DNA of 63,894 nucleotides, filler included, from Octopus bimaculoides (Eukaryota): assembly GCF_001194135.2 (NCBI RefSeq). It is 7 parts of 6 records of this genome, joined end to end, with 100 filler letters (N's around TTAATTAATTAA, not from the genome) between each part and the next. Parts side by side here need not be neighbours in the genome. Positions count along the whole stretch, not along the records: positions 19,005 to 38,795 come from NC_069007.1; 6 more parts are not named here. One strand, given 5' to 3'. Made by a program: the position numbers and the translations under genes. This document shows, piece after piece, positions 1-63,894 of the stretch; the stretch's first letter is position 1, and each line of letters opens with the position of its first letter. The notes below the pieces were generated by a model that was not told the origin of the DNA, did not search any database, and saw nothing but the letters and a program-made list of their open reading frames with translations.

Positions 1-530
1 ATATATGTATATGTGTATATACATATATATGTGTATATATGTATATACATAAATATGTATGTGTATATACATATATATGTGTATATACATATATATGTGT
101 ATATACATATATATGTGTATATACATATATATTTTTATATACATATATGTATAATATGCATATATATATATGTATTTACACACACACATTTATATATGTT
201 TACATGTATGTATATAAATGTAAGTATGCATGGATACATGTATGCCTGTATGAGTATTTGTGTGTGCAAGAAGTGTATATACATGTGTATATATTTATAC
301 ACAATGTAAATATACATATTTATATGTGTGTGTGTGAATTTTATGCATATATGTATAGAGGCAAGATTGCTTATATTTGTCTGTGTTGAGAGTCTATAAT
401 AACATAGGATATATATACATATATATATATATATACATATATATATGTATAATACATGAAATTTCATTTATTTAGCTATATTTTCCATATGTATATATGT
501 ATATATATGCTGTAGTTGCATGCCCCTGTT

Positions 531-787
531 TCAGGTTTGTTGCTGCTGCTGCTGTTGTTGCTGCTGCTGTGATTGTGGCGTCTGCTGTGGTGGTTTCCCA
601 CTGTTATCTGACGACTGGTGACCATTTCCGCTGTTGACACCGCTGCCACCACCGCTGCTGCTGTTGTTGTTGTTGTTGGTGTTTTGGTGTTGCTGGTGTT
701 GTTGGTGTTGTTGTTGTTGTTGCTGCTGTTGATGGTGGTGGTGGTGGTTGCTGTTGGGGTTACTGTTGCTGTCCATAGGATCGTTGA
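531..787 (-). CDS. NFI: Terminal coding exon of the probable NFI gene, poly-Q/H/N tail
   Basis: Acceptor tttttccccgttgttccAG|TC; G|TC gives Val, then NDPMDSNSNPNSNHHHHHQQQ...QQQT-TGA. Repeat variation falls at third codon positions (CAA/CAG, CAC/CAT) in this frame. AATAAA on the minus strand at 472-467. Confidence 0.75.
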
Positions 788-1296
788 CTGGAACAACGGG
801 GAAAAAGCGTTCTACAATGGAGAGTCAAGAAATGAGAAGATTAATTATTTAATGAATCAATTAACCAATTCACTAATTAATTAATGAATCAAGTAACCAA
901 AACAGTAACTATAATAAAAGTTACATATCTCTGATGATTTGACAATATGTCTTGGTGATACAATATGCATTGCATACCTAAAATTGTTAATGAAATATAC
1001 GTAAGATGATATGACTAAATATTTTATAAACAATCTCTCATGCTTTATACTTTTTCTATATATACATGAGAAAAGCCATTGCCAAGAAGACTTACTGAAA
1101 TGATTCATGATTGTTGCCATGTGATGGCCTTATATGACTTTTAAGCCCGGCCAAGCTTTTACACATTTTATTACATACTAGACAACTGTGCTGGCTGGCA
1201 GGAGAAACAGTTGCCACCATATGCACTTTCTTAACATGTCTTTTTAGACCTCCAACTGAGAGGCACACCCTTCCACATTTTACACGCGCACACACA

Positions 1297-1351
<55 letters not shown>

Positions 1352-1544
1352 GATGGGCTTCTTTCAGTTTCTGCCTACTCAATCCATTCACAAGGCTGTA
1401 GTAGAAGACACTTGGTCAAGGTACCATGCAGTGGGACTGAACCCAGGACCATATGGTTGGGAAGCAAGCTTCTTACCACACGACCACTCCTGTGCCTATG
1501 GTTTAAAAAAAAATGCCTTAATATGACTTAATTAAACGCCTTAC

Positions 1545-1770
1545 CTTCGTTAAGTATTGGTTCGTCAGGGTTTACATGCATCAAATTGGCAATCATATTG
1601 TAGTCCACAGCCTCGTCCAAGGGTATGAAGGGGTTTGTCCAGCGAGGGACAGGCGTTGAGCGAGGGGTTGTTCGAGGGGTTGCCACTGGCGACGGTATCA
1701 AATTCAAGGTGGTGGGACTTATTACACCACTGATTGCATTCACAGGACTGATACTGGAGTAGGTGAACAT
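1545..1770 (-). CDS. NFI: Penultimate coding exon of the probable NFI gene
   Basis: Acceptor (TC)n-cccctcaacAG| and donor GAAG|GTAAGG; 226 bp, phase 0 to 1, matching both neighbours. MFTYSSISPVNAISGVISPTTLNLIPSPVATPRTTPRSTPVPRWTNPFIPLDEAVDYNMIANLMHVNPDEPILNE. The SPVATPRTTPRSTPxPRW block is what I recall from invertebrate NFI C-termini. Confidence 0.8.
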
Positions 1771-1789
1771 CTGTTGAGGGGGAGAGAGA

Positions 1790-2620
1790 GAGACGAGTGA
1801 GAGTGTGAGATTGTGAGTGTGAATGAGGGAGTGTGAGTAAGATTGTGAGTGTGAGTGAGGGTGTGTGTTAGTGAAATTGAGTGACTGAGAGAGAGTGAGG
1901 GTGAGATTATGTTTGCATTTATATTGAGCAGGTTAAGTTGAGGGAGAGAGGCTGTGCAAGTGAGTTTGAGTGATGGTGAGTGTAAGTGTGAGTAAGGGTG
2001 AGTGAGCGAGAGTGAAAGTTTGCATTCATATTGATCAGATTAAGATTGTGAGTGTAAGGGTAAAAGAAAGCAAGATGGCACTCATATTGAGTGGGTTAAC
2101 ATTATTTAAGAGAGGTGAGTGAGAGTGAAAGTGAAAGTTTTCGTTTACATTGAGCAACTTAACATTAGTTATGAGGGTGAGTGAGAGTGAATGTGGGTGA
2201 GTGTGAGCGTGGATGAAAGTGAGTGAAAGTGTGCAATTACATTGAGCAGGTTAACATTTGTTGTGAGGGAGGATGTGTGAGTGAGGGTGAGCATGAGTGA
2301 AGATCAGAGTGAGTGAGGGTGAAAGTTTGCATTTATAAAGTATGGGTTAACAGTTGTTGAATGGTTATGAGGAAGTGGGTATGAGAGGATGTGAGTGTGA
2401 GTAAAGATCTGAGTGTGAGGATGAGTGAAGGTTTACTTGTATAAATAGTAGTGTAACATCGGTTGATTGATTATGAAGATGTGAGTGAGTGTATGATAGG
2501 ATTTGAGAGAGAGTGAAGTGTTTTGAGTAAAGATGAGTGTGAGTATAAGCATCTATTTATATAGTGTAAGAATGTTTCATAGTGAGACGGATACTGAGTG
2601 CTTGTGTTGAGTGAGGATGT
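1790..2620. repeat. Degenerate GTGA-rich minisatellite (period roughly 60-120 bp)
   Basis: TTTGCATT(T/C)ATATTGAGCAGGTTAA-like motif recurs about 7 times inside (GTGA/GAGT)n sequence. Confidence 0.75.
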
Positions 2621-3127
2621 GATATAAAAATATTTAAAAAATACACACATAAGAATATATATGTATACATACACACACATACGGATATATATATATATAA
2701 TATATATACATATATACACATACATATTTAGATAAATATATATATATAAAAATATATACATACATATATATATACATACATATATACATATATATATATT
2801 TAGTCTCTCAGACGAAGGCCTTGATGAATACCACAAGGTATGAAAATACATATTCGCCATTATATTTAATTCTTTATATTGAACACTCAGTATTTCATAT
2901 ATTCAATAAGACATATTCCATATATTCAATAAGACATTCAATACTTCATTTCATTGTACCATCTATTTTTATATTATATATTATATATTCCATATTCTAT
3001 ATCCCACATTAATTTTACAAGAATATAAATAAAACATAAAAAACAGACAGAGTTGGAACTCTTTTAAATAAAATATATTCCTCTATACACGATCATACAA
3101 AACCCTTTTTTGTATTTATTTTTACTC

Positions 3128-3158
<31 letters not shown>

Positions 3159-4229
3159 AACATATATGTGTGTGTATATATATATATATACATACATACA
3201 TACATGTAAACAAAAATAATAACTGTATGTGGTGTACCATTAAATAAGTTAAAAACATAAATGGACAAACAAGGTCATCAGATTCACATGTTATTGGCCC
3301 GAGGGTGGCCACCAATAATATTATCACTAAGGACGAAATTGCTTTTCACCCTCTGGCTGATAACTGATGAAGGTTTGGTCATCTTCTGCGTCTGTTTCCC
3401 GTTTGTTTGTGCCTTTGTTTTTCAAACACATATACATACATATGTTTGTATATGTATGTATTTACTCTTTTACTTGTTTCAGTCTTTTGACTGTGGCCAT
3501 GCTGGAGCACCGCCTTGAGTCGAGCAAATTGACCCCAGGACTTATTCTTTGGAAGCCTAGTATTTATTCTATCGGCCCCTTTTGCCAAACCGCTAAGTTA
3601 CGGGGACGTAAACACACCAGCATCGGTTGTCAAGCGATGTTGGAGGGACAAACACAGACATACAAACACACACACACACACACACATATCTATATATATA
3701 NNNNNNNNNNNNNNNNNNNNNNNNNNNNNNNNNNNNNNNNNNNNNNNNNNNNNNNNNNNNNNNNNNNNNNNNNNNNNNNNNNNNNNNNNNNNNNNNNNNN
3801 NNNNNNNNNNNNNNNNNNNNNNNNNNNNNNNNNNNNNNNNNNNNNNNNNNNNNNNNNNNNNNNNNNNNNNNNNNNNNNNNNNNNNNNNNNNNNNNNNNNN
3901 NNNNNNNNNNNNNNNNNNNNNNNNNNNNNNNNNNNNNNNNNNNNNNNNNNNNNNNNNNNNNNNNNNNNNNNNNNNNNNNNNNNNNNNNNNNNNNNNNNNN
4001 NNNNNNNNNNNNNNNNNNNNNNNNNNNNNNNNNNNNNNNNNNNNNNNAGGGAAAGAGAGAGATAGTCTGAAAAGATGTGTTTATCCGCAAAACTGTCATG
4101 ATTCTGTAAAGCATTTAACTGAGAGGAGACATGTAATTACTGTGGTGAGAAAAAAAAAGCTGGTCGAAAAATAAAATCATTTTGTAACAAACAATATTGA
4201 GTCAACTCTCCCCATACACACACACAGAC

Positions 4230-4260
<31 letters not shown>

Positions 4261-4931
4261 GGCATACACATGCATACATACATATATATCGCTGCTATTA
4301 TGGTAAATTGTGGTATGTCCAAATGTCACCAAATGCATTTTCTTCAATACTTAATTTTGCTTGGTCAAACTATCGTATCTCTAGCTGCCAAGATATGAAA
4401 ATTGTTGAAGTGTAGGACAATGGTTTAGCATTTTTTAGAAGTGTTGTAAGTCTCACATACGACAGTTTTGAAAAAATATTTCTGACTGAAAATATCATTC
4501 GTGCATGGAGTTAGGATTCTATGCACCCAACAAAGTATTATTATTGTTAAGCTGCAACTGTTGTTAATGTAAGAAGAAATGGAATGGTGAAAATATTCTT
4601 TGATTTTCTGAAAAAGCAACGTTTTGGACTTACAACACTTTTGCATAATAGCAACGATATGTATATTTTTTTACTTTTGTTTGTCACTTGACTGCGGCCA
4701 TGCTTGGGCACCACCTTGAAGGGTTATAGTTGAACAAATTGACCCCCGGGTGTTCTTTTTTTTTGTTTCTTTTCTTGTAAACCCTGGTACTTATCCTATC
4801 AGTTTCGTTTGCTGTGCTGCTAAGTTGCAGGTATGTAAATACACCAACACCAGTTGTCAAATGGCAGTGGAGAGACAAGCACAGGTACAAACACATGAGT
4901 ACACACACACATGCACACAGATATAGACATA

Positions 4932-5114
4932 TACTCTTTACTCTTTTACTTGTTTCAGTCATTTGACTGTGACCATGCTGGAGCATCGCCTTTTTAGTTG
5001 AGGAAATCGACCCCAGGATTTATTCTTTGGAAGCCTAGTACTTATTCTATCGGTCTCTTGTCAAGCGATGTTGGGGGGACAAACATAGACACACAAACAT
5101 ACATACACACACAC

Positions 5115-5145
<31 letters not shown>

Positions 5146-5316
5146 CATATATACGACGGGCTTCTTTCAGTTTCCGTCTACCAAATCCACTCACAAGGCT
5201 TTGGTCGGCCCGAGGCTGTAGTAGAAGACACTTGCTCAAGGTGCCATGCAGTGGGACTGAACCTGGAACCATGTGGTTGGTAAGCAAGCTACTTACCACA
5301 CCGCTACTCCTGCGCC
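4932..5316 (-). mobile_element. SINE family A, full length with internal deletion in the tail
   Basis: Same head, microsatellite and tail layout as 12650-13080. Another tail copy at about 4670-4900. Confidence 0.8.
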
Positions 5317-6167
5317 TATATATATATACACATATATATAGATTGTCCAATCCCTGTCCAATTTTTGTTCATCCCTGTCTATCAGTGGTCTGATGAGGAT
5401 AACTTGGAAGATTTGGCAGCCCCATGGTAGAAACAGCTGTAAGATTTTAGTATTTGTACACTTATCTATTCTTATTCGTTTATCTCTATTTATATACTTA
5501 TTTACGTATTTATTGGCTTATTTCATTTGTTTACTTGGATCACTTACACATATGATTGTAAACAATTAATAAATGGATATAGTTGACTGTTTACAGGCTG
5601 ATGTTTGTTGATTGTTTATCCTCTCCATTTTCTTATTTGCCTTATATATATATATAGTAACATTTCCAGCTGGTTAATGACACACAACCTGTGTCCAATA
5701 TATTGTGAGTAAGGGAGCAAACGACTTCTCTCCTGCTTGGCAAGACCAGTAGACCAAGGTTTCTGGGTCTTTACCCATCATCGGTACTGGATACCTGCCT
5801 GCTGGAGATGGCAGTCAATCGACCCTACTCATAATGCACAAACAAAAATGTGGCAGACAGTCACTGATCTCATAATGAGCAAAATAGCTAGTTTTAAAAT
5901 CTCTAAACAAGATATATATGGTAACAACAGCCGTGTTATAGTGGCAAAGAAAATGTTACCGTCTACTATAGTTATTACTTATATCTTGTTTAAAGATTTT
6001 AGAACTATATATATGACAGGCTTCTTTCAGTTTCCAACTACCAAATTCACTCACAAGACTTTGGTTGGCCCTATCATAGTAGAACTAGAAAATACTTGCT
6101 GAAGGTGCCAGGCAGTGAGACTGAATCCAGAACCATGTGGTTGGGAAACAAGTATTTTATCATGCAG

Positions 6168-6221
<54 letters not shown>

Positions 6222-6966
6222 CACACACACACACACACACATACAGTTACTACTAATTCTTTGAAAGATGACATTGTGATACATGGCTGTGTGGTTAAGA
6301 AACTCGCTTAGCGGTATTTCATCTGTCTTCATGTTCTGAGCTCAAATTTCACCAAGGTCGACTTTGCCTTTCATCTTTTCGGGGTTGATAAATTAAGTAC
6401 CAGTTGCATACTGGGGTCGGTCTAATCGACTGCCCCCTCCCCCCACTTCCCCCCAAATTTCAGGCCTTGTCTAGAGTAGAAAAGAATAATAATAATAATA
6501 ATAATGAACCTTTCTGCTAGAGACAGAAAGCCTGAAATCTTTGGGGAGGGGACCCGTCGATTATATTGACCCCCAGTGTTTCATTGGTACTTATTTAATT
6601 GATCCTGAAAGGATGAAAGGCAAAGTCCACCTCGGTGAAATTTGAACTTAAAAATGTAGCGATGGGTGAAGTACTGCTAACCATTTCATCCAACATACCA
6701 ACAATTCTGCCAGCTCAATGCCTTAATAATAATAATAATAATAATAAATCCTTTCTACTGGAAGTACAAAGCCTCAAATTTGGGGGAGGGGTCCACTTGA
6801 TTAGACCGATCTCAGTATGCAACTGGTACTTAATTTATCGACCCCCCCCCCAAAAGAATGAGAGGTCAAATCGAACTCAGCAGAATTTAAACTCAGAATG
6901 TAGTGGCAGACGAAATACTGCTAAGCATCTCGTCCAGCGTGGTAATGATTCTGCCAGCTTGATGCC

Positions 6967-6999
<33 letters not shown>

Positions 7000-7001
7000 G
7001 C

Positions 7002-7034
<33 letters not shown>

Positions 7035-7035
<1 letters not shown>

Positions 7036-7200
7036 ATCCAGCAGTGTTGTTACAGAAGGTTTGCCTCCTAGGAACACCCAGAATCATGAGCAAAAGATTA
7101 AATAATTGAAAAGAACAGACAGCATGGCACCATTGGTTGCCTGTAACAAGCCCACTGTACATTCAAGACATCAGAAGTTCCAACAAATCCTGAATCAAAA
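7035..7200 (+). mobile_element. Short 3' end of an R4/Dong-like element after a long (AAT)n
   Basis: Encodes LLQKVCLLGTPRIM, matching the C-terminus of the copy at 28862-29482. Confidence 0.7.
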
Positions 7201-7544
7201 AGAAAAATAATTCTAATATGAACACAAGGCGTGAAATTAAAAGGGTGAAGTCTTGTCAATTACATTGACCCCAGTGACCAAATGATACCTATTTTATAGA
7301 TTTCGAAAGGATGAAAGGTGAAGCTGACCACGGCAGAATTTTAATGCAACAAACCGGAAGAAACGCCAGTGATAAACTGTTATACGATAGGCAAAAAGGC
7401 CCGAAGGGATCTTTGTGGTTTTTGTCACTGTTTACAATTTTGTTCCAATTGTTTTCAAATTTGGTTTATGGATTAAGTTTTGTACACTAATTATGAAAAT
7501 GAAATTCATTTTCCTTATAATAAGAGTACTCAGAGAGCGCAGTC

Positions 7545-7611
7545 CTCAGTCAAATCGTCCAACCCATGCCAGCATGGAAAGCGGATGTTAAATGATGATG
7601 ATGATGATGAT
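7545..7611 (+). mobile_element. 3' tail of an RTE-type LINE/SINE ending in (TGA)n; opposite-strand copy at 13702-13800
   Basis: CGTCCAACCCATGCCAGCATGGAAAGCGGATGTTAAATGATGATGA. Confidence 0.6.
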
Positions 7612-7924
7612 TAATCAATAGCATTCCCTTTCTCCTAGCTCTCACCACTAACACTCCTCTCTCCCTTTTTTTGCCACACCCTTCTATTAACCACATGACA
7701 GCATCAAACATTTGGCCTTAGTGTATTGACATATAGATAGTAATACCCTAGCATTCAAATTAGGGTTGCAGATAGGGTCATAGTGGCTTGGGTGGTAGGG
7801 ACAGAAGGGTCTGTTTAGTTTGCTGGCTAGCTAGTTTGTCAGTTGGTTGGTTGGTTGGCTGGTATGACTTATGGTGGCAATGGAGATGATGGTGATGCAA
7901 GTATGGATTCTGAGTATTATAGAG

Positions 7925-8355
7925 CAGGGGTTTTCAAACTGTGGTCCACGGACCACGGGGTCCGTGGACAGCAAGTACTTTTTATGGGCAATTTGATTTT
8001 ATATATGTTTTTTAATTGAAATCTTTTCATTGACAATAAACCTATTTGTTAAATACTGTTAAAGAAATAAATGTAAAAATATGTTATATTAAGCAAACAT
8101 TTATGTATAAATTTCGTAAGCGTTTATAAGGGGGTCGCTAAGGTAAAGCCTGAAATATAAAGGGGCCTGCAAGTCAAAAAGTTTGAAAACCCCTGCTTTA
8201 GATCGTGTCGGTGTATTTTTACACACGGTCAGTTATTTGTCGTTATCAATAGAACAACGGACTCCAGTTATTTGAAAATTAGTGTCGTCCAAACAGAAAA
8301 TATCGTCAACAAAGATAAAAAGGGGTCCGCAAGTCAAAAAGCTTGAAAACCCCTG
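7925..8355. mobile_element. hAT (Charlie-like) MITE with a duplicated right end
   Basis: TIR CAGGGGTTTTCAA; perfect 8-bp TSD TTATAGAG at 7917-7924 and 8356-8363; an extra internal right end finishes at 8195. Confidence 0.85.
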
Positions 8356-8502
8356 TTATAGAGGACAATGATTACGATCATAATTATAAAGAGACTGATG
8401 ATGGTAAAACTTAATATCTCTATGATGGTGACACTGTTAATGATGGTGATGACAACGAGCTGAAAGATCATGTCGTGGTTGATGACAGCAGTTGTTATTA
8501 TC

Positions 8503-8815
8503 ATTACCTCTACCTTAGCGAAAGCGGAGGTATTGTTTTCAGTCGTGTTTGTTTGTTTATTTCTCCTTGGACAAGATATCTCAAGAACCACTGGATGGAT
8601 TCTGATGAAACCGTCAGGGATGTTTGGCCTCGTAACTGGCACAAACTGATTAGATTCTGAGATCGATCTGGCACTGGACAAGGATTCTGGATTATTTTTC
8701 CGGTTTTTCTCCCCCTTAATTTTTGAGAGCGGTCAGGTTCATTTTTAGTATTCTTGTTTGTGAGATCAGTCAGGTTTATTTCAGATATTCTCATTTAAAA
8801 AAATCATCTCTGGCT
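8503..8815 (+). mobile_element. Helentron-associated (DINE-1/HINE-like) non-autonomous element, 5' part
   Basis: TACC...GGAGGTATTGTTTTC...GTTTGTTTGTTT...GATATCTCAAGAACCACTGGATGGATT...GATGAAA layout, typical of this class. Confidence 0.55.
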
Positions 8816-9231
8816 AATTATTGTTTAGGCTACGGGCTGAATTACTTATTACTGGAATAGGACTGGTACTTATAAGAAAAAAAAAATTAATTAATAAACA
8901 TGAAAACTGAAAAAAATTAAACATTTTAGTGAATCTGATAACATTTTTATAACAAACCATACCATTCCTATTGTGGAGGCTAAAAGTCAACAATGTGTTG
9001 AACTATTGAATCAAAGGGATCTAACTCTTTTAATCCAATCTCTTGTCGCCACATTAACCCAATTTTTTTAGTGGGGAGATAACCCAGTTTTTAATGGGGG
9101 TGAGATAATCAAAAACTAACATTCTTTCTGACAAAGAGCATATGCTCAAAACATCAAAGACTTTTCCATTTTTCCTGAGCATTAAACTAACACATCTGCT
9201 TGTTGTTCCTTCATTTATCTTTTGTTTTCAG

Positions 9232-9800
9232 ACCTGTTAGAAATAGCAACAACATATCCCTCTAATCACACTTTACTGTCTTACGTATGCATGAATCCAA
9301 TGAGGGAGATCTCTGCATTATAACTCGACCTGGTTGAAATAGCAGCTAAATCTCCCTCAAATCATACCATACGCTTTTCTGTGCTAAAAAGAGAAAGCAA
9401 ATCTCTTAAATCACTCCCTATGTATGTATGAGCCAATGAGGGAGACCTCTACATGGTAGCTAGACCTGTTAGAAATAGCAGCCAAATCTCCCTTAAATTA
9501 CACCTTACTATCTCATGTGTGTATGAGCCAACGAGAGAGACCTCTACATGGTAGCTAGACCTGTTAGAAATAGCAGCCAAATCTCCCTCAAATTACACCT
9601 TACTATCTCATGTGTGTATGAGCCAATGAGGGAGACCTCTACATGGTAGCTCAATCTGGCAGAAATAGCAGCCAAATCTCCCTCAAATCATGTCCTCCTG
9701 TCTTCTGTGTGTATGTATGAGCCAGTGAGGGAAACCTCTGCATGGTAGCTAGACCTGGTAGAAATAGCAGCCAAATCTTTCCCAAATTGCACATTAGTGT
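9232..9800. repeat. Minisatellite of about 95-99 bp, about 6 units
   Basis: GAGCCAATGAGGGAGACCTCTACATGGTAGCTAGACCTGTTAGAAATAGCAGCCAAATCTCCCTCAAAT recurs; GAGCC starts at 9430, 9525, 9620 and 9719. Confidence 0.9.
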
Positions 9801-10839
9801 CTTTAAAAAAAAAAAAAAAAGGATACTTGATATTAGATGGTATTAGATGGATTCAGAATCTCTTTGATCTTAAGACTGCTTGGTCAAAGGTGACCCGGGG
9901 TTAAACACTCACATGGTAATGATGACGATGATAGCAGCAGTAGTAGTGGTAGTAGATCTGATGATCATGACAATGAGGTTCACAGTGCTGATGAGGATGA
10001 TGATGACGATGAGGAGGTGGAAGAGGAGGATGGCAATGGGCAGTGGTGATGTTAGTGGTGGTGGTGGTAGTAGTATCGATAGTAATGGTAGCTCTGATGT
10101 GATTTATGATGACAATGGTGTCAGTTTTAGTATTATTATTATTATTATTATTAGTAGTAGTAGTAGTAGTAGTAGTAGAAGTAGTGTTTGGTGGTGGTTG
10201 TATTAGTCGTAGTCTGTTGTGAATCAGTCAGTGTGTGTGTGCGCATATGTATATGTGTATGCAGAGAAGTAAGTGTAGGCATATATGTGAGTCTGTTGCT
10301 GGATGGATGTGTGTGTATGTATATATATGTGTGTGTGTGTGTATAAGTGTATATATGTGCGTGTGTATATGTATGTGTATATATAAGTGTATATAGTGTG
10401 TAGGAGTATGTACATATATAAACATATATACCTGTACATATATATATGTACACACATATATGTATATGTACACACATATATGTATATATACATATATATA
10501 TATGTAAACACATGCACATATATATGTGCACACATATATGTATGTATGCANNNNNNNNNNAGGCATATATGTGAGTCTGTTGCTGGATGGATGTGTGTGT
10601 ATGTATATATATGTGTGTGTGTGTGTATAAGTGTATATATGTGCGTGTGTATATGTATGTGTATATATAAGTGTATATAGTGTGTAGGAGTATGTACATA
10701 TATAAACATATATACCTGTACATATATATATGTACACACATATATGTATATGTACACACATATATGTATATATACATATATATATATGTAAACACATGCA
10801 CATATATATGTGCACACATATATGTATGTATGCACACAC

Positions 10840-10873
<34 letters not shown>

Positions 10874-11133
10874 GTACACACATATATGTAATGTATGTAT
10901 ATATATATATATATATATGTGTATATACATATATATATATGTGTGTGTGTGTGTATGCATATATGTATGTATGTACATATATATATACACACACACACAT
11001 ACATCAATATGTGTGCTATTGTATATGGGTGTACAAAAATTTATCTGTCAATTGGCCAGTCAGTGTGTGTATATTTATTTATATATGTGTGTGTGTGTGT
11101 GTGTATGTGGTTTTGGGTGGATGCCATTCATAC

Positions 11134-11288
11134 CTGAGGTCCTTGTGGGTGGATGTGGGTGAAGGCATGTTCATGCCTGGCCGAGAGCACTGTGAAGGGG
11201 CTAGACATTATAGCTCGGTTTATTGGTGGCGTTCCGTTAGGGGAACTGTTCATACTGCTTTGTGAAGAGTTCGAAGCCACGGTGGATG
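11134..11288 (-). CDS. NFI: Internal coding exon of a probable Nuclear Factor I (CTF/NFI) gene, Ser/Pro-rich region
   Basis: Acceptor ggtcatttccAG| and donor CAG|GTATGA; 155 bp, phase 1 to 0; only this frame is open: STVASNSSQSSMNSSPNGTPPINRAIMSSPFTVLSARHEHAFTHIHPQGPQ. Not in the ORF track. NFI identity is recalled similarity, not a search result. Confidence 0.75.
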
Positions 11289-11937
11289 CTGGAAATGACC
11301 AGAGACGATAAACAATCTTATAACGAGTTACTATGGTGACTGTCGTCTTTGTGAGTGCGTTTGGGGTTCATGGGTGTATGTATGTTACATTGATCATGCG
11401 TATGTATATATATATATACACATATATATGTATATATATATATATGTGTATATATATGTGTATATATATATGTGTATATATATATATATGTGTGTATATA
11501 TATGTGTATATATATATATATGTGTATATATATATATATGTGTATATATATATGTGTGTATATATATATGTATACATATATATATGTATATATATATGTG
11601 TATATATATGTATATATATATATATATATGTATACATATATATATGTATATATATTTATATGTATATATATATATGTATACATATATATGTATATATATA
11701 TATTTATATATATTTATACACACACATACACATGTAGGATGGTTTATATGTGATGTTATGTATGTATATATATAATATGCATATGTGTATATATTTATAC
11801 ATGCATATGAGTGTGTGTGTGCATATATATATATATATATATACGCACACATACATATATATGTACATACACAAACATATATAGATATACAAAAGGACAT
11901 GAAATAATATATGTATATATATATACACACATATATG

Positions 11938-11984
<47 letters not shown>

Positions 11985-12649
11985 TCATATACGCACATAC
12001 ACATCTGTTTAAGTGTGTATATATGAATGTATATATATGTGTGTGAGTATATAAATATATATATTTGTATGTAATGAAAAAGATGAAAGGGGGCGTTAGT
12101 TTGATGCCAGCAGGGTGAATAGAGAGCAAGAGAAGAATGATGGGCGGTGGGAGGGAGAGGGCAGGGTTTTGTAGGGGGCATAGAGTGGGGCCGCCATTGG
12201 AAATTGGAGGGTGTTACCTAAAATTAGGGACCGACAAAAAACAAAAAGGAAGAAAGGCTGTAAGATAATTCGAACGAAATACATGATGTCATCCATGAAG
12301 CAAATTAAATGAGATCCCTTACGTGACCCCATGAAGCAGTAGGCTATATTTGAATCGTTGGTGGTTGTCGTGTAATGAATATCTATAGTGAGGTGCTATG
12401 ATAAAACCTATTCTACTGAAATTTGAGTTATAAAGTTCCTTTCTACCATAGGTGCAGTCGTGGCCATGTGGTGAGAAGCTTGTGTCCCAACCACATGGTT
12501 CTGGGTTCACTCCCACTGTGTGGCACCTTGGGCAAGTGTCTTCTACTATAACCCCAGGCCGACCAAAGCCTTGTCAGTGGATTTGGTAGACGGAAACTGA
12601 AAGAAGCCCCTTGTGTGTGTACATATATATGTATATATATATATTTATA

Positions 12650-12829
12650 GGTGCAGGCGTGGTTGTGTGATAAGAAGCTTGCTTCCCAACCACATGGTTC
12701 TGGGTTCAGTCCTGTTGCATGGCACCTTGGGCAATTGTCTTCTACTATAGCCTTGGGCTGACCAAAGCCTTGTGAGTGGATTTGGTAGATGGAAACTGAA
12801 AGAATCCCGTCGTATATATGTATATATGC

Positions 12830-12873
<44 letters not shown>

Positions 12874-13080
12874 GTGTGTATATGTTTGTGTGTCTGTGTT
12901 TGTCCCTCCAACATCGCTTGACAACTGATGCTGGTGTGTTTACGTCCTTGTAACTTAGCGGCAAAAGAGACCGATAGAATGAGTACTAGGATTACAAAGA
13001 ATAAGTCCTGGGGTCGATTTGTTTGACTGAAAGGCGGTGCTCCAGCATGGCCGCAGTAAATTGACTAAAACAAGTGAAAG
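12650..13080 (+). mobile_element. Full-length tRNA-derived SINE family A (CORE-like head, internal microsatellite, tail)
   Basis: A/B-box-like head, GGCACCTTGGGCAA(G)TGTCTT CORE-like segment, (TA)n, tail ending GACTAAAACAAGTGAAAG. A head-only copy lies at 12451-12610. Confidence 0.85.
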
Positions 13081-13802
13081 ATTGAAGAAAAGAATTTATA
13101 CATTCTATTACAGGCACAAGGCCTGAAATTCTTTTTGGAGTGGGGGGGGGGGGTCTAGTCGATAGCATGGACTCAGTATGCAACTTCTGCTTCATATCAC
13201 CACGCCCAAAGGGATGAAAGGTAAATCCGACATTGACAGAAATTGAATTCAGAGTGTAAAGACAAATGGAAGAACACGAAGCGTTCTGCCTGTCATTCTA
13301 ACAATATTACTAGCTCACCACCTTACATTTGTATACTAACGCAACACAATGGAATAGAGTGCCTCTAAAATGTTGGATGCAGTCAGCTTTTAGAGAACTG
13401 CATCAATTACTCATCTATTCTTGAAACAATTGTTAAGGAAAATTTGCATTGTTTCTTCCTTCCTCTCTTCTCTGGTTGCCAGGTTTTTCCTGTGGTGGCG
13501 TGCTTCTACCTCCCGAACTATGCCATATCAATGTTATGGATTTACCTTGTGTGTACTAGTGTATTCCAAGTGTATGCCAGTGTATTCCAGGTATATTCCA
13601 GGTGTATACAAGTGTATATTGCAGCCATTTTCCTTTCATGGATCTTTTTCCGATTTTTTTGTGAATGAAACTTAAAGCATTCGTTCCCCCCTATGTGTTG
13701 TCATCATCATCATTTAACATCCGCTTTCCATGCTAGCATGGGTTGGACAATTCGACTGAGGACTGGTGAAACCAGATGGCTACACCAGGTGGTTACACCA
13801 GG

Positions 13803-13839
<37 letters not shown>

Positions 13840-13985
13840 TTGCTCACATGATTAACTAGACTATCAGATGTTGTTATACATTGCTGGTCACAGTGCACTT
13901 CACACCATGTATGTACTTACTTATGTAAACACACACACACATATATAGAGATATACATACATATGTATGTATACACATACATACG

Positions 13986-14033
<48 letters not shown>

Positions 14034-14267
14034 TCTATATACATAAATGCACAAATACATAATACTAATACACACATATATATTGTTTTACTTGTTTCAA
14101 GCATTTGAACATGACCATGCGGGAGCACCACCATAAGATATATATACATATACACATTCATGCACACATACATAATACTAATACATACATACATATGTAA
14201 TACTACAACTATTACTACTACTACTACTACTAGTATTACTGCTACTACTACTAATACTGCTGCTGCT

Positions 14268-14480
14268 GTCATGAAGAGGGACGAACATCAGTTGGCTATG
14301 ATGTGAAGGGCCATGAAATGATCCATGGTTCGGAATATCAAAGTGTGAGCACATCTGAAACGAGCTATTCGTAAAAGCGAGACGAGAGCAAACTGTGTGA
14401 CTGCAAAATACCGAAAGCATGGATTCTGCTGGGCCAGGCAGGTCACCAAAGGTCACAGACTAACTGGAGGATCTGTGCAT
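14268..14480 (+). mobile_element. Highly decayed RTE (BovB-like) RT C-terminal fragment
   Basis: QLAMM*RAMK*SMVGIS..EHI*NE resembles the RTE motif KLxVAQRAMERSMLGIS..D.IRNE. Confidence 0.45.
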
Positions 14481-14686
14481 TTGTTGAAGTGAGAGACAAG
14501 AAGTCAGAAAAGGTTTCTCAAAAAAAAAAATAAATAAATATTCGTGATTGAAGGAGGCAACATGGAAAAATAAAAGGAGCAATCAAGAAAGAATTTGGAA
14601 ACGTATTGTGACAAGTGATGTGTAACAACATTCAACAGGTTGACTGATACAGTCATATATGTCTGTGTGTTGTGTGTGTGTGTGTG

Positions 14687-14719
<33 letters not shown>

Positions 14720-15784
14720 GCACAGGAGTGGCTGTGTGGTAAGTAGCTTCCTTACCAAATATGTGTTCTGGGTTCAGTCCCACTGCGTGGCACCTTGGGC
14801 AAGTGTCTTCTACTGTAGCCTCGAGCCGAACAAAGCCTTGCAAGTGGATTTGGTCGATGGGCCCCATATGGTCTACATTTAGCACATTAGGAGTCCACCT
14901 AGTGGTCATTCCTCTTATCTGTATGTAATATAATTTTCTGAATCTTCAGACTTTTTCAATATGCTAGGCCACTGGTTTAAATTGATATTAATCCAATTAA
15001 TATCAGCTTTTTACCCTTATTATTTAAATTTATGTATATACATTCCTCCATGGTACAAATTTAATTTGTGGTCCGTGGGAAGAGCCATTTTAACGATGTG
15101 TCCTGCTCTAACTCTTCGAAACACCAGTGTTAGAATGGTGGCAGCTGATGAAAGAAATGTTCTCGATGTGGCCTGTGTGCTTTTGTACCTTGTTTATAAT
15201 TTTTTCAATGTATTTTTGCAATGTCATGTACCCAGATATGCATCTATATATACAGGTAGATGTAGGTATGTACATACATGTACGTATATATGCATATATT
15301 CATTTATTATTCTATTATATNNNNNNNNNNNNNNNNNNNNNNNNNNNNNNNNNNNNNNNNNNNNNNNNNNNNNNNNNNNNNNNNNNNNNNNNNNNNNNNN
15401 NNNNNNNNNNNNNNNNNNNNNNNNNNNNNNNNNNNNNNNNNNNNNNNNNNNNNNNNNNNNNNNNNNNNNNNNNNNNNNNNNNNNNNNNNNNNNNNNNNNN
15501 NNNNNNNNNNNNNNNNNNNNNNNNNNNNNNNNNNNNNNNNNNNNNNNNNNNNNNNNNNNNNNNNNNNNNNNNNNNNNNNNNNNNNNNNNNNNNNNNNNNN
15601 NNNNNNNNNNNNNNNNNNNNNNNNNNNNNNNNNNNNNNNNNNNNNNNNNNNNNNNNNNNNNNNNNNNNNNNNNNNNNNNNNNNNNNNNNNNNNNNNNNNN
15701 NNNNNNNNNNNNNNNNNNNNNNNNNNNNNNNNNNNNNNNNNNNNNNNNNNNNNNNNNNNNNNNNNNNNNNNNNNNNNNNNNNNN

Positions 15785-15815
<31 letters not shown>

Positions 15816-16726
15816 ATGAGTGTGATCTTTAGGGAAAGAAGCTTGCTTCCCAACCACATGGTTGCAGGTTCAGTCCCACTGCATGGCATCTTAGGCAAGT
15901 GTCTTCTACTATAGCCTCAAGCTGATCAAAGCCTTATGAGTGGATTTGGTAGACGGAAACTGAAAGAAGCCTGTCATACATGTATATATATGTGGGTGTC
16001 TGCGACTTTGTGTTTGTGCTCCCTCAATACACAGCTTGACAACCGGTGTTAATGAGTTTACATCCTCGTATCATAGCAGTTCAACAAGAGAGACTGATAG
16101 AACAAGTGCTACAGAAATGTACTGTGGTTGATTACTTAGACTAAAACTTTTTACAGGGCTTTAAAAAAAAAAACTGAAGGGCCGCTGTAGTATGCGTCTG
16201 AATCTTAGAGGGGAATATGTTCAATAAAATCATAATCAACTAACCCTCCACTATTTTCTTTTACCCAGAACCAGGAACTTTTCAGCATCCCACCCTTATA
16301 TATATAGATATATATGTATATATATGTATATATATGTATATATATGTATATATATGTATATATATGTATATATATGTATATATATGTATATGTATGTATA
16401 TATATATATGTATATATATGTATATGTATGTATATATATATATGTATATATATATATGTATGTATATATATATATGTATATATATATGTATATATATATG
16501 TATGTATATATATATATGTATATATATATATGTATATATATATGTATATATATATATATATGTATATATATATGTATATATATATGTATATATGTATATA
16601 TATATATGTATATATATATATAGATAGATAGATAGGGTGATAAATTGAATATTAATTCAATTTAAAACCAAGTGGCCTAGCATATAAAAAAATCTGAAAA
16701 TTCAGAAAAATTGTATTACATGCCTA

Positions 16727-16898
16727 TAAGAAGGGACGACCACTAAGTGGACGTCCTATATGCTAGAAAGAGATCATCAATGACCCAACCAAAAATTTGC
16801 GAAATTTTTTCTGGAGAACGTTATTTTTCTTTGTGGTTGGGTCGTTGATGACCTCTTTCTAGCATATCGGGTGTCCACTTAGTGGTCATCCCTTCTTA
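16727..16898. mobile_element. MITE with about 65-bp imperfect TIRs and TA target duplication (Tc1/mariner-like)
   Basis: TA|TAAGAAGGGACGACCACTAAGTGGAC...GTCCACTTAGTGGTCATCCCTTCTTA|TA. A right-end fragment lies near 14890-14915. Confidence 0.8.
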
Positions 16899-16987
16899 TA
16901 CACATGTGTATATATATATATATATGTACGTGTGTATATATATATATATATATGTACGTATATATGCATATACTCATATATTATTTG

Positions 16988-17026
<39 letters not shown>

Positions 17027-18445
17027 TTAATCAAAGAACATACCAAGTATGTCTATATGCTGGAAATAACAGTCAAAACTGTTATTTAAATCGCCAAAAT
17101 ACACTGATAATAACTACAAAAATCAACTGTCTGAAGGTAAATGAGTTAAGACCATCTCTCAGCATACATTCAAGTATTTGGACTCCTGTGGATCAGTTTT
17201 TGGATGCAAATATTTTCTTCTGAATTATTTGTTCCTTTTTCTTCTCTCCTTCTCAATACCCTTTGATATTATATTAATCTCTACTTTCTTTAAGACATAA
17301 TATATACTACCTTCACCCACTATATTAGATTGAGGCCTTCTATAACCAGCTCCTTTTGTATATATGCTATCAGTAAATGGTTTATAGCTGATATCTCAAC
17401 ACAGTTCTATTCGGTATATCTTTACTACTTGTGAAGAGATTCATCTTATAATGACTTTAATTTTACAAATTAGTTATCTGAAGATTTCTGAATCGAAACA
17501 GCTGTCAGAGATGTTGCCATATTTTATAATTAATAAATAATTTTATTAATTGCCTCTCCACACACACACATACACAGACAGACAGACAGACACACACATA
17601 CACAGACAGACAGACACACAGAAGTGTATATAAGCTGTAGTACCAAAAATTTAGGGGTGGAAAAAGGGTGGCACGGGTCACAGTTAGGGATTTTTTTTGC
17701 TGTAATAAGAGATAGACTGACTAAATATTTAAGGGAGGGGCTGAATATAGAATGTAGATAGAGGTGGGCCTCTTAGGATTACATTGGGTAATAACAGTGA
17801 CGGTTGTAATACCATTTATTCATGGTAGCAGTAAGGGTGGTGGAGGTGGTTGGGTGGAATAGAGGAAGGGGTGGGGGGATATGGCTGGTGGTGGAGAGGA
17901 GTGTGGTGGTGAATAAACAGTGGCGGAGGTGAAGGCGGCAGTGGTGTTGGCGGTGGGGTTGTTGTAGTGGTGGAGGAGGAGATGGGTGGTTGCGAATGAT
18001 GAAGTAGGAGAGAGAGAGAGAGAGAGAGAGACATGAGAAGCATTGGAAACAAGAGGGAGGAAAAAAAGAACAAAAAAAAACACAGAAGAAATTTTTACAG
18101 TAATTTCAAAGAAAGCAAAAATTAAAGATAATAGGTAAATAAATAAAAAAAATTTTAAAATAATAATAATAATAATAATAATGATAGTAACAATTATGGT
18201 AATGTTGATAAACACCAATAGTGACTGCAGCAGCAACGAAGATGACGACGACAACAACAACAAAGAGGAGGAGGAGGAGGAAGCGGGGGAAGAAGGAAAA
18301 GATGAAAGTAATGTAAATTTAGAGGAAAAAAGAATTTAAGAAGTAAAAGAAATATATGTATAAATATGTATATACATATACGTATATATATCCATATATA
18401 TATGTACGTATATATATATAGGCATATCCATATACATATGACTGT

Positions 18446-18491
<46 letters not shown>

Positions 18492-18758
18492 TTTAGTTAG
18501 ATATATATATATACGTAGAAAGGAACATATATATATATATACATACACAATACTCCTGTATGTATATATAATCACATATGTATATACATACATATAGATT
18601 TAATCTTATGGGCACACATAATACATACATACATACATATATATCAATATATATATATAGGTTTGTGTGTATATATATGTATATATATACATATACACAC
18701 ACAAACATGTATATATTTTCACACATACAAATATTTATATATGTATGTATAAACACAC

Positions 18759-18835
<77 letters not shown>

Positions 18836-18904
18836 CTTATATATATATACATATATGTATATATATATATATACACTCACACGCAATGTATGTACACGTA
18901 TGTT

Positions 18905-19004
18905 NNNNNNNNNNNNNNNNNNNNNNNNNNNNNNNNNNNNNNNNNNNNTTAATTAATTAANNNNNNNNNNNNNNNNNNNNNNNNNNNNNNNNNNNNNNNN
19001 NNNN
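18905..19004. other. Artificial scaffold-join linker (44N + TTAATTAATTAA + 44N), one of six
   Basis: The 12-mer lies at 18949, 38840, 46667, 52306, 61214 and 62759, always in an exact 100-bp block, and has TAA stops in all six frames. Confidence 0.95.
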
Positions 19005-19114
19005 GGTCGTCGTCGTCGTCGTCGTCGTGCTGATAGTGCTGGAGATAGTGGTGCTGGTGATCTTGGGGTAGAAGAGGGGTGGGGGGGGCGGACAAGGAGC
19101 TGCGAAGAATGGAC

Positions 19115-19145
<31 letters not shown>

Positions 19146-19582
19146 GTGATCATGATGAAGATCGTGATGAATAGTGTGGCTGTGGCGGCGGCGGCCTCGC
19201 GGCGACGGTCGTGGTCTTGTGGGGCAGGGGGGTGACAATGATACCGGTGGAAATAAACAACGGATAACTAGTTTATATTTTCCTTTCTTCTACATACATA
19301 TGAGTGTATGTGTGTGTGCGTATGATATATATATATATATATAAACACGCATGTATATACATATACATATGTATATATACACACACATGTATATGTGTGT
19401 GTGTGCATATATACACACACATATATATATACATATATACATATACATACCTATATATATGTATATATATATATATATATATGTATATACATATATATTT
19501 GTATGTATGCATCTATGTACATACATACATATATATATATATGTGTGTGTGTTTGTGTGTATGTATACATACATACATATAA

Positions 19583-19661
<79 letters not shown>

Positions 19662-22122
19662 CATACCTATATATATATGTTTATATACATATGTATTTGT
19701 ATATATATATATTACATACATATATACATATATATATAGTTATATACATATATGTATATATAAATGTATGTATGTACATAACGGGGTATATAATGGTGTT
19801 TTAATAAATTGATTATATTTGCTTCATTGATGATGGAGTCATTGAAGCACGAGTTAGAGCCTTACATGACGTACACACAGACACACACACATATTCACAC
19901 GAATATATTTAGAAAGAGGGGGTGGAGGATGGAAGATAGAGATTTATATTACATACATGTATACTCACATATGTATATGTATACATATATGGATACAGAT
20001 ACACATGTATACATACATATATATAATATATATATATGTATAATAAGGTTCATATATGTATATATATACTTATAAATACATATACATATATATACATATG
20101 TATATGAATAGGCATATATATGTACATACATTGTTTATACGAACAGTAGAAAAGTAGTCCATACTTTAATGGCTGTCGACAGCCATAAAACGTGCAAGTG
20201 ACGATATTAGCAATCGTATGTCTAACCTATGATGATATGCAGAATTATTTGATAAAATGGTTCCCTACTACAATAGAGACCTTACTACAAACATTTCCAA
20301 ACGCATAGAGTAACCTGTATTAAATAACTCTAAGGTCCTTTTCATACCTTGAATGTAACTACAAATGCAATATGGATATTCTTAACATTACTTAAATAGC
20401 ACTTCCCCATTTGACATAGCTATCACAAGATATTGATTAAAAAGCATGTTAAGGTTAGTGATAGGTGCGTGAGAAGTAAATCTAGCCCTAATCAAATGAG
20501 AAACTGAGATATGATAATAAACAACTTGTCAAACCCTATCAATTGTATTTAGAAACGTTATTTCTGTTATTAGTATCTTTCTTTTACTTGTTTCAGTTAT
20601 TCGACTGTCGCCATGCTGGGGTACCGCCTTGAAAATTTTTAGTCGAACAAATCAACTGATGTTGCTTTTTTGTTTTAATTTTTTTACTTATTCAATCGGC
20701 GTCTCTTATTATATTCTACAAATTCTTATTATTTCGTTTTCTTATTTTGATATCCTCACTTATTAACCCCTTATCCCTTTCAAATTGTTATATTTCTTGT
20801 TCTTAAATTGACATATTTTTCAATTACTTCGATCTATGCAAGATACTTATACTATATTCATATAAGCGTATAAATATCTGTGTATATGTATATATATGCA
20901 CATATATATGTGTGCGTGTGTGTGCGTGTGTGTGCGTGTGTGTGCGTGCATGAATATATATGTATTGAAAAACCCTCTTTGTATATGTATCTGTATGCAT
21001 TATTTTACACTTTACATATACTTATATCAGCACATAGTTTTTGAGTATTTATATTCTTTTTTTATACTTTAGATTTCATAATTTTTGTTTCTACATGTCT
21101 ATGTATTTACCATTATCTCAATATCCCNNNNNNNNNNNNNNNNNNNNNNNNNNNNNNNNNNNCTCTTTGTATATGTATCTGTATGCATTATTTTACACTT
21201 TACATATACTTATATCAGCACATAGTTTTTGAGTATTTATATTCTTTTTTTATACTTTAGATGTCATAATTTTTGTTTCTACATGTCTATGTATTTACCA
21301 TTATCTCAATATCCCACTTCTGATTCACAGCTTAGCATTAATAAAATTAAAAGATAGTAAGTATATCTTTCCAGACATTCCATATGTCAGTGCCTTGATG
21401 TTGGTGTGTTTATGTCTTCGAAACTTAGCGGTTCGGCAAAAGAGCCCAATACAATAATTACTAGACTTACAAAGAATAAGTCCTGGGGTCGATCTGTTCG
21501 ACTAAAGGCGGTGCTCCAGCATGGCCGCAGTCAAATGAGTGAAACAAGTAAAAGAGTAATTTAATAAATAAATAAATAAATAAAACGTTTCTAAGGGAGA
21601 TAATTTAAAATTTTCTTTACGATACTTACGTCCCTTACATTCCATACTCCTGACGTGGGAGGTGTGTTAGCTTAAACGCTTCTCTAATTACTCTCTTCAT
21701 CTTAAAAGCCAACAAGATTGCCATGGTTGGAATACGCTTGATAATGTAGCACCTTGATCATGGCAGGCTTGGGGTTACATAAGTGTGAGAACGGAATCTG
21801 CTTCGGGGACGCAAACCCGGTTCTGGTTTCTAGTTTTTGCACAAGGCCAGCAATTGTCTGTATGTATGTATGTATTATTTATGTATGTATGTATTTATTT
21901 ATGTATGCACGTATGGATGTACGTATGTATGTATGTATGTACGTACGTATGTATGTATGCATGAATGTATGTATGAACGTATGTATGTATGTGTGCATGT
22001 TAGTATGTATATGCATGTATGTAAGTATTTATGTATTTGTCTATGTGTATGTATGTATATGTATGCATATGTCTATGCGTGTCGTATGTGTATGTATTTA
22101 CACACACACACACAAACGCACA

Positions 22123-22161
<39 letters not shown>

Positions 22162-22725
22162 CTCCGCAATTTCCTTCGTAATAATATTTTCCCAGAGTCT
22201 TGCATCCAGGGGAAATAATCTATGTATTCTTCCCGAAATTCAAGGGACACAACTCGAGGATGTAATTGATGAATATTGATGAAGCTGAACTTGCCTTTCA
22301 TCAATCGAGGCCGATAAAATAAGATACCAGTGTAACACTGAAATCGACTAGCCCCCTCCCCTCAAAATTTCAAGCATTGTGCCTATAGAAGAAAGGACTG
22401 TTTGAACACCACATCAGCTCTGATCTGACAAACGCAAGATGAAAACATCACTTTCCTCACCTTACGGTCTTCTTTATGGTCGCTGGAGGGTGATATGGCT
22501 GCTATTTCTAGCAAGTCGGATAACCAACTCGGACAGTGGTTCTCGAAATGTGTAACCTATGGATCCCTTTGATTATTATTTCATTCTGGTGGACCCCCGT
22601 AGCTACTTAATGTTTAAAACCCAGTTTTAAAGCAAAGCTTCTTTCAAAATTCCTATTTCGTTTTTCGCACGTTCACTTGGACACGTTTCAGAGACCGGAA
22701 AACTTTTGAACAACGTAAAACGTAA

Positions 22726-23155
22726 GGCGGTGAGCTGGCAGAAACGGTAGCACGCCGGGCGAAATGTTTAGCGGTATTTCGTCTGATGCTACGTTCTGAG
22801 TTCAAATTCTACCGAGGTCGGTTTTGCTTTTCATCTTTTCGGGGTCCATAATTTAAGTACCAGTTATGCACTGGGGTCGATGTAATCGGCTTAATCCCTT
22901 TGTCTGTCTTTGTTTGTCCCCTCTATGTTTAGCCCCCTGTGGGCAATAAAGAAATAAGAAACGTTAGCACGCCGGGCGAAATGCTCAGCGGTATTTCGTC
23001 TGCCGTTACGTTCTGAGTTCAAATTCCGCCGAGGTCGACTTTGCCTTCCATCCTTTTGGGGTCGATAAATTAAGTACAAGTTGCGTACTGGGGTCGATCT
23101 AATCGACTGGCTCCCTCCCTACAAATTTCGGGCCCTGTGCCCTGAGTGGAAAAGA
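22726..23155 (+). mobile_element. Tandem dimer of tRNA-derived SINE family B
   Basis: Two copies of GTTAGCACGCCGGGCGAAATG...GAGTTCAAATTC(C/T)...GGGGTCGAT...AAGTACCAG; the second lacks the first nucleotides of the head. Confidence 0.85.
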
Positions 23156-23272
23156 ACTACGTAAAACGTTGCTATAAATACATCTAAGGCGTGGCTGTGT
23201 GGTAACAAGCTTGTTTCCCAATCACATGGCTCCGAGATCAGTCTCACTGCGTGGCACCCTAGGCAAGTGTCT

Positions 23273-23310
<38 letters not shown>

Positions 23311-24171
23311 AGACAAGCACTGATAGGCATGCATATCAATGTTTGTGTTTCATGAGTGCCACGTATGAAACTCTCGGCCCTCGAATTACCTACATCACGA
23401 TGAAAGCGTGTGTGTGTGTGTGTGTGTGTGTGTTCAGATAAGAAAAGAAAAGGAGCAACAATTAACAATTAGACGTTGGTCGTTGGTATTAAATGGTCAT
23501 AGTTTAAATGTAGTTAATATAACAATAACATTACAGCTGTTACAGTTTATTATTTTTGAGGAAAATTTGCATTTGTCTCGTTCCATGTAACAAATATCGT
23601 CAGAAATATATATATATAATTAACATAATATGGTAAAAATTCGATATTAATTAATATCAATTTAATACCAGGAAACTAGCACATTAAAAGAATCAGAAGG
23701 TTCTTNNNNNNNNNNNNNNNNNNNNNNNNNNNNNNNNNNNNNNNNNNNNNNNNNNNNNNNNNNNNNNNNNNNNNNNNNNNNNNNNNNNNNNNNNNNNNNN
23801 NNNNNNNNNNNNNNNNNNNNNNNNNNNNNNNNNNNNNNNNNNNNNNNNNNNNNNNNNNNNNNNNNNNNNNNNNNNNNNNNNNNNNNNNNNNNNNNNNNNN
23901 NNNNNNNNNNNNNNNNNNNNNNNNNNNNNNNNNNNNNNNNNNNNNNNNNNNNNNNNNNNNNNNNNNNNNNNNNNNNNNNNNNNNNNNNNNNNNNNNNNNN
24001 NNNNNNNNNNNNNNNNNNNNNNNNNNNNNNNNNNNNNNNNNNNNNNNNNNNNNNNNNNNNNNNNNNNNNNNNNNNNNNNNNNNNNNNNNNNNNNNNNNNN
24101 NNNCTGAATCCGTATTTGAGAATTTTTTTAAGTGAGCTTCTAGCATTTTGACAGACCGGTCATTGGTCAAT

Positions 24172-24211
<40 letters not shown>

Positions 24212-24733
24212 CATGTACTGAGTATCATTTCTCAAAGTTGTATCACCAAATACACACACACACACACACACACAAATCAACACATACAAACAACACACAC
24301 ACATACACACTTTAGTGTGGCTTTCATGTATTATTATATCAACAAAAAAAAGTACCAAGCATTGACTGAAGAATCCCACAATACATTTAATTATAGTATC
24401 ATATATTTATTTTATTTTAACAGAATAATCGTTGACAGTGAGTTTAAAGATTCGGCTAAGCTGCCTTCGTCAGACTATAAGGTTTATGAGGATTTTCTAA
24501 GCTTCTTATATATTTTTAAGCTCATCTTGTGAGTAGGTCAAAGTGGTTGCAGAGTAGATATAGTCTAAAAGTATATCTATGTGGTATATATATATATATT
24601 TATGGAGGACGACGTTTAAATCTTCTCTAGATAAGTGAAAGTGAGGTAGTGAAGTATTGAGCAAATAATAAGATTAAATCGGTTATGCCTTTATCCCTTG
24701 CCGCCATGTTTGTTATGAATATATTTACACGAT

Positions 24734-26134
24734 TTACAGTTTTTCGGAAATAAAATGGCCATGTAATGTGTAAGGGACTGTCGTAGGAAGTTCCGCTTGA
24801 CTTATCAAGGTCATGGTTTTAGCATCTATTACATAAAGATAATGTTTATTTGTTGCTGCGTCTGCCCCCGGAAGTACCAAGACACCATCGTCCTCTTCTT
24901 TCGCATTTGGTGTCGGAACGAAAATAGCTTCGCTCACGTACACACCGGTCTTGTAATAGTATTTGTCTCTTCCTTTCTCACAGACATCCTTCTTGATTAA
25001 AGCTATACTTGTGATATTATCGTGTATTACTCTTAAGGCCACGCCATATAGAAAACAGTAAGGTTTACTTCGGTAATTTTCGTTAATCGTCGGAAAATCA
25101 AACCGAGTAAGAAATGTTTCGTTTGAAGGTCTGGAAAATGAATGAACTTTGCTTGTCTTGTTTTCAATGTTGAAAATATATCGTCTGATCTGAGCTGAAA
25201 ACGGAATATTTTTTCTTTTGGCTGGATTCACCATATTCTCTACAAACATAGATTTTACAAATAACGGGTCATCGTAACCAACTGCATCTACAATAATATT
25301 TCCATTTTCATCCTCGTAGGCATTTGCGTGGTGCATGATAAAGCTGTTTTCTGTTTTCATATTTATAACCTCGCCAGTCTTCAAGTTGATTATGTTAACG
25401 TCAATCGGTTTATCTCCATACCAATCCATTCCATCGAACGGGTGCATTTCTTTCAGAAATTTTGGAATGTTCAAATACATCGGATGACAGAACAATATCC
25501 CATAATGCTCAGTCGTAGAAAAAGAATGCATGTAGGGTATTTTGTCAACGGGTACATTTGCAATGACTTCTCGCTTCTGTGCCGTATGAATTCGAATAAA
25601 CTTCACTGAACTTTTCACCCAAGGAATCAAGCTCAACGTTGACAGGAATAACAAAGAGTTATTTGTACCAAATTCGGGCAGAGGGTGGGCCGTGGATATG
25701 AGGTTTAAGAAGCCAATGGATGACTTCTGGGGAACTGGCGCCTCACATGCAGAAATAGTCTGTAAAGTAGTACAATTGAATTCATACATTTTCCAGTAAT
25801 CTGTGAGTGCAAAACAACCCTTGTCGTCTTGGCCGTTTGCTTTGGCCGTTTTGTAATAAGAATAGACGTTGACGTTCATGTTATCCAAACCGTTTATGAT
25901 GGACTTAAATTGTTTCCATCGACTGAAAGGTGGTTCAACGCCAATAAACGTGAGATACGGAGCAATATCGTCTGTGGCGATGCTTTTATTGTAAGTCGAA
26001 CTCTTTACAAACTTCGTTGAAAAAAGAGCTGTGTTATTTCCGGTTATCTTCCAGCTCGACAGTTTGGCAAAAGAATCGAACAAGTGCAGAAAATGCCTTT
26101 TGCCACTTTCAAACTGACCAAAACCATTTCGTAT
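24734..26134 (-). CDS. Carotenoid cleavage oxygenase (RPE65/BCO/NinaB superfamily), second (terminal) coding exon
   Basis: Acceptor ttcattgcAG|ATACGA at 26135/26134, phase 0; 466 codons plus TAA. Motifs: IRNGFG, HLFDS, DNMNVN, TAH, MHSF, MHHANAYED, FDFPTIN, SEAIF, EDDGVL, LHGHF (four Fe-ligand His present). AATAAA on the minus strand near 24406-24416. Confidence 0.95.
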   Translation of the reverse strand: MRNGFGQFESGKRHFLHLFDSFAKLSSWKITGNNTALFSTKFVKSSTYNKSIATDDIAPYLTFIGVEPPFSRWKQFKSIINGLDNMNVNVYSYYKTAKANGQDDKGCFALTDYWKMYEFNCTTLQTISACEAPVPQKSSIGFLNLISTAHPLPEFGTNNSLLFLSTLSLIPWVKSSVKFIRIHTAQKREVIANVPVDKIPYMHSFSTTEHYGILFCHPMYLNIPKFLKEMHPFDGMDWYGDKPIDVNIINLKTGEVINMKTENSFIMHHANAYEDENGNIIVDAVGYDDPLFVKSMFVENMVNPAKRKNIPFSAQIRRYIFNIENKTSKVHSFSRPSNETFLTRFDFPTINENYRSKPYCFLYGVALRVIHDNITSIALIKKDVCEKGRDKYYYKTGVYVSEAIFVPTPNAKEEDDGVLVLPGADAATNKHYLYVIDAKTMTLISQAELPTTVPYTLHGHFISEKL

Positions 26135-26184
26135 CTGCAATGAAATATTTAGGTGAGAGAAATGGCAGGAATATATTTCATATT

Positions 26185-26700
26185 TTATCTTGTATCTTTG
26201 GTTTGTTTCAGTCATTGGACTGCGGCCATGCTGGGGCACCGCCTTAAAGGGTCAAGTCGATCAAATCAACATCAGGACTTTTTTTTTTAATAAAGAGGGG
26301 AGTAGTACTTATTTCGTCGGTCACTTTGTCAGTAGTGCTAAGTAACAGGGACATAAATAAGGCAACACCGGTTGTCAAGCAGAGAAGGGATACAAACACA
26401 CAAAGGGATACAAACGCACAAGGGATACAAAGATGCATACACATACACATACACACACACATACACACACACATACACACACACATACACACACATACAC
26501 ACGCACATGCACACACGCACGCACACACATGCATATACGACGGGCTCCTACACAGTCTCCGTCTACCAAATTCGTTCACAGGACATTGGTCAGCCTGGTG
26601 GCTTTAGTAGAAGACTCTTGTCCAATGTGCCGCGATGTGGGACCGAACCGAAAACAACGCGGTTGCAAAGCGAGGTTCTTAACCACACAACCATATTTGC
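26185..26700 (-). mobile_element. Diverged SINE family A filling the oxygenase intron
   Basis: Tail, (CA/TACACA)n tract and head recognisable. It supplies the spurious first 35 aa of the 501-aa track ORF. Confidence 0.75.
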
Positions 26701-26777
26701 GTCAAATCAACAAAGTACTATACAAATGATCGCTTAATCTGCTAGATATGGCTCCCAAATCTCCGTCAAATCACATC

Positions 26778-26782
<5 letters not shown>

Positions 26783-26858
<76 letters not shown>
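26783..26858 (+). repeat. (GATA)n microsatellite next to the oxygenase splice donor
   Basis: Pure (TAGA)n run ending about 18 nt from the GT donor. The window also holds many (TA)n, (CA)n, (TACA)n, (TAA)n, (CAT)n and (CTA)n tracts. Confidence 0.95.
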
Positions 26859-26859
<1 letters not shown>

Positions 26860-26876
26860 TTAATATAGACACTAAC

Positions 26877-27068
26877 CAAATTTCCTTTTAACCATTCCGG
26901 AATTTTCCGATCGAAATAAATGGGAAAGTCATTGAATTCTTTGAGATTTGTCGTATATAAAGTGCTGAAAGTGTCTGCGAGTGCACTGGAAGCGGCGGTG
27001 AGAGATGACACTGGTAGCCCACAGACTGATAACAGTAGAGAGGCAAAGAGGGTCGCTGGAACACACAT
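26877..27068 (-). CDS. Carotenoid cleavage oxygenase, first coding exon with putative signal peptide
   Basis: ATG at 27068 in context acaATG; encodes MCVPATLFASLLLSVCGLPVSSLTAASSALADTF...IPEWLKGNL; donor TTG|GTTAGT at 26877/26876, phase 0. Splicing rebuilds the family motif IPxWLxGxLxRNG. Intron 26135-26876. Confidence 0.9.
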
Positions 27069-27081
27069 TGTTGGTCCTTTC

Positions 27082-27112
27082 CTGAGAAATGAAAGAAAGT
27101 GAATTCGATTAG
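27082..27112 (-). promoter_or_regulatory. Splice acceptor 13 nt upstream of the oxygenase ATG, implying an upstream probably non-coding exon
   Basis: Minus strand reads gCTAATcgaattcactttctttcatttctcAG|GAAAGGACCAACAATG: branch-point-like CTAAT, pyrimidine tract, CAG. Confidence 0.65.
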
Positions 27113-27207
27113 CAATGGTCATACCATATCTATCTGCCGGCTCGCCACCTGTATAATAATAATAATAACGATAATGATAGCAATAATAATGATAATAATA
27201 ATAATAA

Positions 27208-27675
27208 GGATATGCCAATACACACAGATAGAGAAATTAAGGCCAATAGGCCAGATATAGTTGTCAGAGATCATAAAGAAAAAAAATGCTTTCTAATTGA
27301 TGTATCAATACCAGCAGATGACAACGTTTCCCTAGAAGAAATGGAAAAACTTTCAAGCTACGAAGACCTGGAAATAGAGGTAACTCGAATGTGGAATCTA
27401 AAAACAGAAACAATTCCTCTCATAGAAAGCACCTTAGGTATAATAAAAAAAATATTCAGACAAATACATAACAAAAACACCAGGACTTACAAATATATAT
27501 AACATACAGAAAATTGCACTACTGGGCACTGCACACATCCTACGCAAAACACTTTCAATACAGTAACCATAAGAGCATCACAGTAAACCACAGTACATAC
27601 CCAAGGCAAACAGAGCTGCGCTCAGTAGTGAAGTGAAAGCACGTTATAAAAATAAAACTACTGAATAATAATAAT
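27208..27675 (+). mobile_element. 5'-truncated R4/Dong-like RLE non-LTR retrotransposon (endonuclease end plus 3' UTR) in an (AAT)n tract
   Basis: NRPDIVV...CFLIDVSIP...EKLSSYEDL (PD-(D/E)xK type), then frameshifted IQKIALLGTAHILRK*; (AAT)n on both sides. Confidence 0.85.
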
Positions 27676-27861
27676 GTAGAAAGGATTGGGATAACTCCTC
27701 TTGAAGATATAGAGTCAAAATTAAAATTAATAATAAGAAAATAGACATATATGCTTACTTTCTCGCGGTTCAAAGATCGCCCAATAATCAAAGGTGTTTG
27801 TTGAAGTTGTTATCAACACTGAAGATAGAAGTCTGCATTGACTTGCAAATATATATAGAGA

Positions 27862-27952
27862 GGGCTAGCGGTGCGGACGGGGGCTAGCGATGCGGAGGGG
27901 GCTAGCGGTGTGAAGAGGGCTAGCGGTGCGGACGGGGGTTAGCGGTACGGAG
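27862..27952 (+). repeat. GC-rich 18-19-bp tandem repeat, 5 copies
   Basis: GGGCTAGCGGTGCGGACGG and variants. Confidence 0.9.
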
Positions 27953-28056
27953 AGCAATGGGTATCTTCATGATAAGGATATATGCGTGTATATATGTGCT
28001 TGGATGTGGATATACTCATACAGATGTGTATGCATATATGTATGTTCGTATGTATG

Positions 28057-28101
<45 letters not shown>

Positions 28102-28193
28102 NNNNNNNNNNATACAAAAAATAACAACAGACGAGGACAGGTGGTGTAAATAACAAAAGTATATATCAGTATGACGCTCGGGAATACGGAAAG

Positions 28194-28230
28194 TCTTTGA
28201 CGTTTCGAGCTACGCTCTTCAACAGAAAGA
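28194..28230 (-). ncRNA. Minimal type-I hammerhead-ribozyme-like motif in a short Penelope-type repeat
   Basis: TCTTT-CTGTTGA-A-GAGC(GTA)GCTC-GAAA-CG-TC-AAAGA. Near-identical copies at 51810-51846(-) and 62815-62848(-); diverged copies at 9123-9160(+) and 46489-46516(+). Core position 6 is U rather than A. Confidence 0.55.
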
Positions 28231-28637
28231 ATACGGAGACAAGGAGAAAAACACGGAGAAAAAAAAATTGAATAGTGTTCAGTAAAAAAGGATGATAAAG
28301 GAGGTTTACAAAAGTGGAAAAGTTCAAAAGTTTTTTAGACGTCGTGATATATTGAAGCGATTTCCAATCAGAAGATGGGTCCAGTGTAATCTGTGGGTAG
28401 GAGAGGTGCAGCCGGAGGGTATAAAGTTCAGAATCAAACGTACGTTTTAAAGTACGTAATACATATCTTTGCGTAAATATGTGTATGTGCACGTGCGTGT
28501 GTGTGCGAGATATTTCTATAAAAAACTGTGCGAGAGATTACAAAAGAAAAGAAAGACCTGGAGATATGAAGGGAGAACATAAGGTTATAATACATAGATT
28601 TCTACGTTATTATTATTACTATTATAATTATTATTAA

Positions 28638-28848
28638 AGGCGGCGTGTTGGCAGAGTCGTTAGCACGCCGGGGTAAACGCTTAACGGTACTTCGCTCGTC
28701 GCTAAGTTCTGAGTTCAAATTCCGCCGAAGTCGATTTTGTTTTTCATCCTTTCGGGGTCGATAAATTAAGTACATGTTGAGTACTGAGGTCGATATAATT
28801 GAGTTACTCCTCTCCAAAATTTCAGGCCTTGTGCCTGTCGTAGAAAGG
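28638..28848 (+). mobile_element. SINE family B, full length
   Basis: GGCGGCGTGTTGGCAGAGTCGTTAGCAC...GAGTTCAAATTCC...AGAAAGGAT. Other copies at about 6285-6487(+), 6510-6720(-), 6750-6965(-), 7215-7350(-), 13100-13330(-), 30287-30495(+), 34056-34235(+), 38340-38490(-), 45330-45533(-), 52095-52210(-), 52540-52690(-), 60115-60250(-) and 63860-63894(+). Confidence 0.85.
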
Positions 28849-28861
28849 ATTTTTTTCCCCC

Positions 28862-29482
28862 TTTTTATTACGGGTTTTGTGGGACCCCCTGGAGTCTTGC
28901 ATGCACAGCGGGCACACAACCTACAGCCTACGGTTAGCCATTCTTTTCAGCTCTCTAATACTTCCCTAATTATTCTGGTCGTTCCAAGGAGGCAAACCTT
29001 TTGTAACAGTTCTACATGGAACTCTATTCCGATTTCCTTTATATTCCTCTTGATTCCTTCTGATACTGTTCCCAAAGACACAACAATAATTGGTACTGTC
29101 TTCACTTTCTTCATTTTCCATAGCCAAGCTATTTCACACTTCAGAGGATTGTATCTATCTATCTTGTCCACCACCACTAGGTACGGTCTGTTATGCTCTA
29201 GCACCTGATCTGTTTGGATTGGTTAAATCCCAGAGGATTTTGCTAATCTCCAACTCTGCCATTCTCTTCGGTTTGTGCTCATACCACATCTTGTCCCTCT
29301 CTAGCCCCCACTTTTTACACATTTCCCAATGTAGTACTTTCGCTACCTGGTCCTGTCGCCACAACGTGTAGTGGCTTTGGGCTAGTCTAAGACATTCGTT
29401 CGTGACATGGGCAATGGTTTCATCCACTCTACTGCAGATGCGGCACAGCAGAGACATTTGCTCGTTCCTAAGGTTGACCCTC
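28862..29482 (-). mobile_element. Degenerate R4/Dong-like element: CCHC knuckle and RLE domain with internal deletion
   Basis: CRICSRVDETIAHVTNEC, LHWEMCKKWGL, KILWD, HNRPYLVVVDK, LLQKVCLLGTTRIIREVL; frameshifts present. Confidence 0.85.
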
Positions 29483-29509
29483 CAGTTCGTGGCCAAAGGT
29501 CGGTCTTGC

Positions 29510-29800
29510 TGTGGACACGGTCGGCTTTATTCGAGAAGAATATGAGTCGGTTGCAGGGGCGAAAATCAAGCCGAGAAGGCGGTGGGCTTGTGACCGGGCA
29601 TCTGGAGAGGCAGGTCGATGTCGTCAGAGGGCTTTGTCGGACGCTGGACCAACGGACCAGTTAAACAGCTCGGGATCTGGTTCGGTTCCTCCAGGTGGAT
29701 AAGAACTAGGACGAGGTGACGAACAGGGCGGCCAGTCTTACCTAGAAATGAGCTGAGAGGAAACTGTCCTTGAAAGGTCGGGCAGAGGCGGATCTGAAAT
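29510..29800 (+). mobile_element. Tx1/L1-clade LINE reverse transcriptase fragment (pseudogenised)
   Basis: Across frameshifts: YESVAGAKI / EKAVGL*PGIWRG...GRWTNGPVKQLGIWFG / LQVDKN*DEVTNRAASLT*K*AERKLSLKGRAE. Confidence 0.75.
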
Positions 29801-31026
29801 AGAAATTCTCCCAGGACATTGGAGAGTTTAGTAAGTACCCAGCCACCCAACAAAAAAAAAACCTTTCTAGGAAAACCCTTCTCCACTCCCCCATCGATCA
29901 AACAGATGACTGTGTTAACAGTCATCTCTGAAAACCAAAAGTACGTAGCTCCATTTTTTTTTTTTCATGGCTTCAATGCGTTTGATCCTAATTTTACTCA
30001 ATCAGATCAGAAAAAAATTATCAACAAACTAATAAACAACAGCCGACTGCATTTTATCTTGACGTCAAAAATTCATAACTTATAATTCATAAATCTCATT
30101 TAAAATCATGAAGAGAACGTTGCAGTAGAATTATTAGAAATTCTGGTCAATGAACAGACGGTGATTTTCTCAAAATAAAAGTCACGGTATAAGACTATCA
30201 TCGTCAACGAGATAAGAAAAACACAAAGCAATTACGAAGTACTTGCATAGAAAGCGACCATCATCATCATCATTCTTGTTATTAAAGCGGCGAGCTGGCA
30301 GAATCGTTGGCACTCCGGATGGAATGCTTAACGGTATTTCGCCCGACTTTGTTTTGGGTTCAAATTCCGTCTCGGTCGACTTTACCTTTCATCCTTTCAG
30401 GGTCGATAAAATAAGTACCAGTTACGCACTGGAGTCGATGTAACCGACTAGCGCCATCCCCAAAATTTTAGGACTTGTACCTTTAGTAGAAAGAGTTATT
30501 ATCATTATTATTAGTAGTAGTAGTAGTAGTTTTTCAGTCTGCGTTGTCAGAGCAAAGGCCCGTGCGCTAAAACATGAGGGGACTAAAGCCGTCCGATGGG
30601 TCCGAACGGGGGAAACACGACGTGGCAACAAAACCACGATCGAGTCTTTGACGGATCTGGACGGGCGCGTGCTACATGGTTCTGAGCAGGTGTGTACGGT
30701 TGAATAAGGGTCGTTTAAGGACGTCGAACGAAATACCCATGTTTCCAGAGGTGAATTATTAAAACCCCAAAGAATTCCTCTCAACACATGGCTATGATGC
30801 TCCCCCACCACTTCTGCTTATGATCAGAGATGCACATATCGTCAGCCACTAAGAGACATGCTCAACTGGTTAAGGTCAAACAACTGACAAACAAATCTAT
30901 GGTATTGAGCAGAATATTTGCTCTATCCCATCTTTTATACCAGGACAAAACAATGTACACGATAACACTTCCAATCAATTAAGATCAGAAGCCATGAGAG
31001 CCACTGCCTGGTACTGCATCAGGGCA

Positions 31027-31027
<1 letters not shown>

Positions 31028-31058
<31 letters not shown>

Positions 31059-31889
31059 CATTACCTTTGCACAGCTTCTAACGCTGGAGATGTACTACAG
31101 TGTCAGCTGTTCACTACCAGTGAACTAAGGTAACACCTCTTATTTTTCAAGCNNNNNNNNNNNNNNNNNNNNNNNNNNNNNNNNNNNNNNNNNNNNNNNN
31201 NNNNNNNNNNNNNNNNNNNNNNNNNNNNNNNNNNNNNNNNNNNNNNNNNNNNNNNNNNNNNNNNNNNNNNNNNNNNNNNNNNNNNNNNNNNNNNNNNNNN
31301 NNNNNNNNNNNNNNNNNNNNNNNNNNNNNNNNNNNNNNNNNNNNNNNNNNNNNNNNNNNNNNNNNNNNNNNNNNNNNNNNNNNNNNNNNNNNNNNNNNNN
31401 NNNNNNNNNNNNNNNNNNNNNNNNNNNNNNNNNNNNNNNNNNNNNNNNNNNNNNNNNNNNNNNNNNNNNNNNNNNNNNNNNNNNNNNNNNNNNNNNNNNN
31501 NNNNNNNNNNNNNNNNNNNNNNNNNNNNNNNNNNNNNNNNCCTGGCTATATTGTCGTGGCGTCTCATATTCCTTCGGGGCTGGTGGCATACATTGGCCGG
31601 TAATATGCCATACTGTTTCACCATTTTGTCAACAGATTCTGCACTTATCACTTTCTGCTGTGTTGTCTATTCTGTATATTACGTAGTTTGTTCTTAGTGT
31701 TTGCTCTTGGATAGCACAGATTAGAGCCTCCGTTTCCGGTTTTAAATCACTTTTAGTCATCCACTGCCATCTTTTTTCTCTGTCTGTCTTATCTTCAACA
31801 TCCCTATAAAATTGACCATGCATTCTTTTCTTTACCCACTTGTTTTCAGTTTTATTCGTTTTCAATTTCTTGCATGGTGCTTTATCTTT

Positions 31890-31890
<1 letters not shown>
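31028..31890 (-). mobile_element. R4/Dong-like element fragment (gap 31153-31540) with (TAA)n tail
   Basis: KRMHGQFYR...WQWMTKSDLKPETEALICAIQEQTLRTNY...DKCRIC; 3' UTR ends in (TAA)n near 31030-31060. Confidence 0.8.
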
Positions 31891-31923
<33 letters not shown>

Positions 31924-32866
31924 NNNNNNNNNNNNNNNNNNNNNNNNNNNNNNNNNNNNNNNNNNNNNNNNNNNNNNNNNNNNNNNNNNNNNNNNNNNNN
32001 NNNNNNNNNNNNNNNNNNNNNNNNNNNNNNNNNNNNNNNNNNNNNNNNNNNNNNNNNNNNNNNNNNNNNNNNNNNNNNNNNNNNNNNNNNNNNNNNNNNN
32101 NNNNNNNNNNNNNNNNNNNNNNNNNNNNNNNNNNNNNNNNNNNNNNNNNNNNNNNNNNNNNNNNNNNNNNNNNNNNNNNNNNNNNNNNNNNNNNNNNNNN
32201 NNNNNNNNNNNNNNNNNNNNNNNNNNNNNNNNNNNNNNNNNNNNNNNNNNNNNNNNNNNNNNNNNNNNNNNNNNNNNNNNNNNNNNNNNNNNNNNNNNNN
32301 NNNNNNNNNNNNNNNNNNNTATATATATATATATATATTGGCTGTGTTTTCCAAAATGGAGACGAACACCTTTCTCTATGTGATCGGCTTGAAAAATTGT
32401 CAAGAGACTAGGATATTTTCTTACTTTTCTTAAGATGAAACCAATGGTAGCCTTAGTTCACAAATAAAGAAACTCTATCCACCAATGCGGTATTGAGCAC
32501 TCATTTTTATCGTTCGACATTTACGTGTGCGTGTGTGTCTGTGTTTGCGTGTGCGTGTGTGAACAAGCGTCTGAAACGTTTCCAGTTTAATCTTCTGACT
32601 GTCCTTGATAGTTTAATGGCAGAGCACGTGAAGAGATATGACTCAACTTCCCTTTCTCAGTCGACTGGGCACCCCACCGTACCCTGCCTATCTGACCAGC
32701 TTCAAACATTCTATGGGAAATATCACAGACGACACAAATGGTTTTCGCTCTTCTGCGATAAAAAACAATTCGTCTTCATGTAGGTCTGTATGTCTGTACA
32801 CTGATAAACACATTGTTTCCGACTGTCTACTTTAAGGTCACAATACATATGTGTGTGTGTGTGTGT

Positions 32867-33045
32867 GGAGGCGAAATGGCCCGGTGGTTAGGGCAGCGGA
32901 CTCGCGGTTTCGATTCCCAGACCGGGCGTTGTGTGTGTTTATTGAGCGAAAACACCTAAGCTCCACGAGGCTCCGGCAGGGAATGGTAGCGACCCCTGTT
33001 GTACTCTTTCGCCCCAACTTTCTCTCACTCTTTCTTCCTATTTCT
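32867..33045 (+). mobile_element. SINE family C, 5' part
   Basis: GGAGGCGAAATGGCCCGGTGGTTAGGGCAGCGGACTC...TTTCGATTCCC head matching 58485-58310. Confidence 0.8.
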
Positions 33046-33534
33046 TGAGTAAATAGACTGGCATCTGATTTATGCTTTCTTGGTGTATGATATCCACAAA
33101 TGCTGTTCTTTCTGTTGGTGCCGTGATGCATAATAGGCAGTACGGATGTAGTATCCTTATAATCATCCCTTTAAGTGATTAATATATCTTCTAATTAACT
33201 TATGTATATAATCTAAAGTAGCTCTCTGAAAGCGATCCGCGTAATAACAATATGAAACCCTAACGTTTTGATATCACTTTTTTTGTGGCTGTTCAATGTA
33301 GAACAAATGTTACATTTTAACCCCGGGAAAACATATTTTCCCGCTGGTTAACGACACACACTCTGTGTCTGTTCTTCTGCGGGTAAGGGAGCGATCCACG
33401 CCCACTCCAGCATGGCAAAACCAGTAGAGCTGGCCAGATTTCTAGGTAATTTCTTGTCCTCAGTACTGGATGTTTGCCTGCTAGACATGGCAGCTATCCG
33501 GCAGCTATCAAAATAAACAGTGCATGATCTCACA

Positions 33535-33920
33535 GGTGGGGCCCAGTTAGAATTTTCTTCGGGTTGAGTAGCCCATCCCGCTCAAAAGGTCTCTGAATAA
33601 GGGTTGTTTAAGGATGTTGAACGAAACACCCATGTTTCCAAAGGTGAATTATTCAAACCCCAAAGAATTCCTCTCAACACATGGCTATGATGCTCCCCCA
33701 TCACTCCTGCTTTTAATCAGAGATGCACGTATCGTCTGCCACTAAATAACATTGCTCAACTGGTTAAGGTCAAACAACTGACAAGCAAATCTGTGGTATT
33801 GAGCAGAATATTTGCTGTTAGTTTATCTTTTATACCAAGACAAAAAATGTACATTATAACATTTCCAATCTGTTACGGTCAGAAGCCATGAGTGCCAGTG
33901 CCTGGTACTGCATCCGGGCT
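33535..33920. repeat. Interspersed non-coding repeat adjoining (TTA)n; second copy at 30703-31026
   Basis: About 325 bp shared between copies, from GAATAAGGG to CTGCATC(A/C)GGGC, each followed by (TTA)n. Confidence 0.8.
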
Positions 33921-35286
33921 ATTATTATTATTGTTGTTGTTGTTATAAAACCACAAAAAGCATTGTGAAATTTTCCTGGTCGAATATTAATTTATTTCGC
34001 CGACCTCGACAGAGTTTGAACTCAGAACATAAAGACAGACGAAATACCGCTGAGCGAAATGCTTAGCAATATTTCGTCTGTCTTTATGTTCTGAGTTCAA
34101 ATTCCGCCGAGGTCGACTTTGCCTTTCATCCTTTCGGGGGTCGATGAATTAAGTACCAGTTGCGTACTGGAGTCGATCTAATCGACTGACTCCCTCTCCA
34201 AAAATTTCGGGCCTTGTGCCTGGAGTAGAAAAAATATCAAACGTGCAGTATTAAGAAAGAATTAGGCTAAGGGAAATCACTCGTCACTCTTCAAAACATT
34301 TGCACGAGTGATTTCCCTTGTAATTCAGATATATTTCGTTTTTTTGGTAATTCGTTTAACAGATGTTACGAGATGAATGGTCAGGCATATTTCTGGGGAC
34401 GCAGACGGTTTCGGGAAGCCATTTAATGGACTTTGCTGCGCCTATAACTCTAAGCCCAGTCAAAGCTTCGCAGGACGAAGGCCCCACAAAATTTCGACAA
34501 CTTCTTTATTTTTCCTCGCAACGTACCAGAAAGCACGTTCTGCTGAGCGACAATTCTTCCAGCTTTACGTTCTGAGTCCAAATTCTTCCGAGGTTAACTC
34601 TACCTTCTTATTACGGGGTCCATAGAAAATGTAACGGATGAGCAGTGGGGTCGATCTAATTGCCTGCAAGCTTCTCAACCACACAACTTGTTGAATGTCC
34701 TTCCTCGTTCGCAACCCCATGTCATTTGTCCCCCGTTCCCAAATCTTCACAAACACCTTTATCGTAGAGAATTCCATTCATGATTTTAGAATTTCCTAGC
34801 ATATCCTCACATGGTTTTCTGCAACCAAACTCTAAACCAGTTCCCTAGGCCGTTCCTCTAAGATTTGGCAGTTTCGCACAATGGTAATGATAGAGTAAGC
34901 ACCAGACTTAAAAGTCAGTTCGGAGATCAATTTCGTTCGCTGAATGCTTCAGGACAGAGCTCCAGTATGGCCACACTCCAATGGCTGAAATGTGTAAAAG
35001 AATTTAAAAAAAGATAGGCAGACAGATAATGTATGCACACACACAAACACTGCATGGATGTATGTATGTGTGTATGCATGTATGTGTGTATATATGTATG
35101 TATGTATATACGTGTATGTATATGTGTATTTATGCACGTATGTATGTGTGTATGTATGTATGTGTATGTACGTACGTATTTATGTATGTATGTATGCATG
35201 TACGTATGCATGTATGTGTGTATATATGTATTTATGTGTATGTGTGTATGTATGTATATATGTGTATGTATTTATGCATTTATGGA

Positions 35287-35331
<45 letters not shown>

Positions 35332-35662
35332 TTATATGGAGATGAGTCTAATATAATTAATTAGTGAAAATAATTTCAAAGCAACTCTTTCAAAGCTCTT
35401 CCCTGACGTCGTTGAATAATTCCACCCCTTCCCCCACCACCACCGCCTCCCCAACCTGCAGTAAAAGAACTGGCGTGAGGGTGTGAGTCAGGGGTGACCA
35501 ACATTCTTGACCTCTTTGGGTCAAGGTCCTCTTTGCTGATGACTGTACTAAACGCAAAGAGGTGGGGGGAAGGAGGTCAGAGTGACCAGGGGGTGATGCA
35601 GCATCGTTTGACCCTCATCACAACAGCCCTGCTGTGACGAAGATGTCCATCTCTTACCTATC

Positions 35663-36017
35663 ACTTGTTTTAGTCATTAGACTGCGACCATGCTGGGGCA
35701 TCACCTAGAAGAATTTATATTCGAATGCATCAATCCCAATACCATTTTTTAAAGCCTGGTACTTATTCTATCAATCCCTTTTGTCGAACCGCTATGTTAC
35801 AGGGACATAAACACACCAACACCAGTTGTCAAGCAGTGGAGGTGGGGGACAAACAGACAAATATATAAATATATACGACAGGCTTCATTCAGTTTCCATC
35901 TACTGCAGTAGGCCCGAGACTATAGTAGAAGACACTTGCCCAGTGTCACACGGTAGGACTGAACCAAGAACAATGTGATTGGGAAGCAATCTTCTTACCA
36001 TACAGCCACGCATGTGC
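35663..36017 (-). mobile_element. SINE family A, diverged full length
   Basis: Tail and head similarity. Other partial family-A copies at about 1351-1497, 3464-3665, 6015-6170, 14719-14865, 15832-16170, 21385-21557, 23188-23275, 53000-53180, 55180-55400 and 56425-56600. Confidence 0.7.

Positions 36018-63894: not shown

What the first reader, a model, noticed from the sequence alone, without database searches (positions are those of the whole stretch)
24734..27122. Carotenoid cleavage oxygenase with an apparent signal peptide and seven N-glycosylation sequons: a possible secretory-pathway enzyme
Seen: the spliced protein starts MCVPATLFASLLLSVCGLPVSSLTAASSALA-DTF, a hydrophobic core with small-residue cleavage-like sites. 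It carries the sequons NNT, NKS, NCT, NNS, NKT, NET and NIT. Known: characterised animal members (BCO1, RPE65, NinaB) are cytosolic or membrane-peripheral and BCO2 is mitochondrial. Inference: this could be a lumenal, lysosomal or secreted Fe(II) oxygenase acting on dietary carotenoids or other alkenes. An in-frame upstream ATG at 27122 would add MTIANRIHFLSFLRKGPT (basic, no acidic residues), which looks like a mitochondrial presequence if that intron end is retained. Signal-peptide-bearing relatives may already exist in other molluscs, so novelty must be checked.
Basis: partly seen in the sequence, partly recalled or inferred. Interest (0 to 1): 0.8.

Follow-up and report, generated by a model that had tools for sequence, protein, structure and literature searches.

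The report
Octopus secreted-type carotenoid oxygenase (BCOL)

Summary
On the minus strand, two coding exons (27068-26877 and 26134-24734) splice into an intact 530-aa protein. It has an uncharged hydrophobic N-terminal leader and the seven listed N-X-S/T sequons. An in-frame ATG at 27122 would add MTIANRIHFLSFLRKGPT.

The protein is identical to XP_014781013.1 (Octopus bimaculoides). It has the RPE65/CCO domain, all four iron-binding His and a confident seven-bladed propeller model. It lacks the PDPC(K) palmitoylation motif. Its best solved relative is lancelet BCOLg.

The secretory reading is supported but already published. Poliakov et al. 2017, Table 1, lists this accession with TargetP SP 0.965, localisation "S". 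Uppal et al. 2020 showed that lancelet BCOLg is partly secreted and refer to a "secreted BCOL subfamily".

Caveats:
- Seven sequons is no more than composition predicts (P = 0.19). Only N97, N113 and the 435-437 region are positionally conserved.
- The proposed ALA|D cleavage site is not conserved among Octopus species.
- The 18-aa extension shows no amphipathic signal of a mitochondrial presequence.

Small additions from this work:
- a BCOL-specific invariant Cys424/Cys449 pair, a candidate disulfide;
- a two-coding-exon gene structure shared from octopus to amphioxus.

Verdict: a real, functional gene that is already known. Low interest.

The parts
26877..27068 (-). Coding exon 1 (64 codons). 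It encodes the signal-peptide-like leader plus the first ~33 residues of the mature protein, and ends at donor TTG|GTTAGT.
   Evidence: The spliced product is identical to XP_014781013.1.
26976..27068 (-). Codons 1-31, MCVPATLFASLLLSVCGLPVSSLTAASSALA: the hydrophobic, uncharged leader.
   Evidence: hydrophobicity and -3/-1 candidate sites. (pLDDT < 50 for residues 1-27). (dN 0.21 vs dS 0.12 against O. vulgaris: fast-evolving but hydrophobic character kept). Published TargetP SP 0.965.
26135..26876 (-). The single intron within the coding region (phase 0, directly before IRNG). It contains (ATAG)20 at 26778-26859, a SINE-like repeat and a (CA/CATACA)n tract at 26436-26530.
   Evidence: The intron position is shared with Lottia, Mytilus and Branchiostoma.
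24734..26134 (-). Coding exon 2 (466 codons plus stop). It encodes the whole catalytic beta-propeller.
   Evidence: dN/dS of the mature part against O. vulgaris is 0.11.
27069..27122 (-). In-frame upstream extension of 18 codons, from the ATG at 27122 (MTIANRIHFLSFLRKGPT). Its status is unresolved: alternative start, 5'UTR or intron end.
   Evidence: 548-aa O. vulgaris isoform. (only 2-3 differences in the 66 nt from ~27134 down to the start ATG at 27068, which contain these codons).
27082..27112 (-). Splice-acceptor-like site between the two ATGs: branch-point-like CTAAT (27112-27108), a pyrimidine tract, and CAG|G with AG at 27083-27082. If it is used, the ATG at 27122 is spliced out and 27068 becomes the first ATG of the exon.
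   Evidence: Read directly from the sequence. Conserved in O. vulgaris and O. sinensis. Its use is not shown.
25685..25687 (-). His214 codon, iron ligand 1. The other three ligands are His267 (25526-25528), His332 (25331-25333) and His522 (24761-24763).
   Evidence: All four His are invariant in 69/69 BCOL-like and 12/12 other CCO hits.
26036..26038 (-). Asn97 codon, the best-conserved sequon (NNT here, mostly NGS/NGT elsewhere). The second conserved sequon is Asn113 (25988-25990).
   Evidence: 45/66 and 30/69. The sequon at N113 is also present in lancelet BCOLg as YNRS (alignment).
24980..25057 (-). Cys424 (25055-25057) to Cys449 (24980-24982): a BCOL-specific invariant cysteine pair flanking a beta-hairpin. 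The hairpin loop carries the NIT437 sequon.
   Evidence: 68/69 in BCOL, 0/12 in other CCOs. (strands 425-430 and 442-447). A disulfide is inferred, not shown.
26726..26740 (-). VEPPF (residues 130-134), which replaces the PDPC(K) palmitoylation motif of canonical metazoan BCO/RPE65/NinaB. Note: these coordinates are wrong. They lie inside the intron and were given by mistake. Residues 130-134 are encoded at 25925-25939 in exon 2.
   Evidence: alignment. PDPC is present in the NinaB/BCO-type hits and absent from all BCOL-like hits. The correct coordinates are 25925-25939.

Best explanation
The locus is the Octopus bimaculoides BCO-like (BCOL) carotenoid cleavage oxygenase gene, product XP_014781013.1. 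It is a non-haem Fe(II) dioxygenase with the CCO seven-bladed beta-propeller. It differs from BCO1, BCO2, RPE65 and NinaB in having an N-terminal ER signal peptide and in lacking the PDPC(K) palmitoylation motif.

Most likely mechanism (inferred):
1. The leader directs co-translational entry into the ER and is cleaved somewhere between residues ~22 and 31.
2. The propeller folds in the lumen, probably with a Cys424-Cys449 disulfide.
3. It is probably N-glycosylated at least at the conserved N97 and N113 sites.
4. The enzyme is secreted or stays in a lumenal compartment and cleaves carotenoid or apocarotenoid double bonds there. This follows lancelet BCOLg, which cleaves beta-carotene and lycopene and prefers cis isomers.

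Shown here: gene model, sequence identity to the accession, catalytic residues, fold, leader properties, purifying selection, and family-wide conservation of the leader. Shown by others: the TargetP prediction for this protein, and the secretion and activity of the lancelet homologue. Not shown for the octopus enzyme: cleavage site, glycosylation, disulfide, substrate and tissue.
For: - Gene model and sequons.
- Pfam RPE65, 1.1e-78, covering residues 55-526.
- Best PDB sequence hit is 9plv, lancelet BCOLg (308 bits, E = 7e-91). By comparison NdCCD scores 166 bits, NinaB 113, BCMO 107 and RPE65 99.
- Exact identity to XP_014781013.1.
- That accession is in Table 1 of Poliakov 2017 with SP 0.965 and localisation 'S'.
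- BCOLg is partly secreted from HEK293F cells and is not palmitoylated.
- BCOLg cleaves beta-carotene and lycopene.
- Hydrophobic leaders in 32/39 full-length homologues.
- Two spliced transcript contigs of cephalopod-like homologues have in-frame stops upstream of the Met that precedes the leader.
- The four His ligands are invariant; the PDPC motif is absent; the Cys pair is BCOL-specific.
- AF2 model with pLDDT 89.9 and a disordered leader.
- Foldseek matches NdCCD, NinaB and RPE65 with TM 0.8-0.93.
- dN/dS of the mature part is 0.11.
Against: - No signal-peptide predictor could be run here. The leader was assessed by hydrophobicity, charge and the -3/-1 rule, plus the published TargetP value.
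- The leader has no basic residue in its n-region.
- The sequon count is not above chance.
- No octopus transcript or protein data were available, so the 5' structure of the mRNA and the true start codon are unverified.
- Secretion has been shown only for a lancelet paralogue overexpressed in human cells.
Confidence: 0.88

Rival explanations
1. The leader acts as an uncleaved signal anchor or as an ER-retention device. The enzyme would then be a lumenally oriented, membrane-tethered ER or endomembrane protein rather than a secreted one.
For: - Poliakov 2017 wrote only that such peptides possibly indicate trafficking to ER membranes.
- The region after the hydrophobic core is long and has many weak -3/-1 candidates but no single conserved AXA site.
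- Only 'a significant fraction' of lancelet BCOLg was secreted.
- With the 548-aa start, the n-region would be 22 residues long and basic, which favours anchor behaviour (inference).
Against: - The hydrophobic core is only ~14 residues (ATLFASLLLSVCGL) and contains Ser, Cys and Gly. That is short for a transmembrane anchor.
- VSS|L is conserved in three Octopus species.
- There is no KDEL-type C-terminus; the protein ends ...ISEKL.
- The leader evolves fast (dN 0.21), as cleaved signal peptides do.
Confidence: 0.08
2. Translation starts at the ATG at 27122. The 18-residue basic extension then acts as a mitochondrial presequence, giving mitochondrial or dual targeting, as with BCO2.
For: - The extension has net charge +3 and no acidic residue.
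- Its codons lie in a very well conserved 66-nt block (2-3 differences).
- O. vulgaris is annotated with a 548-aa isoform.
Against: - Its helical hydrophobic moment is no greater than that of shuffles (0.54 vs 0.49 +/- 0.14).
- A conserved, strong acceptor-like site lies between the two ATGs, so the conservation may reflect splicing signals instead.
- Both RefSeq models (O. bimaculoides and O. sinensis) start at the second ATG.
- A 2-codon uORF (ATG GTA TGA, 27127-27119) overlaps the upstream ATG.
- Homologues in other molluscs and amphioxus start directly with a short signal peptide.
- The hydrophobic core would still follow the extension.
Confidence: 0.03
3. The hydrophobic stretch is internal because an unannotated upstream coding exon splices into the acceptor-like site at 27082. 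The protein would then be cytosolic and the sequons irrelevant.
For: - The reading frame stays open across the acceptor-like site and upstream of it.
- No transcript data were available here.
Against: - Full-length homologues in gastropod, bivalve and amphioxus genomes have exactly two coding exons, with the Met and leader at the start of the first.
- Transcript contigs of two cephalopod-like homologues have in-frame stops just upstream of the initiator Met.
- No conserved coding-like block was found upstream in comparisons with O. vulgaris and O. sinensis.
Confidence: 0.01

Closest known systems
Lancelet (Branchiostoma floridae) BCOLg, XP_002601288.1, PDB 9plv
   Same: - Same clade: 308 bits, alignable over residues 32-526.
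- Shares the signal-peptide-type N-terminus, the absence of PDPC(K), the four His ligands, the Cys424/Cys449 equivalents (YC..YG and NVC) and the YN[KR]S sequon.
- Another amphioxus BCOL gene has the same two-coding-exon structure.
   Different: - It comes from a different phylum and has roughly 35-40% identity.
- Most sequons are not shared.
- Activity and secretion have been measured for BCOLg only.
Canonical metazoan CCOs: BCO1, BCO2, RPE65, NinaB
   Same: Same superfamily, fold and 4-His iron centre.
   Different: - They carry the PDPC(K) motif and have no signal peptide. They are cytosolic or membrane-peripheral, and BCO2 is mitochondrial.
- Their genes have many exons: scallop BCO2 has 12 and ant NinaB at least 10 coding exons. 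This gene has 2.
- Sequence similarity is only 99-113 bits.
Nitrosotalea devanaterra archaeal CCD (NdCCD, PDB 6vcf)
   Same: - It is the second-best sequence match (166 bits) and the best structural match in the fold library (TM 0.93 normalised to the target).
- Poliakov 2017 also place archaeal CCOs as the closest prokaryotic clade.
   Different: It is a prokaryotic, leaderless protein of 472 aa. It lacks the BCOL Cys pair and the conserved sequons (alignment).

Membership tests
Carotenoid cleavage oxygenase superfamily (Pfam PF03055, RPE65) | A significant full-length match to the family profile. | tested here: met
   E = 1.1e-78, 265.9 bits against a cutoff of 27. Residues 55-526 match profile positions 20-468 of 469.
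Carotenoid cleavage oxygenase superfamily (Pfam PF03055, RPE65) | Four conserved His that ligate the Fe(II), plus second-sphere Glu residues. | tested here: met
   H214, H267, H332 and H522 are invariant in 81/81 aligned sequences. E466 is invariant in the 69 BCOL-like sequences. E338 and E273 are present in this protein.
Carotenoid cleavage oxygenase superfamily (Pfam PF03055, RPE65) | Seven-bladed beta-propeller fold. | tested here: met
   AF2 model with pLDDT 89.9 and pTM 0.88. Foldseek gives probability 1.00 to NdCCD, NinaB, RPE65 and ACO, with TM 0.75-0.93.
Carotenoid cleavage oxygenase superfamily (Pfam PF03055, RPE65) | Oxidative cleavage of a carotenoid, apocarotenoid or stilbenoid double bond. 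| not testable with these tools
   Only the lancelet homologue BCOLg has been assayed.
BCOL clade (Poliakov et al. 2017) | Groups with BCOL sequences rather than with BCO1, BCO2, RPE65 or NinaB. | tested here: met
   BCOLg scores 308 bits, against no more than 113 bits for canonical metazoan CCOs. The accession itself appears in the paper's BCOL table. No new tree was built.
BCOL clade (Poliakov et al. 2017) | Absence of the PDPC(K) motif. | tested here: met
   VEPPFS occupies that position. There is no Cys there in any of the 69 BCOL-like sequences, whereas PDPC is present in the NinaB/BCO-type hits.
BCOL clade (Poliakov et al. 2017) | N-terminal signal peptide. | tested here: met
   Heuristic tests only: hydrophobic core, no charge, -3/-1 candidate sites, disordered in AF2. 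Published TargetP SP is 0.965 for this accession. SignalP was not available.
BCOL clade (Poliakov et al. 2017) | Actual secretion or lumenal location. | not testable with these tools
   Shown for lancelet BCOLg in HEK293F cells only.
BCO2 (mitochondrial carotenoid 9',10'-oxygenase) | Mitochondrial presequence, PDPCK motif and a multi-exon (12-exon) gene. | tested here: not met
   - Published mTP score of 0.024 for the 530-aa form.
- The 18-aa extension has no amphipathic signal.
- There is no PDPCK motif.
- The gene has two coding exons, against 12 in scallop BCO2.

The most novel reading that the evidence does not exclude
BCOL enzymes may be obligately extracellular or lumenal oxygenases whose gene arose from an intronless CCO copy that captured a separate leader exon. 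The copy could have been a retroposed gene or a horizontally acquired archaeal-type gene.

Three observations point this way:
- a single phase-0 intron, directly after the leader exon, is conserved from octopus to amphioxus;
- the protein is closer to an archaeal CCD than to canonical animal BCOs;
- the invariant Cys424/Cys449 pair and the conserved N97 and N113 glycosylation sites are specific to the clade.

In Octopus, the conserved upstream ATG could additionally give a second N-terminus.
Probability: 0.12. Interest if true: 0.45.

Novelty: already known. Interest (0 to 1): 0.14.

Why it matters
A secreted iron-dependent carotenoid oxygenase is unusual among animal CCOs. It bears on how marine invertebrates handle dietary carotenoids outside cells. 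That point was made for the BCOL clade in 2017-2020, with this octopus protein in the published table, and a lancelet BCOL crystal structure has since been deposited (9plv). For the scan, this means a correctly read but already catalogued gene.

The additions from this work are small and untested:
- a clade-specific Cys pair;
- two to three positionally conserved sequons;
- a conserved gene layout of one leader exon and one body exon.

They would help in designing a glycosylation, disulfide and secretion experiment on a molluscan BCOL.

Tried and rejected
- Sequon count as evidence. Rejected: shuffles give 4.8 +/- 2.0 against 7 observed, and BCOL homologues as a group are only weakly above shuffles (mean z 0.55).
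- ALA|D as the cleavage site. Not conserved in the other two Octopus species.
- Mitochondrial presequence reading of the 18-aa extension. Hydrophobic moment equals that of shuffles.
- Looking for a conserved upstream exon by blastn against the O. vulgaris and O. sinensis loci. This found only collinear blocks at background identity (74-89%), repeats and a rearranged TE-like block. Alignability stops at ~27137.
- Using an octopod Logan contig (L008) to see the 5' mRNA structure. The contig turned out to be genomic, with intron plus exon 2.
- Testing whether the BCOL intron position is shared with a canonical CCO gene. Ant NinaB has no intron there. Because insects have lost many introns, this is inconclusive. 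The aphid NinaB and Lineus proteins were not on record.
- Rfam scan of the piece: nothing.
- Pfam on neighbouring ORFs: only a weak zf-RVT hit.
- The 2020 BBA review on metazoan CCOs was not held. No paper describing PDB 9plv was found.
- KDEL-type or PTS1 C-terminal signals: absent; the protein ends ...ISEKL.
Full report
**1. What is in the sequence**

The finding sits on the minus strand of the piece. Exon 1 runs from the ATG at 27068 to 26877 and ends at a TTG|GTTAGT donor. Exon 2 starts at 26134, after ...ttcattgcag, and runs to the TAA stop at 24736-24734.

Both exons are multiples of three, so the intron is phase 0. The spliced ORF is 530 aa.

The in-frame ATG at 27122 is real and would add MTIANRIHFLSFLRKGPT. 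The 742-bp intron holds an (ATAG)20 microsatellite, a SINE-like element and a CA-rich tract.

**2. Identity**

- The protein matches Pfam RPE65 (PF03055) end to end at E = 1.1e-78.
- An exact-sequence look-up shows it is XP_014781013.1 / A0A0L8GHE4 of Octopus bimaculoides.
- Orthologues in O. vulgaris and O. sinensis are 530 aa and 92% identical. O. vulgaris also has an annotated 548-aa isoform.
- Among solved structures, the best sequence match by far is 9plv, 'Beta-carotene oxygenase like g (BCOLg)' of amphioxus, at 308 bits.
- The archaeal Nitrosotalea CCD follows at 166 bits. NinaB, C. elegans BCMO and RPE65 score 99-113 bits.

**3. Is it a working enzyme gene?**

- The four iron-binding histidines (H214, H267, H332, H522) are invariant across 69 BCOL-like and 12 other CCO sequences. 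Second-sphere glutamates are present.
- An AlphaFold2 model built on 48 sequences has mean pLDDT 89.9 and pTM 0.88.
- Foldseek matches it to NdCCD, NinaB, RPE65, BCMO and ACO with probability 1.00 and TM 0.75-0.93.
- Against O. vulgaris, the mature part has dN = 0.028 and dS = 0.264, a ratio of 0.11. The gene is under purifying selection.

**4. The leader**

- Residues 1-31 contain no charged residue.
- The hydrophobic core is ATLFASLLLSVCGL, with a maximum 9-residue Kyte-Doolittle mean of 2.5.
- AlphaFold leaves residues 1-27 disordered, and order begins at about residue 31.
- Between Octopus species the leader changes quickly but stays hydrophobic: 15-16 differences in 93 nt, dN 0.21 against dS 0.12. 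This is usual for cleaved signal peptides.
The other two species have PELT|D and PEFT|D. VSS|L after residue 22 is conserved in all three. The exact site remains open.
- Across the family, 32 of 39 homologues whose models include the N-terminus have a comparable leader. The exceptions look like mis-started models. Canonical CCO hits do not have one.
- Two spliced transcript contigs of cephalopod-like homologues (54% and 46% identity) have in-frame stop codons shortly upstream of the Met that precedes the leader. In those relatives the hydrophobic stretch is therefore truly N-terminal.

**5. The sequons**

Seven sequons is not more than composition predicts. Shuffles give 4.8 +/- 2.0, P = 0.19. 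Position is more informative:

- N97 aligns with a sequon in 45 of 66 homologues, mostly G-N-G-S/T.
- N113 aligns with a sequon in 30 of 69, including YNRS in amphioxus BCOLg.
- The 435-437 loop carries a sequon in 24-30 of 69.

In the model, all seven Asn lie in turns, loops or a surface helix. The other four sites are confined to octopods and close relatives.

**6. Other clade features**

- The PDPC(K) palmitoylation motif of canonical metazoan CCOs is replaced by VEPPF, with no cysteine. This matches what defines BCOL in the literature.
- Cys424 and Cys449 are invariant in 68 of 69 BCOL-like sequences and absent from all 12 other CCO hits.
- In the model they sit at the same end of an antiparallel hairpin (strands 425-430 and 442-447). 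The loop of that hairpin carries the N437 sequon.
- I infer a disulfide, which would fit a secretory-pathway protein.

**7. The upstream ATG**

Alignment with O. vulgaris and O. sinensis shows that alignable sequence begins abruptly at about 27137. The 66 nt upstream of the 27068 ATG differ at only 2-3 positions, less than synonymous sites do. Two readings fit this:

- *An alternative start.* O. vulgaris is annotated with MAIANRIHFLSFLRKGPT + the 530-aa protein.
- *The end of a 5'UTR intron.* The block contains a textbook acceptor, CTAAT...cactttctttcatttctCAG|G, with AG at 27083-27082.

Both RefSeq models start at the second ATG. A two-codon uORF overlaps the upstream ATG.

The extension is basic, but its helical hydrophobic moment is not above that of shuffles. 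The same hydrophobic core would follow it. I therefore give the mitochondrial reading low weight. Transcript data are needed to settle this.

**8. Comparison with what is known**

- Poliakov et al. 2017 (Sci Rep 7:13192, PMC5643517) defined the BCOL clade, noted the missing PDPC(K) motif and tabulated TargetP predictions.
- The row 'XP_014781013.1 Octopus 530 mTP 0.024 SP 0.965 S' is this protein.
- Uppal et al. 2020 (Molecules 25:1942, PMC7221588) showed that BCOLg is not palmitoylated and that a significant fraction is secreted from HEK293F cells. They speak of 'the secreted BCOL subfamily'.
- A BCOLg structure is deposited as 9plv.

**9. Gene structure (side observation)**

One intron, directly before [IV]RNG, separates a leader exon from a single ~465-codon body exon. 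This holds in three Octopus species, Lottia, Mytilus and Branchiostoma lanceolatum.

By contrast, scallop BCO2 has 12 exons like vertebrate BCO2 (PMC11012205), and an ant NinaB gene has at least 10 coding exons with none at this position. The 2017 paper does not contain the words 'intron' or 'exon'.

This could reflect 3'-biased intron loss, retroposition or an old horizontal acquisition. I could not discriminate between these.

**10. Surroundings**

- The rest of the piece is repeat-rich, with many CA/TA microsatellites and assembly gaps.
- SINE-like copies lie at about 28810-28621, 30449-30259, 34193-34048 and 23108-22957.
- LINE-tail-like ORFs occur at 28947-29496 (weak zf-RVT hit) and 31629-31900.
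- A TE-like block at 27208-27675 abuts the conserved exon-1 block. In O. vulgaris the same block lies 3.9 kb further upstream and is inverted.
- No Rfam family and no second protein-coding gene were found.

**11. Verdict**

The novelty class is 'already known'. Interest is low (0.14).

Noticed in passing
window 26135-26876; loci L001-L005: BCOL genes have only two coding exons. A single phase-0 intron directly before [IV]RNG is conserved in three Octopus species, Lottia, Mytilus and Branchiostoma lanceolatum. Canonical scallop BCO2 has 12 exons and ant NinaB at least 10. The BCOL paper searched here does not mention this.
   Followed up: partly
window 24980-25057 (Cys424, Cys449): The cysteine pair is invariant in 68/69 BCOL-like proteins and absent from all 12 non-BCOL CCO hits. 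In the AF2 model it flanks a beta-hairpin. It is a candidate disulfide specific to the secreted clade.
   Followed up: partly
window 27069-27137: The ~66 nt upstream of the start codon are more conserved between Octopus species (2-3 differences) than synonymous sites of the gene. The block contains an in-frame ATG (27122), a 2-codon uORF (27127-27119), GATA-like motifs (CAGATAGATATGG) and a strong acceptor-like site (AG at 27083-27082). Alignability with the other species ends abruptly at ~27137.
   Followed up: partly
window 27208-27675: A TE-like block carries the ORF at 27212-27502 (+), which has the RPDIVV...IDV motif typical of retroelement tails. It lies directly upstream of the gene. 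The orthologous block is ~3.9 kb further upstream and inverted in O. vulgaris (L001 5660-6131) and O. sinensis (L002 5494-5960). This could be a local rearrangement, an independent insertion or an assembly difference.
   Followed up: partly
window 28621-28810, 30259-30449, 34048-34193, 22957-23108; intron 26498-26693: Multiple copies of a SINE-like repeat of ~150-190 bp. Each matches several places in the O. vulgaris and O. sinensis loci. LINE-tail-like ORFs occur at 28947-29496 (-) with a weak zf-RVT hit (E = 0.004) and at ~31629-31900 (-).
   Followed up: no
proteins P0087 and P0091 (metagenomic CCO hits): Two distant, probably bacterial CCO homologues also start with hydrophobic leaders. 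P0087 has a lipobox-like ...VFMTGC. Exported CCOs may therefore exist outside animals too.
   Followed up: no
proteins P0005, P0022, P0048, P0063 and others: Many database models of molluscan BCOL genes start with a spurious M...FQ[IV]RNG. The 'FQ' is the translated end of the intron (ttt cag). Exon 1, and with it the signal peptide, has been missed in those annotations.
   Followed up: no
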